Shown here: in pieces, positions 1 through 64,000 of the stretch
How positions within the stretch are numbered: position 1 is the first letter of the stretch
How the letters are laid out: every line of letters starts with the position of its first letter
DNA from: Microcoleaceae cyanobacterium
GTDB lineage: Bacteria > Cyanobacteriota > Cyanobacteriia > Cyanobacteriales > Microcoleaceae
Direction: 5' to 3'
Assembly: GCA_051652765.1 (NCBI GenBank)
Contig: JBOFUV010000131.1
Location: forward strand, 32,001 to 96,000
DNA: 64,000 bases
The notes under the pieces: generated by a model
What the model was told of the DNA's origin: nothing
The model's input: the letters and a program-made list of their open reading frames with translations, nothing else
The model's database searches: none
Translations under genes and position numbers: made by a program

Positions 1-377
1 AGATCTTCCTAAGCAGTGTTAATTCTCCTCAGTGCCCTTTAGATAGGGAGAAGTGTCAAAGTGACCCCTTCCTAGGAGTATTTCCAGAAGTGTTTCTAGA
101 CGCACCAACGGCTTTTTGAGAAGTCGGGAACTTTAGGAGAGTCGCTAATGGGTAAAGACTTCATTGCATGGGCAACCTCTTAGACTACCTCTAGAACTGA
201 AGACAATCGAAAAATCGAGACTAGAGAACGAATGTCCGAGCCTTAGTTTTCCTTTGCTACGATTCTAACCTCTGACTAATTCTCTGTCCTTATTCACACC
301 GCTTTAGCCAATAAAATTAATTCAAACTCCCCCTTAAAAAGGGAGAATTTGGGGATCAAGCTAAACTTTCTCTTGAG

Positions 378-926
378 TTAAACCGTCAGGATATCCTTCT
401 CTTTCTCTGTGAACAGTTCGTCGATTTTTACAGTGTACTTATCAGTCAATTTTTGAACCTGATCTTGTAAATCACGGCATTCATCCTCAGAAACTTCTTT
501 GCTTTTCTCCTGTTTCCGCACTGAATCCACTGCATCCCGACGGACATTTCGCACCGCAACTTTCCCTTCCTCGGCACACTTATTGGCAACTTTAACCAGT
601 TCTTTCCGGCGATCGCTGGTGAGGGGAGGAATATTGAGCCGAATGATCGACCCATCATTACTCGGAGTCAATCCAATATCAGACAGAGAGATGGCTTTCT
701 CGATCAGACTAACACTATTGCGATCAAAGGGTTGAATCGTAATGGTTGAAGCATCAGGGGTACTAATACTCGCCAGGGATTTCAGGGGAGTCGGCGCTCC
801 ATAGTATTCAACAACAATCCGATCCAACAAGGACGTACTGGCCCGTCCTGTACGAATTGTATTAAACGATCGTTGAGTTGCTTCAATCGCTTTTTGCATC
901 AAGGATTCAACTTCAGCTAACTTCAC
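378..926 (-). CDS. frr: Ribosome recycling factor
   Basis: [14 protein letters not shown] and [12 protein letters not shown] motifs; directly downstream of pyrH. Confidence 0.97.
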
Positions 927-1641
927 ACAAACCTCCTACAAATGTTCCAACATGTTCTCCACTTACAGCACGGCCAATATTTCCCCGCACATTCAGATCA
1001 AATACAATAATCGGAATGTTGTTCTCTTTGCAAAGGGCTATGGCAGTGCTATCCATAACCCGTAAGTCATGATTCAGGACGTGAACGTAGGTTAACGTGT
1101 TGTAGCGTCGTGCCTGAGGATGAAGTTTAGGATCTGCATCATAGATTCCGTCAACCTTAGTCGCCTTGAAAATAACTTCGGCATCGATTTCTGCTGCCCG
1201 CAGTGCGGCTGTCGTATCGGTTGTAAAAAAAGGATTGCCTGAACCCGCACCAAAAATCACCACGCGGTTTAGTTCTAGGTGACGGATGGCCTTGCGGCGA
1301 ATATAGGGCTCTGCAATTTCTTGCATGGCGATCGCCGTTTGGACTCGAGTCGGTACTCCAATTTGTTCTAGAGAATCTTGCAGCGTGATGGCATTCATCA
1401 CGGTTGCAATCATGCCAACATAGTCTGCTGTAGCCCGATCCATGCCAGCAGAAGCAGCTTTCATGCCTCGAAAAATATTCCCTCCCCCGACCACAATTGC
1501 AACTTGAACGCCCTCTGCAACAACCTCTGCAATTTCTTGGGCGATGTCCTGAACAACACCGGGGTCAATTCCGTAACCCAAATCGCCCATTAGGGCTTCC
1601 CCACTCAGTTTGAGCAAAATCCGCCGATATGCTTGGCCCAT
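913..1641 (-). CDS. pyrH: UMP kinase
   Basis: [19 protein letters not shown] and GNPFFTTDT motifs. Confidence 0.97.
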
Positions 1642-1843
1642 GTTTACCCCCTTACCTTGGTTGGCCCGGAGTGTTGAGCTTGAACCCTGTCATCATCGAA
1701 GTTCTCGGAAGTCTGCACCTCTTGAGCAGGTCTAGTCGTGCCAGGACTGGGGTAATCATAAAAAATATGTTGGAAGTGTATGTTGGGCTGTATGTTGGAA
1801 CTAAACAAAAAGTAAACCGCAAAAACCACAGACTAGAGGGATT

Positions 1844-2392
1844 TCATCGCCATTTAATGCGATCCCCCACTGCACAGGTGATGGTAGGTTCCAGAGGCTT
1901 GCCCTGAAATAACTGATCAATGGCCAGTCTTAAATAGGGAGCGTTAATAGATTCAGGGAGTTCAGAGCTATCATCAATTTTGCCTCGATAGCGGAGAACG
2001 CTTTCGTGATCAAGGAGAAAGGCTTCTGGAAGGATTTCAGCACCAAAACAGAGGGCGACATCTTGAGTGACATCTCGAATATAAGGAAAATTCAGGTTGT
2101 GAGTGGAGGCGAAAGCTTTCATACTCTCAAAGTCATCCCCTGGGGATTGAGCGGTATCATTCGGATTAATCCCTACTAATCTTACGCCTTGAGATGCATA
2201 GTCGCGCTGAATCTGCTTGAGCCGCTCCAAGTACGAACGCACAGAGGAAGACTGGTTAGACATAAAAACCACCACAATCACCCTGTACTTTTCTAAGTAC
2301 CGAGCTAAGTGATGTACCTCACCGTCAACTCCAGGCAGCTCAAAGTCAGGAGCATAACTGTTAATTGGAGTTCCCTTCATGTTGAGTGTCAA
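1844..2392 (-). CDS. Thioredoxin-fold AhpC/TSA (PRX-like) protein lacking the usual CxxC
   Basis: APDFELPG...LNFPYIRD...RYRGKIDD; the expected CNHC position reads SNQS. Confidence 0.85.
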   Translation of the reverse strand: MTLNMKGTPINSYAPDFELPGVDGEVHHLARYLEKYRVIVVVFMSNQSSSVRSYLERLKQIQRDYASQGVRLVGINPNDTAQSPGDDFESMKAFASTHNLNFPYIRDVTQDVALCFGAEILPEAFLLDHESVLRYRGKIDDSSELPESINAPYLRLAIDQLFQGKPLEPTITCAVGDRIKWR

Positions 2393-2671
2393 TGGCTTAA
2401 CTTTGAACCACTATTCGAACTACTACAATCTGAAACACCACAAAGGAAGTTGGTTTGGGAGACAGCCAACTGAAAATTCCTTACACTACTCTAACCTAAG
2501 AACCGTCTAATCCAGTAACAAATCTGTTGGGTTTCTCGCTCAAGTCAAGGGTTCAATTCAGCTAGGCCAACTCAAAATAGAGTAACATTCCTGTGCCCTC
2601 TTAAACTTTTATTCTGTCCGTGAACATCGGATGAACGGCCCAGATCATGAATTGCTCAGACTTCAAATTTC

Positions 2672-3589
2672 CTATTCTCTGAACCAGTTCTGGGCCAGAG
2701 CCTGATAGCCGATGAGTTTGTAAACGAGCTTGGCCGCAGTAAACTCTGAAACTACGGAATCTTGAACTGGAGCCAGTTCCATCACATCACAGCCAATCAC
2801 CTGATGGGTTGTAAATAACTGTTTGAGAAAGGCAAGCAGAGCGTACCAATGAAGTCCTCCCGGTTCAGGAGTCCCGACTCCCGGCATTAAGCTCGGATCA
2901 ATCCCATCTAGATCAATGGTGAGAAAGACCTCATTGGTGGGAATATTAGCGATCGCCGCTTGACTCCAGTCAGGATGAGTTGCCATCTCTCTGGCCCAAA
3001 TCACCGCAAGCTGCTTCTCTTTAATTAAAGTTGCTTCCTCTTGACACAGACTGCGAATCCCAATCTGAACCGTTGGCAATCCCATCTCAACCACGCGCCG
3101 CATCACGCAGGCATGGTTGTGGATTGACCCTTCGTACTCGTGACGCAGGTCGCCATGGGCATCAATTTGAACCACCGTAAAGGGTTTATCCAGAAGTTGC
3201 CGATAGGCTGCCACCACACCTGCGGTAATACTGTGTTCCCCACCCAGGGCAATCACAAATTTTCCGGCGGTTGCCAAATCAAACACAGCTTGCTGAGTGC
3301 TTCGTAACATTTCTTCAGCAGAAACGAACCCACGACGAGTGTCGGCGACGGGAGAATGGGTGTAAATTCCCACTGCTTCTCCCACCTCTCGATCCAGTTC
3401 ATCATCGTAGCATTCTAATTGTTGAGAGGCTTCTAGGATGGCTGCAGGGCCATGCTGACACCCTTGCCGGTAAGTTGTTGTCGCTTCATAAGGAATCGGC
3501 AGAATTGCAACCTGGGCTGTCTCAAACTCCGGGGTAATCTCAGAACCCAGAAAATCTAATGTTGATGCCGAGGTAGGGGTCGTGATCAT
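2672..3589 (-). CDS. speB: Agmatinase (ureohydrolase family)
   Basis: GGEHS, DAHGD and DLDGIDP...GTPEPGG metal-binding motifs. Confidence 0.92.
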   Translation of the reverse strand: MITTPTSASTLDFLGSEITPEFETAQVAILPIPYEATTTYRQGCQHGPAAILEASQQLECYDDELDREVGEAVGIYTHSPVADTRRGFVSAEEMLRSTQQAVFDLATAGKFVIALGGEHSITAGVVAAYRQLLDKPFTVVQIDAHGDLRHEYEGSIHNHACVMRRVVEMGLPTVQIGIRSLCQEEATLIKEKQLAVIWAREMATHPDWSQAAIANIPTNEVFLTIDLDGIDPSLMPGVGTPEPGGLHWYALLAFLKQLFTTHQVIGCDVMELAPVQDSVVSEFTAAKLVYKLIGYQALAQNWFRE

Positions 3590-3694
3590 AGGACTTAGGG
3601 TAAATCAAACGGTTTAAAGGGGTTTGGTCGGTGTTTGTTGGAGTCTGTCCAGTCAGTTGAATAGATTAGTAGACAGGGGCATTGAGTATTTTTG

Positions 3695-4279
3695 TTACCA
3701 ACCCAATACAGAATAGAAAGCCGACTCCTCAAGTTCCGGTTGACTCCCTGGATCTTCTGTCGTTAGCCGAATTTCAGTGCAAAAAGTAGACGTGTTAAAG
3801 CCACCAAATCGCTTCACTGCACTGGTACGCATCCTCACATCGGCACTAGCAAACCAGAAGCGCTCGATAGAACTCATGGTCTCGTATTCTGTAACTAGCA
3901 TCAAGCCATCTTCATCATCCATTTCAAATTGACCCACAACCGGAACGATCTCAGCGTAGCCCCGCTCTCGTAACATTCGGCCTTTTCGAGGGTTGTCCGA
4001 ATCAGGCACGATTGCAAATATCGTTGATCCCTGATGATTTTCATCTTCTTTATCCCAAGCCATTTCGCCATTCCAAGTCACATAAGCGCCTCCAGCCGCC
4101 AGAGCCGGATCAATTTCATGCATTTGACAAATTTCGACTACTTTTGGGTCATCTGCCCCTAGAGATTCAACCAAAATCTCTGAGTGACCCTTCTCAGCTT
4201 GTCTGAAGGCTAAGTGATGAGTGGTTCGCAGCGATCGCCACTTTCCCGCACTTTTTTGAAAAAACTCCATTGCATCCAT
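3695..4279 (-). CDS. cpcS: Phycobiliprotein lyase CpcS/CpeS family
   Basis: MDAMEFF..SAGKWRS.RTTHHL, RERGYAE and ERFWF motifs; start trimmed to ATG at 4279. Confidence 0.88.
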   Translation of the reverse strand: MDAMEFFQKSAGKWRSLRTTHHLAFRQAEKGHSEILVESLGADDPKVVEICQMHEIDPALAAGGAYVTWNGEMAWDKEDENHQGSTIFAIVPDSDNPRKGRMLRERGYAEIVPVVGQFEMDDEDGLMLVTEYETMSSIERFWFASADVRMRTSAVKRFGGFNTSTFCTEIRLTTEDPGSQPELEESAFYSVLGW

Positions 4280-4412
4280 AAGCTGATTTGATTCCTCAGA
4301 TAGATTTTTCCTTGATTTCATTTCTTTATGATAAAGCCAGGGTTAGTTCTGTGAACTTTTACGACAGAGATGAGTTGATAAATGTGCATTATGGACGGTT
4401 TGTCAAGCAATT

Positions 4413-4471
4413 GTTATGATAGTTTACATAATGAGCATAACGGTTGACAAATCTACCCTATCAACTATTAG
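4413..4471 (+). promoter_or_regulatory. Putative nblA promoter: HLR1-like repeat plus TTGACA/TATTAG
   Basis: GTTATGAT-AG-TTTACATA at 4413-4430; TTGACA 4444-4449; TATTAG 4466-4471 (16-bp spacer). Confidence 0.4.
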
Positions 4472-4499
4472 TCCACCTCATAGACTGGAGGAGTGAGAG

Positions 4500-4667
4500 A
4501 TGAACGCACCTGGAAACCTCAGTTTGGAACAACAGTTTAAGTTGCAGATGTTACGAGATCAGGTCAAGCATCTGAGTTTGGAAGAAGCCCAAGAATACCT
4601 AGTTGAAGTTCTGAGGCAAGGAATGGTGAAAGATAACTTGCTACGCCACTGGATTAAGAGTTCTTAA
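4500..4667 (+). CDS. nblA: Phycobilisome degradation protein NblA (55 aa; not in the supplied ORF track)
   Basis: Hand translation MNAPGNLSLEQQFKLQMLRDQVKHLSLEEAQEYLVEVLRQGMVKDNLLRHWIKSS contains the LSLEQQF and M.KDN motifs; GGAGGAG RBS upstream. Confidence 0.93.
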   Translation: MNAPGNLSLEQQFKLQMLRDQVKHLSLEEAQEYLVEVLRQGMVKDNLLRHWIKSS

Positions 4668-4804
4668 CAAAATTAGCATGTACTCAATGGGTACTGAAAG
4701 TGTTCGCAGCAATTTCTAGGCAGTTAAAGCACAAAAGCAAGTGAGTAAGAACTAATTTGGCTCTTACTCACTCTCTATACAGAAATTTGTTCCGAATCGG
4801 AGAT

Positions 4805-5638
4805 TTAACCAAATCGACCGCTAACGTACTGTTGTGTGGCCTCTTCCTTCGGGTTTTGGAAGATGGTTTGAGTCTCATCAAACTCAACAAGATACCCAAA
4901 TCGCTTGCTACCGCTCTCAGCCTTCGCGTTGTAGAACGCCGTCATGTCAGCGACCCGAGTGGCTTGCTGCATGTTGTGGGTCACGATAATGATGGTGTAT
5001 TTTTCCTTCAACTCGTGAATCAGCTCTTCAACCGCTAGGGTAGAAATTGGGTCAAGGGAAGCACAAGGTTCATCCATTAACACGACATCTGGTTCAACAG
5101 AAATCGTGCGAGCAATACATAGCCGTTGTTGCTGTCCTCCAGACAAAGCAAAACCGCTTTGACCCAGTTTGTCCTTGACTTCGTCCCAAAGAACTGCCTG
5201 ACGCAAGGAACGCTCAACGATCTCGTCCATCTCTTCTTTTGTTTTGGCCAGACCGTTGACGCGAACCCCATAGGCAATGTTGTCATAAATAGTTTTTGGG
5301 AAAGGATTCGGCTTCTGGAAAACCATCCCAATCCGCCGCCGCACTTCAACCGGATCAACATCCGGATCATAGAGGTTCTTCCCTTTGTAATAGACCTTTC
5401 CGTCCAGATGAAAAATCGGAATCAAATCGTTCAAGCGATTAAAGCACCGTAAAACAGTACTCTTACCACAACCTGAAGGGCCAATAAAGGCAGTGACCTT
5501 ATTCTTGGGAATACTCAAGGAAATCGAACGTACGGCTTTGAAGTCACCGTAGAACACATCAAGATTTTCAGTCTCCAAAGCTGGGTCAACCGCTTTGGCT
5601 GCGGGTTGCCTCGCCGGTTGATATCCGTAGTCCACCAT
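4805..5638 (-). CDS. pstB: Phosphate ABC transporter ATPase
   Basis: [17 protein letters not shown] and [13 protein letters not shown] motifs. Confidence 0.96.
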
Positions 5639-5899
5639 AATAACTTAACTCCCAATAAATTTTATCTACCCCATACTTGGGTTACATTTGCCTTGTTTCC
5701 AGCCCACCCCTGTTATACCAGACCCGCCCAGATTGTATACGTATCTAGCAAACCCATTCCTTGCAACAGCCCCGACAAGAATAATTTCTCCAGGAGCGCT
5801 GCTTTGATCAAACAGCAGTCAATACGAGAATAATTGAACTAGAGACAGATACAAGCTGAGCCGAATTGGATGCCTGTCAGCAGACAATTAAAATTGCTT

Positions 5900-6793
5900 T
5901 TAAAACTGCTTTTGACGAGTTGCCCAGCGAGCCAGAATGCTTGTCAACAATACCAAGAGCAACAAAACCAGAGACGCTGCCCAGGCAAACTCTTGCAACA
6001 CTCTATCAAATCCTCTAGCAAACTCATACACTAAAAAAGACAGAGAAGGTAGAGTTTGGGACAACGGACTGGGATTAGGCCAGTTATTGGTATAGATGAC
6101 CGTAAATAGCAAAGGAGCAGTTTCCCCTGCCGCACGGGCAATCCCTAAAGTCACCCCAGTTAAAATTGCAGGCAATGCTGCAGGAAGAACGACTTGAAGG
6201 GCCGTTTGATAATTGGAAGATCCTAAACCAACAGAAGCCGAACGAATATCCTGAGGGACAATCTTCAGCGCTTCATCCGTTGTTCGGACAATCGTTGGCA
6301 ACATCAGAACTGCAAGAGCGATCCCCCCAGCAAGTACAGAAAATTGCCCCATATTAAGAACCACCAAGCTGTAAACAAAAACCCCGGCGATGATCGAAGG
6401 CACACCACTCAGAACGTTCGTTGCAAAACTAATCGTCCCCTTAACTCTATCAGAAGCAAACTCTGAGACAAAGATAGCCGCTAAAACTCCAAAGGGGACA
6501 GCAAGTAAAGCGGCCAGAGAGACCACCTGAATCGTCCCCAGAATAGCACTGGCGATTCCTCCAGAGGTTTGACCCGCAGTCGGAGGCAACTTAGTAAAAA
6601 GATCGAGATTTAACCGACCTGCTCCTTTGAACAATACATAGAGTAACACCGCAAACAAAGGAACCAGAGCAATCGCAATACAAGCCCCTGAAATCCCAGT
6701 CATCACAATGTCAAGAATATCCCGAGGACGGCTGCGATTCCGAATTAAACCCTGGACACTTGAATCACTATAGGTTTGAGAAGCGTTTGACAT
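5900..6793 (-). CDS. pstA: Phosphate ABC transporter permease
   Basis: GVPSIIAG and ARAAGETAPLL motifs. Confidence 0.95.
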   Translation of the reverse strand: MSNASQTYSDSSVQGLIRNRSRPRDILDIVMTGISGACIAIALVPLFAVLLYVLFKGAGRLNLDLFTKLPPTAGQTSGGIASAILGTIQVVSLAALLAVPFGVLAAIFVSEFASDRVKGTISFATNVLSGVPSIIAGVFVYSLVVLNMGQFSVLAGGIALAVLMLPTIVRTTDEALKIVPQDIRSASVGLGSSNYQTALQVVLPAALPAILTGVTLGIARAAGETAPLLFTVIYTNNWPNPSPLSQTLPSLSFLVYEFARGFDRVLQEFAWAASLVLLLLVLLTSILARWATRQKQF

Positions 6794-6839
6794 AACTTTA
6801 GATCAGGATATGTAAGGTCAGAGATTGAACAACAAGAAA

Positions 6840-7799
6840 CTACTGATATTTCGCCTGAACCCGGCTTACAATCTGCTGCGCTAGGATATTCACAATAAGC
6901 GTTAGGATAAACAAAACAAACGCAGCATACATCAGGGACGAGATCTGAAGTCCAGACGCTTCTGGGAACTGGTTAGCCAGAAGTGAGGCAATGGTGTTGC
7001 CGGGAGCAAATAGAGAGATATTAAATCGGTTTGAGTTACCAATGATCATGGTAGCGGCCATGGTTTCTCCCATTGCTCGACCCAGTGCCAACATGATTCC
7101 CCCAACAATCCCAGAGAACGCTGCCGGAACCAACACGCGAAAAATCGTCACCCAGCGGGTCGAACCCAAGCCCAAAGAAGCCTGTCTCAAGTCTGGAGGA
7201 AGGCTAGCCAAAGAATCTCGGGCGATCGCCGTAATAATCGGCAAAATCATAATTGCCAAAACCACTCCCGCTGGAAAGGTTCCTGGCCCCGCTGGAGGAG
7301 TGCTAAAAAACGGAATCCAGCCAAAATTATTAAAAATAAACAGCTGAACGGGTCTCAGAAAAGGAACCAACACAAAAATTCCCCACAGACCATAAACGAC
7401 ACTTGGAATCGCCGCCAGCAACTGCACCATGAACGTTAGAACAGTCCGAATCTGGGGCAGAATGAAGTCTTCACTCAAAAAAATTGCAGTCCCTACCCCT
7501 AATGGAACAGCAAACAACAACGCGATTAGGGACGTAACAATCGTTCCATAGATCATTGGGAAAGCCCCGTAATTAACATTGACGGGATCCCAAGCACTGT
7601 TGAAGACAAACCCTAAGCCGAACTGTTTCATCGCCGGGAAGGCTTTCTCAATAATCGGCAGTGCGATCAAGACCAAAAGTACTACAACTCCCCAAGCGAA
7701 GATTTTAGTCAACCAAGAAAAACCGAAATCCAGGTTTTTCTCCATCGGTGTGCGGGACTGGGGAATCCCTCCTTGAAAATCGTTAGCAGGTGTAGCCAT
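6840..7799 (-). CDS. pstC: Phosphate ABC transporter permease
   Basis: IPSVVYGLWG and GRAMGETMA motifs. Confidence 0.95.
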   Translation of the reverse strand: MATPANDFQGGIPQSRTPMEKNLDFGFSWLTKIFAWGVVVLLVLIALPIIEKAFPAMKQFGLGFVFNSAWDPVNVNYGAFPMIYGTIVTSLIALLFAVPLGVGTAIFLSEDFILPQIRTVLTFMVQLLAAIPSVVYGLWGIFVLVPFLRPVQLFIFNNFGWIPFFSTPPAGPGTFPAGVVLAIMILPIITAIARDSLASLPPDLRQASLGLGSTRWVTIFRVLVPAAFSGIVGGIMLALGRAMGETMAATMIIGNSNRFNISLFAPGNTIASLLANQFPEASGLQISSLMYAAFVLFILTLIVNILAQQIVSRVQAKYQ

Positions 7800-7845
7800 A
7801 GGGAATCAAGAACTAATTCTTTGCTCAACAGTAATAAACTCAATC

Positions 7846-7897
7846 TAAAAAGCAGTCAGACAAACTTACCCATATGGAAAAGTTCAATCTGACTGCT
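7846..7897 (-). terminator. Stem-loop between pstS and pstC (attenuator or transcript stabiliser)
   Basis: AGCAGTCAGA (7851-7860) pairs with TCTGACTGCT (7888-7897); short U-run follows on the minus strand. Confidence 0.6.
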
Positions 7898-7908
7898 GCA
7901 CCCTCAAA

Positions 7909-9072
7909 CTATTTAACCTTGATTTGATAGTCAGGACTGATTGCATCTGCAGCAGCCGCGACTTTTTCAACAACATTCTCAGGCAGAGGAATATAGCCCA
8001 GCTCGGCACTCACCTTCTGACCTTGGGTCAAACCATACTCAATCGTTGCTTCCAGAGCCTTGGCAATTGCCGGATCACTGTACTTGGTATTGGCGAGCAT
8101 CCAAGAGTAGGTAACGATAGGATAAGATGCCTCACCTTCTGGGTCATCAATAAATGCCCGTAGGTTCTCTGGCAACTCAACCGCCGCCAAAGCCGCAGAA
8201 GTGTTTTCAGGGGAAGGCATAACAAACTTTCCTGCCTTATTCTGAAGAGAGGCCATCGCCAGTCCCGCATTCTTGGCAAATCCTTCTTCGATGTAGCCGA
8301 TTGAACCAGGAGTCTGACCGATCTGAGCCGCAACTCCATCATTCTTAGGAGCACCAATTCCAACAGGCCACTGAACCGTCTTGCCATCACCTACAGAACT
8401 CTTCCAATCTTCGCTAATCGCACTCAAGTGCTTAGTAAAGACACCTGTAGTTCCGCTTCCGTCAGAGCGGAAGATTGGAGTAATTGGTAAATCAGGCAGG
8501 GTCACTCCCGCGTTGTCGGCAGCAATTTTTGGATCATTCCAGTTGGTAATCTTGCCCAGAAAAATCTCGGAGTAAACTTCTCTAGAAAGCTTCAATTCTG
8601 GAACATCGGGAACATTATAGGACAGAACAATGGCCCCTGCAGTCATGGGCAACAAAATCACCCCGTTGGTGACCCTTGCGATTTCCTCATCTGTCATCGC
8701 AACATCGCTTGCACCAAAATTGACCAGCGACTGAGTGAATCGCTCAATTCCAGCGCCACTTCCGACGGACTGATAGTCAACTTGAAGGTTGGGGACAGCA
8801 CCACTGAAATCCTGGAACCAGCGCTGATACAAGGGAGCTGGGAAGGATGCACCCGCACCAATCAAGTTGGTTCTACTGTTTAGCACAAGCTGAGTTGCAA
8901 CACCACCCGTTGGTTCTGTACCACTGGGCGCAGTAGTCGTTGTGCTTCCAGCCGCAGGGGTTTCAGTGGTTGTTGTGGTTGTTGTTGTAGTTGTTCCACC
9001 GCAAGCAACTAAACCTAGAACTAGGGCAACAATAGAAGCTTTAGTAACACAAGAATTTAGACGAAAAACCAT
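7909..9072 (-). CDS. pstS: Phosphate-binding lipoprotein PstS
   Basis: Lipobox LVAC, poly-Thr linker, GAGASFPAPLY, YQSVGSGAG and RSDGSGTT motifs. Confidence 0.96.
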   Translation of the reverse strand: MVFRLNSCVTKASIVALVLGLVACGGTTTTTTTTTTETPAAGSTTTTAPSGTEPTGGVATQLVLNSRTNLIGAGASFPAPLYQRWFQDFSGAVPNLQVDYQSVGSGAGIERFTQSLVNFGASDVAMTDEEIARVTNGVILLPMTAGAIVLSYNVPDVPELKLSREVYSEIFLGKITNWNDPKIAADNAGVTLPDLPITPIFRSDGSGTTGVFTKHLSAISEDWKSSVGDGKTVQWPVGIGAPKNDGVAAQIGQTPGSIGYIEEGFAKNAGLAMASLQNKAGKFVMPSPENTSAALAAVELPENLRAFIDDPEGEASYPIVTYSWMLANTKYSDPAIAKALEATIEYGLTQGQKVSAELGYIPLPENVVEKVAAAADAISPDYQIKVK

Positions 9073-9138
9073 AGCTATCAAGAATTCCGCTTTTTGACGT
9101 TGAATTACCCTAGAGCATAGCGTCTAGTCAACAAATCA

Positions 9139-9157
9139 AGGTAAAGAAAAGGTTAAG
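9139..9157 (-). promoter_or_regulatory. Pho box (SphR-type) upstream of pstS
   Basis: Minus strand CTTAACCT-TTT-CTTTACCT, 11-bp period, fits the cyanobacterial PyTTAAPyPy(T/A) repeat. Confidence 0.7.
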
Positions 9158-9333
9158 GATTTTTGCCAAGTTACATCTCTAAATTCTCTTAAATCAGTCT
9201 TAATCCTTTGAGGTTTTGTAACGACACGCAACTCTAGATGAACCCCATGACTACCCTATTCCCAAAGTCTACGGAGAAACCAGACCGTGGTAAAATTACA
9301 AGACTCAAATTGATAGCAATTGCAAACTGAAAC

Positions 9334-10464
9334 GTGGTGCAAGTCTCTCCTTCAACTCCTCCTCAAGTTGGTGATGGTCAAGGTACAACTCGTAGCCCAA
9401 CGATTGATCTGAACCATCCCAGCGATTTACAGACCTGGCTAGATCAACGGATTGATCAGATTATTGCTGGATATCGCCTTGACCGAACCGAGGCAATGCG
9501 GTTGACTCAGATTGAAGGTCAAGAAAGTATTCTAATGCTCTGTCAAGGGGCCAATCGAGTCCGTCAAGCCTGTTGTGGCAATACAGTTGACCTCTGTAGT
9601 ATTGTCAATATCAAATCCGGCAACTGTTCTGAAAATTGCAGTTTCTGTTCCCAGTCCGCCTATTATCCCGGAACAGATTCTCCAGTTTATGGCCTCAAGT
9701 CTCCTGAAGAAATTTTGGCTCAAGCTAAGGCTGCCGAATCTGCTGGGGCAAAGCGATTTTGCCTAGTTTCTCAGGGACGGGGTCTGAAGTACAATAGCCC
9801 CAAATCGACTGAGTTCGAGCAAATTCTAGAAACGGTTCGTCAGATTCAAGTTGAGACTCGTATTAAGCCCTGTTGTGCCCTGGGAGAACTAACCCTGGAG
9901 CAAGCCCAAGCCCTTGCTGAAGCTGGAGTGACTCGCTACAACCACAACCTTGAATCCTCGGAAAATTTCTATCCCAACATTGTCACAACTCATACTTGGC
10001 AAGATCGGGTGGACACAGTCAAAAACCTTAAGGCGGCAGGAATTCAAGCCTGCACTGGAGGGATTATTGGCATGGGAGAAACCTGGGAAGACCGGGTCGA
10101 TCTGGCTTTGTCACTGCGGGAATTAGAAGTTGAATCCGTACCGATTAACTTGCTCAACTCCCGTCAAGGAACTCCCTTGGAAGGCCAACTTAAACTTGAT
10201 CCGTATGAGGCTTTGAAGGCGATCGCAATCTTCCGGCTGATTTTACCCCAGCAAATCCTACGATATGCCGGGGGACGAGAGGCCGTCATGGGAGAACTGC
10301 AAGCGTTAGGGTTGCAATCCGGCATCAATGCCATGTTAATTGGCCACTATCTTACGACCTTGGGTCAGCCCCCTGAACGCGATCAAGAAATGCTGGCTGC
10401 CTTGGGGCTTGAGGGAGGAGAAGCTCCAGTTCTAGGCCAAGCTCTGGCTGATCAGGACGCATAA
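9334..10464 (+). CDS. bioB: Biotin synthase
   Basis: CSENCSFCSQS radical SAM motif, YNHNLE, ESVPINLL. Confidence 0.96.
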   Translation: MVQVSPSTPPQVGDGQGTTRSPTIDLNHPSDLQTWLDQRIDQIIAGYRLDRTEAMRLTQIEGQESILMLCQGANRVRQACCGNTVDLCSIVNIKSGNCSENCSFCSQSAYYPGTDSPVYGLKSPEEILAQAKAAESAGAKRFCLVSQGRGLKYNSPKSTEFEQILETVRQIQVETRIKPCCALGELTLEQAQALAEAGVTRYNHNLESSENFYPNIVTTHTWQDRVDTVKNLKAAGIQACTGGIIGMGETWEDRVDLALSLRELEVESVPINLLNSRQGTPLEGQLKLDPYEALKAIAIFRLILPQQILRYAGGREAVMGELQALGLQSGINAMLIGHYLTTLGQPPERDQEMLAALGLEGGEAPVLGQALADQDA

Positions 10465-10647
10465 CCCAGTCACGACGAGGGGTTTGTCTAATTTTGACGT
10501 GGGTTGTGAAGGTTAGGGCTGTGAACATTTGTAGTCATGCAGGGATCAGCCTGATCGGGGTAGATGCTCCCTCCACATTCGCCCTTAAATCAGATCGCGT
10601 ATAAATCAAACTATGAGCAGATAATAAAAGTGAACGACGAATAGTCA

Positions 10648-11250
10648 ATGCTCACGAATCATCGATTAATGACACCTCCTCTCGAACTTTTGTGGGCTAT
10701 CATTGGCGTTTTGCTCACAATCGGTGGCACCTTTTTGCCTGCTTTTGTTGCCGATCCAGCTTGGTTATGGGAACAAAAAGAAGTTCAGGTCTACTCCCTG
10801 GGTGTCACCTTTCAGATTGGGGCAGTGTTATTCATTGGATGCATGGGTGGACGGAATGCGGCTGCGATCTCCCAAATTGCCTATCTGGCCCTAGGGCTAA
10901 CAATCCTGCCTGTATTTTCAGAAGGTGGGGGTTTGGCCTACTTGAACCAACCGACCTTTGGCTACCTCCTGGGATTTATTCCGGGGGGGTGGGTTTGCGG
11001 ATCTTTGGCTTTCAGGTCTCCTCCTAAGCTGGAGTTCCTTTCTCTCAGTTGCTGTTGCGGACTACTCACAATTCATGGTGTTGGCATCGTCTATTTTATA
11101 TTGGGTAACATGAATGCCATGCTGAGCCCAACTGTTCCGCTGACTGAAGCGCTCTACAGATATTCGCTGTATCCCTTCCCTGGGCAGTTTGGGGTTGCTT
11201 GTGCTGTGACTGTTTTATCCTATGTGCTGCGAGGTTTGATGTTCTACTAG
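10648..11250 (+). CDS. bioY: Biotin transporter BioY
   Basis: LPVFSEGGG...PTFGYLLGF motif; adjacent to bioB. Confidence 0.9.
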   Translation: MLTNHRLMTPPLELLWAIIGVLLTIGGTFLPAFVADPAWLWEQKEVQVYSLGVTFQIGAVLFIGCMGGRNAAAISQIAYLALGLTILPVFSEGGGLAYLNQPTFGYLLGFIPGGWVCGSLAFRSPPKLEFLSLSCCCGLLTIHGVGIVYFILGNMNAMLSPTVPLTEALYRYSLYPFPGQFGVACAVTVLSYVLRGLMFY

Positions 11251-11264
11251 CCAAGATTAAGCCT

Positions 11265-11753
11265 TTGAAAAAAAATTCTCTCTTTTGGACTGCTGCTGTC
11301 ACGAGCTTAATCGTTGATCATCTCACAAAATTTTGGGTGGTACAAACGTTTGAGTTAACTGCTCCACCTGAGACTGTTCCGATCTGGCCAGGAGTTTTTC
11401 ATTTCACCTATGTTGTCAATACGGGGGCTGCTTTTAGTCTGTTTCATGGCGGAGTATTTTGGCTGCGCTGGCTTTCCCTAGGAGTGAGTTTATTCTTGCT
11501 GGCGATCGCTCTATTTGGCCCCCGATTGAACCGCTTAGAACAGTTAGGATATGGCCTAATTTTAGGGGGTGCTCTGGGAAATGGAATTGATCGCTTTGTT
11601 TCTGGTCATGTTGTTGATTTTTTGGACTTTCGCTTGATCCAGTTTCCCGTGTTTAATCTGGCCGATGTCTCAATCAATATTGGGATTTTTTGCTTGTTGA
11701 TAGTCACATTTAGACAAGACTTCATCCGTCACCCCCCCGAAGAACGGCGCTAA
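11265..11753 (+). CDS. lspA: Lipoprotein signal peptidase II
   Basis: NTGAAFS, GALGNGIDR, VVDFLD and FNLAD motifs; TTG start inferred. Confidence 0.93.
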   Translation: MKKNSLFWTAAVTSLIVDHLTKFWVVQTFELTAPPETVPIWPGVFHFTYVVNTGAAFSLFHGGVFWLRWLSLGVSLFLLAIALFGPRLNRLEQLGYGLILGGALGNGIDRFVSGHVVDFLDFRLIQFPVFNLADVSINIGIFCLLIVTFRQDFIRHPPEERR

Positions 11754-11848
11754 CCGCTTGAAGTTTAGAGCAATCAAGAGAGGTTGTTCCTACAGACTGG
11801 CTGCGCTAACGTAGAAGTTATCAGTAATCGTAGTTATCAGCAAAAACG

Positions 11849-12175
11849 ATGGACAAATTTGCTTCTCCTGCCCTGATCAATCACCGCCTGAACAGCCCAA
11901 CAACAACTGTTCTAGGGGAGTTCAGTGAGTTAGAACTGGCTCAAGCTCTAGCGGAAAAACTAGCAATTTCTGAGCGAGACTGGCATCGACTCAAATCCAA
12001 CCCTCAGGCAAGAGCAAATGAACTCGCTGCTGCGGCTCTAATTTTTCTGCTCAAAAAGCAACCTGGGGAAGCTCTACCTCGTTTGGAGCAAGCAGTAGGT
12101 TGGCTGAATCACTCTGTCAAAGCTCCTCCTTGCCCAACCCATGGTGTTAAGACTGTTTCTAACGAGAGCGACTAA
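11849..12175 (+). CDS. Conserved cyanobacterial hypothetical protein (DUF6439-like)
   Basis: DWHRLKSN...WL...PPCPTHG pattern; convergent with pmgA. Confidence 0.7.
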   Translation: MDKFASPALINHRLNSPTTTVLGEFSELELAQALAEKLAISERDWHRLKSNPQARANELAAAALIFLLKKQPGEALPRLEQAVGWLNHSVKAPPCPTHGVKTVSNESD

Positions 12176-12620
12176 AGCTCTCAAGGTCTTTACGCAGAGT
12201 CAGCTCTGTTCCTCGATAGTTCCATTCAACTCGGTCAAAGACTTGATGTAGGATGTAGAGACCTCGTCCACATTCATGATCAACATGGGGCAGATCACTA
12301 TCCCAAATAGGAAGAGATTCTGAGCGACTTAGGCAACAACATTGGGGAGGTTGGAACCCGCTTCCCTGATCAGAAATAATCCACCAGAGTTGATTCTTTA
12401 AAACCGAAAATCGAACGACAATCGTTTTATTGGGATCTAGCTCGTTACCATGCTTTGCTGCATTGACCAACGCCTCCTGCAGTCCAAGCCGTAACTCAGC
12501 CTGCCATTGACTCGGGACTTCAGCTAGAAGGAGATCGAGGACAGGACAAAGGTAAAGCGTGGAAGCAAAGCTTACAGTCACCCAGTTTCGTTTGGCCGGA
12601 CGCGATGAGACTGCAATCAC
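12159..12620 (-). CDS. pmgA: Anti-sigma-factor-like HATPase (PmgA-like)
   Basis: SFASTLYLCPVLDLLL, EALVNAAKHGN, DQGSGF and GRGLY motifs. Confidence 0.8.
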   Translation of the reverse strand: MIAVSSRPAKRNWVTVSFASTLYLCPVLDLLLAEVPSQWQAELRLGLQEALVNAAKHGNELDPNKTIVVRFSVLKNQLWWIISDQGSGFQPPQCCCLSRSESLPIWDSDLPHVDHECGRGLYILHQVFDRVEWNYRGTELTLRKDLESFSRSR

Positions 12621-12957
12621 TCAGAAAACTCCCTAGCTAACTGATGGACATTGTTCACGTTCTGACGCATAGACTGAACATTCTCCCATAGCTTTGACTC
12701 AGTGGATTTGACTCAGCGAGAACGTCAAACTCGAGTATTCGTTCTTACTTTTAAGGTTACCAAAACCCTCGCTAAAATACATCCTCTGGAACATGCCGTT
12801 TTAGAAATTCTCCTTGAATTTTTGCTCCGCAGGGTGGGAAGAAAGCCCCTAGGATCGGTACAAGGAGCAATTGAAGCGCCAGCCAGACTGAACTTTGATT
12901 CAAAAAATCTGTTACGATGACTCACAGGCTTTACAAGAACTTTACAAAATTCACAAA

Positions 12958-13893
12958 ATGTCCTTAGCTGTAGTAACTGATGCCAGTTCGGATCTAGGTG
13001 AATACTGGCAGTGGCGGGATCAGTTAATTTATTATGTTCATCGCGATGTCCATCTGGGTGCATCCTCATCTCAGCGCGCGGCTCTGCTGATGGTTCATGG
13101 GTTTGGGGCTTCAACAGATCACTGGCGCAAAAATATTCTGGGTTTGCAGGCAGATTTTGAGGTCTGGGCGATTGACTTGGTGGGGTTTGGACGGTCAGCC
13201 AAACCCAGTTGGGACTACAGCGGTGAACTTTGGCGAGATCAACTGCATGACTTTATCACTCAGGTGATTCAGCGCCCTACGGTTCTGATTGGAAATTCCC
13301 TAGGGGGCTACAGTGCCCTGAGTACAGCAGCTTCTGATCCAGAATTAACAGCGGGTTTAATTTTGCTGAATAGTGCTGGGCCTTTCACTGAACCTCAACC
13401 CCAGGCAGAACTATCTCCTGGGCAGAAAACCAGGTTGCAACTCCGGCGATCGCTGTTTCGGCAGAGTTGGGTCAGTTTTTTGATTTTTCAATGGACACGG
13501 CGACGCTCCCTGATTCGTCGCGTTCTCAAGCAAGTTTATCTCGATCAAAGTGCTGTCACTGAGCAGCTTGTAGAAGAAATCTATCGTCCATCTTGTGCTC
13601 CTGGGGCGGCTCAAGTTTTTGCCTCAGTGTTCAAATCGCCTTCGGGTGACCCAGTAGATGTTTTGTTGAACCGGCTTCAATGCCCTCTATTGCTCCTCTG
13701 GGGAGAGGGTGACCCGTGGATGGATTGTCGCAGTCGTAGCGTTAAATTTCACCAGCATTATCCCCAACTGACGGAATATTTTCTGCAAGCGGGCCATTGT
13801 CCCCATGATGAAATTCCTAATCAAGTCAACGATTTGATTCGGTCTTGGGTATTGTCTTTGGATCAATTTGCTGAAGCCGAGGTTAGTCTGTGA
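12958..13893 (+). CDS. Alpha/beta hydrolase
   Basis: HGFGASTDHW, GNSLGG nucleophile elbow, AGHCPHDE; start trimmed to ATG at 12958. Confidence 0.9.
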   Translation: MSLAVVTDASSDLGEYWQWRDQLIYYVHRDVHLGASSSQRAALLMVHGFGASTDHWRKNILGLQADFEVWAIDLVGFGRSAKPSWDYSGELWRDQLHDFITQVIQRPTVLIGNSLGGYSALSTAASDPELTAGLILLNSAGPFTEPQPQAELSPGQKTRLQLRRSLFRQSWVSFLIFQWTRRRSLIRRVLKQVYLDQSAVTEQLVEEIYRPSCAPGAAQVFASVFKSPSGDPVDVLLNRLQCPLLLLWGEGDPWMDCRSRSVKFHQHYPQLTEYFLQAGHCPHDEIPNQVNDLIRSWVLSLDQFAEAEVSL

Positions 13894-13917
13894 TCAAGGG
13901 AACTCGACGCGGAAGTT

Positions 13918-14274
13918 TTACCAGGAAAATTTGGGATGAATTCTAGGATTGAGCTTCTCCTGAACAAGTTTGCCTTCTTTCAAATGCTGCTGAACAATTG
14001 TAGGAACATCAGAGGGCTGAACCCATGCATACCAAGTCTCATCCGGCAGTATACGAACACTAGGGCCAATGTTGCATTGCCCCATACACCCACTACATTC
14101 AACCTCAAAACCTGGATTGATTAGGGCCTGGAAGGCTTTCAGGGTTTCTGCAGCACCGTTCCTCAGACAGGATTGATGTTGACAAACTAAAACCCGGTAA
14201 ACGGTTTCAGATGAAGCAATTTGGCTACTAGCAAGACTGTCAGAAAATGTATTTTCAGAAAGGGTTTCAGGCAT
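13918..14274 (-). CDS. Thioredoxin-like [2Fe-2S] ferredoxin
   Basis: VCQHQSC...GCMGQC..GP...WY pattern. Confidence 0.85.
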   Translation of the reverse strand: MPETLSENTFSDSLASSQIASSETVYRVLVCQHQSCLRNGAAETLKAFQALINPGFEVECSGCMGQCNIGPSVRILPDETWYAWVQPSDVPTIVQQHLKEGKLVQEKLNPRIHPKFSW

Positions 14275-14422
14275 CAGGATTGAGTCAGATCGATGGTTTC
14301 TACTCTTTCCATTATGGGCGATGAAAGTTTTGGATCGTTATCTCGAACTCCGCATAATTTAATCGGTTCAAAGCTTTGATCCTCAAAGCTCTGAACTCTT
14401 TTGCATAAGCATCAATTTAAGC

Positions 14423-15316
14423 TTACTGAACAGGTTTGATTTCTAGAAGCCCATCGGCGGTAAATTTTACTTCAAACTGAGTTGTTTCTTTTCCAGATGC
14501 AGTAGTAGTGCCCATTTTTACTAACCCTGGAAGGGGAGTATTATCCAAGTTTTGTTTAGCAACTTCAGACTGAGGCTCAACCTGAGCGATCGCCCCCTCA
14601 GGGGTTACCTGCAAGAGATAAGCAGAGTCTTCTGTCACTGGCGTATTCTTCTTTGTCCACTCCTGATCAAGCTTGTCATAAACGGTTTGGCTCAGTTGAG
14701 TGACATCAACTGCTGCGGTTGAGGTCTGAGGTTTTGTGGCAGTGTCTGGCATTGGAGTTGAGGTTGATGCTGAAGTGCTGTCAGTAGAAACTTTTGGGGT
14801 TTCTGTACTAGAGGATGATGTTGCCACAGGGGCTGAGGTCTCTGCAGAAATCGGAGTTGCATCAGGGGAAACCGTCGGAGCAGGAGAAGTGGTTGTTTCT
14901 AGTTTGGCCGCTGTCGTTGCTGGGGAGGGGGAGGTCGTTGTGGTTTTGGCTTCCGAGTCCAGAATTGTGGATTCGGTCGTTGCCGAGGTTGAAGGCGTGA
15001 GTTCGGTTGTGGTAGGTGTTGCCGTTATTTCCGGGGTTGCTGCTGCGATTGGCTTAGGAGTTTCAACTGGAACTAGGGTGGTAGATGCTGGTGTCTCTTG
15101 CAGGTCAGGGGATGACGTTACTACGGTTTCCGTTACCGTGGTGGATTCGTTAGCAGTCACAGGGGGCAAGGGATTCAGAGCAATAGAGCCCCATAATGTT
15201 CCCAAGATAGATGCAGCCAGAGCAACAATTGACGTTGCTTTTAGGGTTGAGGGCATTTCTGAACTTGTGGCTGAATCAACTGAATGATCCTGACTCTTAG
15301 AGTAGTTAGGGTGCAT
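14423..15316 (-). CDS. Membrane-anchored Thr/Ser/Pro-rich hypothetical protein with a small folded C-terminal domain
   Basis: N-terminal hydrophobic helix, long low-complexity T/S/P linker, globular-looking last ~95 aa. Confidence 0.7.
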   Translation of the reverse strand: MHPNYSKSQDHSVDSATSSEMPSTLKATSIVALAASILGTLWGSIALNPLPPVTANESTTVTETVVTSSPDLQETPASTTLVPVETPKPIAAATPEITATPTTTELTPSTSATTESTILDSEAKTTTTSPSPATTAAKLETTTSPAPTVSPDATPISAETSAPVATSSSSTETPKVSTDSTSASTSTPMPDTATKPQTSTAAVDVTQLSQTVYDKLDQEWTKKNTPVTEDSAYLLQVTPEGAIAQVEPQSEVAKQNLDNTPLPGLVKMGTTTASGKETTQFEVKFTADGLLEIKPVQ

Positions 15317-15676
15317 GTTCAATACCTCGTAGATCAAAACATTTGGAGTTGAAAAATATTGTTACACAATTCCAAATTTTCCTGCGTTTTTCAAGGACAA
15401 AAGACCACCTAATTCAGCGTTCAAAGGAATGACTTAGATGGGATATTCTGAGCGAACTCTCTTTTCAAATTCAGATCAAATTCAGAATATCCTAATACAC
15501 TAAAACCCTTAAATTTATGTATTCATAACTACACTTAAGATCGCCAATTTAAGAAAGATGATGTTGCCCTTGTGACACTAGTGATTTGTCTGGACAAACT
15601 TCACAGGTTGGGGTGACAGTTTTCTTCTTCTGCCTAGCAGTACAAAATGAAATCTAATCAGCCTCAACCCTAAACT

Positions 15677-16642
<966 letters not shown>

Positions 16643-16782
16643 CTAAAACTCAATTAAAACGTTCTCCTATTGTAGGAATCTTACACGAATCTAGCTATTC
16701 TAACGTTTAACTATTCTTACAATGTTTTTACAATGTAAACTTTTGCTGTTTCAGGAGTCGCCCAATCTATCTAAATCGTCTC

Positions 16783-19700
16783 TCAAGGATTTTTGTAACA
16801 AGCATTTTTGTAAATCACTTCAGCTTCTATGCCTAAAGTTTTAAAACGTTGTGTAACAGCTTCACTATCTTCAACCCAAAGTTGAGGATTATCACTGTAG
16901 AGACGAACCGTTTGTTGATGATTTTGACCTAGAACCAAGACTTCGATTGGGACTTTAACTGCATGGGGATTGCCCGAGTATTCGGTCAGAACAGCCTTCA
17001 GATCATTCAACATTTGAGCTTCCTTTAAAATTGTTTTAGGGAATACTTTAAGCCTGACGACTGGCTGAGAAAATGATTGAATAGAACGATCAGATATCTG
17101 AGAGGTTACTTCTGGCTGAAGCGCAACTGTTGATGATTGAACCAACTCAAACTTAGATAGTTCAGATGTTAATAACTCAGGTTTAACTGACTCAACTGTT
17201 TCAACAATCAGTTGAATCTTATCTTCATCCCGACTATCAGAGCAATCGGCTCGACCTGTGATTAGAACAACTTCGCCTTCCTTCAGTTGATTTTGAATCG
17301 CTTGATAAGTTCGCGGAAAAACGACTGCTTCAACTTGTTGCGTTAAGTCTTCTACCTGTAAAAAAGCCATCGGATCACCCTTTTTTGTAACGTGAAACTT
17401 GACCGTTGTCAGCATTACAATTGCCTTGATCATAGACTTGCTTTTCTGTTCTGAGATCTCAGATAAAGTGATCACATCTGGATCTGAATTTGCGGCAACA
17501 ATTGTTTTTAAAGGGTGATCTGAAACATAAAATCCTAGCAATTCTTTCTCAAATTGTAACTTTTCTTGGGTTGGAAAATCTTCAACTTTGGGGGCAGGAG
17601 GAGCATCCTCATGGGATTGACTGGTCAACGAAGTTTCACCCAGAAGATCAAAAATACTGCCTTGACCAATCGCTCGATCTTTGGCCTTATTTTGCGCCCA
17701 AGCCGTTAACTTTTCTAGATGCTGAATCGATTGTTTGCGATTTGGATTTAGACTGCTCAGTGCACCACATTTCACTAAAGATTCTAAAGCACGACTATTC
17801 ACAATCTGTAGACTAACGCGATCGCAAAAATCTGCTAAATCCTTAAATTTTCCACCCTCATGACGAGCAGACAAAATATTCTCAATTGCCCCCTCTCCAA
17901 CATTTTTAATTGCAGAAAGACCAAAAATAATTTTGCCATCTGTTGGCGTAAAATCAAACCCCGATTGATTGACATCTGGCGGGACAACATTGATCTTTAG
18001 TCTCCGTTGACAAGAATCAATATATTTCTGAATTTTATCAGTAGTGCCACTGTTTTCTGTGAGTAAAGCCGCCATGTACTCAACAGGATAGTTTGCCTTT
18101 AAATATGCCGTAATATAAGTTACATAGCCATAGGCAGTCGAGTGAGATTTGTTAAAACAATACTCTGCAAACTTAACCATCTTGTCGAACAAACTTTTGG
18201 CAATCTTTTGATCAATTCCATTTTCACTTGTCCGAGCAATAAAAGTTTCCTGGTGCTTTTCCATCTCTGAGACTTTCTTCTTTCCCATAGCTCGACGGAG
18301 TAAATCTGCTTCGCCCAGGGAATAATTTGCCAAGTCCTGAGCGACTCTCATAATCTGCTCTTGATAGACTAAAATTCCGTAGGTTTCTTGAAGAATGGGT
18401 TCCAACAAAGGATGCTCGTATTCAATCGGTTCTCGGCCATGTTTGCGATTAATAAAATCAGGAATCAAACCTGCATCAAGCGGCCCTGGTCGATAGAGGG
18501 CTAGAATCGACGATAAATCTTCAATACTAGACGGCTTCAGATCCCTAACAATTTGTCGCATTCCTGAGGATTCAAGCTGAAAGATGCCTTCTAAATCTCC
18601 TTTAGCCAGAAGATGATAGGTTTTTTGAATATCTTCGGGCAGTTTTTTTGCTGTACCACGGGCTAAAATTTCCATGGTTTTCCGTTCAGAGGCTGGAAGT
18701 TCATAGGGGTCAATCGTCAGGCTATAATTCTGCTGAATATAACCGAGCGATCGCTGGATTGTTGTTAAATTCTTCAGCCCTAGGAAATCCATTTTCAACA
18801 ATCCAATGGCCTCAATATCTTCCATAAAATATTGAGTAATCACGGCCCCGTCATTATTTCTTTGGAGTGGAACAATTTCATCCAAAGCCTCCTTGGAAAT
18901 TACAACTCCAGCTGCATGAACCCCAAAGGTTTTATTAGTACCTTCAATCCGAATTGCCATGTCTAGCCATTGTCGCACTGGAATTGTATTGATCTCTTCT
19001 CCAGCATCATTCTTAATTGGAACGTGTTCTTGTTCATAAGCCGTTTTAAATTCTAATGAAGGCGTTTCATCAGAAATCATGACCTTAAGCTTTGCAGGTT
19101 TTCCACGGGATACCGGAATTAACTTTGCCATTTGATCCGATTTACTATACGGAATTCCCAGAACTCGCGCCACATCTCTTAACACCGCCTTGGATGTCAT
19201 CCGATTGAAGGTAATAATTTGAGAGACCTTATCCTTGCCGTATTTGTCTGTAACATATTGAATCATTTCATCCCGCCGTTCAATACAAAAGTCCGTATCA
19301 ATATCCGGCATTGACTTTCGTTCTGGATTTAAAAATCGCTCAAATAACAAGCCATGATGAACGGGATCAATATTTGTAATTTCTAGTGCATAAGCGACCA
19401 GAGAACCTGCTGCCGAACCTCGGCCAGGGCCAACTGGAATATCATGATCTCTGGCATATTTGATATAGTCCCAAACCACCAGAAAATAGGTTGAAAATCC
19501 CATTTTCTGCATCATTTTTAGTTCGTAGTCTAAGCGCTCTCGATAAACAGAACTGACTTCAGTCCGATTGTCTGCTTTTAATCGTTCTAGGAGTCCTTGC
19601 CAAGCGACTTCTTCTAAGTAGGTATCGGGAGTATAATTGGCAGGCAGTGGATAATCTGGGATGCGGGGTTCCCCTAAAATTCCAGTATAGTCCTCAACTT

Positions 19701-20529
19701 TTTCAGCAACGGTTACTGTGTTGGCGATCGCGGTTTTGATCACATCTTCTGGTAGATGATCTTGGAACAATTGAGCCATTTCTTCAGCAGATTTTAAATA
19801 TTCTGTACCGCTATAGCGCATTCGTCGCTCATCTACAATTAATTTTTGCGTGTTGATACACAACAAAGCATCGTGAGCTTCAACGTCATTGCAGGAGATA
19901 AAATGAGAGTCATTAGTGGCAATAATTTCAATGTCAAATTCCCGCGCAATTTTTACGAGTTCAACATTCACTAAACGGTCTTCAAGAGAGCCATGATCTT
20001 GAACTTCAAGATAGTAGTCTTCTTCAAAAATTTGCTTGTACCATTGAGCAATGGTTCGAGCTACATCATATCTGCCTTGCAAAATAGCTTGAGGAATTTC
20101 TCCTCCCAGACAGGCACTCGTGACAATTAAGCCTTCATGATATTGTTCTAACAGTTCTTTGTTAATACAAGGACGAGCAAAAATTCCCTTTCCTTGAAAT
20201 CCTTGAAGATGGGAAATCGTCGTGAGTTTAACCAGATTTTTATAACCTTGAGTATTTTTAGCCAAGACAACCTGATGGTATTTTTTTCGTCGAGTTTCTT
20301 GCTTTTCAAGTTCCCCATTGACTACATACATTTCATTCCCAATAATGGGTTTAATTCCTTTGTTTTGACAGAGTTTAATCAACTCGACTGCCCCGTACAT
20401 TACCCCGTGATCGGTAACAGCGATTGCTGTCATTTCTAACTCTAATGCTCGATCAATCAATTGGGGTAATTGAGACGCTCCATCCAGCAAGCTATAATCA
20501 CTATGAATATGTAACCCAACAAAAGACAT
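16783..20529 (-). CDS. dnaE: DNA polymerase III alpha subunit, contiguous with no intein
   Basis: PHP domain ([11 protein letters not shown]), [26 protein letters not shown] and OB fold in one 1248-aa ORF. Confidence 0.97.
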
Positions 20530-20554
20530 AGATTTAAGTAGTCAAATAAATAAG

Positions 20555-22333
20555 ATGATTGATTTTCGTAATCTTAACACTATCTGGACTTCTATTTTAG
20601 TTGAAACGCTACATTGTCTGGGGTTAAAAACAGCAATTCTTTGTCCAGGTTCACGGTCTGGCCCGTTAACAGTTGCCTTTGCTCAACACCCTGAAATCGA
20701 GTCAATTCCTATCTTAGATGAGCGTTCTGCTGCGTTTTTTGCCCTAGGAACAGCTCGAAAATCTGGCCTACCTACGGTTTTAGTCTGTACATCCGGAACA
20801 GCAGGAGCTAATTTCTATCCTGCGGTCATTGAAGCTAAAGAAAGTTGTATACCTCTGATTATTTTAACAGCCGATCGCCCCCCTGAACTGAGAAACTGTC
20901 ATGCTGGACAAACCGTAGATCAAGTAAAGTTATATGGCCATTATCCCAATTGGCAAATGGAGTTGAGATTACCTGCAATTGAGTTCAAAGCATTATCCTA
21001 TCTTCGACAGATGATCATCTATAGTTGGGAGCGATCACTAATCCCTATTCCCGGCGTTGTTCATCTCAATCTTCCCTTTGATATCCCTTTAGATCCGATC
21101 TCAAAACTAGAGGCTAATGCCCTAGAAAATCAGTTTCCAACTGATTTTTTTATAACTGTAAAACAGGGAAAAAACATCCGTTCAGTCTTGGATTTGGAAC
21201 CTCCTCTTACCTCTTATTTAAGTCATTGGCAGTCTTATGATCGTGGTATTTTAATTGCGGGAGTAGCCCAACCCAATTGTCCTCAAGTTTATGCTCAAGC
21301 TGTTATGCAATTGGCTCGTTTTTTGAATTGGCCAATCTTAGCTGAAGGGCTATCTCCTGTGCGGAATTATCATCATCTTTACGAACCGATCATTTCAACC
21401 TATGATTTGATTTTACGTAATCCTCAATTAGCAGAATCCCTATCCCCTCAAGTTGTGATTCAAGTGGGGGAATTGCCCACAAGCAAACTGTTGCGTACTT
21501 GGCTTGAAGAGACTGCCGTTGAGACTTTTATTTTGGATTCAACCTATCAAAATCTAGACCCATTACATCGTCCAACATTACATTTGCGAATCTCGATAGA
21601 ACAGCTTCTAGAAGTTTTGTTATCAGAGAACTTCTTAACCTCAGATCCAGCAAAGCCGTCTACTTATTTAAACCAATGGTTGAATGTAGAAATTCAAGCT
21701 AGAGCCTTGATCAACGAGGGGATGAAAACCTTAGATGAACTAATAGAGCCTAAGGTTTCCTGGCTACTTCCTCAAGTTTTGCCGATGAAGACTCCCATTT
21801 TTATTTCGAATAGTATGCCTGTTCGGGATGTTGAATTCTTTTGGCAGCCTAATTCTAGTCAAATTCAACCCTTTTTTAACCGGGGGGCAAATGGAATTGA
21901 TGGAACTTTATCAACTGCATTAGGCATTGCTCATCGGAATCAAAGTAGTGTTTTGCTGACGGGAGACCTGGCCCTTTTACATGACATTAATGGGTTTTTA
22001 TTCCACAATCAACTTCGAGGACATTTAACAATTTTATTAATTAATAATCAAGGCGGTGGGATTTTTGAAATGCTACCGATTGCTAGATTTGATCCCCCAT
22101 TTGAAAAGTTTTTTGCCACTCCTCAAGCGATTAATTTTGCTCAACTGTGTACCGCTTATCCAGTTGCTTATCAGATGATTTCATCTTGGTCAGAACTAGA
22201 AAGGGCTCTGAGTCCTTTACCTCAGTCTGGAATCCGAGTTCTGGAAATTTGCACGAATCGGAAATCAGACGCATTATGGCGATTGCAATTATTTAATCGG
22301 TTCAGCGTCGAAGACCTGAATTTAGGGCTTTAA
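20555..22333 (+). CDS. menD: SEPHCHC synthase
   Basis: CPGSRSGPL, DERSAAF, CTSGTA, NRGANGIDG and GDLALLHD motifs. Confidence 0.96.
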   Translation: MIDFRNLNTIWTSILVETLHCLGLKTAILCPGSRSGPLTVAFAQHPEIESIPILDERSAAFFALGTARKSGLPTVLVCTSGTAGANFYPAVIEAKESCIPLIILTADRPPELRNCHAGQTVDQVKLYGHYPNWQMELRLPAIEFKALSYLRQMIIYSWERSLIPIPGVVHLNLPFDIPLDPISKLEANALENQFPTDFFITVKQGKNIRSVLDLEPPLTSYLSHWQSYDRGILIAGVAQPNCPQVYAQAVMQLARFLNWPILAEGLSPVRNYHHLYEPIISTYDLILRNPQLAESLSPQVVIQVGELPTSKLLRTWLEETAVETFILDSTYQNLDPLHRPTLHLRISIEQLLEVLLSENFLTSDPAKPSTYLNQWLNVEIQARALINEGMKTLDELIEPKVSWLLPQVLPMKTPIFISNSMPVRDVEFFWQPNSSQIQPFFNRGANGIDGTLSTALGIAHRNQSSVLLTGDLALLHDINGFLFHNQLRGHLTILLINNQGGGIFEMLPIARFDPPFEKFFATPQAINFAQLCTAYPVAYQMISSWSELERALSPLPQSGIRVLEICTNRKSDALWRLQLFNRFSVEDLNLGL

Positions 22334-22635
22334 ACAGGAGCTTGAGCCAGTAAAGCATCTAGATTTCCGGCTGTATTCAGGTGATGGAGATCGTCACAGC
22401 CACCGATGTGTTGATTGTTGATAAAGATTTGTGGGACTGAACGACGACCATTCGCCCGCTCTGACATTTTAATCCGGGCGGCTCCGTCGCCGTCAATTTT
22501 GTATTCAGTGTATTGAACTCCTTTCCACCACAGGAGTAACTTTGCTCGAATGCAATAGGGGCAGGTTTGCCAGGTATAAATTTCGACGTTAGCTTTAACC
22601 TGATCCGAACGATGCTTAAAAAAGGCGTTTAGCAT
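22330..22635 (-). CDS. grxC: Glutaredoxin 3
   Basis: CPYC, SVPQIFI and GGCDD motifs. Confidence 0.93.
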   Translation of the reverse strand: MLNAFFKHRSDQVKANVEIYTWQTCPYCIRAKLLLWWKGVQYTEYKIDGDGAARIKMSERANGRRSVPQIFINNQHIGGCDDLHHLNTAGNLDALLAQAPV

Positions 22636-22672
22636 TGGAGTAGAACCTCTCTAAAAAGCAGTTGACTGAAAG

Positions 22673-22927
22673 CTAATAGCTATTAACACTCAACCGTCTA
22701 GTTCCTGGCTTAACTCGATTGCCCCGACGGAAGTCTTTTAACATGACTGCGTAATAGTAGCCCACGAAGCACAGGTTAATGCCAAAGAAAACGGCAGTGA
22801 GCAAAAATCTCAACACAGAGGCGATACCAAAGTCTGAGAACAGGGCAAACATTGAAAAGACGACTGAACACAGGCCAAACCCAGAGGCAAAAGAGCTGAG
22901 AACTAGAAGACGAATTTTAGACATCAC
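22673..22927 (-). CDS. Small two-TM hypothetical membrane protein
   Basis: Two hydrophobic helices and a basic tail; same strand as its neighbours. Confidence 0.55.
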   Translation of the reverse strand: MMSKIRLLVLSSFASGFGLCSVVFSMFALFSDFGIASVLRFLLTAVFFGINLCFVGYYYAVMLKDFRRGNRVKPGTRRLSVNSY

Positions 22928-23170
22928 TGAACTAGAGAATTACTTAACGGTATATCTGACGGTTGTCTGCTGAACTTGGTTAAGGAACAGAACTGCTGTC
23001 ATCTCTCAGAGGTTGAACAGTATAGTTCTATCTAAAAGCAAGCCATGGCTCAACTTCTTCAAGATCATTGACTCTGTCAATCAGAGTTTTAACTTCGTAT
23101 TTTATCTGTATTTTAGCGATGTTTTAACGATGTTTTAAAGACCTCAAGTCAATTTCTCCAATTGGCTGAG

Positions 23171-23186
23171 GCGGGCGTTTGCCCGC
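23171..23186 (-). terminator. GC-rich hairpin downstream of vipp1
   Basis: GCGGGC-GTTT-GCCCGC, 25 nt past the stop codon; no clear U-tract. Confidence 0.4.
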
Positions 23187-23210
23187 ATTGCCTTTTAACA
23201 GCTCACTGAT

Positions 23211-23981
23211 TTACATCTTATCCAGTTGTTGGCGTAGGTCTTCTAGTTCAGCATCCACTACAGTAGAAGCCTGGACACCACTACTTCCTGCAGGCAACTG
23301 ACCTTGAACTTGGGGTGCAGGGCCAAGCTGCATCTGAGCTTTGAGAGATGCCAGTTCATCATCAACATCGGTGCCTGCTTCTAGCTGAGCGAATTGACTC
23401 TCTAGGTCTGATCCTGCGAGTTCCCCAGCAGCTTGGGATTTGGCTTCCATTTGTAAGACTTTTTCTTCCATCCGCTCGAAAGCAGCAGCCGAGCCTGATG
23501 TATTGATACCCCCAATCATGCCCTGCAATTGCTCATTCGCTTTGGCTGCTTGAGACCGAGCCTTGAGCATGTTTTTCTTCGTTTTTGCCTCAGAAATCTT
23601 ACTCTCTAGAGTAATTAGATTGCGTCTGAGGCCGTCAACCTGGGAGGTTTGTTGATCGAGGGTGCCTTTAATCGCATTTGCTTGTTCTGTGAAGCTTTTC
23701 TTCCGCTGTAAAGCTTCCCTGGCTAGGCCCTCATCCCCTTTTTGCAATGCCAGTTGCGCGCGGGTTTGCCACTGGTTGGCCTGGGATTGATACTGATTGT
23801 ATTGTTGCTGGCTGCGCTTTTCGGTTGCGATCGCCTGGGCAACAGCCTGACGAAGCTGCACCATATCCTCTTGCATATCAATCACAGCCTGCTCCAGGAT
23901 TTTCTCTGGATCTTCAGCCTTACTAACCAGATCATTCAAGTTTGATCTAACAACTCGGTTAATGCGATCAAATAGTCCCAT
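23211..23981 (-). CDS. vipp1: Vipp1/IM30 (PspA family with C-terminal extension)
   Basis: MGLFDRI...AEDPEKILEQ, AFERMEEKV; extra C-terminal helix DAELEDLRQQLDKM. Confidence 0.9.
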   Translation of the reverse strand: MGLFDRINRVVRSNLNDLVSKAEDPEKILEQAVIDMQEDMVQLRQAVAQAIATEKRSQQQYNQYQSQANQWQTRAQLALQKGDEGLAREALQRKKSFTEQANAIKGTLDQQTSQVDGLRRNLITLESKISEAKTKKNMLKARSQAAKANEQLQGMIGGINTSGSAAAFERMEEKVLQMEAKSQAAGELAGSDLESQFAQLEAGTDVDDELASLKAQMQLGPAPQVQGQLPAGSSGVQASTVVDAELEDLRQQLDKM

Positions 23982-24157
23982 GACGCTGTTCTTCCTTAAA
24001 ACAAATAGTAGTTAGGGTTCATCGTCCTTCAGAAGCATTTCGCCTCAAGTAGCCTAATCAGTTATTCAGATTGCCCTATGGAAATGCTACCAGTCCTACG
24101 TCCAGTTTAGCGCTAGAACTGAAAATCCTAACTCCCATTCCTAGGGTTAACGTCCCA

Positions 24158-24847
24158 CTAGGGATGCTCAATTTCGGTATCTTGGCCTCTGAGCAAAAGT
24201 CGGGCCTTCATAGCTGCAAGTTCAGCATCAACATCTCCCCCCGCTTCTAATGCCGCAAATTGCCGCTCGATTTCAGTCGAGGTCAAGCTAGCACTGGCCT
24301 CCGAGCGGGCTTCTAGTTGAATCACCTGATCCTCCATCCGCTCAAACGCTGTCCAGACACCATTGGTGGACATATTACCCAGAGCCTGATTGAGTTTTTC
24401 AGCCGCCTTAGCCGAGCGAGCACGGGCAGTGTAGAGGTCTTTTTTGGCTTTCATCTCGCTAATTTTGACTTCTAGCTGTCGCATGTTGCGCCGGAGTCCA
24501 TCAACGATTTGAGTTTGTTGCTCCAACTGTAGCCTTGTTGCCGTAGAGGTTTCAAGGTAAGACTTCCTTCGGGTCAGGGCATCCCGCGCCAACCCTTCCT
24601 GCCCTTTTTGCAGGGCCAGTTGAGCCCGACGATACCATTCTTCCTGGGTATCCCTAGCTTGAACATACTGGCGCTCCGTTCGTTTTTGGGTGGCGATCGC
24701 TTGAGCAACGGCTTGCCGGAGTTGTAGCAAGTCTTCTTGCATATCCATGAGCACTTGCTCCAGAATTTTCTCTGGATCTTCAGCTTGGCTCACCAAACTA
24801 TTCAGGTTGGCCCGAATCACTTGCCAGAGACGACTTAGAACTCCCAT
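24158..24847 (-). CDS. pspA: PspA/IM30 family paralog
   Basis: AEDPEKILEQ and AFERMEDQV; lacks the Vipp1 tail; tandem with vipp1. Confidence 0.85.
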   Translation of the reverse strand: MGVLSRLWQVIRANLNSLVSQAEDPEKILEQVLMDMQEDLLQLRQAVAQAIATQKRTERQYVQARDTQEEWYRRAQLALQKGQEGLARDALTRRKSYLETSTATRLQLEQQTQIVDGLRRNMRQLEVKISEMKAKKDLYTARARSAKAAEKLNQALGNMSTNGVWTAFERMEDQVIQLEARSEASASLTSTEIERQFAALEAGGDVDAELAAMKARLLLRGQDTEIEHP

Positions 24848-24949
24848 GACTCAACGTAGTTTTCCATCAGGTTAATCAACCATTCGACAGACGTATGCTT
24901 CGCACTTAGCTCTTAGCTTAACTTTTATCTTCTAACTTGGCTTTTTAAT

Positions 24950-26272
24950 TTACTCCCCTGCAGTCGGAATATCAAACTGAGGAGAAAGACCTCGATCACT
25001 TAACTCCTTCGCAAGCTGTTGAGCCGCAGTTTGGGTATCCAATGCCCCCAGTTGAATCTGGGTACCCGCTTTGAATTCCCGGACGTAGGCATCAGGCACA
25101 ATTACCCTGGCTTTCTCCAGAGAACTCACATCACTGTAGGGTACGACTACGTAATACAAACCATCCACGGCCCGAGTCGGCTCAGTCTGGGGCTGATTGG
25201 CTGATTGATTAGCTTGATTAGCTGGAGGAGTTGCGCCTGCTGCGGGCTGAGGAGATGGCGTTGCGGCAGCTTGCGTTGCCGGGGCCTGAGGCTCTGGCAA
25301 CAGTTCCTTGCTGAGATTGTTCAAGCTAGGGCCTGTGGGCTGGAGGGTTGGGGGGGCTAAATTTTGGGGTGGGTTAAGGGGGTTGGCTGGAGACACCACT
25401 GGGGCTGGAATTGGACTAGGGCTAGGATTGACGTTGCTGAGAGTATTGAGGTCAAGGTCAACAAACTCCTGGGCTGCAAGGTTCGGCGACTGCGCTGAAC
25501 TGCCTGGTGAGGATGAGACTGGCGCTGCGGTATTGCCTGAAGAGGGTTGAGGAAGGGTCTCTGGATCGCCCGCCTTGAAAAAGCGGTTCAATCCCAAGGT
25601 TGCTCTGCCGTTGGGGGACATCACAACATAACCCAGGGTCATACAGGAGCCCAAAAGCAACAACATGGAGACAATTCCCAAAGGGCTAAGCAAACTAGCA
25701 ATTGAGCTGCGCTGACCCCGGACTCTTGCCCTAGGCTGATCAATAGTTTTCACCAAGGCTTCGGAAGATTCCAAGTAATCTTCCGGGGGCGTGAGATATT
25801 GCTCCGAACCTGATGATGTAGAACTAGCTCTTGAAGAATTTGTTCTTAAAGAATTGGCCCTTGCAGAACTTGTTCCTAAGCTGTGAAAGCCCTGGGTTGA
25901 GCCGCTTTGGACTTGAGTCCGGGGAACTAAAGGGGCAGCCTCCGTATTCATCACAACTGATTCCCAACCTGCTGGGGAAGTTGCAGTGCCTAACGTCTGA
26001 CCAACCCGGTTAGAATCTGCACTTGTAGAACCTGCACTGGGTTCTAGGCGACTATCGTCTGAAGTTACAGCCAAGACTTGAGACGGTTTGTGGGCGTGCT
26101 GGGTATTGGCGGGATCAAGCGAAATTTGTTTGATGCGCTTGCGCTGACGACGATATCGAGTGAGTTCTTCTTCCAATTGAACATCTAGACAACCAAGGAC
26201 TGATTGAAGCTGAGGCGATATCTCCGACTGAGAAGAAGCGGTTGAGAATGAAGAACTGATCGGCTGAATCAT
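24950..26272 (-). CDS. Membrane-anchored hypothetical protein with a C-terminal SPOR-like domain
   Basis: LDVQLEEELTRYRR N-terminal motif, one TM helix, Pro-rich linker, YYVVVPY...VPDAYVR...IQLGA. Confidence 0.7.
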   Translation of the reverse strand: MIQPISSSFSTASSQSEISPQLQSVLGCLDVQLEEELTRYRRQRKRIKQISLDPANTQHAHKPSQVLAVTSDDSRLEPSAGSTSADSNRVGQTLGTATSPAGWESVVMNTEAAPLVPRTQVQSGSTQGFHSLGTSSARANSLRTNSSRASSTSSGSEQYLTPPEDYLESSEALVKTIDQPRARVRGQRSSIASLLSPLGIVSMLLLLGSCMTLGYVVMSPNGRATLGLNRFFKAGDPETLPQPSSGNTAAPVSSSPGSSAQSPNLAAQEFVDLDLNTLSNVNPSPSPIPAPVVSPANPLNPPQNLAPPTLQPTGPSLNNLSKELLPEPQAPATQAAATPSPQPAAGATPPANQANQSANQPQTEPTRAVDGLYYVVVPYSDVSSLEKARVIVPDAYVREFKAGTQIQLGALDTQTAAQQLAKELSDRGLSPQFDIPTAGE

Positions 26273-26787
26273 GACGAAATCCTCGCAAAATCTGATGAAG
26301 TCTATGGGGCTACATCCTAGAGAGCGTCTTAAAACTTTCACCTAGACCCTAGCCTAGCATTATTGCTCAACGACCTCTCCGTTCCTTGAATAATATCAAG
26401 TTTTCTGAAGTTTCGATGAGAACCAGTGGCCTCAAGCCTTGTTGGAAAAAATGACTGCTTCTTTAAGGGTTATTAAAGATCGATCAGATTTAATCCACTT
26501 AAAATGTGTTTTTGATCACAAACTCTAATCCAATTTTCACTTGATCCCCAGTCACTTTTCTGCTGTTATTCCCCTCAGTAGACAGGTTTTACAGATCTTA
26601 ATATTCCTGCCTTTGAATGTATCTGTGTTTAAAGCAAATCTAAAGTAAACCTAAAAATCAGATGTATCCCAACCTGGCTCTAACTGGTATGGGATCACGA
26701 CTAACAGGCATTTAAACCAGATTTTCAGTAGATCAGAATAAAAGATATGAATCAGCAGGCCGAAAATGATTTTATGAAAATAATTTT

Positions 26788-27054
26788 ATGAAAATAACCG
26801 ATCGCCAAACTTCTTGCTGTCGCTATTGCCAACACTACACTCCCGAAGGACGGCGAGGTGGTCAATGTAGTCAACTCAACGTTCCGGTTCATGGCGAGTG
26901 GGGCGCATGTTCCCTTGCGGTGCAAGCTTTTGCTCCAGTCTGGGAACACCCGATGGAAGCGTTAGCGATATCTAGTCAGGTTGCTCCAACTCACACAGAA
27001 ATATTGACCTCAAGCCCCGTGCCCTCAACCTCACCGACTCCTGTTTTGGTTTAA
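26788..27054 (+). CDS. Small Cys-containing conserved cyanobacterial protein
   Basis: CCRYCQHYTPEGRRGGQC...W.AC..A...F.P.W pattern. Confidence 0.7.
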   Translation: MKITDRQTSCCRYCQHYTPEGRRGGQCSQLNVPVHGEWGACSLAVQAFAPVWEHPMEALAISSQVAPTHTEILTSSPVPSTSPTPVLV

Positions 27055-27067
27055 GATCGTAGCTTGT

Positions 27068-27901
27068 TTAAGGCAGCCAGGGATACTGACGGAAATTTGG
27101 CTGCCGCTTCTCTAGGAACGCTTGTTTTCCTTCATTCCCCTCGTCGCTCATGTAGTAGAGTAGGGTGGCATTTCCAGCCAATTCCTGTAACCCAGCTTGA
27201 CCATCGCAGTCTGCATTAAAAGCGGCCTTGAGACACCGAATGGCAATCGGACTTTTCTCCAGAATTTCGTTGGCCCATTGAATTCCTTCGGCCTCCAACT
27301 GCTCTACTGGCACAACACAGTTGATCAGGCCCATGTCTAGGGCTTGTTGAGCATCGTATTGGCGACAGAGAAACCAAATCTCGCGGGCTTTTTTCTGGCC
27401 AACACTGCGAGCCAGGTAGCTTGCCCCAAATCCACCGTCAAAACTACCTACCTTTGGGCCAGTCTGACCAAAAATAGCATTGTCAGCCGCAATGGTTAAA
27501 TCACAGATCAAATGCAAGACATGGCCTCCACCAATGGCATAGCCCGCAACTAGGGCGATCGCAACTTTGGGCATGGAACGGATCAGTCGTTGGAGATCGA
27601 GGACATTCAGCCGGGGGATACCTGTTTCATCGACATAGCCTGCTTCCCCCCGCACACTCTGATCTCCCCCTGAACAAAACGCATACTTCCCGTCAGTATG
27701 GGGGCCAGCACCGGTGAATAAAACCACCCCGATCTTGAGATCTTCCCGGACATCGACGAAGGCATCGTACAGTTCGACCACCGTTTTGGGTCGGAAGGCA
27801 TTGCGTTTGTGAGGACGGTTGATTGTGATTTTAGCGATTCCATCCGCTTTCTGATAGAGGATATCCTCGTAGATTTTGACCGTTTGCCAATCAACAGACA
27901 T
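27068..27901 (-). CDS. menB: 1,4-dihydroxy-2-naphthoyl-CoA synthase
   Basis: [17 protein letters not shown] and [12 protein letters not shown] motifs; start trimmed to ATG at 27901. Confidence 0.97.
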
Positions 27902-28004
27902 TGCTCTCTCTGAAGTCCTTTTCTGAAATCCTTTGTGAAAAGGAAGTATAGTACACCCTAAATGCGTTGGTCGAGTCAGACAGAATTTCTTCACAAGTCA
28001 TTGG

Positions 28005-28910
28005 TCACAGGCCCAGCTTCTCTAGAACAGACTTTGTGGAAACAATATGACGGTCTAACCCTAATTTTTGGGGTTCAATACCAAGGGCGAGGGCAATCAG
28101 TTGAGGCAAGTGTAAAACGGGTAAGCCCAGGGATTGACCGATGACCTGTTCAACATCAGGTTGGCGAGAATCCAAGTTGAGATGACAGAGGGGACAGGGG
28201 GTCACCAAGCAATCTGCACCTTGAGCCATGGCTTCCTGAATGTGATTTCCGGCCATCCGAAAGGAGAGTTCGGGCGCATAGCTAGAAATGGGCCAACCGC
28301 AACATTGGGTGCGCCCCCGGTAATAAATTGGGGTGGCCCCAACTGCCCGGAAGACATTTTCCATGGATTCAGGTTGGTGGGGATCGTCATAGGGCAAACT
28401 TGCCTGACCTCGAAGCAAATAGCATCCGTAGAACGCAGCACATTTTAACCCAGACAATTTACGGGTGACCCGTTGTTCAATTTCATTCAAGCCGTAGTCC
28501 CCAATTAAGGCCCAGAGCAAATGTTTTACCACCGTTGCCCCCTTGTAAGGAGAACAACTTTGTTGATTTAACAGAGTATTAATCTGCTGAACGTAGGCTG
28601 AATCAGTCTCTTGCAAGGTTTTCAGGCGTTCATCAACCCTTCCTAAAACTCCCTGGCAGGTGCTGCAATGGGTCAGCAGGGGCAAATTCAATTCCTCGGC
28701 CAAGGCAATGTTACGGGCATTGACAGTATCTTCCAGCAATTGAGAATCTTCTTTAAATGTGCCTGAGCCACAACAGGCTGCTTTTTTTAACTCAACTAGC
28801 TCAATCCCCAAGGTTCGAGTCAAAATTTGAGTTGAGTCATAAAGCTCCCGGCAAGCTCCCTGAGCCACACAACCAGGAAAGTAAGCATATTTTAGGGTTT
28901 TAGATGGCAT
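28005..28910 (-). CDS. HdrB-like CCG-domain protein (cyanobacterial succinate dehydrogenase anchor-like)
   Basis: YFPGC, ACCG, CSTC, FYGC, QCCG and CPLC motifs. Confidence 0.88.
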   Translation of the reverse strand: MPSKTLKYAYFPGCVAQGACRELYDSTQILTRTLGIELVELKKAACCGSGTFKEDSQLLEDTVNARNIALAEELNLPLLTHCSTCQGVLGRVDERLKTLQETDSAYVQQINTLLNQQSCSPYKGATVVKHLLWALIGDYGLNEIEQRVTRKLSGLKCAAFYGCYLLRGQASLPYDDPHQPESMENVFRAVGATPIYYRGRTQCCGWPISSYAPELSFRMAGNHIQEAMAQGADCLVTPCPLCHLNLDSRQPDVEQVIGQSLGLPVLHLPQLIALALGIEPQKLGLDRHIVSTKSVLEKLGL

Positions 28911-29088
28911 GGCTTTATCTTTTGGTTCTAAGTTCCATCATCGCCTGTACTGCTCGAAATTCCAAATTCAGGAGAGCCCTGGATCTTTGCTTTTTCTTAA
29001 CAAAGTGCTAAGAACTCTTGCCTGAGGAATCCCACTTTCAGCTAAGATATTATACGCGGCATTTAACTTAAGAAAGGATTCGCAGTCT

Positions 29089-29334
29089 ATGAGTGACACG
29101 TTTGACAAGGTAAAAAAGATTGTTGCAGAGCAGCTTGAGGTTGAACCCGAGCAAGTTACCCCTGAAGCAAACTTTGCAAATGACCTAGGCGCAGACTCCC
29201 TCGACACCGTAGAGTTAGTCATGGCTCTGGAAGAAGAATTTGATATTGAGATTCCCGATGAAGCTGCGGAGCAGATCCTAACCGTTCAGGCCGTTGTAGA
29301 CTACATCGATAGCAAAGTCAAAGCATCCGCTTAG
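29089..29334 (+). CDS. acpP: Acyl carrier protein
   Basis: [20 protein letters not shown] motif. Confidence 0.98.
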
Positions 29335-29436
29335 AGACTTTCCCCTGAATTTGAAATCGAATCAAATTACCTTTTACCTAAACCTCTGCATTTTGCATTC
29401 GGGCGTTCATTGCTGAAAACGAAAATCATAACTGAT

Positions 29437-30681
29437 ATGAACCATAAGCGCGTTGTTGTAACAGGTCTGGGCGCAATTACTCCGATCGGTAATACCCTGG
29501 TGGAGTATTGGCAAGGATTGTTGGACGGGCAGAATGGAATAGGTGCAATCACTTTGTTTGATGCGTCTAGGCATGACTGTCGGATCGCAGGGGAGGTGAA
29601 AGGATTTGAAGCCAGCGACTACCTTCCTCGGAAGGACGCAAAGCGAATGGATCGATTTTCTCAGTTTGCAGTGGTTGCCAGTCAACAGGCGATCGCTGAT
29701 GCAAACTTTGTCATTGATGACCTGAATGCAGACCAGGTTGGTGTGATCATCGGTACAGGGATTGGGGGACTCAAAGTCCTTGAAGATCAGCACGAGGTCT
29801 ATCTTACCCGTGGCCCAGATCGATGTAGCCCCTTCATGATTCCAACCATGATTGCGAACATGGCAGCGGGGTTGACGGCAATTCATCTGGGTGCAAAGGG
29901 GCCAAACTCCTGTACTGTAACGGCCTGCGCTGCCGGATCAAATGCAGTGGGTGATGCCTTTCGACTAATTCAACGGGGCTATGCTCAAGCGATGATCTGT
30001 GGGGGGACAGAGGCAGCGGTTACACCCTTGTCCCTGGCTGGGTTTGCCGCTGCCAGAACCCTTTCAACTCGAAATGACGACCCCAGTCGAGCCTGTCGTC
30101 CCTTTGATCAGGATCGGGATGGATTTGTGATGGGAGAAGGATCGGGAATCTTAATTCTGGAAGAGATGGAGTATGCCCTGAGTCGGGGGGCGCAAATTTA
30201 TGCAGAAATTGTCGGCTATGGCATGACCTGTGATGCTTACCACATGACTTCTCCTGTACCGGGTGGGGAGGGAGCAACTCGAGCAATGGCTTTGGCGATG
30301 AAAGATGCAGGGTTGACTCCCGATCGGGTGGACTATATCAATGCCCATGGAACTAGTACTCCGCTCAATGATTCCAATGAAACCGCAGCGATCAAGCGGG
30401 CATTGGGGGAAGAGGCATATAAGGTCGCTGTCAGCTCTACCAAATCCATGACAGGCCATTTATTAGGGGGTTCTGGCGGAATTGAGGCTGTCGCAACCGT
30501 GATGGCGATCGCCAATGACAAGCTACCCCCAACGATCAACCTGGAAAATCCTGATCCTGCCTGTGATTTGGATTACGTTGCCAATCACAGTCGTGACAAG
30601 GTGGTGAATGTTGCCTTGTCCAACTCTTTTGGGTTTGGGGGTCACAACGTTACTTTAGCCTTTAAAAAGTTTTGCAAGTAG
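29437..30681 (+). CDS. fabF: Beta-ketoacyl-ACP synthase II
   Basis: [21 protein letters not shown] and [10 protein letters not shown] motifs. Confidence 0.97.
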
Positions 30682-30767
30682 ATTTTGTAAGTCAGTTTTG
30701 CTTGTCAGCTTTGCAAGTCATAAACTTTTGCCAGTCAACTCGGGGTCAAACTTAGGGCTTGGTTGTT

Positions 30768-30809
30768 AATCAGTCAGGATGTTTCTACTAGAAGGCATTC
30801 TGACTGATT
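30768..30809 (+). terminator. Long hairpin downstream of fabF
   Basis: AATCAGTCAGGATG...CATTCTGACTGATT inverted repeat. Confidence 0.6.
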
Positions 30810-31031
30810 CACAGTTGACATGAGTTGCTAAAGTAAAGTCAGGATTTAGACAGTTAAGTGGTTTGCTCCCCCGGCTTCCAAACGTTGGCTAAGGTTGGCT
30901 AAGGTCTGATACAAAAGTTGAGCCGAGCCTTCCTAACCCCCTTTGGGAAGGGGATCAAACAGCACTTTGTTAAAACAGTTACTAAAACAATCACTAAAAC
31001 AATCACTAAAGCACTCACTAATGATAAATCT

Positions 31032-31544
31032 ATGTTAAGTACTGCTCAACTGCTCACTTACTCTCAATGGGCTGGAATTGCCACCTTGGTTTTTGCGGTT
31101 ATTACTGGCCTTGGGTTCATTTTTAACTGGGGAATTCGCTTCCGGTTGGTCGGTGTGACTGCATTCATGGGAGTTTTAGCCGGGGGTATCTTTGGCTTGG
31201 GGTTGGGGTTATTCACACGGACAGAAATCCCTGGAGCGCTCAGCTACAGCCGTGTGTTTGACGATGGGGCGAGACAAATCGTGATTACAGTCGCACCAGA
31301 CATTACAGAATCTCAGTTGGCAGCAACCCTGCAGCAAGCGGGATCTGATTTATTCTCTCCGGGCCGAGTGGGACGTGCTAACCAATCCCTGTCAATTCGC
31401 GCCCGAACCTTAATTCATCCTCAACCGGGTATTTCTGAGCCCTTGTATTTGGGGGAGATCAAACGTTCCCTCTCCCAGCGCGAAGATAACAATTTTGAGA
31501 TCAATCTCTTTCCTGAGGCGATCGCCAAGCTCCACAAGACGTGA
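31032..31544 (+). CDS. Ycf51 family protein (DUF2518)
   Basis: WGIRFRLVGVTAF and FDDG...L.ATL.QA...L.S.GR motifs; start trimmed to ATG at 31032. Confidence 0.85.
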   Translation: MLSTAQLLTYSQWAGIATLVFAVITGLGFIFNWGIRFRLVGVTAFMGVLAGGIFGLGLGLFTRTEIPGALSYSRVFDDGARQIVITVAPDITESQLAATLQQAGSDLFSPGRVGRANQSLSIRARTLIHPQPGISEPLYLGEIKRSLSQREDNNFEINLFPEAIAKLHKT

Positions 31545-31588
31545 AAGTCCTAGACGAAGTTCCAACAAAGTGCAGGAGAGTTTGAGCA

Positions 31589-33286
31589 TTGAGCGATCGC
31601 GAACCGTTGCAGTCCTCTAAACTTGAAGCATCAGGTCAACCCCCTGAATTGTTAGAATTCATCCCTGCGATCGCCCAGATGGTGATCGCGATCGGTGCTA
31701 TTCCCAAAGAGATTGTCAGACGCTACCAACAAATCAATCCTCACTGTCAATTTGTCACCCTAGAATCAGGGGATTTAATGGCGGCGGGACTGGCAGTAGG
31801 ATCAATTGATTGCCTGCTGTTTGATGGTACCTTAGCCCATTTTCATCATTTTTCAGCAGTCCTCTCTCATCAACTGGATTTTTTGCGAGATGGCGGGCAA
31901 GTTTTAACCCTGATTCCCAATGCTCAATACTGGGTAAATATTGTAAATCTGTTGCGAGGGAAAGTCGAACCCTTGGAAGTTGCAAGGTCTAGCTTCAATC
32001 CCACCAGTTTGACCCTAGATCAAATTCAACATCTGTTCCAAGCAGTCGAACTGCAAATTTATGAAATTCAAACTCGCGGCCAAAAAGATGAACAATTTCA
32101 ACAGTTTCAACATCTTCTCCAGCCGATGGTTCAGGCTCTAGGGATTGAGCCTAATCGTTTTGCGACCCAAACTGCGGCCCAACGCTATGTTGTGCGGGCG
32201 ATCAAATCTCCCCAACGTCCTCGCAGGCTGTTAATTCAAACCCTGATGATGGCTCCCACTGCCTGCGATCGCGTGCGAGTCTTGGAACCGGATCAACTCA
32301 GTCGAACCCTGCCTGGAGTTCGGGCGGTGGCCGCTGCAAAAACATGGCCTAACGTCACCCCGGTACCGGGGGAGGAAAAAGTGTTGATCTGGCAGCGCAC
32401 GATCATGTCCTATTCAGACCATCTGCCTCGCTTAAAACAGTTGTTGCAGCAAGACTACTTGATCATTGCCGAAATTGACGATAATCCCTTGAGGCGCAAA
32501 GAATATGCTGACCATCACTATCTGAGTTATCGGGGCTGTCATGCCGTTCAAACCTCCACAGAACCCTTAGCAACTTTCCTGCGCCAACTGAATCCCTACG
32601 TTGGCGTTTTTCCAAATCAGTTGGCGTTCCTGCCTTCTCCCCGAACGGCGGAAAACTGGGACAATACCCATCAAGACAATACCCATCAAGACGACCCTCC
32701 CAAAAAAGTCACCTTATTTTTTGGGGCCCTGAATCGGGAACAGGATTGGCAGCCGATCATGGAGGCTCTCAATCGAGTTCTTGTAGCCCATCAAAATCAG
32801 GTTTGGGTAAAAGTCATCCACGATCGCCAATTTTTTGACTGTTTAGCAACTTCCCAAAAAGACTTTGAACCTTTTTGCGGCTATGATCGCTATCAGGAAA
32901 TCTTACATACCTGTCATATTGGGTTGTTGCCCCTAGCTCCAACGGCAGTAAATCTGATGAAATCCGACTTGAAGTTTGTAGAATGTGCAGGGCATGGAGT
33001 TGCCGTTTTAGCGAGTCCAACTGTTTATGAACGCTCAATTATCGATGGAGAAACTGGGGTGATTTATTGCACCGTGAAACAATTTGAATCCCAGCTTCAA
33101 GAGCTGATTACCAATCATACACTCCGACAACAAATTGCAACGAAGGCTTACTATTGGGTACGGGATCACCGTTTATTGTCCCAACACTTTCATCACCGTC
33201 GGGACTGGTATTATCAACTCCGAGATCAATTGCCTCAATTGAACCGATCTCTGCGCGATCGCGTGCCCGAATTATTTACAGATTGA
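31589..33286 (+). CDS. Degenerate methyltransferase-like domain fused to a GT-B (GT4-like) glycosyltransferase
   Basis: N-terminal DCLLFDGTLAH...IPN; C-terminal KSDLKFVE...IIDGETG. Confidence 0.75.
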   Translation: MSDREPLQSSKLEASGQPPELLEFIPAIAQMVIAIGAIPKEIVRRYQQINPHCQFVTLESGDLMAAGLAVGSIDCLLFDGTLAHFHHFSAVLSHQLDFLRDGGQVLTLIPNAQYWVNIVNLLRGKVEPLEVARSSFNPTSLTLDQIQHLFQAVELQIYEIQTRGQKDEQFQQFQHLLQPMVQALGIEPNRFATQTAAQRYVVRAIKSPQRPRRLLIQTLMMAPTACDRVRVLEPDQLSRTLPGVRAVAAAKTWPNVTPVPGEEKVLIWQRTIMSYSDHLPRLKQLLQQDYLIIAEIDDNPLRRKEYADHHYLSYRGCHAVQTSTEPLATFLRQLNPYVGVFPNQLAFLPSPRTAENWDNTHQDNTHQDDPPKKVTLFFGALNREQDWQPIMEALNRVLVAHQNQVWVKVIHDRQFFDCLATSQKDFEPFCGYDRYQEILHTCHIGLLPLAPTAVNLMKSDLKFVECAGHGVAVLASPTVYERSIIDGETGVIYCTVKQFESQLQELITNHTLRQQIATKAYYWVRDHRLLSQHFHHRRDWYYQLRDQLPQLNRSLRDRVPELFTD

Positions 33287-33299
33287 TTTTTAGGTTCTA

Positions 33300-33372
33300 G
33301 GTTTTAAGTCTTGATTCTTGATTCTTAATTCTTAATTTTCAACTCTTAACTCTTAATCTTTAATTTCAACTA
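33300..33372. repeat. Degenerate heptamer tandem repeat (STRR-like)
   Basis: tcttgat tcttgat tcttaat tcttaat tttcaac tcttaac... Confidence 0.6.
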
Positions 33373-33377
33373 TAAAA

Positions 33378-34277
33378 ATGAAAATTTTAATTGTCTTACC
33401 CCATTTTTATAATGCTCAATCTGAAAGTAAACATGCCTCTCAAGGGAAAGATCCCAGACCTCGAATCATGGCGTTGAGTATGGCTCTAACCAGCTTGCAA
33501 GGACTTTATAGTCAATCTCAATGCATGATCAATATCGGAAAATGTATCACAATTCCGGTCAATCAAGCTCCGGAAAATCAGCTAGATATTATAATTTGTA
33601 CAACTGGAAATTGTCATTTACTCTCTCAGCTTCCGCTCCCGACAACCCTCTATAAACATCACACAACAGATTCAGAACCGATGATGTTAGGATTTGAATG
33701 TCAGGCTGTATTGCGAGATCACTTGGGAAAATATGATTATTATTGCTATTTAGAAGATGATCTGATTTTGCACGATCCCTGGCTGTTTATTAAACTTGAC
33801 TGGTTTAATTCCCATGCCGGAGCGCACTGCTTGCTGCAACCCAATCGTTACGAAGTATCTCCCCATGGAGAAGTGATTAAAGCCTATATTGATGGCGATT
33901 TATACCCTCACCTCACAGCCAATTTTCAGAACGTCCAAGATCAGCCTCAATTTATTGGCAAAGTCATGGAGCAACCTGTTAAGTTTCAGCGCCCATTAAA
34001 CCCCCATTCGGGTTGTTACTTTCTAACGGCTGAGCAAGTGGAAGCTTGGGCAAGGCAGCCCTATTTTTTAGATCGAGATTGCAGTTTTATTGGCCCCCTA
34101 GAAAGTGCTGCAACCCTGGGAATTATGAAAACATTTAAAATTTACAAACCCATTGCCAAGTCTGCAAATTTCTTGGAGATTCAACATTTTGGCTCTAACT
34201 TTCTCAGCTTGGTGGGTAAGCAAGTCAAGGTAGCCCATGTGTCTAGTGCTAGCTCAAGTCAAGATTCAGTTCTATAA
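33378..34277 (+). CDS. Hypothetical protein, probable GT-A-like glycosyltransferase
   Basis: YDYYCYLEDDL (DxD-like) motif; follows the glycosyltransferase gene on the same strand. Confidence 0.65.
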   Translation: MKILIVLPHFYNAQSESKHASQGKDPRPRIMALSMALTSLQGLYSQSQCMINIGKCITIPVNQAPENQLDIIICTTGNCHLLSQLPLPTTLYKHHTTDSEPMMLGFECQAVLRDHLGKYDYYCYLEDDLILHDPWLFIKLDWFNSHAGAHCLLQPNRYEVSPHGEVIKAYIDGDLYPHLTANFQNVQDQPQFIGKVMEQPVKFQRPLNPHSGCYFLTAEQVEAWARQPYFLDRDCSFIGPLESAATLGIMKTFKIYKPIAKSANFLEIQHFGSNFLSLVGKQVKVAHVSSASSSQDSVL

Positions 34278-34446
34278 TTTATTTTTGTGTCATGACTGCA
34301 AGATAGCCTGAACTCTTGTCAGGATATTGGCTTCAATGTCTCTGCAACGGGGTATGGTTAAGACAGGTTTTGTATAAAATATTCATAGGGAAGCCTGTTG
34401 CAAAATTCTGACTGGTAGACCTCAGTTTTAGGGAGAAGCTTCAACC

Positions 34447-35673
34447 TTGAACGTTCAATCGGAGCAGATTAAGCAGCTCATTGTTAATATTGATGGAGCC
34501 TTAAGCCAATCTAACCCCCGTCCCCCCTTAGTGGTGATGGGAGATACTGTGTTGCACTCGCGCCAAGTTCTTGAACAGGTTCGCAGCTATCTGCTGTCCC
34601 TTCAGCAAGAGCTGAATTTAGAGTCCTCTGCTGAACTAAACTCTCCCAGTGCCCCATCGGAAAACCTGCCAGAATCCTTAAAACAATTTCTTCAGCAGGA
34701 GTTCACGGTGCTTCATGCTCAAATTATTCAGGGGTTCCAGCAGGAGATCAAGACCCTACAACAAAACCAAGCGCGGTTGCTTCAGGAAATTCGTCACCTT
34801 CAGGGGGAGCAAAAGTCAAGCCCAGTTCCAATTCCTGACCGTCCTCGGCCTCCTCTCCCTCTCCCCTTTCGCCCGAAGATTCCCCTACCCCCCCCTCCAG
34901 CTTCTCGGCAATTTACGGTACTCCCTACACCTCCCAAGTCCGAAGAGTTTATGCCCGATGGGAGTGCAGACATGCTTCGCCAGCCACCTCAGCATTCTTC
35001 TATCAGCCCCGTGATCTCAGGAACAGATCTTCCTTGGCCTTCTGTTCCTGAAACCCCAGTTCTTAAGACCCCAGTTCTTGGGAGCAACGATCTGGGTTTA
35101 GAAATTGGATTAGAGCCTCTTGCAGAGTTGAGGGATATTTTTGGCCAAATAGACCTGGATGCCTCTCAGCCTCAGTCCCAGGATCAAATTCAGGCCCATA
35201 CTTTGGCTACTCCTGTTGTTCAGGAACCTCAAGAGCCTGACCTCGAAGAAGAGTATGAAACGTGGCTACAAGAGGACTATATCCATGCCTCTCCGGATGA
35301 AGACTTGTTGCCGACTCAAGACACTATCAACTCCATCAGTCAAGTAGAGTCGCGTTTTTTAGTGGAGAAGCAAACCTTAGAACAACTTGAAGTTGATCTC
35401 ATGTCTTTGGAGCAACCGGAGACAGAAGAACAGACCCAAATTCAGTTAGGTGCGACAGAGAACCAGACGGACGCAGAAACGGGACTGAGCTTAAAGGATT
35501 TGACATTGGAAAATGTACTGTCAGAACAGAGGCTAAACCTGGGTCAGCAACCGTTCGATACTCTAGGGCTTGATCAGCCAGATCGAGACGAATTGCCAAC
35601 TCTAGAGCAACTCGCAGATAAGTTTGGCACTGAGTTTGGCACTGAATCAGGAGAACTAGATGACCCTCGCTAA
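34447..35673 (+). CDS. Hypothetical coiled-coil, Pro-rich and acidic protein
   Basis: 408-aa ORF with an N-terminal coiled coil; TTG start after GGGAGA. Confidence 0.65.
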   Translation: MNVQSEQIKQLIVNIDGALSQSNPRPPLVVMGDTVLHSRQVLEQVRSYLLSLQQELNLESSAELNSPSAPSENLPESLKQFLQQEFTVLHAQIIQGFQQEIKTLQQNQARLLQEIRHLQGEQKSSPVPIPDRPRPPLPLPFRPKIPLPPPPASRQFTVLPTPPKSEEFMPDGSADMLRQPPQHSSISPVISGTDLPWPSVPETPVLKTPVLGSNDLGLEIGLEPLAELRDIFGQIDLDASQPQSQDQIQAHTLATPVVQEPQEPDLEEEYETWLQEDYIHASPDEDLLPTQDTINSISQVESRFLVEKQTLEQLEVDLMSLEQPETEEQTQIQLGATENQTDAETGLSLKDLTLENVLSEQRLNLGQQPFDTLGLDQPDRDELPTLEQLADKFGTEFGTESGELDDPR

Positions 35674-35719
35674 CGGCTGGTTAATCTGGGTTGATTCAGT
35701 TGATGAACCAGCTTAGGAC

Positions 35720-36385
35720 TTAGTTCTGAATCTTCTCAACATAGCCCCAAAGGCTATAGTCTCGGCTCAGCCAGCCATTAAAAAATGCCATTTGACTAGA
35801 ATCTTCCTGAACTCGCTTGTAGCGGTAAAGAATGCGCTCATTCACAATTTGCAAAGCCGTGTACTTACTATTCCCCAGTTTCAGAGCTTCGAGGGTGGGC
35901 GCATCAAATCGCCCAGTTTGAGGAAGTCCTAAAGCTTGCTGAAGAAAGGTAATAGAGTTCTCAATGCCAAAGTTTACAGCGGTATCAAACATCACAATGG
36001 CAAGGGCAGGATGCATCGTCGCTGCGGCGCTGCCGTCCCAATAGCCATCATAGACTTCTAACAACTCAGTCTCCGACATCTGAGCAACATCAAGGGGAGG
36101 CAAGCTTCGCCGAGCCCGATAGGCATTGTACTCAGTCTGCAAAATACCCTTGTAGGTTCTGCCGCCTTTGTCTGCTGGATGGTCGCTTAATCCCCCTTCA
36201 AAATAGAGCGTAAAAGCCAATGCCGCATCAAATAGCTTTTGCTCGTACCCTTTGCTTTGAGCCTGCAATACCGTCTGAGTAGCAAGAGGAACGGTCACTG
36301 TAAACGCCAACAATGCTAAGCCTTGGATAAACTTTGACCTTAGACCCTGCTTTAGACGGGAGGGAACATATTGCTGCTGATTCAT
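35720..36385 (-). CDS. Exported glycoside hydrolase family 108 (lysozyme-like) with a peptidoglycan-binding tail
   Basis: EGGLSDHPADKGGRT, FDTAVNFG and F.NGWL.R motifs; signal-like N-terminus. Confidence 0.88.
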   Translation of the reverse strand: MNQQQYVPSRLKQGLRSKFIQGLALLAFTVTVPLATQTVLQAQSKGYEQKLFDAALAFTLYFEGGLSDHPADKGGRTYKGILQTEYNAYRARRSLPPLDVAQMSETELLEVYDGYWDGSAAATMHPALAIVMFDTAVNFGIENSITFLQQALGLPQTGRFDAPTLEALKLGNSKYTALQIVNERILYRYKRVQEDSSQMAFFNGWLSRDYSLWGYVEKIQN

Positions 36386-36661
36386 AAGCTGTTGATTGGT
36401 AAGCTAACTTACGAGGTTTTCGCCTAAACTTTTTCACCTAAGATTGAAACCCAAAGACTTAACCTAAAGGTCTGCTTCAAAAGTTTACCTTGGAATGGGA
36501 GGAAATTGCGGTGGCAAGTCAACTAATATCGGTAAAAACCCACTCCTGACATCATCTCTGCCCCAGCAGAGCAGAATATAGAGAGTGCTAAAAAACCTGA
36601 TATGGTGCATAGTACAGAATTTCCTCGATTATTCTAGATAAAATAGATTTGAACGGTTGTA

Positions 36662-38881
36662 ATGCACTCTGACTCCGACTCGATTTCTGCACCTCTAACC
36701 CCGTCTTTAACCCCTCAGTCTTCCGAAACTCTGATTCAAACGGCAGAACAATATTGTGCTCAGGCCAAGTGGAGTGAGGCGATCGCCCTCTGTCAACAGG
36801 CAATTCAAGACCAACCGGACTGGGCTGTAGCCTATATCACCTTGGGAAATGCTCAACAGGGTCAAGGACAGATTAAGTCTGCCATGGAGTCCTATCAACA
36901 GGCCCTAAACCTAAACCCACAGTTGGCTCAAGCTTGGGTTAATTTGGGCAGCATGTTCTATAAGCAACAGGAGTTGTCTCAGGCGATCGCCCATTATCGT
37001 CAGGCGATTGTCCTGAACCCTAATCTCACTGCCGCCTATTGGAATTTGGCTCTGGCTTTAAAACACCAAGGCTTAATCTCTGAGGCTACGGCTGTTGAAC
37101 AGCAAGCTCAAACCCTTCAAGCCCAAGCCCTTCAGGTTAGCCAAGGTGACCCAATCACCCTGCTCCATCAAGGCAATCACCTGGCTGCCCAAGGGAAGTT
37201 GGAGGATGCTCTCACCCACTGGCAACATGCGATTTCACTGAAACCTGATTTTGTCCCAGCCTACTGTCAAATCGGCATGATCTTGCGCCATCAAGGAAAG
37301 ACCTCACAGGCCCTTCCTTGGTTCGAGAAAGCCCTGGAATTGCAACCTGGTTTTGTTCTGGCCCATCAGCATCGATGTGGCATTCTCAGGGACGCTGGAG
37401 ACTTTGCTGCTGCTCGAAAAGCCGTGAATCAATACGCCATTGCCTGTGAGGCCCAAGACCCGATCATGACGGCCATTTATTTGATCAGCACCTATCAAGT
37501 TTCGGGCTTGAATCAGATTGCGCAGGAACGGTTTCTGGAGTTGGAGGCCGCTCTAGACCCAGGGATGACCCAAGCAACTCCTGTTGAACTTAATCCCGTT
37601 GAACTCAAAGCTCTCTATGCCAATCTGCTCTTTAGCCTGCCCTATCTGCGGGACAATTTAGAGCAAAACTATCGGTTGCAGCACCGAATTGCTAGCCTGT
37701 ACCGGCATCAGATGCTTGAATCTAATTCTCCTCAAAGCATTGCTGGATACAAGCCAAAATCTGGCAAAACTCCGTTGAAAATTGGTATTCTCTCCAATCA
37801 TTTCAACCGCCATTCCGTGGGCTGGTGTAGTGCTGACATTATTCGAGAACTGGCTCACCAGGGTGCTGAAATTTACCTGTATTGCACCGATCGACTGAAC
37901 CGAGATGATCGGACGGCTATCTTTGAACAAGTGGCTCAAAAATTCTATCTCCCCGCCCATTATCCAAATGGACTCGTCAATTCTGCCGAGATTGTCCAGG
38001 CCATTCGGACGGATCAACTGGATATTCTCCTAGACCTGGATTCTCTGAGTTTGCCTGTTAATACAGAAATTCTTTGCCAACGCCCTGCACCGGTCTGTAT
38101 TTCTTGGTTGGGGTTTGATGCCCCTCAAGTCTCCTCGCACAATTACTTTCTGTGTGATTGGCATACCCATCCGCCGGGACAAGACCAATATTACACTGAA
38201 AAACTAGTGAGGATGCCGGATACCTTTGTTGCAGTCTCAGGCTTTGCTCAACAGTCTGAAGGAATGACCGATCTTCGCAAAGCCCACCGGATTGATTCCG
38301 ATCAAGTGGTCTACCTCTGTGTTGCGCCCGGTCGTAAGTTTAGCCGAGAACTTGCTCAGGCTCAAGTTGCTATCCTTCAACACGTTCCCAATAGTATCTT
38401 GATTCATAAAGCCTTCGGGGATCGGAATGTATTTCAGTCAACCTATGAAGAGTTCTGTGAAGCCGCAAGGGTGAGTCGGCATCGAATCAAATTTTTGGAT
38501 CGATTTCCGACCGAGGAGGAGCATCGCAAAATCTATGGCATGGCCGATATTGTCCTCGATTCCTATCCCTACAACGGCGGAACTCATAGCTTAGAAGCGC
38601 TGTGGTTTAATGTGCCACTGGTAACCTTGAAAGGCCATCAATTTCTCTCGCGAATGGGCTATTCCTTCCTCAAAGGAGTTGGTGTAGAATTTGGTGTTGC
38701 TGAGTCTTGGGAAGAATACATTGACTACGGAATCCGCCTGGGTCAAGACTCGGAACTCCGACACACCATAGAAAACCAGCTAAAGCAGGCTAAAGACCCA
38801 ACTCGACTTGCGCCATTGTGGAACCCAGCTCGGTTTGCTCAAAGCCTCTATCCGATTCTAGAAAAATTACTGATGCAGTAA
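36662..38881 (+). CDS. TPR-containing O-GlcNAc transferase-like protein (GT41/SPINDLY)
   Basis: N-terminal TPRs; KIGILS..F.RHSVG, APV.ISWLG and LDSYPYNGGT..LEALW motifs. Confidence 0.9.
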   Translation: MHSDSDSISAPLTPSLTPQSSETLIQTAEQYCAQAKWSEAIALCQQAIQDQPDWAVAYITLGNAQQGQGQIKSAMESYQQALNLNPQLAQAWVNLGSMFYKQQELSQAIAHYRQAIVLNPNLTAAYWNLALALKHQGLISEATAVEQQAQTLQAQALQVSQGDPITLLHQGNHLAAQGKLEDALTHWQHAISLKPDFVPAYCQIGMILRHQGKTSQALPWFEKALELQPGFVLAHQHRCGILRDAGDFAAARKAVNQYAIACEAQDPIMTAIYLISTYQVSGLNQIAQERFLELEAALDPGMTQATPVELNPVELKALYANLLFSLPYLRDNLEQNYRLQHRIASLYRHQMLESNSPQSIAGYKPKSGKTPLKIGILSNHFNRHSVGWCSADIIRELAHQGAEIYLYCTDRLNRDDRTAIFEQVAQKFYLPAHYPNGLVNSAEIVQAIRTDQLDILLDLDSLSLPVNTEILCQRPAPVCISWLGFDAPQVSSHNYFLCDWHTHPPGQDQYYTEKLVRMPDTFVAVSGFAQQSEGMTDLRKAHRIDSDQVVYLCVAPGRKFSRELAQAQVAILQHVPNSILIHKAFGDRNVFQSTYEEFCEAARVSRHRIKFLDRFPTEEEHRKIYGMADIVLDSYPYNGGTHSLEALWFNVPLVTLKGHQFLSRMGYSFLKGVGVEFGVAESWEEYIDYGIRLGQDSELRHTIENQLKQAKDPTRLAPLWNPARFAQSLYPILEKLLMQ

Positions 38882-39072
38882 GCGTAAAGCTGCTCGCGGG
38901 ACTCCTGTCGAACTTTGCCGTCAATTGCTGCATTTTGCAACTGAATAAAGGCATCAAAGTCAATCCGACTATACTTTGTCCTCTGAAGTAAGTGTCTCAA
39001 CCTTGCCTCAGCCTCAAGAGACAAATAACCAGTATTGAGAATCTTTTGAACCAGTTGGGAAATTGTATCCAT
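38848..39072 (-). CDS. Small conserved cyanobacterial hypothetical protein
   Basis: TGYLSLEAE..LR.LL...Y...D..A...LQ.A...G.VRQESRE pattern. Confidence 0.7.
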   Translation of the reverse strand: MDTISQLVQKILNTGYLSLEAEARLRHLLQRTKYSRIDFDAFIQLQNAAIDGKVRQESREQLYAYCISNFSRIG

Positions 39073-39397
39073 CTATACTTGAACACCTAAACTACCCAGA
39101 GTAATAGCAGTAACGCAGCAAGCTCAGCTTTATACCCTGGCCAAGAAATTTACCATGCCTAGCTAATCTTTACAAGTCTTTATATTTTTACGGTAATTCC
39201 TTCTGCGGAAAGTTTTTAAATTCAAGACAGCAGCGCCGCTAATTTAAGAATGAGTAACAGAGGCAACAGCTCTAGTTGCACCAGTGACTCTAGCAGAACC
39301 GCGATCGCCTTTACGACTGATGACGTTCTCTTAATGTATTTCTCTTGACCTGCAATTTAATTTTGGTGAGGGACTCCGCCCTTGATCTCTCCCACAA

Positions 39398-41341
39398 ATG
39401 GCCAGTCAGCCCTATGATGAGAATGTTTATTTTTGTGGTGTGAGGAGAGTTGGTGTGAGTCAATCAGATGTCGTTGCCCTAGCACGGCGGGGAAATGCCG
39501 ATGCGATCGCAGAGCTAATCGATCAAGCCCTACAGCCCCAACGAGTTAGTGCTAAGGCAACGCGGCGAGATCATCATCTTTATATTTTGCTAGAGTCAGA
39601 AGCGCTTCCCGAGCAATTAGCCTGTATTCGAGTGGTACAAAACGGGATGCTCAGACTGGAAGCTGCAGGCATTCAGTTTGTTACTGTTGTTGGGCAGCAG
39701 GTCGGCAAACAAGCCTTTGGCTGGACACACACCCTAAAGTTTCAACCCCCGGTTCAACCTCATACGCCAAGCGGGAAGACCTCCATTCAACCCTTTCAGC
39801 GCCAACCCAAGTCAACCCCTCATCCCCAACCCACTGATCAATCGGTCTCTCCTGATCTGCCCCAGAACCAGCCCCAGAGTCAACCCACTCCCCTAAAACC
39901 GCCAGTCTACTTTCCCAAAGTACAGCCCAAAGTACAACCCAAAGTAGCTTCTGCCCCAAGTGCTTCGGTTCAGCCACCTGAAGTCGTTCCCAGTCCCAAC
40001 CTTCCCCCTCCAATCCCTCACGCTGAAGCATCTCCCTCAACCAAACGGCCCGTTCCCTTCAAATCTCTACTGATGGCGGGGTCGATCGGGTTAATGATGG
40101 CTCCACTGTCTGGTTGGTTATTGGCTCTACCTCAAGAGAAAATCTCTGGCTTTTTCCAACAAACCCTGCCCCAGACCGTTGCCTCCGTTCCCGAAGCAGC
40201 CTCCTCGGTCTGGGAGCAAGGGGCAAATGCAATTCAGATTGACTTGCCAGCACTCCCTTTTTTGGGAAATAACCCTAACGTTCTGACACCCAAAGGGATT
40301 TCTTCTAATGCAACCCTAAAAAACCTGACCACCGTTTCAGAGCTTGCCCTGACTACGATTCAGAACCCAGTTAGTCCAGACACCCGGATTAAGCTAAAAG
40401 CGGTCGGTGACATCATTCCTGGAACCAATTATCCCTCCAATAAGCTGCATCCCGAGAAAGAGATACTATTCCAGTCTGTGAAACCGATTCTGGCGGGATC
40501 GGATATTTTATTTGGGAATTTTGAAAGCACCCTCACAACCTATCCCAATAGCGCCAAGAGTATGGGGGGGCTGGTGTTTGCCTTTAGAACGCCTCCAGAA
40601 TACACATCAATTTTGCAGGATGCTGGATTTGATATTTTGAGCGTTGCCAATAATCACTCTTTTGACTTCTTTGAGGCTGGGTTTAATGACACCATTAAAA
40701 ACATCGACAAGACTGGAATGAAAGCGGTTGGTAGGCGGGATCAGATTGTTTATCACGAGGTCAAAGGGGTCAAGTTTGCTTTCATTGGGTTTAGCTATTT
40801 CCCAGTTCACAATAATATGTTAGACACTAAAGCGTCTAAAGCTATTGTCAAAAAAGCGGATCAAGAGGCTGATATTGTCGTTGTTTCAGTTCATGCGGGC
40901 GCAGAGGGAACAGCCGCACTACACACGCGCGATCGCACAGAGTATTTCTATGGCGAAAATCGTGGCAATAAAGTTGAGTTTGCCCACGCCATGGTTGATG
41001 CTGGGGCTGATTTGATTCTCGGTCACGGCCCCCACGTACCTCGAGCGATGGAACTCTACAACGGTAAATTAATTGCCTATTCCCTCGGGAACTTCATGGG
41101 ATACCGTACCCTATCTGCCCAGGGTGAACTTGGTTATTCCCTGGTGCTAGAAGCTGACCTTGACCCTGTTGGCAATTTCAAAGGGGGAAAAATTATCCCC
41201 GTCCGCCTGACGAGCCAGGGTATTCCCTATCCAGATGATCAAGGCCGTAGTATCGGACTGATTCGCGACTTGACCCAAAGTGATTTTTCCAAGACTTCCC
41301 TTAAAATTGATGGCCAAGGGACTCTGATCATTCAAGAATAA
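39398..41341 (+). CDS. CapA (poly-gamma-glutamate synthesis family) metallophosphatase with a long N-terminal extension
   Basis: AVGDI, GNFES, ANNHSFD, HAGAEG, GHGPHV and YSLGNF motifs; one TM helix and a Pro-rich linker. Confidence 0.88.
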   Translation: MASQPYDENVYFCGVRRVGVSQSDVVALARRGNADAIAELIDQALQPQRVSAKATRRDHHLYILLESEALPEQLACIRVVQNGMLRLEAAGIQFVTVVGQQVGKQAFGWTHTLKFQPPVQPHTPSGKTSIQPFQRQPKSTPHPQPTDQSVSPDLPQNQPQSQPTPLKPPVYFPKVQPKVQPKVASAPSASVQPPEVVPSPNLPPPIPHAEASPSTKRPVPFKSLLMAGSIGLMMAPLSGWLLALPQEKISGFFQQTLPQTVASVPEAASSVWEQGANAIQIDLPALPFLGNNPNVLTPKGISSNATLKNLTTVSELALTTIQNPVSPDTRIKLKAVGDIIPGTNYPSNKLHPEKEILFQSVKPILAGSDILFGNFESTLTTYPNSAKSMGGLVFAFRTPPEYTSILQDAGFDILSVANNHSFDFFEAGFNDTIKNIDKTGMKAVGRRDQIVYHEVKGVKFAFIGFSYFPVHNNMLDTKASKAIVKKADQEADIVVVSVHAGAEGTAALHTRDRTEYFYGENRGNKVEFAHAMVDAGADLILGHGPHVPRAMELYNGKLIAYSLGNFMGYRTLSAQGELGYSLVLEADLDPVGNFKGGKIIPVRLTSQGIPYPDDQGRSIGLIRDLTQSDFSKTSLKIDGQGTLIIQE

Positions 41342-41384
41342 GTTGATTCAAGCATGGTTGATTCAAGCATGGTTGATTCAAGCA
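41342..41384. repeat. 15-bp tandem repeat, about 3 copies
   Basis: GTTGATTCAAGCATG x2 followed by GTTGATTCAAGCA. Confidence 0.85.
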
Positions 41385-41479
41385 CAAAATTCTCAGGTTT
41401 CTTGAAAACTCACTCATCTAGACCATACTGTTGTAAACTTTTGTGTATAAACTTTTATTAAAGTTCATTCAAAATTCTC

Positions 41480-41902
41480 ATGGTTGAGCAGCCTCTGATT
41501 TTATCTCCAATTTATCTGACTGTGCTACTGTCCACTGTTTTTGCAGTAATCAGTGGCCTGATTTTTAAGGATATGCTGGAATATTGGGTGGATCGTTGGA
41601 GTGAAAACCCGACAACCGATCTTTACTACAAGACTCCAGATTTAGTGCTTGCTTACATTGCAACGACTGTCCTGATTACCCTAAGTGTTGCTAGCAGTTT
41701 AGTTGTGTTTGTTCCGAGTTACTGGATTGCGGGAACATTGGGTGTCCTTGTTGTCATGCCAACGGCCTTTTTGATCTGGGTACAGTTGGGTTCTATGCTG
41801 AAACTTTTAGAAACCCGTGGATTAGAGGCGGTTGACCTAGATCTGGTCATCAATCCTCCAGTTCAAGACATTCAGCCTCAGTCTCTGGTGAATAAAGGGT
41901 AG
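41480..41902 (+). CDS. Conserved 3-TM hypothetical membrane protein
   Basis: Three hydrophobic segments; W.QLGSML..L...G..A.DLD motif. Confidence 0.7.
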   Translation: MVEQPLILSPIYLTVLLSTVFAVISGLIFKDMLEYWVDRWSENPTTDLYYKTPDLVLAYIATTVLITLSVASSLVVFVPSYWIAGTLGVLVVMPTAFLIWVQLGSMLKLLETRGLEAVDLDLVINPPVQDIQPQSLVNKG

Positions 41903-42134
41903 AACAATTAGCCAGAATTATCAAAGGTATAAGTTCTTGTTAACCCTACTGAGCACCCTTGCATAATTTTGTACGAGTTCGTTATGATTAGTTTATCCTA
42001 AGCTAATTTCCATGTCGAAAGTTAGTTTAGATTGCTGGACTTAAGCAGCTTCAAATTAGAGTCTAAGGTGAAAGACCTGAAAGTGATTGGACTTTAGTGT
42101 GGAAATTGTTACTGTAGCAAGGAGCCGTCGTTAC

Positions 42135-42275
42135 ATGGAATATATTGAAAAGGTGTTGGAAAAGCTGAGAGAGTGGGCTGAGAAGGTCATTGAAGCTCTT
42201 CTAGGGCCACAAGCGCACCCAGCGCCTGAGCCAATTCCAGTTCCAGTTGAAGATCTTGGACGCTACCGTCGCTGA
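42135..42275 (+). CDS. Small conserved protein (46 aa)
   Basis: MEYIEKVLEKLREWAEKVIEALLGPQAHPAPEPIPVPVE; AGGAG RBS at 42120-42124. Confidence 0.7.
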   Translation: MEYIEKVLEKLREWAEKVIEALLGPQAHPAPEPIPVPVEDLGRYRR

Positions 42276-42295
42276 ATGGGTGAGGCATTATATTT

Positions 42296-42742
42296 TTGTC
42301 TAATGTGCTGAGCATTTTAGTACTGCATGGCCCAAACCTAAACTTATTGGGTCAGCGGGAGCCTGAAGTTTATGGAAAGGTTACCCTAGCAAGCATTAAC
42401 CAGATGTTAATGAGTGATGCGAAGGATTTTGGTGTGAGTCTTTCAATTGAGCAGTCCAATCACGAAGGGGTTCTGATCGATCAGATCCAGCTCGCCGGTG
42501 GATGTTTCCAGGGAATTGTGATTAATCCTGGTGCTTTCACCCATACCAGCGTGGCGATTCGGGATGCCCTTGCAGCAGTTGAAGTTCCAGCAGTTGAGGT
42601 TCATCTTAGTAATATCTATTCCAGGGAAGCTTTCCGGCATCACTCTTTCATTGCTCCAGTTGTTATTGGTCAAATTAGCGGTTTTGGTGCAGAGAGTTAT
42701 CGCCTTGGTTTGAGGGCACTGGTGAGTTTTTTGGGATGCTAG
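42296..42742 (+). CDS. aroQ: Type II 3-dehydroquinate dehydratase
   Basis: [26 protein letters not shown] and EVHLSN motifs. Confidence 0.96.
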
Positions 42743-42798
42743 GAGTAAGCTTGGTAAGTGGAGAAGGTTTCTGGTTGAGAGCCTTAGGAGATGGGTAA

Positions 42799-43872
42799 AT
42801 GCGCTGCCTAGTTTTGAGTCAGTTTCAGGCTTCCCTACTTGGAGCATTTTTAGGTAACACCTTAGGTAGCACCTTAGGTAGCACTTTAGGGGGCAAGGAT
42901 TTGTCGTCCCTAATCATAGCGCCAACTTCTAGTGCCAGTTTGAAGCTTCAGGCTGCTTCGAGTTTTACGGAGCATAATGTTGCTCTTTCTGGCTTGCTGA
43001 GGGTAGCTCAGATGCTAATTCAGTCCCAGTCAGTTCAGCAAGTGGGTTGGGATCGCGTTTGGTTTCAGGTCGAGGGAAAGTACCCTAGGAAGATTGAACC
43101 AAGCTTTGGTGCAGCAGCAGTTGCTGTTCTGCCAATTGCTTTGTTATTCCATGAAAGTTCTGTTGAACGGGATCGTCAGCTTCAGTCTATTTCCCAAGCT
43201 TGGTGGCCTTGTGTGTTGGAGATTGCTCAAATTGAGGTTATGGTTGCTTTATCAGGGGCGGTTGCTTTCGCCTGTCTAGGAATCCTCAATCCGGCAAGGC
43301 TCATTCCCCAGATTCTTTCAAGACTCAGCCCGAATTCGATTCTAACAAACCAACTTCAGCAGGTTCAGGGATTTATTGAGCGCCGGGATGGTTTAGGAAC
43401 TGTACTTGAATCAATGAATCAGTCTCTGCAAGATTGCAAAGTTTCTGCCTTGCATCAACTCTATCGAGACAGCTTAGCAGTTTCATTGGCGTTTTACTGC
43501 TTTCTCGATACTCCAGAAGATTTCTCGCTAACGCTGCTGCGGGCTGCCCATACAAGTTCTTTCGCCCCATTAACTAGTATATTCAGTGGGATGCTTTCAG
43601 GAGCCTATAACGGTTTGGAGACTATTCCGGTAGGATGGCGCTCAAGCTTGAGACAGCTTAACCAAGGTGAACGAGTGAGTCAGGTTGAACCCGAGTTTTC
43701 AGATGATCTCGAGGCAGTTTCCCCAGGGTTCAGAGAGCCATTTGGGCGTGAAGAGAAAATTTTACAGCTTGGAAGTCAACTTTTTGCGCTGTGGTCAGGG
43801 GCTTACAACCCAGCAACATCAAACTTTCAGGCTGACTGCGTTACTGCTGTGGCATCCGCTTCAGAGATTTGA
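42799..43872 (+). CDS. ADP-ribosylglycohydrolase-fold protein (degenerate)
   Basis: FQASLLGAFLG start and GMLSGAYNG...IP.GW end; catalytic Asp motifs not seen. Confidence 0.7.
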   Translation: MRCLVLSQFQASLLGAFLGNTLGSTLGSTLGGKDLSSLIIAPTSSASLKLQAASSFTEHNVALSGLLRVAQMLIQSQSVQQVGWDRVWFQVEGKYPRKIEPSFGAAAVAVLPIALLFHESSVERDRQLQSISQAWWPCVLEIAQIEVMVALSGAVAFACLGILNPARLIPQILSRLSPNSILTNQLQQVQGFIERRDGLGTVLESMNQSLQDCKVSALHQLYRDSLAVSLAFYCFLDTPEDFSLTLLRAAHTSSFAPLTSIFSGMLSGAYNGLETIPVGWRSSLRQLNQGERVSQVEPEFSDDLEAVSPGFREPFGREEKILQLGSQLFALWSGAYNPATSNFQADCVTAVASASEI

Positions 43873-43959
43873 TCAGGTTTAGTGATTGTACTCGCTGAGA
43901 ATCCCCTTAGAATAATCATGGTAGGACTGCATCTATTTCAATCTCGCCTATCGATTTAG

Positions 43960-46461
43960 ATGAATACAATCCAATCCATTACGCAACAGATTGAACGGCT
44001 TTGGAGTCGTACTGCTTTACTGCAAGGAGCCTTGCGTCGAGAGAGAGGTTATTCCTATGTGTTGAAGCCTAGCCCTCCGACTGAACCTTCCGTTCAGACA
44101 TCATCTTCGCGCAAATCCCTTGACTTCCCCCAGGGCTTTCGATCTAGAAAGCTAGGGGCTCCTCTCCTCTGGATTTTAGCTGTAGTCTCCCTGACCAGCG
44201 TGATGGGGGTACGGTTTTACAATCAGCCGAAACTAGCCGTGGGGCGCGAGGCCCCTGAAACCCTCTATGCCCCTGCCGATGCAACGGTACTTGATCCAAA
44301 AACAACTGAAGAGAAACGCAAGGAAGCTCTATTTGGTGTTGTTCCGGTTCTAGTCATCAATTCTGCAGTCAATCAAGAAGTTACGAACCAGATTCAAGTC
44401 ACCCTGCGTCGCGGAAACCTGATCCGGAGTACGGCAAATCCCTTTCCATTTGTTGATCCTGGAATTTTTTCCACAGACGTTCAGAATTTGTTGCGTTGGA
44501 TGCCAGAATGGTATTGGCAAGAGGTCTTGAACTCCTTAAAATACGACACTACGGTTCAGCCTCAAATTCAGCCCCATTCTACAATTTTGGGTCAGATCTC
44601 TGACCAAGTAGATACAGAGTTAATTACTCCAAAGACCTTACAAAAAGCTCTGATTCAGTTGCAGTCTTATCGCCAGCGCTCTGCGGATGAAGCATTTAAT
44701 GCTGCAATCGGGCAAATTACTGAAGCGCGTAAACGTTATGCCAAAGCCCTAGTCATGATCGCTCAGCAGTCTCCAACTGAGTTAGAGAGTGCTTACAATC
44801 AGTCCCTCTTGGAATGGTCAGAGGCGACTTGGACTCAAACCAAAATAGGGATTGAACAAGTCAGCAGACAAATGTTAAGCCAGGGAATTGCCCCAGGGCT
44901 AACGGACATCAGTCTACAACAAGCCATTCGAATTCAGGTAACAGCCCTTGTCCCCTCCCCCAGTCAAGACTTTGCAATTCGATTTCTGAGTCAAGTTTTG
45001 CCCCCTAATTTGATTGAAGACCTCGCAGCAACTCGCAAACGAGCTGAACTAGCCGCCCAAGAAGTACAACCCGTGTTCGTTGGGATTGTGCAAGGAGAAG
45101 TGATTGTGCAAGAGGGGGAGAAAATTACTCAGCAGGAATTTGTTCTCCTAGACTACTTCAACATGAGTGAGCGAGGGGTGAATTGGCGCGGCTTACAAAA
45201 TTTTGTGGGGTTGATGAGCGGGGCCACGGTGATTGTTTTGTTGGTGGGTAAGCAAGTTCGACCCGGTTTGCGTCGGCGAGATTACTTTCTATTGTTGTTA
45301 CTGACTTTGAGTACACCAATCCTCGTGTTACTGAAAGTTCCTTCTACGAATCTGCCCGCAGTCGGATTACTCGCAGGCAGCTTTTATGGCTCAACTCTGG
45401 GGGTGACGGTTGTGACCTTGCTTGCTGTGATTCTCCCGATTGGCCTAGAAGTTGACACGATTTCGTTGCTCGCTAGTGCTGCTGGGGGGATTTTGGGTAG
45501 TTTATTGTCTGGACAGTTGCGATCGCGAGAAGAGCTAGCGCTGCTGGGAGGAGCCGTGGGCCTAGCTCAGGGCGTGGTCTACCTGATCGTCACTTTGATC
45601 CTGAGTTCTACTGCAGGCTCGATTTGGTATGTGGTGTTAGGCAGTGTAGTCCTGAGAATTTTGGAGGGACTGGCTTGGAGTGTTGTGGCGTTGGGGATCA
45701 GCCCTTATCTGGAACACCTGTTTGACTTGATTACCCCAATTCGCTTGGCTGAGCTGGCCAATCCCAATCGCCCTTTATTAAAGCGATTGGCCACGGAAGC
45801 TCCGGGGACATTCCAACACACCATGTTTGTTGCCACCCTGGCCGAAGCTGCCGCCCAGACTCTGGGGTGCAATGTAGAATTGGTGAGAACTGGAACGCTT
45901 TACCATGATATTGGCAAGATGCATGATCCTTTGGGCTTTATTGAGAATCAAATGGGAGGCCCCAATAAGCATGATGAGATTAATGATCCGTGGAAAAGCG
46001 CTCAGATTATCAAAAAACATGTCAGTGAAGGGTTAGTCATGGCCCGTCGCTGTCGCTTGCCCCAGGCCATTCAAGCTTTTATTCCTGAACATCAAGGCAA
46101 GATGTTGATTGCCTATTTTTATTACCAGGCTGAGCAAGAAGCCAAAGCAGATTCTCAGCTTGTGGTTCAGGAGCAAGACTTTCGCTATGATGGGCCAATT
46201 CCTCAATCTCGGGAAACTGGAATTGTGATGTTGGCAGACTCCTGCGAGGCAGCACTGCGATCGCTCAAAGAGGCAACCCATGAAGAAGCCCTGCGAATGG
46301 TAAATAAAATTCTCCGAGCCCGATGGCAAGATCATCAACTCGTTGATTCTGGCCTGACTCGGGAAAATATGGTAACCATTGCCGAAGTATTTGTTCGGGT
46401 TTGGGAACAGGTGAATCACAAGCGCATTGCTTACCCAAAAGGAGTACTTTACCCACGCTAG
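43960..46461 (+). CDS. 7TM-HD phosphohydrolase (PgpH-like cyclic dinucleotide phosphodiesterase)
   Basis: Extracellular domain, multiple TMs, EAPGTFQH, YHDIGK, FIENQ and MLADSCEAA motifs. Confidence 0.9.
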   Translation: MNTIQSITQQIERLWSRTALLQGALRRERGYSYVLKPSPPTEPSVQTSSSRKSLDFPQGFRSRKLGAPLLWILAVVSLTSVMGVRFYNQPKLAVGREAPETLYAPADATVLDPKTTEEKRKEALFGVVPVLVINSAVNQEVTNQIQVTLRRGNLIRSTANPFPFVDPGIFSTDVQNLLRWMPEWYWQEVLNSLKYDTTVQPQIQPHSTILGQISDQVDTELITPKTLQKALIQLQSYRQRSADEAFNAAIGQITEARKRYAKALVMIAQQSPTELESAYNQSLLEWSEATWTQTKIGIEQVSRQMLSQGIAPGLTDISLQQAIRIQVTALVPSPSQDFAIRFLSQVLPPNLIEDLAATRKRAELAAQEVQPVFVGIVQGEVIVQEGEKITQQEFVLLDYFNMSERGVNWRGLQNFVGLMSGATVIVLLVGKQVRPGLRRRDYFLLLLLTLSTPILVLLKVPSTNLPAVGLLAGSFYGSTLGVTVVTLLAVILPIGLEVDTISLLASAAGGILGSLLSGQLRSREELALLGGAVGLAQGVVYLIVTLILSSTAGSIWYVVLGSVVLRILEGLAWSVVALGISPYLEHLFDLITPIRLAELANPNRPLLKRLATEAPGTFQHTMFVATLAEAAAQTLGCNVELVRTGTLYHDIGKMHDPLGFIENQMGGPNKHDEINDPWKSAQIIKKHVSEGLVMARRCRLPQAIQAFIPEHQGKMLIAYFYYQAEQEAKADSQLVVQEQDFRYDGPIPQSRETGIVMLADSCEAALRSLKEATHEEALRMVNKILRARWQDHQLVDSGLTRENMVTIAEVFVRVWEQVNHKRIAYPKGVLYPR

Positions 46462-46677
46462 TTCAGCTATAGCGGGATCAGGGAAGTTAGGGTAGGTCTA
46501 GCGCAAACCCTTTCTGTTCCTTAGGGTTGGAGATGGAGATTCAATCCTATCGAATGGTCATCCCGGCTGTCTGATCAGACAGGTGTTATAAAGCTAGCCA
46601 TGTCATAGTTACAATAAAGTCGCCCCTGTCCAAGCTTGTCTAAAGACTTAAATACCTAAATCCTAATAGAATTTTTG

Positions 46678-47520
46678 ATGATGAGTCGCCGTAGATTATT
46701 TAGAGTTTTGTGTGGCTGCTTGATCACCACTATGGTCATACTGTTGAGCTATGGGCAGATTGCTAAAATTATCCAACATAAAGTCCAACATAAAGTATCA
46801 ATTTTTTCATCTGTCTCAGAAGCTACTTCTGTTCAGTTGATTGTGTCTGCGGCGGCCAGTTTAACTAATGTAATGGAAGCGATTCAGCCAATCTATCAAA
46901 AGCAATGGCCGGAGATTAAATTAATCTATAATTTTGGTTCATCCGGTTCTCTTCAGCAACAAATTCAGCAAGGCGCACCTGTTGATATTTTTATTTCTGC
47001 GGCCCCCAAACAAATGAATGAATTAGAAAAAAAAGGGTTGCTTTTGACTGGAACTCGCAAAAACTTACTCACCAATGAAATCGTTTTAATTGTGCCAAAA
47101 GGTAGCACAAAGATTAAGAGTTTTGATGATCTAACTCGCAATCAAGTTCGTAGAATTGCTATCGGCGAGCCCAAGAGTGTTCCAGTTGGGGAATATGCTC
47201 AAGAAGTGCTCACCTTCCTCAAGATTTTTGAGCAAGTACAGCCCAAAATTGTGTATGGCAAAGATGTTCGTCAGGTCTTAAATTACGTGGCAACAGGAAA
47301 TGTGGATGCTGGAATTGTTTATCGCACAGATGCTCAGAATTCTACCAAAGTTGACACCATTGCATCAGCTCCAAAAGGATCTCACTCCCCCATTGTCTAT
47401 CCTGTTGCAGTGATTAAAGACAGCAAGAATCCTGAAGCGGCTCAAGGATTTGTCATGTTTTTATCGAGTAATACCGCGAAAACAGTCTTTGAAAAGTTTG
47501 GGTTTGGATTGTCCAGTTAG
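46678..47520 (+). CDS. modA: Molybdate-binding protein
   Basis: SAAASL, FGSSGSLQQQI.QGAP.DIF and SVPVGEYA motifs. Confidence 0.95.
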   Translation: MMSRRRLFRVLCGCLITTMVILLSYGQIAKIIQHKVQHKVSIFSSVSEATSVQLIVSAAASLTNVMEAIQPIYQKQWPEIKLIYNFGSSGSLQQQIQQGAPVDIFISAAPKQMNELEKKGLLLTGTRKNLLTNEIVLIVPKGSTKIKSFDDLTRNQVRRIAIGEPKSVPVGEYAQEVLTFLKIFEQVQPKIVYGKDVRQVLNYVATGNVDAGIVYRTDAQNSTKVDTIASAPKGSHSPIVYPVAVIKDSKNPEAAQGFVMFLSSNTAKTVFEKFGFGLSS

Positions 47521-47535
47521 TTAATTGAAGTTTTA

Positions 47536-49449
47536 ATGATTGACAACATTATTACTGATTTTTCTCCAGCCTGGATTTCATTTAGGGCTGCTGTGATCGC
47601 AACATTAATCACCTTTTTTTTGGGGATTATTGCAGCTCGATTCATGCTGAATTATCGTGGGAAAGGTCAGGGATTGATCGATGCAATCTTGACTGCTCCT
47701 CTGGTCTTGCCACCTACAGTAGTTGGATTTTTATTGCTAGTATTATTTGGCCGCTATGGCCCTCTAGGACAACTATTAACAGTGTTTAATTTTTCAGTGA
47801 TTTTTACCTGGTATGCCACAGTAATTGCTGCAACAGTTGTCGCTTTTCCCCTGATGTACAAAACAGCCTTAGGAGCATTCAAACAAATTGATCAAACCAT
47901 CTTAGCCTCGGCCAGAACTTTAGGGGCTTCTGAATGGACGATCTTTTGGCGAATTTTATTGCCCTTAGCTAAGCCAGGATTAGTGGCTGGAACCCTATTA
48001 GCATTTGCGCGATCGCTCGGAGAATTTGGTGCAACGTTAATGTTAGCTGGAAGTATTCCCGGTCAAACTCAAACCATTGCCGTTGCCATTTTTTTTGCCG
48101 CAGAAGCAGGCAGAATGGACGAAGCTTTGGTATGGGTGCTGATTATTTTGACAATTTCTTTGGGGATTATTACGGCTATTAATATCTGGTCAGAGGAACC
48201 CACGTTAAACCAAACTTCAAACCAAACTTCAAACCAAACTTCAAGCCAAACAGTGAAGGCGAGAACTCAACAGCTATTCTTAGTAAAAAAGTCGTCACAT
48301 CCTCATATTCAAGTTAACAATTCCTCAACTGACTTGAACCCTCCACCTCAAATTTGCTTAACAGTTGATATTCAAAAGCAACTTCCAGGATTCTTATTGA
48401 ATGTTTCCTTCCAAACCAATGGTAAACCCTTAGGGTTTTTGGGAGCTTCTGGAGCAGGAAAAAGTTTTATTTTGCGCTGCATTGCTGGATTGGAAACCCC
48501 TGACCGAGGACAAATTATTCTGAATGGCAAACTGTTATTTGATGCTGACCAGCGAATTAATTTACCCAGTTATCGTCGTCGAGTGGGTTATTTATTTCAA
48601 AACTATGCTCTCTTCTCTCACTTAACGGTTGCCAAAAATATTGCTTTCGGCTTTCCTAAAGGATTATCAAACCTGCAAATTAAGCAACGGGTTGAACAAC
48701 AATTGATTGCTGTAGATTTAACTGGATTGAATCATCGATATCCCCATGAACTCTCCGGCGGACAACAGCAACGGGTAGCTTTGGCGCGGGTATTGGCGAG
48801 TGAACCCGAAGTTTTGTTGCTGGATGAACCTTTTTCTGCTCTGGATACTGACCTGCGCGATCGCATGGAAAAGCTACTGAGATCGACATTAGAATCATAC
48901 CAAGGGGAAACCCTATTTGTCACTCACAATCTTGAGGAAGCCTATCAAGTTTGCCAGAACTTGTTAGTGATTGATCAAGGTCAGATCTTGGCTCAAGGTT
49001 CAAAGCATGAAATTTTTGAACATCCCAATTATTTGAGGGTGGCTCAACTCACTGGCTGTAAAAATTTTTCTGCGGCAATTCCCCTCGGACAAAATCAAGC
49101 GCAAGCCGTGGATTGGGGTTGTATTCTACACACCATTGAACCTATCCCAGATGGATTAGTTCAGGTGGGAATTCGGGCTCACCAAATTGCTTTTTTACCT
49201 TCAGATTATTCCGATCAAATCCCAAAATTCCTCAATATCTTTCCCTGTTGGCTAGCTGCAATTAGCGAAACCCAACACCGGATCACGCTATACTTAAAGC
49301 TACACAGTTCTCCGATTAATTCCTCAGATTATCATTTGCAAGCTGAGGTATTGAAGGAGAACTGGAGCATGATGAAAGATCATCCTTTTCCTTGGCAAGT
49401 TCAGCTTAAACCCATGCAATTGATGCTCTTAAAAGAATGCTCAATCTAA
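47536..49449 (+). CDS. modB: Molybdate ABC permease-ATPase fusion (ModB-ModC)
   Basis: PLVLPPTVVG and FARSLGEFGAT permease motifs, then [16 protein letters not shown] and LLDEPF. Confidence 0.93.
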   Translation: MIDNIITDFSPAWISFRAAVIATLITFFLGIIAARFMLNYRGKGQGLIDAILTAPLVLPPTVVGFLLLVLFGRYGPLGQLLTVFNFSVIFTWYATVIAATVVAFPLMYKTALGAFKQIDQTILASARTLGASEWTIFWRILLPLAKPGLVAGTLLAFARSLGEFGATLMLAGSIPGQTQTIAVAIFFAAEAGRMDEALVWVLIILTISLGIITAINIWSEEPTLNQTSNQTSNQTSSQTVKARTQQLFLVKKSSHPHIQVNNSSTDLNPPPQICLTVDIQKQLPGFLLNVSFQTNGKPLGFLGASGAGKSFILRCIAGLETPDRGQIILNGKLLFDADQRINLPSYRRRVGYLFQNYALFSHLTVAKNIAFGFPKGLSNLQIKQRVEQQLIAVDLTGLNHRYPHELSGGQQQRVALARVLASEPEVLLLDEPFSALDTDLRDRMEKLLRSTLESYQGETLFVTHNLEEAYQVCQNLLVIDQGQILAQGSKHEIFEHPNYLRVAQLTGCKNFSAAIPLGQNQAQAVDWGCILHTIEPIPDGLVQVGIRAHQIAFLPSDYSDQIPKFLNIFPCWLAAISETQHRITLYLKLHSSPINSSDYHLQAEVLKENWSMMKDHPFPWQVQLKPMQLMLLKECSI

Positions 49450-50006
49450 ACCTTATATTGACATTCAACCTGAAAATTCCTGACGATTGCTTGAGTCTGG
49501 GCAATCATGTTTGGATCGGGCGATCGCGTCTTGGACATGAAAAAGACAACGACTGCCAGCACTTGAGCATCTGCCAGAATGGGAATCCCAAACCCAGCTT
49601 TGACACTTAACGCTTTCGCAATTTGATTCCGTAAAAAATACGTTTCTGACTGAGCCGAAGCATCCTCAACCCATTCAGGTTGCTGAGACTGCCATACTCG
49701 CCCCGGTATCCCTTCCTCAGGCAGCAAAACAAACGCTTTACTACACACTTGAAACTGTATCCATGAGATTGTTTGATGGATGTCCAGCTCGGTATTCACC
49801 CACCAGGCAGGACTCAGTTCTAGAACATTGTGAGTCCTATTGGGAATCCAAGATTCACCATATTCCCACCCTGTTTTAGCACAGACAGCAACGAGTAAAG
49901 CGGTTAGGGCATTGACCAAGCTTGCCGTTAAATCAAGGGACTGAGTGAGTGAGGGGGGCTGGTCTAAAATGTCCTGTTCAGACGGATTGGAAGAATGTTG
50001 AGTCAT
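49446..50006 (-). CDS. Stand-alone GAF domain protein
   Basis: WEYGESW, GIPGRVW...PEW and FLR..IA...KAGFGIPI motifs. Confidence 0.82.
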   Translation of the reverse strand: MTQHSSNPSEQDILDQPPSLTQSLDLTASLVNALTALLVAVCAKTGWEYGESWIPNRTHNVLELSPAWWVNTELDIHQTISWIQFQVCSKAFVLLPEEGIPGRVWQSQQPEWVEDASAQSETYFLRNQIAKALSVKAGFGIPILADAQVLAVVVFFMSKTRSPDPNMIAQTQAIVRNFQVECQYKV

Positions 50007-50573
50007 AGCAACGTTTTGTCAAAACCTCATGAGGAAAATACTAATTCGACCTGGTATCCCTTGTGGCTAATGTCCACGGCTCTCTCTGTACTGAGTCACT
50101 AAGTCACTAAGTCTGCTGGATACAAAGCTATATGAGAACAGCACGAAGAGCTCGTGTTGCCATCCGAACTTGTCTGATGTGAAAAACTTAGTTAGAGACA
50201 ACACCTGATTATCCGTTCCACTCAAACTCAACAATGGCGGAGTCATATCAAGTTTTTGGCAGTAGAACTAGTTCAAAACCATGGACATGGCTTGAGTTCA
50301 AAGTTACTGGCAGTCCTTCCTCTATTTTGTTTTTTAAGCTACAGAATCTATTGGTTCATTGATAAAAAGCATGGATTCTATGCTTTTTCTGCAACACATT
50401 CTTATATTTTTTTGACTTAGTATACTCAAATATATTTCTGTTGTTCAAGCTACAAAGATCAATAGAATTTACACATAAAAAGGGTAAAGGAAAGTGAGAT
50501 GGTATTAAGCTAAAAGAACGAGCTTTACCAAACTGGATTACCACCAAAGATCTGCTGAGCAGTCCAATTAACT

Positions 50574-50620
50574 TACTTTAATTATACTTTAACTACACTT
50601 TAAATATACTTTAACTATAC
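50574..50620. repeat. Four 11-bp direct repeats (TACTTTAAnTA)
   Basis: tactttaatta tactttaacta cactttaaata tactttaacta tac. Confidence 0.8.
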
Positions 50621-51017
50621 AGTGACGAATTCGGCTGATCCTCTCAACGGAATAGATAAGCCACGACCGGATCAACCGCTATTTGTAGGGCGAGATATAT
50701 TTGTTCGATAATTTGGAAGATTTCAGATGACCCTTCCGGAAGTCCTGACTTTACCAGTTAGTTTGGCAGTGCGCTGTTCATGGTGCTCACACGACTTCAA
50801 GATGCGACGCTGAGTTTGTCAAACTGGTCTGATCTAGGTACAGTTAACAGAAAGCCTCTAACTCTATCTCTAGCAATCTGATTTCAGGCATGAACGAAGT
50901 TTGCACAATAGACATCCCATCAAGCGTTACTGATTGCTAAAGGTCAGAACGTTAGAGGCCAATCCATGAAATGAAATTGAATTGTCAACCAATATTTAAA
51001 TCCAGGAATTTGTTCAA

Positions 51018-51476
51018 ATGGCTGTTAAAGTTGGCGATTTAGCTCCAGATTTCAATCTCCTCTCTCAAACAGGAGGATCGATCAGTCTGAAAAACTTTAT
51101 AGGACAAAAAGCAGTTGTCCTCTATTTTTATCCAAAGGATGACACACCGGGATGCACGGCTGAGGCTTGCGCCTTCCGAGATAGTTATCAAGTGTTCCAA
51201 GATGCCGGAGCGGAGATCATTGGCGTGAGTAGCGACTCTGTGCAATCTCACCAACAATTTGCCGCGAAGTACAACCTGCCTTTTACCCTACTGAGCGATA
51301 CTGGAGACGCAGTTCGAAAGCTCTACGGCGTTCCCTCGACTCTGTGGATAATGCCGGGTCGAGTCACCTACGTGATTGACAAAGACGGAATTGTTCGTCA
51401 CATTTTTGATTCCATGCTCAACTTCAAAGCCCATGTCGATGAATCCCTCGCCATTTTAGGCGCAAGTCCAGTCTAG
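51018..51476 (+). CDS. bcp: Peroxiredoxin Q / BCP
   Basis: YFYPKDDTPGCTAEACAFRD motif. Confidence 0.93.
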   Translation: MAVKVGDLAPDFNLLSQTGGSISLKNFIGQKAVVLYFYPKDDTPGCTAEACAFRDSYQVFQDAGAEIIGVSSDSVQSHQQFAAKYNLPFTLLSDTGDAVRKLYGVPSTLWIMPGRVTYVIDKDGIVRHIFDSMLNFKAHVDESLAILGASPV

Positions 51477-51500
51477 TAACTTTGTTACAGTCACTTTAAC

Positions 51501-51525
51501 GAGTAAGGGTTATCTACCCTTACTC
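51501..51525. terminator. Perfect 10-bp hairpin between convergent genes
   Basis: GAGTAAGGGT-TATCT-ACCCTTACTC. Confidence 0.65.
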
Positions 51526-51627
51526 AAGATTTTGGATTAAGAACTCATCAAAGTGATCACGGTCAAGGATACTGATGTATCCTGCTTAAGCTGATAAATT
51601 GTGTATCTCTGTAGCAGTGGGCGGACT

Positions 51628-53346
51628 CTATCGAGACAGACATTGATACATTCTGAAATAGTAGCCAGGAACTCGAGACTTGGATGCTGAATCTTCTAGA
51701 CAGTTTTGAGACTCTAGATTTTGAGGAGCTGAAAAATTCACAGTCCATAGATTTAGAGGTCGTGGTGACTGATCCAAGATTTGATTTAAAGTATTAACTG
51801 AAATTGCCGAATCACCCAACTTCTGAGCTAGTAAAAATTGAGGCTGTTTTCCTGAAGAGTTTAGCCGATTTAGTTCCCAAGCAATTCCCATCATTTCTCC
51901 AGTTTGCTCATGATTTTTGTGCACGGTTGCAATTAATGTTGGGATTTCTAAACTCAAGGTTGGCGCGATCGCCTTTGCAACTAAATCAGATCGATCCGGC
52001 TTTTGATAGGCCAAGTTGTATGTCACCATGACACTGCTGATCAAGCCAGAAATTAAGATGATTCCAATCCATTTTTTAGTTTGTTGGGCTTTTTCTATCG
52101 TTTGCCACATCAGAGAAAGGTGAACTGCAAATAGACTGAGTAAGAGGGGAAAGTAAGTAAATTGATAACGAGCTGCCAAAGTTAAATCAATTCCAAAACC
52201 ATAGGTTGTAATCAATAAAATCAATAGAATACTAACTGTAATGTCTATCAAAACTTGATTATTTTCTTGCCAAGTCTTTGGGAAGACTGTTCGACTTTGC
52301 AAGATTAATTTAATGCTTAGACCCGTCACGCCCAGCATTCCAATTACCGAAGCAATCGTTACTCCCAAGGATTGACTCTCAACTGGAAATATAACCACCA
52401 TTGTGATCATCCAAGCAAAAGTTCTCACGAGAGGGGCGATGAATTCTCTAGAGGATTCCCCATGAAATACCCAACTAATTAATCCACTCTCTGAGCTTGA
52501 AATACTAAACAGGATTGGCAGCCAGACCAGGCTACCGACCATCGAGCCTAAAGCAGCTAAGTAAATTCTAGTCCAGGCTTGGGATTGAGGGAGTCTGTGG
52601 AAAAATTCTTGACTTTTTAAGTCAGACTGTTTTTGATTGATTTGTAGCTCTTCTAACCAAAGTTTAACAATAACTAACGCAATTGCTCCTAGAACAACGA
52701 TGAAGAAAAAATGAACAGCAATGCCTAACGTGTTGATTCCAATCCAAGTCAATATTATCCAAACTGGAAGATTAATCTTTTGTTTTAATCTCTGAATTGC
52801 AACAATACAGCAGGATAATGAAGCGATGATCAAGATAATTGCTAATGTATAATGACGGGCTTCTTGCGCGAGATAAACTCCGAAAGGAGCAATCGCTATC
52901 AAAGCCGCTGAGAACTGCCCTACTAATACAGAACGAAAGGCTAGCCAACTCAAACCAAATAGTGCCGGAATTGAGATTGCCCCTAGAATCGCACTGAGCG
53001 ATCGCGCTCCCCAAATTGAGACAAATTCACCGGGGTTATCAAATAATTTGACCCAAAGATGAGTCAGAATAAAATAGACTGGAGGATGATTACTTTCAAT
53101 CAATAAATTTTGAAAAACTGCTCCTAAATCAATACCAGAATCTAGTGTTAAAGGAGCTAGTAAGGTCTCAAGGCTAATGGGTTGATCCAAGGGAATGGTT
53201 CGGAAGCTATGACCCAAACTAAAGACTAATGTGGCAAATTCATCACTCCAAATAGGTTTAGCTTCCAGATTGATCAGACGCAGAATCAACCCTAAGCCAA
53301 ACCATAAAATCAGGAGAACGCTGTGAATTTTATAGTTTTGAGTCAT
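51628..53346 (-). CDS. GT-C (PMT/GT39-like) membrane glycosyltransferase
   Basis: W.DE, HPPVYF and QEARHY motifs; many TM helices. Confidence 0.85.
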   Translation of the reverse strand: MTQNYKIHSVLLILWFGLGLILRLINLEAKPIWSDEFATLVFSLGHSFRTIPLDQPISLETLLAPLTLDSGIDLGAVFQNLLIESNHPPVYFILTHLWVKLFDNPGEFVSIWGARSLSAILGAISIPALFGLSWLAFRSVLVGQFSAALIAIAPFGVYLAQEARHYTLAIILIIASLSCCIVAIQRLKQKINLPVWIILTWIGINTLGIAVHFFFIVVLGAIALVIVKLWLEELQINQKQSDLKSQEFFHRLPQSQAWTRIYLAALGSMVGSLVWLPILFSISSSESGLISWVFHGESSREFIAPLVRTFAWMITMVVIFPVESQSLGVTIASVIGMLGVTGLSIKLILQSRTVFPKTWQENNQVLIDITVSILLILLITTYGFGIDLTLAARYQFTYFPLLLSLFAVHLSLMWQTIEKAQQTKKWIGIILISGLISSVMVTYNLAYQKPDRSDLVAKAIAPTLSLEIPTLIATVHKNHEQTGEMMGIAWELNRLNSSGKQPQFLLAQKLGDSAISVNTLNQILDQSPRPLNLWTVNFSAPQNLESQNCLEDSASKSRVPGYYFRMYQCLSR

Positions 53347-53483
53347 ACAATAGTTTTTAAATCCGTGAAGGACATTTCAGCCACTCAAGTCCCCTTTTTC
53401 TGGACGCGAAGCAGCTTCTCGTTAGAGTAGAGAGATTTAGGGATCGCTTCATATCGCATCCTTACAAAAACGGCTGTATTCTC

Positions 53484-55091
53484 CTAAAAACTGCGTTTAA
53501 CCACTAGAACTTGACCTGGGTTAAGCTTTTTGAGTTCAGGAGTCAAGTCCAGCCAGGGTTGTAGTTGTCCCGGTTGAAACGTTCGACTCATGACCACATA
53601 AATTGAGGTTTGAGCACAGTCAATTCCAGCGCTAATCACAGTTTGCCAAGTGTCAGCCCGAAGTTGATCGGTAATATGCCACTGACTGTTTTCCCAGCGA
53701 AATTCCCGTTGGAAACAAAAAGGAGCATCTTGTTTTCCAGTGATCAATATTTTCTGCAATGTCTTTCGAATTAAATTTGGGAAAAACCGCCCAAAACTAA
53801 GCATAACCAAACGTAATCCAATTAACTTAAGGGGTGACATCTGGGTCTGTTTTGCCCAACCAAGATGCCCAGAAATCACAATTACATCTTGTTCAACCGT
53901 TATTTGATAAGGCCCAACTAAATGACCAACCGCGTTTTTTAAGGTTTTTCCTTGACGAACCTGAAGTGAAATCTGGGTGTCAGAAACCAATAATTTATTG
54001 TCTCGAAATAGTTTAAAAACGCCTCCTTTATTGAGGGCAATATAGAGTTCTACATTTGGCCGTCGCTTGATTAAAATCTGTGCTTGTTTGAGCCATAAAC
54101 TAGCAACATCTCTGGGGATTGGTGCTGGACGTTCTGGAACAAAATCTCGCCAAGCCAGCAAATAATTCCAAGTATGATGGCCGATAATATGGTCGTCTGC
54201 ATAACAGGGGCCCAAGCCATTTTTTAGCCCTTGTAAAAATCGATCATTGATTCTCAATGCTTCTGGCAACCATCGCCCCACCAGTTCAAAGCCATGGGGG
54301 AAAAAGTTGTAGGTATTTCGACTCGTATACTCTCCGCCATAGGTACCATCGGGGTGAATGAAGTAAGCTGCCAACTCCACTGCTCTGGCGATCGCTTCTC
54401 TCAAGCGCGGGTCAGGTTTAATCTGTTCCAAGCGGGCCAAGCAGGAAATCGTCAACGTTTGGTAGCCCGGATCGCATCCTTCATACTCGCGGAACCAGCC
54501 TTCTTCGTTTTGCCAACTCAGGAGCCGTTCTAGACGAGACGTAATCACCCGCCGCCACTTTGAGGTTTGGAGGACTTGTCCCAACCGTTCGAGGCATAGA
54601 GCAATCAACGCTTCATGATTTGCCAGTTGACCGCTTTCATGATGGTTTGCTAACCAGTTCGCCCGTTTTTCAAAAAATTTCAGGGTCTCATAATCCATCA
54701 ACCCCAGGGATGTATAACTTTCAATACACCCTAAGAGCGAAAAGGCGGTTGCTCCTGAGGCTCGTTCGTAGGGGAAATAATCATCACAAGACCCATCTTC
54801 ATGGGCAGTTTGAACCGCAAATAAGATTCCGGCTTCAACCCATTCTTTCAGCCGAGGTTTTTGATAGTAAGGATTATTCGGCAAGTCCGTTCCATAGGCC
54901 AGAGCTAGGGGCCAAACAAACTCTTGGGCCATACCACTGGGAAAATCGATGATTTTGTAGTGCCAAAAGTTGCGATCAAAACAGCCATAGGTCGGGCTGT
55001 GAGGATTGCGATCCAGCAAAGTCAGAATTTTAGGGATTTGGGCTAGAGCCTCTCTGGCTAGGAGGTCTCGACTGACGATGGAATTTTGCAA
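53484..55091 (-). CDS. Hypothetical protein, probable (alpha/alpha)-barrel plus beta domain
   Basis: 535-aa ORF; GCFDRNFWHY, Q..EGWF.EY.G.DPGY and HPDG..GG.Y.SRNT segments. Confidence 0.65.
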   Translation of the reverse strand: MQNSIVSRDLLAREALAQIPKILTLLDRNPHSPTYGCFDRNFWHYKIIDFPSGMAQEFVWPLALAYGTDLPNNPYYQKPRLKEWVEAGILFAVQTAHEDGSCDDYFPYERASGATAFSLLGCIESYTSLGLMDYETLKFFEKRANWLANHHESGQLANHEALIALCLERLGQVLQTSKWRRVITSRLERLLSWQNEEGWFREYEGCDPGYQTLTISCLARLEQIKPDPRLREAIARAVELAAYFIHPDGTYGGEYTSRNTYNFFPHGFELVGRWLPEALRINDRFLQGLKNGLGPCYADDHIIGHHTWNYLLAWRDFVPERPAPIPRDVASLWLKQAQILIKRRPNVELYIALNKGGVFKLFRDNKLLVSDTQISLQVRQGKTLKNAVGHLVGPYQITVEQDVIVISGHLGWAKQTQMSPLKLIGLRLVMLSFGRFFPNLIRKTLQKILITGKQDAPFCFQREFRWENSQWHITDQLRADTWQTVISAGIDCAQTSIYVVMSRTFQPGQLQPWLDLTPELKKLNPGQVLVVKRSF

Positions 55092-55164
55092 TGAATCGGT
55101 ATCATAAGCACAACCCCTTATCTTAACCTTTAGTTAGCTTCTTTCTGTATGGAGATTAGATGGC

Positions 55165-55839
55165 ATGATTCTTTGTATTGCGGATGTTTTGACCCCAGAT
55201 GAGCTGCAGCAGATTAATGCTGTCCTCAAAACAGCTAGCTTTGTAGACGGTAAAGCAACGGCTGGGTGGCACGCTCGCTTGGTCAAGCACAATACTCAGT
55301 GGGCTAAAGATGCGGCGATCGCTCCAAAAATCAACAGCCTGATCCATGGAGCCCTAGCCCGGAACGCTCTGTTTCAGATGGCGGTTCGTCCTAAGTCAGT
55401 GAGTCAGCCCTTATTCAGTCGGTATGAATCGGGGATGTTTTACGGCACCCATGTGGACAATGCGGTCATGACAGACAATCAAGTGTTGATGCGCTCTGAT
55501 GTTTCACTCACGTTGTTCTTGAGTGATCCGACCACTTATCAGGGGGGAGAGTTGGTCATTGAAACAACCCAGGGGGAAGAGGTCTTCAAGCTAGAGGCTG
55601 GAGCAATCGTCACTTATCCTTCCTCAACGTTGCACCGAGTTGAACCGATTACCCAGGGGATACGCTTAGTGGTTGTTGCTTGGGTTCAGAGCCTAGTGCG
55701 AGACCCAAATCAACGAGAAATTTTGTTTGATCTAGACACTGCCCGCCAGACTTTGTTTCAGCAGTATGGCAAGACTCCAGAATTTGATCTGATTGCTAAA
55801 AGTCATGCCAACCTCTTGCGTCGGTGGATTGAGCTTTAG
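55165..55839 (+). CDS. piuC: PKHD-type Fe(II)/2-oxoglutarate dioxygenase (PiuC/YbiX-like)
   Basis: FVDGKATAG, YGTHVDNA, Y.GGEL, YPSSTLHRV.P.T.G.R and WVQSLVRD motifs. Confidence 0.9.
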   Translation: MILCIADVLTPDELQQINAVLKTASFVDGKATAGWHARLVKHNTQWAKDAAIAPKINSLIHGALARNALFQMAVRPKSVSQPLFSRYESGMFYGTHVDNAVMTDNQVLMRSDVSLTLFLSDPTTYQGGELVIETTQGEEVFKLEAGAIVTYPSSTLHRVEPITQGIRLVVVAWVQSLVRDPNQREILFDLDTARQTLFQQYGKTPEFDLIAKSHANLLRRWIEL

Positions 55840-55866
55840 ATAACTAAACATATTTTTAAGTAGTTA

Positions 55867-55896
55867 ATTGACAAATATTTTCATTAGATTTAGAAT
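55867..55896 (+). promoter_or_regulatory. Sigma70 promoter overlapped by a Fur-box-like site
   Basis: TTGACA(55868)-N17-TAGAAT(55891); ATTGACAAATATTTTCATT at 55867-55885. Confidence 0.7.
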
Positions 55897-55942
55897 TTCA
55901 ATTTGAACAGTTGCACATTAAGCCGAAGGTGAGGAGTAACAG

Positions 55943-56713
55943 ATGAGCCACAGTAAAGCGAAGGTTTGGATTGGGATAGGTGCCTATATTCTTTCAGGCG
56001 CTAGTGTGATTACGGCTACTGCTGAGATCTCTTCCGCAGAAGCACAGATGGATCAGACTGACTCTGCGTTGAATAGCCCTGCGGTTCCCTCGTCCAGTAG
56101 CACACAGTTTGTCCAGATGCTAGCTCAAGGTGGAGAGGGCGGTGAGGGTGGTACTCCTGCATTTCAGGACAAGTTGAGCGGGAGTCAATTGGTGGATGCC
56201 CTGCGTCAGGGTGGCTACGTTATCTATTTCCGACATGCCCAGACTGAGAAAGACTACGCTGATCAGATTGATGCCAAAATGGGAGACTGCTCAACCCAAC
56301 GGATGTTGAGCGAAATGGGTTGGCAGCAAGCGAAGAATATTGGCCAAGCGTTTCAGGCATTAAAGATTCCTGTTGGTCAGGTTTACTCCAGTGAATATTG
56401 TCGGGCTTGGCAGACGGCAGACTTGGCTTTTGGTCGCCATCAAAAAGATCCGAGACTAAACTTTGAACGCGCTGAAGAATACACCGAAGCTCAGGTTGCG
56501 AAGATGCGAAGTGCCCTTACTCCCATGTTGGTAGCGGCTCCAGCCAGTGGCATGAATACTGTAATCGTGGGTCATGACGATGTATTTGAATCCGCGACGG
56601 GTATCTATCCTGAGCCTCAAGGGGTAGCCTATATTGTCAAGCCAGATGGCAAAGGCGGCTTTGAACTCATTGCCAACTTACTTTCTGACGAGTGGGGAAA
56701 ACTCTCTCGTTAA
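55943..56713 (+). CDS. Exported histidine phosphatase family protein with a GGEGGEGG motif
   Basis: Signal-like N-terminus; FRHA, SSEYCRAWQTA and VGHD motifs. Confidence 0.82.
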   Translation: MSHSKAKVWIGIGAYILSGASVITATAEISSAEAQMDQTDSALNSPAVPSSSSTQFVQMLAQGGEGGEGGTPAFQDKLSGSQLVDALRQGGYVIYFRHAQTEKDYADQIDAKMGDCSTQRMLSEMGWQQAKNIGQAFQALKIPVGQVYSSEYCRAWQTADLAFGRHQKDPRLNFERAEEYTEAQVAKMRSALTPMLVAAPASGMNTVIVGHDDVFESATGIYPEPQGVAYIVKPDGKGGFELIANLLSDEWGKLSR

Positions 56714-56740
56714 ATCCAGTTCGAGGACTCATCTTGTACC

Positions 56741-57592
56741 ATGCCTAGATTGCCCGATGCACTTTGGTTAAATGTCAGTCCTAGCTTTCAAGCCTTTGAT
56801 CGACCTCTTTTGCATGATTTATCTCAATCTGTCTCAGTTGCTCAGTGGGAATATTCTCAGACTATAGATGAACCTGCGTCCCTTGAAGTTGCTTTAGATC
56901 TACTGCATGACTATCTTGAGAAATGTTGTCTAGAATCTACTCCAGAAAACTTCAAGGTTCATCTTTTGGGTCATAGCACTGGCGGACTTCTGGGTTTACT
57001 TTATGCCCGCCGCTATCCAGAGCATGTCAGATCCTTAACTCTACTTGCAGTTGGGGTTCACCCCGCAGTGAACTGGCAGGCTCATTACTACGCCCTGCTT
57101 CAGTTTTTGCTGGGCGATCGCCAGATGTTGCTGAATCAGATGGTTCATAGCTTATTTGGTCATCCGGCCAAGCCAGTTGTTCCCAATTTAGTGGAAGCCC
57201 TAGAACAGGATTTAGGGCAAGCTCTATCTCCCCATTCTCTGTTTGATCGCGGCAGCATTCCGTCAGGTGGGGTTAATGTGCCCCTGTGCGTTTGTGGGAG
57301 TCGAGATGATGTGATCGTTGAGCCTAAGGAACTGGAGGGATGGAAACAGTTTTTAAAGTTAGGAGATCGGATTTGGCAGTGTCCCGGCGGAAGACACTTC
57401 TTCCACTATTTTTATCCTGAGCTAGTTAGTGAGCAATTGTTAGACTTTTGGAGTTTTTTGGAAGGGGCGAGTTCTCAACCTTGCAACGGCAAGAGTAGCT
57501 TAACCCGAAATTTGCTGAATCAATCTTTTCTCAATCAGCTTTTTAGGCGTGATTTTATGGAATTTACGGGTGAAACGGCAAGATTCTGTTGA
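56741..57592 (+). CDS. Alpha/beta hydrolase, IsiC-like
   Basis: GHSTGG elbow and GRHFFHY; iron-stress context; IsiC resemblance recalled from family knowledge, not searched. Confidence 0.75.
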   Translation: MPRLPDALWLNVSPSFQAFDRPLLHDLSQSVSVAQWEYSQTIDEPASLEVALDLLHDYLEKCCLESTPENFKVHLLGHSTGGLLGLLYARRYPEHVRSLTLLAVGVHPAVNWQAHYYALLQFLLGDRQMLLNQMVHSLFGHPAKPVVPNLVEALEQDLGQALSPHSLFDRGSIPSGGVNVPLCVCGSRDDVIVEPKELEGWKQFLKLGDRIWQCPGGRHFFHYFYPELVSEQLLDFWSFLEGASSQPCNGKSSLTRNLLNQSFLNQLFRRDFMEFTGETARFC

Positions 57593-57668
57593 ACATAACT
57601 TTGCTGAGCATAACTTTGTTGAACATAACTTTACTGAACATAGCTCTGTTGAACATAACTCTGTTGAA
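57586..57668 (+). repeat. 15-bp degenerate tandem repeat, about 5 copies
   Basis: gaacataactttgct/gagcataactttgtt/gaacataactttact/gaacatagctctgtt/gaacataactctgtt. Confidence 0.8.
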
Positions 57669-57722
57669 GCTGAAGTTGATTACAACCCAGCGGAACCTCA
57701 AGTGGATGAAGGCTCTGTTGTA

Positions 57723-58190
57723 ATGCAATCAGTTGTAGTTCAATCAGTTACCACCGATCAAGAACGAGCGGCCCTGTACGAGCAACGCTGGTTCGTCCTG
57801 AGAAAGCCCCTAGCCTTGGAACGGGGGACAGAACAAGATCAGTATGACCCTGAGCCGCAAACCTGTCACTTTGCGGCATCATGCAGCTCGCAAATGGTTG
57901 GGTCTGCTCGCTTTCGGCAACTGTCTCCAACGTTAGGTAGTATTGCTTATGTAGCTGTTTTGCCAGAGTTCCAACGTCGAGGCATTGGAACGGCCTTGGT
58001 AAAGTATGCGATTAAAATTGCTCGCCAGAGAGACTGTCAACAGGTGCGACTGATGAGTCGGAGCGATGCTATGGATTTCTACAAAAAGCTAGGATTCTGC
58101 GAAATCGGAGCACCCATTGACGTTCTCGGGATTCCCCACCAATTCATGTCCCTTAACTTGCTTTTTGCTCAGGATAAGGAGTTGAGTTAA
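57723..58190 (+). CDS. GNAT N-acetyltransferase (ElaA/YjcF-like)
   Basis: R..VLRKPL, VAVLPEFQRRGIG and FYKKLGF...IPH..M motifs; start trimmed to ATG at 57723. Confidence 0.85.
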   Translation: MQSVVVQSVTTDQERAALYEQRWFVLRKPLALERGTEQDQYDPEPQTCHFAASCSSQMVGSARFRQLSPTLGSIAYVAVLPEFQRRGIGTALVKYAIKIARQRDCQQVRLMSRSDAMDFYKKLGFCEIGAPIDVLGIPHQFMSLNLLFAQDKELS

Positions 58191-59157
58191 GTCCTGAATC
58201 TAACACCTTTAGCCTTAAATCCTTGATCGCATACTTCACAAATTCCGAAGCTTTTGTAGCATTACAAGACCCAATTAACGTGAGAGTTTTATGTTCATCT
58301 TTTACCAGTTGAGCTTTGCAAGAGTACACAACACTACTACAACGACTAAAAGCTAATTCAACCTGAATGACGGCTTTGTCTGCATCAGAACCAATGAATT
58401 GACAAGCAACCTTGTAACCCAGCCATTTCCACCCGTAAAACAGCAGGAGTTCTCGCTCTAAAACTTGAATCTCAATCGGCAAGATTCCCCAACCCCGATA
58501 AACTCGATTGAGGCAATTTGTGCTTCCAGTTTGGGTCAATATACACCGGAAGGAGCTGTCCTCTAGCAAACCATAATATCTGCCGTCCGGAAAATCAATC
58601 ATCGTTGGAGCAAACCGATGTCCACCGAAGTGACTACTTCTCCAAATCCGAACATTTTGAATTCCTAGCTCTGCAACTGTTAGGGTGGCTTGTTTATAGA
58701 ATGGAATCCCATATTTGGCACAACATTTATCATGGCTACCGTGGGTGCAAACGAGAATGTCTCTAGCCTGACTAGACTGAATTAATTGCTCTGGTAATTC
58801 ACCTGCAATGTATTGTCTTGTAGCTTCTGTTGCTTGTTCTAGACTGCTAACTTCGATTTCCCAACCATCATATCCGGTGGAGAATTCTTCTTGGATTTGT
58901 TCGTATATGATTAACTTTAGTTGACTTAAGTTCTGACGTTGATCTTGAGTAATTAATAGAAATCGAATGGGTAGTTTAGCCTGCTTCACCTCTTCGACTA
59001 AACACTTTAAACGATTAGGAATATGAGAAGACTCAAAGGCATCAGTAGCCCAAGGCATCGGATATTCAATCAAGATATAAGTCGAGTAGTTTGTTCCGCT
59101 CCCAATAATATCTTCATCAGCTTGTCGGCAAGCTTCAGCACAAAAGAACTTATTCAT
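58153..59157 (-). CDS. Sucrase/ferredoxin-like protein (Apd1/Aim32-type 2Cys-2His [2Fe-2S])
   Basis: CTHGSHDKCC (C-x8-C) and HFGGHRFAPT motifs. Confidence 0.9.
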   Translation of the reverse strand: MNKFFCAEACRQADEDIIGSGTNYSTYILIEYPMPWATDAFESSHIPNRLKCLVEEVKQAKLPIRFLLITQDQRQNLSQLKLIIYEQIQEEFSTGYDGWEIEVSSLEQATEATRQYIAGELPEQLIQSSQARDILVCTHGSHDKCCAKYGIPFYKQATLTVAELGIQNVRIWRSSHFGGHRFAPTMIDFPDGRYYGLLEDSSFRCILTQTGSTNCLNRVYRGWGILPIEIQVLERELLLFYGWKWLGYKVACQFIGSDADKAVIQVELAFSRCSSVVYSCKAQLVKDEHKTLTLIGSCNATKASEFVKYAIKDLRLKVLDSGLNSTPYPEQKAS

Positions 59158-59211
59158 GTTTACAAGTCATTTCTCTACAGGTTACTAATTGTTGTTGCTA
59201 ACATGTTGTTG

Positions 59212-60360
59212 CTAACAGTTAGGGTCTACTAAAACAATGCCTTCAAGGACTAACTGAGAGAGCAATGGCATCAAATCCAGCTCCCAATCAAATCCGGAAA
59301 ACCAATCTGTAACATCCCTGCCCGTAAACTGTTCCTGGCTGAATAGTTGTTCAACCCTAGTTTTGGACACCCCTCTTAATGAAACTTCTTTGCCGTTGGC
59401 AAACACCTGACATTCATCGTCATCAGATTCTTGTAAGATCTGAACCTTTTGAAAGGGGACAGTCTTAAATTGAGTGTCGATGCCGTGAGGAAATACGTTG
59501 AACCCGGCTTGATAGGGGAGAGCATATTGAGTCGTTGGCTGCCCCAAACTGTTTAGGTAGCGACTATACGCCTCACCAACGTTTTGATCCGTCAGATAGT
59601 CAGTCAACGCTTGAACGAGATCCTCAATTGCGGGCAACGTTCTGGGTTGTAACGGTAAACTCCTTCGCCACTGCTCCTGGTTGCTGAATTCCCCCGCTAG
59701 CCATTCCAAAAAGTGAATCCCAGTTTTTGGATGAACTCCCAAAGTCAGATGAATGGAAGGTTCCTCCACGGTCGCTGCATAGTGCCAATGACCCCGAGGA
59801 ATATACAACACATCTCCTGGACAAAGAACACAGCTCAAATCGGGATCACCCTCAGGTGGAGTCGCATCGGTAAACCGTTGACTGGGGAGTGGAGATTGGA
59901 ACGTTTCGGGGTAGACAGACCACTGCTTAGATCCTGCCACCTGTAATGCAAAAACTTCGTGGGTGTCGTAATGAAGCTTGAATCCTGGGTGGCTTGACCA
60001 AGAACAGTAGGCATTAACCTGAGTAGGAGACCCTAATTCAAACTGTATCCTTGCAGCAAAATTAGCAATCTCTGGAACATGCTTGTGAACCTGGCTAAAA
60101 ATGAGTGTGGCTCCCTGACGACACCAATGCAGCAATTTAGCATTTTCGGATTCATCCAGAACTTTGCCATCAATCGCGAGCCGTAAGTCAGGATACTTAA
60201 TTTGGTGAAAGTTGAGCAGATCGTTCAGATGCTCCCAAGAAAACAAGTTTGTGAAGCTTCTTTGACCTTTACTGGATAGAGCGATCGCCCGCTTTGTCCA
60301 ATTGTTTTGAAGAAACTCCTCTACGCTGGAGGGTTGCAAAAGAATAGCAAGGGCTTCCAT
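59212..60360 (-). CDS. JmjC/cupin-4 Fe(II)/2OG oxygenase (RoxA/YcfD-like architecture)
   Basis: HYD...GSKQW...PGDVLYIPRGHWH facial triad; C-terminal winged-helix-like segment. Confidence 0.88.
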   Translation of the reverse strand: MEALAILLQPSSVEEFLQNNWTKRAIALSSKGQRSFTNLFSWEHLNDLLNFHQIKYPDLRLAIDGKVLDESENAKLLHWCRQGATLIFSQVHKHVPEIANFAARIQFELGSPTQVNAYCSWSSHPGFKLHYDTHEVFALQVAGSKQWSVYPETFQSPLPSQRFTDATPPEGDPDLSCVLCPGDVLYIPRGHWHYAATVEEPSIHLTLGVHPKTGIHFLEWLAGEFSNQEQWRRSLPLQPRTLPAIEDLVQALTDYLTDQNVGEAYSRYLNSLGQPTTQYALPYQAGFNVFPHGIDTQFKTVPFQKVQILQESDDDECQVFANGKEVSLRGVSKTRVEQLFSQEQFTGRDVTDWFSGFDWELDLMPLLSQLVLEGIVLVDPNC

Positions 60361-60768
60361 AGTCTAGACGTTCTGGCGAAATGATTCTAATGCTCAAAGC
60401 TTCTGACATTCAAAGCTTTTGACACTCAACGACTCAGTTGATCCCACTTCTAGTCAAAGTTCTCACCTGACAACCCTTGTTGTTACAACTGTCGTTACAA
60501 CACCCATCCCCAGACTATAAACTCACCTGCATTGGGGGAATTGATCACAAGATCACTCCCCTCAATGGTTCAGACTCTGTGCCTAAGACCTGTTAGCAAA
60601 AAATACTAAACTAATTCAACAATCAAGACGATTGGCTGATCTAAATCAACTTTGCAAGCTGGGTTGACACTAGGAACCCAACAGACTTTTGAACGTGTTA
60701 GCTAACGATTAGGTCTTACACCCTTGACACCAGCTTACACAAACCTAATTCAGTTGGATAAACCTGTC

Positions 60769-60915
60769 CTAGTCTCCCCCATCTGAATCAACATTCAGGG
60801 GAGCTGCTGTATTCTGAGTCGTTCCGGTTGGAACAACATTCTTGATCTCAATCTGAATCTTGCTAGGACGAGATGGATTCAGGACTGAATCACTAGCACT
60901 GGATATTGTTGACAT
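60769..60915 (-). CDS. Unannotated 48-aa peptide, candidate RiPP-like precursor
   Basis: Hand translation MSTISSASDSVLNPSRPSKIQIEIKNVVPTGTTQNTAAPLNVDSDGGD*; AGGAG 7 nt before ATG; promoter upstream. Confidence 0.7.
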   Translation of the reverse strand: MSTISSASDSVLNPSRPSKIQIEIKNVVPTGTTQNTAAPLNVDSDGGD

Positions 60916-61011
60916 AGTTTGTCTCCTAAGTAGAATGCACCGATCGGGCTCTAAGCAACTCCTAGAAATCTAGGAATTAGACTTAGATGCGCTTACAAGT
61001 ATATCTAACAG

Positions 61012-61047
61012 ATTGTAGATATGCAACTGTTGCAAGTCTATCTCAAC
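61012..61047 (-). promoter_or_regulatory. Promoter with an overlapping Fur-box-like site for the peptide/JmjC unit
   Basis: Minus strand TAGACT(61040-61035)-N17-TACAAT(61017-61012); 19-mer GTTGCAAGTCTATCTCAAC at 61029-61047. Confidence 0.6.
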
Positions 61048-61175
61048 TAGAAGTGAGTAAAATCGTCATACACGTTGACCTGATGCCAACTCTAGCCAGA
61101 GGCTTACCCGAACGCTTCTCATCTTTTTAACCTTAGAGTAGATGACACCCTCAACTGAATGTACCTTTAATATCT

Positions 61176-61194
61176 ATTAAGAACTACTATCAAT
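61176..61194. promoter_or_regulatory. Fur-box-like site
   Basis: ATTAAGAACTACTATCAAT; minus-strand TTGACA adjacent at 61200-61205. Confidence 0.55.
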
Positions 61195-61340
61195 AAATTT
61201 GTCAAGATTTTAGAGGAGATTGGGCCTACACATTCAAGACATTCAGCCAGAATTTTACTTTGGATGAAGAATTTTAGGTTTTCTGACTGGGATACAACCC
61301 ACTATCAACTTGCTTTTTATGTAAAGAAATCGCAACAAAC

Positions 61341-61379
61341 TTGACAACACCATGAATTTTATTGCATATAGTTTTCAAT
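61341..61379 (+). promoter_or_regulatory. isiA promoter region with a Fur box
   Basis: TTGACA at 61341; ATTGCATATAGTTTTCAAT at 61361-61379. Confidence 0.65.
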
Positions 61380-61432
61380 AAGCAAAGTCTTATGCCAAGA
61401 TTTTTAGTCAGTAGTTAGCAGAGGGAGGTCGT

Positions 61433-62500
61433 ATGACCAGTATGGTGACTGATGCTTTTCCAGCCGAGGGGAGTGCTTATCCCTGGTGGGCTGGGAACGG
61501 GCGATTAGCGAGTTTATCGGGGCGCTTACTCGGTGCTCACGTTGCCCATGCAGGTCTGATTGTGTTCTGGGCAGGGGCTTATACTCTGTTTGAACTCGGG
61601 CAGTTCAATCCTGATTTGCCGATGTATGAACAAGGGTTAATTCTGTTGCCTCACCTAGCAGCCCAAGGTTGGGGCGTTGGTGCGGGAGGAGCCGTGACCA
61701 ACACTCACCCCTATTTTGTGATTGGAGTGTTGCATCTGATCAGTTCGGCCTTTCTGGGGTTTGGTGGAATTTTCCATGCCATTAAGGGGCCAGAGGTTCT
61801 GGAAAACCAATTTTCCTTCTTTGGCTATTCCTGGGAAGATGGCAAAAAAATGACCACTATCATTGGCATCCACTTGCTATTGCTGGGCAGTGGTGCATTT
61901 TTGTTAGTGGCCAAAGCAATGTTTTTCAATGGCCTTTACGATACCACAATCAGTGATCTGCGGGTGGTGACGAATCCAACCTTGAATCCGGCCAAAATTT
62001 TTGGCTATTTGTTTGGTGCAGAGGGCAAGTATTGGCTAGCTGCCGTGGACAATCTGGAAGATTTGGTTGGGGGTCACACCTACATCGGTTTAATGCTGAT
62101 CGGTGGTGGCATTTGGCACATTCTGACAGAGCCGTTTGGTTGGACGAAGCGACTGTTCATTTGGTCGGGAGAAGCCTATCTGTCCTATAGCATTGGGGCT
62201 GTGGCTTTGATGTCGTTCATTGCTGCGTTGTTTGTGTCAGTCAATACCATTGCTTACCCCCCTGAATTCTATGGGCCAACTCTGAACGTTGGACTGGAGC
62301 AGTTTCCCTATTTCCGGGGGGAACAGGGAATTTTAACCCCTCGGGTGTGGTTAGCAAATGCTCAGTTTTGGCTTGGCTTTTTCTTTCTACAAGGTCATAT
62401 CTTTCATGCTCTGCGAGCTGCGGGATTTGATTTTCGCACGGGCAAGCGTGTCCAAGACTTGGTGTTGGCAGCCAATGCGCCGAAGGAGGTGACTTCATGA
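61433..62500 (+). CDS. isiA: IsiA/Pcb family chlorophyll-binding protein (CP43' type)
   Basis: [27 protein letters not shown] and [10 protein letters not shown] motifs; short E-loop, so not psbC. Confidence 0.88.
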
Positions 62501-63498
62501 CCGTTGCAGTCTCCCAGAAACAAGTCTCCCAGAAACAATATGACTGGTTGGCCGGAAATGCCCGCTTCACCCATCTCTCTGGCAAGCTCCTCGGGGCCCA
62601 TGTTGCCCACGCGGGGTTGATTGTTCTTTGGGCTGGAGCAATGACCTTGTTTGAAGTTTCAAAGTTTGATCCGAGTCTTCCAATGCCGGAACAAGGGTTA
62701 ATTTTGTTACCTCACTTAGCCAGTTTGGGAATTGGGGTGGGAGCCGGAGGCCAGATTGTGGATACCTATCCCTATTTTGTGATTGGTATGGTGCATTTGA
62801 TCAGTTCGGCGGTGTTGGGTGCAGGAGGGCTGTACCACACGTTGCTCGGTGCTGACGTTTTACCTCAGGACAACTCCTTCTCTGGGTTCTTTGGCTATGA
62901 CTGGACAGATAAGGGCAAGATGACCAGCATCTTGGGAATTCATCTCCTGTTGCTAGGGCTTGGGGCTTGGTTATTGGCGGCGAAGGCCATGTTTTGGGGT
63001 GGGCTCTATGATCCAACCGTTGAACAGGTGCGCGTTGTGACTGACCCCAGCCTGAACCCGGTTCGGATCTTTAGCTACTTGTTGGGACTACACGGTATAA
63101 AAGGCATGGCCGCCGTTAATAACTTGGAAGACTTGGTTGGAGGCCATGTCTGGGTTGGATTCCTGTGTATTCTAGGGGGTCTGTGGCACATTGGCACCAA
63201 ACCCTTTGCTTGGGCAGAACGAATTCTGTACTGGTCGGGAGAGGCTTATCTCTGCTACAGTCTGGGCGCTTTGGCCTACATGGGTTTCCTGGCTGGATAT
63301 TTTGTCACATTCAACACGGTGGCTTATCCCGAAGCCTTTTACGGGCCAGTCGGTGGCGTGAACGAATTAGGGGCAATCAGCGCTCGCACGTGGTTAGCCA
63401 ATAGCCATTTTGTCTTGGCAGGGGTGCTCTTGCTGGGGCACTTCTGGCACGCAATTCGAGTTCGAACCTTTGCTGCAACGGAGGTAGATTACCGATGA
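62497..63498 (+). CDS. isiA: IsiA/Pcb family protein, second paralog
   Basis: Same family motifs; ATGA overlap with the upstream gene. Confidence 0.88.
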
Positions 63499-64000
63499 CT
63501 GCAACTGCATCCTTTTCATCTCCTCCGTCTCAGGCTAAATCTGTGCAGAAATATGGCTGGTGGGCGGGTAACGCTCGACTGACTGAGCTTTCTGGCAGGC
63601 TCCTAGGGGCTCATATTGCTCAAGCTGCCTTAATTGTGTTCTGGGCAGGAGCCTATACCTTGTTTGAGCTTTCCCAGTACACTCCAACTGAACCTCTGTA
63701 TTCTCAAGGGTTGATTCTGCTGCCTCACCTGGCTAGTTTGGGAATTGGTCTGGGAGAAGGGGGTCAAGTCGTGAACACCTATCCCTATTTTGCGATTGGG
63801 GTGCTGCACTTGGTGAGTTCAGCCGTTCTGGGAGCTGGGGGACTTTACCATGCCTTACTGGGGCCAGAACAGTTGCCAGAAAACCAGACGTTCTCTGGTT
63901 TCTTTGGCTATGACTGGCGCGACCAGAACAAAATGACCACGATTATCGGCATTCATTTGGTATTGCTGGGGTGTGGGGCTTTATTGCTGGTCGCCAAGGC
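63495..64000 (+). CDS. isiA: IsiA/Pcb family protein, third paralog (truncated by the window end)
   Basis: Hand translation [46 protein letters not shown]...; ATGA overlap. Confidence 0.88.

Follow-up and report, generated by a model that had tools for sequence, protein, structure and literature searches.

A conserved acidic peptide gene beside JmjC oxygenase and Fe-S protein genes in filamentous cyanobacteria points to an undescribed, ribosomally made and hydroxylated metal-binding peptide

In a 64,000-nucleotide stretch of Microcoleaceae cyanobacterium DNA (the window), a gene for a 48-residue acidic peptide lies ahead of genes encoding a JmjC oxygenase and an Fe-S protein, and this peptide gene is real and conserved. 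The cassette recurs in many filamentous cyanobacteria, in most cases preceded by boxes of the iron-regulator type, and points to a so far undescribed metal-binding peptide that is made on the ribosome and hydroxylated. A literature search found no paper on the peptide/JmjC/Suc_Fer-like cassette, and public records label relatives of the peptide "hypothetical protein."

The peptide gene

The precursor-like peptide gene occupies 60769..60915 on the minus strand, and its translation matches exactly the residues given in the original prediction of a hidden ORF. The predicted ribosome-binding site is also present, as an AGGAG Shine-Dalgarno sequence (60923..60927, minus strand, read 60927-60923) 7 nt 5′ of the ATG, and a GGAG-type motif precedes the peptide ATG in all of the first 11 loci. 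The suggested scan for small ORFs upstream of related JmjC genes was productive: among the best 80 of 228 relatives, a set spanning Trichodesmium, Okeania, Microcoleus, Moorena, Scytonema, and Stigonema, 76 loci carry a peptide homologue with an ATG on the same strand upstream of the JmjC gene, and 72 of these 76 have a Shine-Dalgarno-like motif as scored by a loose regular expression. The median dN/dS of the peptide gene is 0.31 (865 pairs, 99.9% of them below 1), and its indels comprise whole repeat units. The homologues fall into 100 protein clusters, none with a Pfam domain, and Pfam models including EF-hand gave no match to six of the peptides even at E up to 10.

Conservation bears out the proposed division into leader and core. 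The leader-like strand S18-V27 (SKIQIEIKNV; 60835..60864, minus strand) follows a motif, S-K-I-Q-I/V-E-V-K-E-I, found in 77 of 77 peptides, with K-I-Q-I-E the best conserved stretch and I20 the sole invariant column in an alignment of 73 peptide sequences. Only the acidic tail is repeated, two- to threefold in 22 of the 77 peptides. Its unit, N-x-D-x-D-G-x-D with an acid at position 12, occurs in one to three copies per peptide (one in 50, two in 11, and three in 11), and D-x-D-G-x-D is found in 72 of 77. Of the 70 units long enough to include position 12, 68 have an acid there, and the D3 of a unit doubles as position 12 of the previous one because the nine-residue repeats overlap. In the window, the acidic core unit L40-D48 (LNVDSDGGD; 60772..60798, minus strand) stops at unit position 8. 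The core is built from acidic and small residues, lacks Cys, and has few aromatics; across the 77 peptides, Cys occurs three times in 4082 residues. As a separate observation, which runs against the reading preferred below, the acidic unit resembles a Ca(II) loop at least as much as an Fe(III) site.

The JmjC oxygenase and its predicted binding of the peptide

The 382-residue Fe/2OG oxygenase (59212..60360, minus strand) is of the ribosomal-oxygenase JmjC type (PF08007, 6e-24), matching NO66 (4.6e-28), MINA53 (3e-25), YxbC (6e-21), and YcfD (2.5e-8). The HxD...H triad is intact as predicted, with H130, D132, and H193, along with the 2OG lysine K145, invariant in 62 homologues. Grouping with the ribosomal oxygenases, together with action on a ribosomal protein, had been named beforehand as evidence against the original prediction; the enzyme does group with NO66, MINA53, and YcfD, and such grouping does not in itself show action on a ribosomal protein. 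The nearest solved relatives act on His or Arg of ribosomal proteins rather than on Asp, which also counts against the preferred reading.

Residues 290-382 (59215..59493, minus strand; model pLDDT 84) form a predicted C-terminal winged-helix domain that, as modelled, resembles RiPP recognition elements (RREs). The model aligns with the C-domain of MINA53 (Z 9.2, rmsd 2.5, 84 aligned) and with many RREs, among them those of PbtF (Z 7.3), McbB (7.2), TbiB1 (6.1), and PqqD (5.5). A complex model of peptide and JmjC reached an ipSAE of 0.59 (runs of 0.58, 0.61, and 0.59), compared with 0.00 for the best of three controls, and its runs had at least 45% of contacts in common with a partner pLDDT of at least 53. 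Of 157 solved complexes, 116 reached the ipSAE mark, as did 2 of 215 mismatched pairs; just 18 of the 157 and both passing mismatches scored 0.60 or below. This calibration set was made otherwise than the present model, which used its own alignments and a riding Fe ion. The complex model lends weak support to peptide-JmjC binding, but gives no interface.

The Suc_Fer-like protein and the gene neighborhood

The predicted sucrase-ferredoxin gene begins 54 nt after the JmjC stop codon and encodes a thioredoxin-like [2Fe-2S] protein of 334 residues (58153..59157, minus strand; PF06999, 6.7e-31). Apd1/Aim32 proteins carry the motif C-x8-C...H-x3-H. The expected 2Fe-2S ligand set is present and proves to be of the bis-His type (C137, C145, C146, H176, and H180, invariant in 43 sequences). 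The gene follows the JmjC gene in 75 of the best 80 of 228 loci, and 12 of the 13 relatives, out of 41, that hold an orthologue (E < 1e-100) also have a JmjC orthologue. Paralogues (41% identity across 309 aligned residues) are flanked by an AMIN-type TonB receptor on one side and a Peripla_BP_2 protein on the other. Since the gene is retained without an intact JmjC gene in genome G030 and many Nostocaceae, the role of the Suc_Fer-like protein need not depend on the peptide.

A convergent GNAT acyltransferase gene (57549..58190, plus strand; PF00583, 4e-18; FeeM PF21926, 33 bits), which probably starts near 57723, overlaps the Suc_Fer gene at its 3′ end and is the convergent neighbor in 69 of the 80 best loci out of 228. 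An alpha/beta hydrolase gene (56741..57592, plus strand; PF00561) accompanies the cassette in 5 of those 80, namely in the window's genus and at a few other loci. On the other side, divergent from the peptide gene, three tandem IsiA/Pcb-type CP43-like genes start at 61433 (61433..64000, plus strand; PF00421; TIGR03041 at 424 and 389 bits, cut-off 335), and a further PSII-family gene (C131:98432-99541) is followed by two boxes and a flavodoxin gene. The predicted divergence from an isiA array accordingly holds in the window, but isiA is adjacent in only 1 of the best 80 of 228 related loci. The claim that the unit lacks a protease and an exporter stands, and across the best 80 of 228 loci the cassette has no conserved protease, exporter, or receptor. 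In a more distant JmjC clade, the enzyme is paired with D-rich peptides, and 2 of 3 such loci have an adjacent ABC exporter.

Promoters and Fur-type boxes

A candidate promoter (60998..61026, minus strand) with the -35 element TTGCAT (61026-61021), a 17-nt spacer, and the -10 element TATACT (61003-60998) is conserved across three genomes of the genus, and exact TTGCAT-N16-19-TATACT occurs in 19 of 75 upstream regions. The promoter originally proposed, TAGACT-N17-TACAAT at 61040-61012, is present as sequence and is not conserved; because it matches 9/12 and the region holds four promoter-like sites against 5.8 ± 2.7 in shuffles, it is not above chance on its own.

Regulation of the iron type, also part of the original prediction, gains strength from relatives, where predicted Fur-type boxes stand at both transcription units. 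In 78 of the best 80 of 228 loci, a 21-nt palindrome stands just ahead of the JmjC start, no more than 90 nt away (background 0.086 per stretch of that length), and in 60 of 74 loci it precedes the peptide gene; regions ahead of the GNAT gene show no enrichment for boxes (4 of 64). The box consensus matches the Synechocystis exbB Fur box at 18/21 by eye (Table S7, PMC8634477), and the TTCTCAAT half-site occurs, again by eye, in the Anabaena FurA consensus given in the accessible part of PMC4005646. Within the window's genome, the box matrix marks the isiA-flavodoxin junction twice, a futB/futC-like promoter, and znuA, and since znuA is matched, it cannot separate Fur from Zur boxes. Many top matches adjoin genes without a metal link, including RTX proteins, a 5′-nucleotidase, and a phosphonate binder.

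The 19-mer originally likened to a Fur box proves to be a degenerate copy of the family box next to the -35 element (61029..61049, minus strand), in the position that boxes take upstream of the peptide in relatives, but it matches the consensus at only 13/21 and scores 6.5 bits, where 851 genome positions score 8 bits or more. Better boxes lie in the divergent peptide/isiA spacer (61174..61196; 15-16/21, 14.5 bits, with 73 of 5.03 million genome positions at 14 bits or more) and 52-74 nt 5′ of the isiA-like start (61359..61381; 15/21, 11.2 bits). A strong box at 55867..55887 (21.7 bits, joint second-best site in the genome) heads a same-strand string of His_Phos_1, hydrolase, and GNAT genes. 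The 408-nt spacer between the peptide and JmjC genes (60361..60768, minus strand) is single copy in the genome and folds into stable predicted hairpins (-16 and -21 kcal/mol; folding z = -3.2), and it matches the box consensus at most at 13/21. In the window itself, the missing JmjC-proximal box and the weak peptide-proximal box are observations against the preferred reading.

Proposed function and alternative explanations

The reading we prefer, to which we give about an even chance, is that the cassette serves in metal starvation and yields an acidic peptide that is made on the ribosome and modified by an enzyme. Most likely the cassette hydroxylates Asp or Asn of the peptide, where the chemistry, the product, and the metal are inferred. 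For this reading count the linkage of the genes, the dN/dS of the peptide gene, the leader/core anatomy, the catalytic residues and RRE-like domain of the JmjC enzyme, and the boxes and protein family tied to metals. Against it, besides the points marked as such in the other sections, count the lack of a conserved protease, exporter, or receptor, the Suc_Fer genes kept without an intact JmjC gene, a matrix that does not separate Fur from Zur boxes and has many top matches beside genes without a metal link, and the GNAT regions without box enrichment. The invariant strand S-K-I-Q-I/V-E-V-K-E-I would dock by adding a beta-strand to the winged-helix (RRE-like) domain of the JmjC enzyme, whose Fe(II)/2-oxoglutarate centre would hydroxylate side chains in the C-terminal unit or units, N-x-D-x-D-G-x-D-x3-[D/E], giving most likely beta-hydroxy-Asp (or Asn). 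The hydroxylated unit may then form a hard-oxygen metal site comparable to that of the paired beta-OH-Asp residues in cyanochelins. Electrons would come from the Suc_Fer-like protein, which is related to CctD, either to reduce and release Fe(III) from the peptide or to re-reduce the oxygenase iron, and the GNAT may acylate the peptide. As the unit has no protease or exporter, the product may act as a whole peptide inside the cell; alternatively, the machinery may be encoded elsewhere.

The peptide could instead bind Ca(II), as a small peptide or switch resembling an EF-hand loop and with no siderophore-like role; JmjC would hydroxylate or merely bind it, tuning calcium binding to O2, Fe, or 2-oxoglutarate. 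This is unlikely, even with ligand-type residues at unit positions 1, 3, 5, 6, and 12 (the last in 68 of 70 units), overlapping repeats that share D3, a cassette free of export or uptake genes, and three RTX calcium-binding proteins among the 40 genes examined beside the top boxes. EF-hand loops carry a hydrophobic residue at position 8, where the unit has Asp; the six peptides searched match neither EF-hand nor any other Pfam model, and the metal suggested by the box type and the Suc_Fer family is iron or zinc. It is likewise improbable that the product is a RiPP for secretion or signalling with no relation to metals, on whose core JmjC would install hydroxyls or a cross-link before leader removal and export by genes elsewhere. 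Multi-core precursors in the peptide set and the exporter-linked distant clade fit it, as do precedents for Fe/2OG tailoring of RiPPs by BipG and CzlI and for a C-terminal RRE in MppG, insofar as the accessible parts of their sources describe them (PMC12707348; PMC11575548; bioRxiv 10.64898/2026.10.04.756588). Against it stand the boxes of metal-regulator type, a core limited to acidic and small residues, and the finding of a protease or exporter in none of the best 80 of 228 loci.

The similarities in sequence, fold, and three-domain build to NO66, MINA53, and YcfD would also suit a true ribosomal oxygenase with the peptide as decoy, inhibitor, or regulator rather than substrate, and the winged helix is equally the C-domain of that family. 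This is quite improbable: JmjC is tightly linked to the peptide (76 of the best 80 of 228 loci), it is difficult to see why a regulator would have its core unit repeated, and the JmjC gene, present in only 17 of 41 relatives, is for that reason not housekeeping. There is a negligible probability that the ORF is open by chance and that the DNA is conserved only as the 5′ leader of JmjC; beyond small size and the absence of a family match nothing speaks for this idea, and it was rejected on the homologues, the Shine-Dalgarno-like motifs, the conserved ATG, the dN/dS, and the whole-unit indels given above.

Comparison with known systems

By description in the accessible part of the preprint, one of the closest systems is MppG of Moorena producens PAL, a cyanobacterial Fe/2OG peptide hydroxylase that has a His/Asp/His triad, carries a C-terminal RRE, and is strictly leader-dependent; the MppE leader is modelled as an extra strand on its RRE sheet (bioRxiv 10.64898/2026.10.04.756588). 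MppE is there described as having a Nif11 leader of 77 residues ahead of a lanthionine-cyclised ACWRWSG core, Trp C-beta hydroxylated, within a large multi-enzyme cluster, whereas the cassette peptide has a short leader, an acidic Cys-free core, and 2Fe-2S protein and GNAT partners. NO66, MINA53, and YcfD/RoxA (JmjC_2, PF08007), the best matches in sequence and fold, share the JmjC/helical/winged-helix build, the triad, and the 2OG lysine. Their targets are His or Arg residues of ribosomal proteins, and they lack a small-peptide gene of their own, whereas the cassette JmjC has a patchy distribution and is tightly tied to an acidic peptide gene. BipG (biphenomycin, PMC12707348) and CzlI (curacozole, PMC11575548) are, as far as their sources are accessible, JmjC-type Fe/2OG hydroxylases of ribosomal precursor peptides that perform one tailoring step among many, on Orn and Phe, in actinobacterial clusters. 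In contrast, the cassette JmjC is the only obvious modifying enzyme.

The cassette boxes are like the Fur boxes of Synechocystis and Anabaena, AT-rich palindromes of 21-23 nt in the accessible parts of the sources (PMC8634477; PMC4005646), but are predicted sites from a matrix that does not separate the Zur box. The Suc_Fer-like protein shares its family with the Apd1/Aim32-type thioredoxin-like ferredoxins, as partially described, and with CctD of the cyanochelin-uptake cassette (PF06999/IPR009737), a family that the accessible preprint text finds recurrent in cyanobacterial siderophore transport loci (bioRxiv 10.64898/2026.07.30.741596). This strengthens the predicted iron link. However, the same text reports CctD as dispensable for cyanochelin uptake in a heterologous host, which runs against the preferred reading, and unlike CctD, the cassette gene follows a JmjC gene without a transporter. 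Cyanochelins B and C chelate iron through two beta-OH-Asp residues, one ligand motif being beta-OH-Asp-Gly, according to the accessible part of bioRxiv 10.64898/2026.07.24.740629. As far as described, they are NRPS-made lipopeptide siderophores with known export and uptake genes, and a ribosomal route would be hypothetical; the likeness lies in the D-x-D-G-x-D that the peptide offers beside a hydroxylase.

Genomic Organization of the Cassette

In the window, the cassette opens with a small minus-strand ORF (60769-60915), the translation of which gives exactly the 48 residues quoted in the original prediction. Downstream on the same strand, in the predicted order, lie a gene for a JmjC_2 protein (59212-60360; PF08007, 6e-24) and, after a gap of 54 nt, the gene of the Suc_Fer-like protein (58153-59157; PF06999 at 6.7e-31, scoring 108 bits where 34.9 is the cut-off). 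A convergent plus-strand GNAT gene (ORF 57549-58190) overlaps the 3′ end of the Suc_Fer gene. Divergent from the peptide gene, three tandem CP43-like genes matching the IsiA/Pcb family start at 61433 on the plus strand. The predicted divergent isiA array is thus present in the window, but isiA adjoins the cassette in just one of 80 related loci, and the isiA neighborhood is therefore not a trait of the family. No iron island is found across the wider region (30-55 kb), nor does 60300-61450 match an Rfam family at E-values up to 1.

Between an alpha/beta hydrolase gene and the GNAT core, the window carries a 15-nt tandem repeat (57590-57668; 5.3 copies, 84% matches). If the GTG at 57549 is taken as the GNAT start, this repeat is translated into odd EHNF repeats. 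Since orthologs are 144-166 aa long, translation of the GNAT gene probably begins at the ATG near 57723. The GNAT query returned no fused Suc_Fer-GNAT form among longer proteins, a comparison that gives weak evidence. In five loci of the Trichodesmium/Okeania/Dapis clade (L023-L027), a gene pair for a TRAP dicarboxylate transporter (DctQ, DctM) sits immediately 5′ of the peptide gene; this could supply 2-oxoglutarate or be a coincidence.

Conservation and Distribution of the Peptide Gene

A JmjC homolog occurs in 17 of 41 relatives. Of the first 20 loci, 11 have an upstream small ORF that shares the motifs and the strand, in each case with a GGAG-type site before its ATG. Scanning one genome per species yielded 228 JmjC relatives. 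In the best 80 of these 228 loci, the upstream search for small ORFs proposed with the original prediction recovers the peptide in 76, while three of the four others offer less than 770 nt of upstream sequence. Loci with the cassette span Trichodesmium erythraeum IMS101, Okeania, Dapis, Microcoleus, Tychonema, Moorena, Symploca, and others, with further carriers in Leptolyngbya JSC-1, Scytonema, Stigonema, and Brasilonema. The AGGAG ribosome-binding site expected in the window stands 7 nt before the peptide ATG, and a Shine-Dalgarno-like site, defined by a loose regular expression, precedes 72 of the 76 peptide genes. The median dN/dS of the peptide is 0.31 (865 pairs with dS of 0.2-1.5), with values below 1 in 99.9% of pairs. 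By these sequence measures, the 48-aa ORF is a gene.

The peptide is rare across the phylum, occurring in 9 of 401 genomes of an even sample. A protein search returned 100 clusters, of which those with names are all labeled "hypothetical protein" and none carries a Pfam domain. Six of the peptides match nothing in Pfam at E-values up to 10, EF-hand models included, and the ESM Atlas holds no usable match to the peptide.

Several features of the untranslated regions accompany the gene. By a loose regular expression, 36 of 76 loci carry a conserved motif of the form [A/T]-[G/C]-G-G-T-[G/T], most often GGGTG with TAC after it, at a distance of 10-20 nt ahead of the Shine-Dalgarno site (for example, L085:3640-3682, and about 60935-60950 in the window); the Trichodesmium/Okeania clade has a hairpin in its place. 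On the 3′ side of the peptide gene, a single hairpin of -10 kcal/mol or stronger is present in 68 of 76 loci, a count made without a shuffled control, and just 16 have a T-rich tail. This hairpin may set the ratio of peptide to enzyme transcript. In the window, the spacer after the peptide stop is 60361-60768; folding the aligned spacers between the peptide and JmjC genes gave no consensus structure.

Anatomy of the Peptide

The leader and core look ascribed to the window peptide recurs throughout the 77 peptide sequences used for the anatomy counts: all 77 carry the leader motif, and a core unit present in one to three copies is the sole part that is repeated. The leader strand, [S/T]-[K/R]-I-x-[I/V/L]-x-[I/V]-x-x-[I/V/L/F], is found in every peptide (SKIQIEIKNV in the window), is never duplicated, and contains I20, the only invariant column. 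A variable linker of 10-12 residues joins it to the acidic unit, which takes the form D-x-D-G-x-D in 72 of 77 peptides and the longer form [N/D]-x-D-x-D-G-x-D in 62. There is one acidic unit in 50 peptides, two in 11, and three in 11, with a looser acidic tail in the remaining five. Cys is nearly absent (3 of 4082 residues).

Ligand residues in EF-hand-type calcium loops are spaced 1-3-5-6-12. The acidic unit has the same spacing; no EF-hand model matches the six peptides searched at E-values up to 10. Of the 70 units that extend to position 12, eleven residues past the first N/D, 68 have Asp or Glu there; in repeat forms this position coincides with D3 of the next nine-residue unit, and in single-unit forms with the E of a short tail. 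The peptide of the genus to which the window belongs ends at position 8 of the unit (…NVDSDGGD).

A more distant JmjC clade (39-45% identity) also has upstream peptides, with a similar strand, R-I-[E/Q]-I-x-I-E-D-[I/L], and D-rich tails, at L013:829-1038 (+), at L015:2750-3010 (-) and 3116-3502 (-), and in L032 and L034. Two of the L015 peptides have N-termini resembling signal peptides. In this clade, an ABC exporter adjoins in two of three loci, and the Suc_Fer and GNAT genes are absent.

The JmjC Oxygenase

Searched against solved structures, the family profile matches NO66 (4.6e-28), MINA53 (3e-25), Bacillus subtilis YxbC (6e-21), YcfD (2.5e-8), and FIH (1e-4), and Foldseek ranks the structural matches in the same order. 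The predicted HxD…H triad is intact: across 62 sequences, H130, D132, and H193 never vary, nor does K145, the residue aligned to the 2-oxoglutarate (2OG) lysine of NO66. The structural model (pLDDT 76) has the build of the ribosomal oxygenases (ROX: NO66, MINA53, YcfD), consisting of a JmjC barrel, helices at 214-272, and a C-terminal domain at 295-382. The enzyme thus shares with ROX the PF08007 domain, the triad, the 2OG lysine, the helical middle domain, and the C-terminal winged helix.

Folded alone (pLDDT 84), the C-terminal domain forms four strands followed by three helices. Its best fold match is the C-terminal domain of MINA53 (Z 9.2, rmsd 2.5, 84 residues aligned); YcfD-like (6.9) and NO66 (6.8) structures match as well. 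Next after MINA53 rank many RiPP recognition elements (RREs), including PbtF (7.3), McbB (7.2), TigE (6.8), ThcOx (6.4), TbiB1 (6.1), and PqqD (5.5), all at Z below 8, a range common for unrelated folds, and these matches therefore indicate likeness to RREs rather than membership. The domain is nearer to the ROX winged helix (Z 9.2) than to the RREs (Z 5.5-7.3). A 2025 survey describes PF08007 domains to which genuine RRE folds are fused and whose homologs in bacteria occur in RiPP-like contexts (PMC12710340).

The linkage of the two genes argues for the peptide as the putative JmjC substrate. A model of JmjC with the peptide and Fe gives an ipSAE of 0.59 (0.58, 0.61, and 0.59 in separate runs), with the best of three controls at 0.00; the runs have at least 45% of contacts in common and a partner pLDDT of at least 53. 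Of 157 solved complexes, 116 reach the mark for this score, as do 2 of 215 mismatched pairs; values of 0.60 or under belong to just 18 of the 157 solved complexes and to both passing mismatches. The model thus lends weak support to a predicted binding of the peptide by JmjC.

In three Okeania/Dapis-type genomes (G012, G022, G023), one to three additional free-standing copies of the JmjC winged helix lie between the JmjC and Suc_Fer genes. These copies are ∼90-99 aa long, and some contain stops (e.g., L025:8349-8621 (-)).

The Suc_Fer-Like Iron-Sulfur Protein

Apd1 and Aim32 hold a 2Fe-2S cluster through a bis-His motif, C-x8-C…H-x3-H. In 43 Suc_Fer sequences, C137, C145, C146, H176, and H180 are invariant, a set that fits the bis-His site of these proteins. 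The description of the third gene as a 2Fe-2S sucrase-ferredoxin is supported by its PF06999 domain and the invariant two-Cys/two-His ligand set of the predicted cluster.

The Suc_Fer gene is next after JmjC in 75 of 80 loci (the best 80 of 228). Among the 41 relatives, orthologs (E < 1e-100) occur in 13, of which 12 are exactly the genomes with a JmjC ortholog. The thirteenth, G030, has a lone Suc_Fer gene (L124:5004-5987 (-); 48-50% identity) without JmjC or peptide, adjoining a gene for a 703-aa multicopper oxidase. A Suc_Fer paralog (41% identical over 309 aligned residues) is flanked in G030 by an AMIN-domain TonB-dependent receptor and by a Peripla_BP_2 protein with an MFS transporter, an arrangement repeated in the relative G039. 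Among the best 30 loci of a phylum-wide paralog search, a binding protein is present in five, a receptor in four, and a JmjC-like gene in three. Short JmjC-related ORFs lie 5′ of Suc_Fer in 12 of these 30 loci; one (L141) is an intact cassette, and the other 11 all belong to a single family of genomes, f7 (L133-L155). The f7 ORFs match parts of JmjC (e.g., L148:2544-3506 (-) and L134:866-1399 (+)), and one in-frame form lacks JmjC residues 84-183, the H-x-D motif included. They are either decayed oxygenases or retained domain proteins.

According to a 2026 preprint, the uptake cassette for cyanochelin B encodes a protein of the Suc_Fer type, named CctD, and such proteins recur in cyanobacterial siderophore transport loci (bioRxiv 10.64898/2026.07.30.741596). 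There, CctD is dispensable in Synechocystis, and its role is left unresolved by the authors, with iron reduction as a possibility (bioRxiv 10.64898/2026.07.30.741596).

Promoters and Fur-Family Boxes

The original prediction placed a promoter, TAGACT-N17-TACAAT, before the peptide gene with its -35 element inside a Fur-box-like 19-mer. The promoter sequence is present at 61040-61012, but it matches at 9 of 12 positions, promoter-like sites number 4 against 5.8 ± 2.7 in shuffled sequence, and it is not the conserved pair. Conserved across clades is a predicted promoter of TTGCAT, a 17-18-nt spacer, and TATACT (61026-61021 and 61003-60998 in the window), the exact pattern of which occurs in 19 of 75 upstream regions.

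In a scan with the Escherichia coli Fur consensus, the best site in 60916-61432 matched at 11 of 19 positions, which is chance level. The family itself yields a different box: when the peptide-JmjC spacers are aligned, a palindrome of 21 nt emerges that is AT-rich and has the core TTGA-n-AA-n3-TT-n-TCAA. Sites on either strand were counted if 14 or more of the 21 positions match. By this count, 78 of 80 loci have the palindrome no more than 90 nt from the start of JmjC (median distance to the ATG 5 nt), where the background is 0.086 per interval of this kind. Upstream of the peptide gene, the palindrome occurs at -260 to -30 from the start in 60 of 74 loci (background ∼0.28 per interval), 2-3 nt from the -35 element. 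Compared by eye with published sequences, the palindrome consensus shares 18 of 21 positions with the Synechocystis exbB Fur box and is similar to those of futA1, futA2, bfd, and isiA (PMC8634477, Table S7), and its half-site TTCTCAAT is contained in the Anabaena FurA consensus (PMC4005646).

A matrix was built from the JmjC-proximal sites and is circular for them because it was trained on them. In the source genome, it finds 34 positions at 16 bits or more among 5.03 million, and 40 genes adjoining the top sites were examined. Two adjacent boxes (18.6 and 19.5 bits) separate a flavodoxin gene from the last of the isiA-like genes, in an isiA…isiB layout ∼2.4 kb past the end of the window (isiA-like gene of the PSII family at C131:98432-99541, then the boxes and flavodoxin, together C131:98432-100636). 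Another box separates divergent futB-like and futC-like transporter genes (19.7 bits), and one precedes znuA (21.7 bits). Within the window, the joint second-best box of the genome (55867-55887, 21.7 bits) lies 56 nt before a gene for a secreted His_Phos_1 protein (55943-56713); the hydrolase and GNAT genes come next on that strand. Other top sites adjoin three RTX proteins, a 5′-nucleotidase, unrelated genes, and a phosphonate-type binder, so the matrix picks up Fur-family boxes as a class and does not tell Fur from Zur. Boxes are not enriched ahead of GNAT genes elsewhere, where 4 of 64 upstream regions have one at 10 bits.

Two further observations concern the neighbors of these sites. The 55867-55887 box comes shortly after the end of a gene for a PiuC/YbiX-type Fe(II) dioxygenase (55165-55839). 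Three of the 40 genes examined encode RTX (HemolysinCabind) proteins, more than their genome share would lead one to expect (C150:2853-5087, C71:19285-20121, and C65:6821-7846 of the source genome).

In the window itself, the JmjC-proximal box is absent from the cassette (at most 13/21; <4 bits). The 19-mer of the original prediction (61029-61049) does occupy the homologous place of the family box, but as a weak copy (13/21, 6.5 bits); a better box (14.5 bits) is found at 61174-61196, ∼150 nt upstream of the -35 element, and another (11.2 bits) precedes isiA at 61359-61381. The source genome appears to have lost or weakened its cassette boxes.

A Proposed Route to a Metal-Binding Peptide

The four-gene module is conserved across two orders of filamentous cyanobacteria. 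It combines a peptide in which one leader strand precedes repeated acidic units, a ROX-type JmjC that has its full catalytic set and a domain resembling RREs, and a 2Fe-2S protein of a siderophore-locus family, and in relatives both transcription units carry Fur-family boxes. The reading that fits best is that JmjC, guided by the leader, would hydroxylate Asp or Asn in the acidic unit. The product would be a peptide that binds metal and is controlled by metal starvation, and the iron-sulfur protein would be the likely electron donor. Within this reading, we infer which residue is modified, which metal is bound (Fe, Ca, or Zn), where the product acts, and what the GNAT protein does. Several points stand against hydroxylation to a metal-binding peptide. 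The cassette is without a protease, an exporter, or a receptor: as the original prediction remarked of the first two, none is conserved in the 80 loci, where an alpha/beta hydrolase occurs in 5, and no receptor is found in the cassette. The closest solved enzymes do not act on Asp, and Suc_Fer survives without JmjC in some lineages. The weak binding model and the apparent loss or weakening of the boxes in the source genome also count against it.

If leader-guided hydroxylation is correct, ecologically dominant cyanobacteria, including the ocean nitrogen-fixer Trichodesmium, would possess a small, cheap, gene-encoded metal-binding peptide switched by metal starvation. The reading would also make testable the job of bacterial ROX-type JmjC enzymes off the ribosome, the role of Suc_Fer/CctD iron-sulfur proteins in cyanobacterial siderophore loci, and the ribosomal making of beta-hydroxy-Asp metal ligands. 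As the system has only four genes, it could easily be rebuilt in E. coli.

A literature search found no paper on the peptide family or on the cassette of peptide, JmjC, and Suc_Fer. In its most specific form, which we consider rather unlikely, the proposal would make the cassette a ribosomal counterpart of the cyanochelins, in which Asp in the N-x-D-x-D-G-x-D unit or units would be converted by JmjC to beta-hydroxy-Asp to give an Fe(III)-binding peptide under Fur control and a dedicated bis-His 2Fe-2S reductase of the CctD family would free the iron. Trichodesmium, Microcoleus, Moorena, and many other filamentous cyanobacteria would in that case carry a gene-encoded peptide that chelates or buffers iron. 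Cyanochelins B and C hold iron through two beta-hydroxy-Asp residues (bioRxiv 10.64898/2026.07.24.740629). MppG is a known leader-dependent Fe/2OG hydroxylase with an RRE (bioRxiv 10.64898/2026.10.04.756588), and the JmjC enzymes BipG (PMC12707348) and CzlI (PMC11575548) tailor RiPPs.
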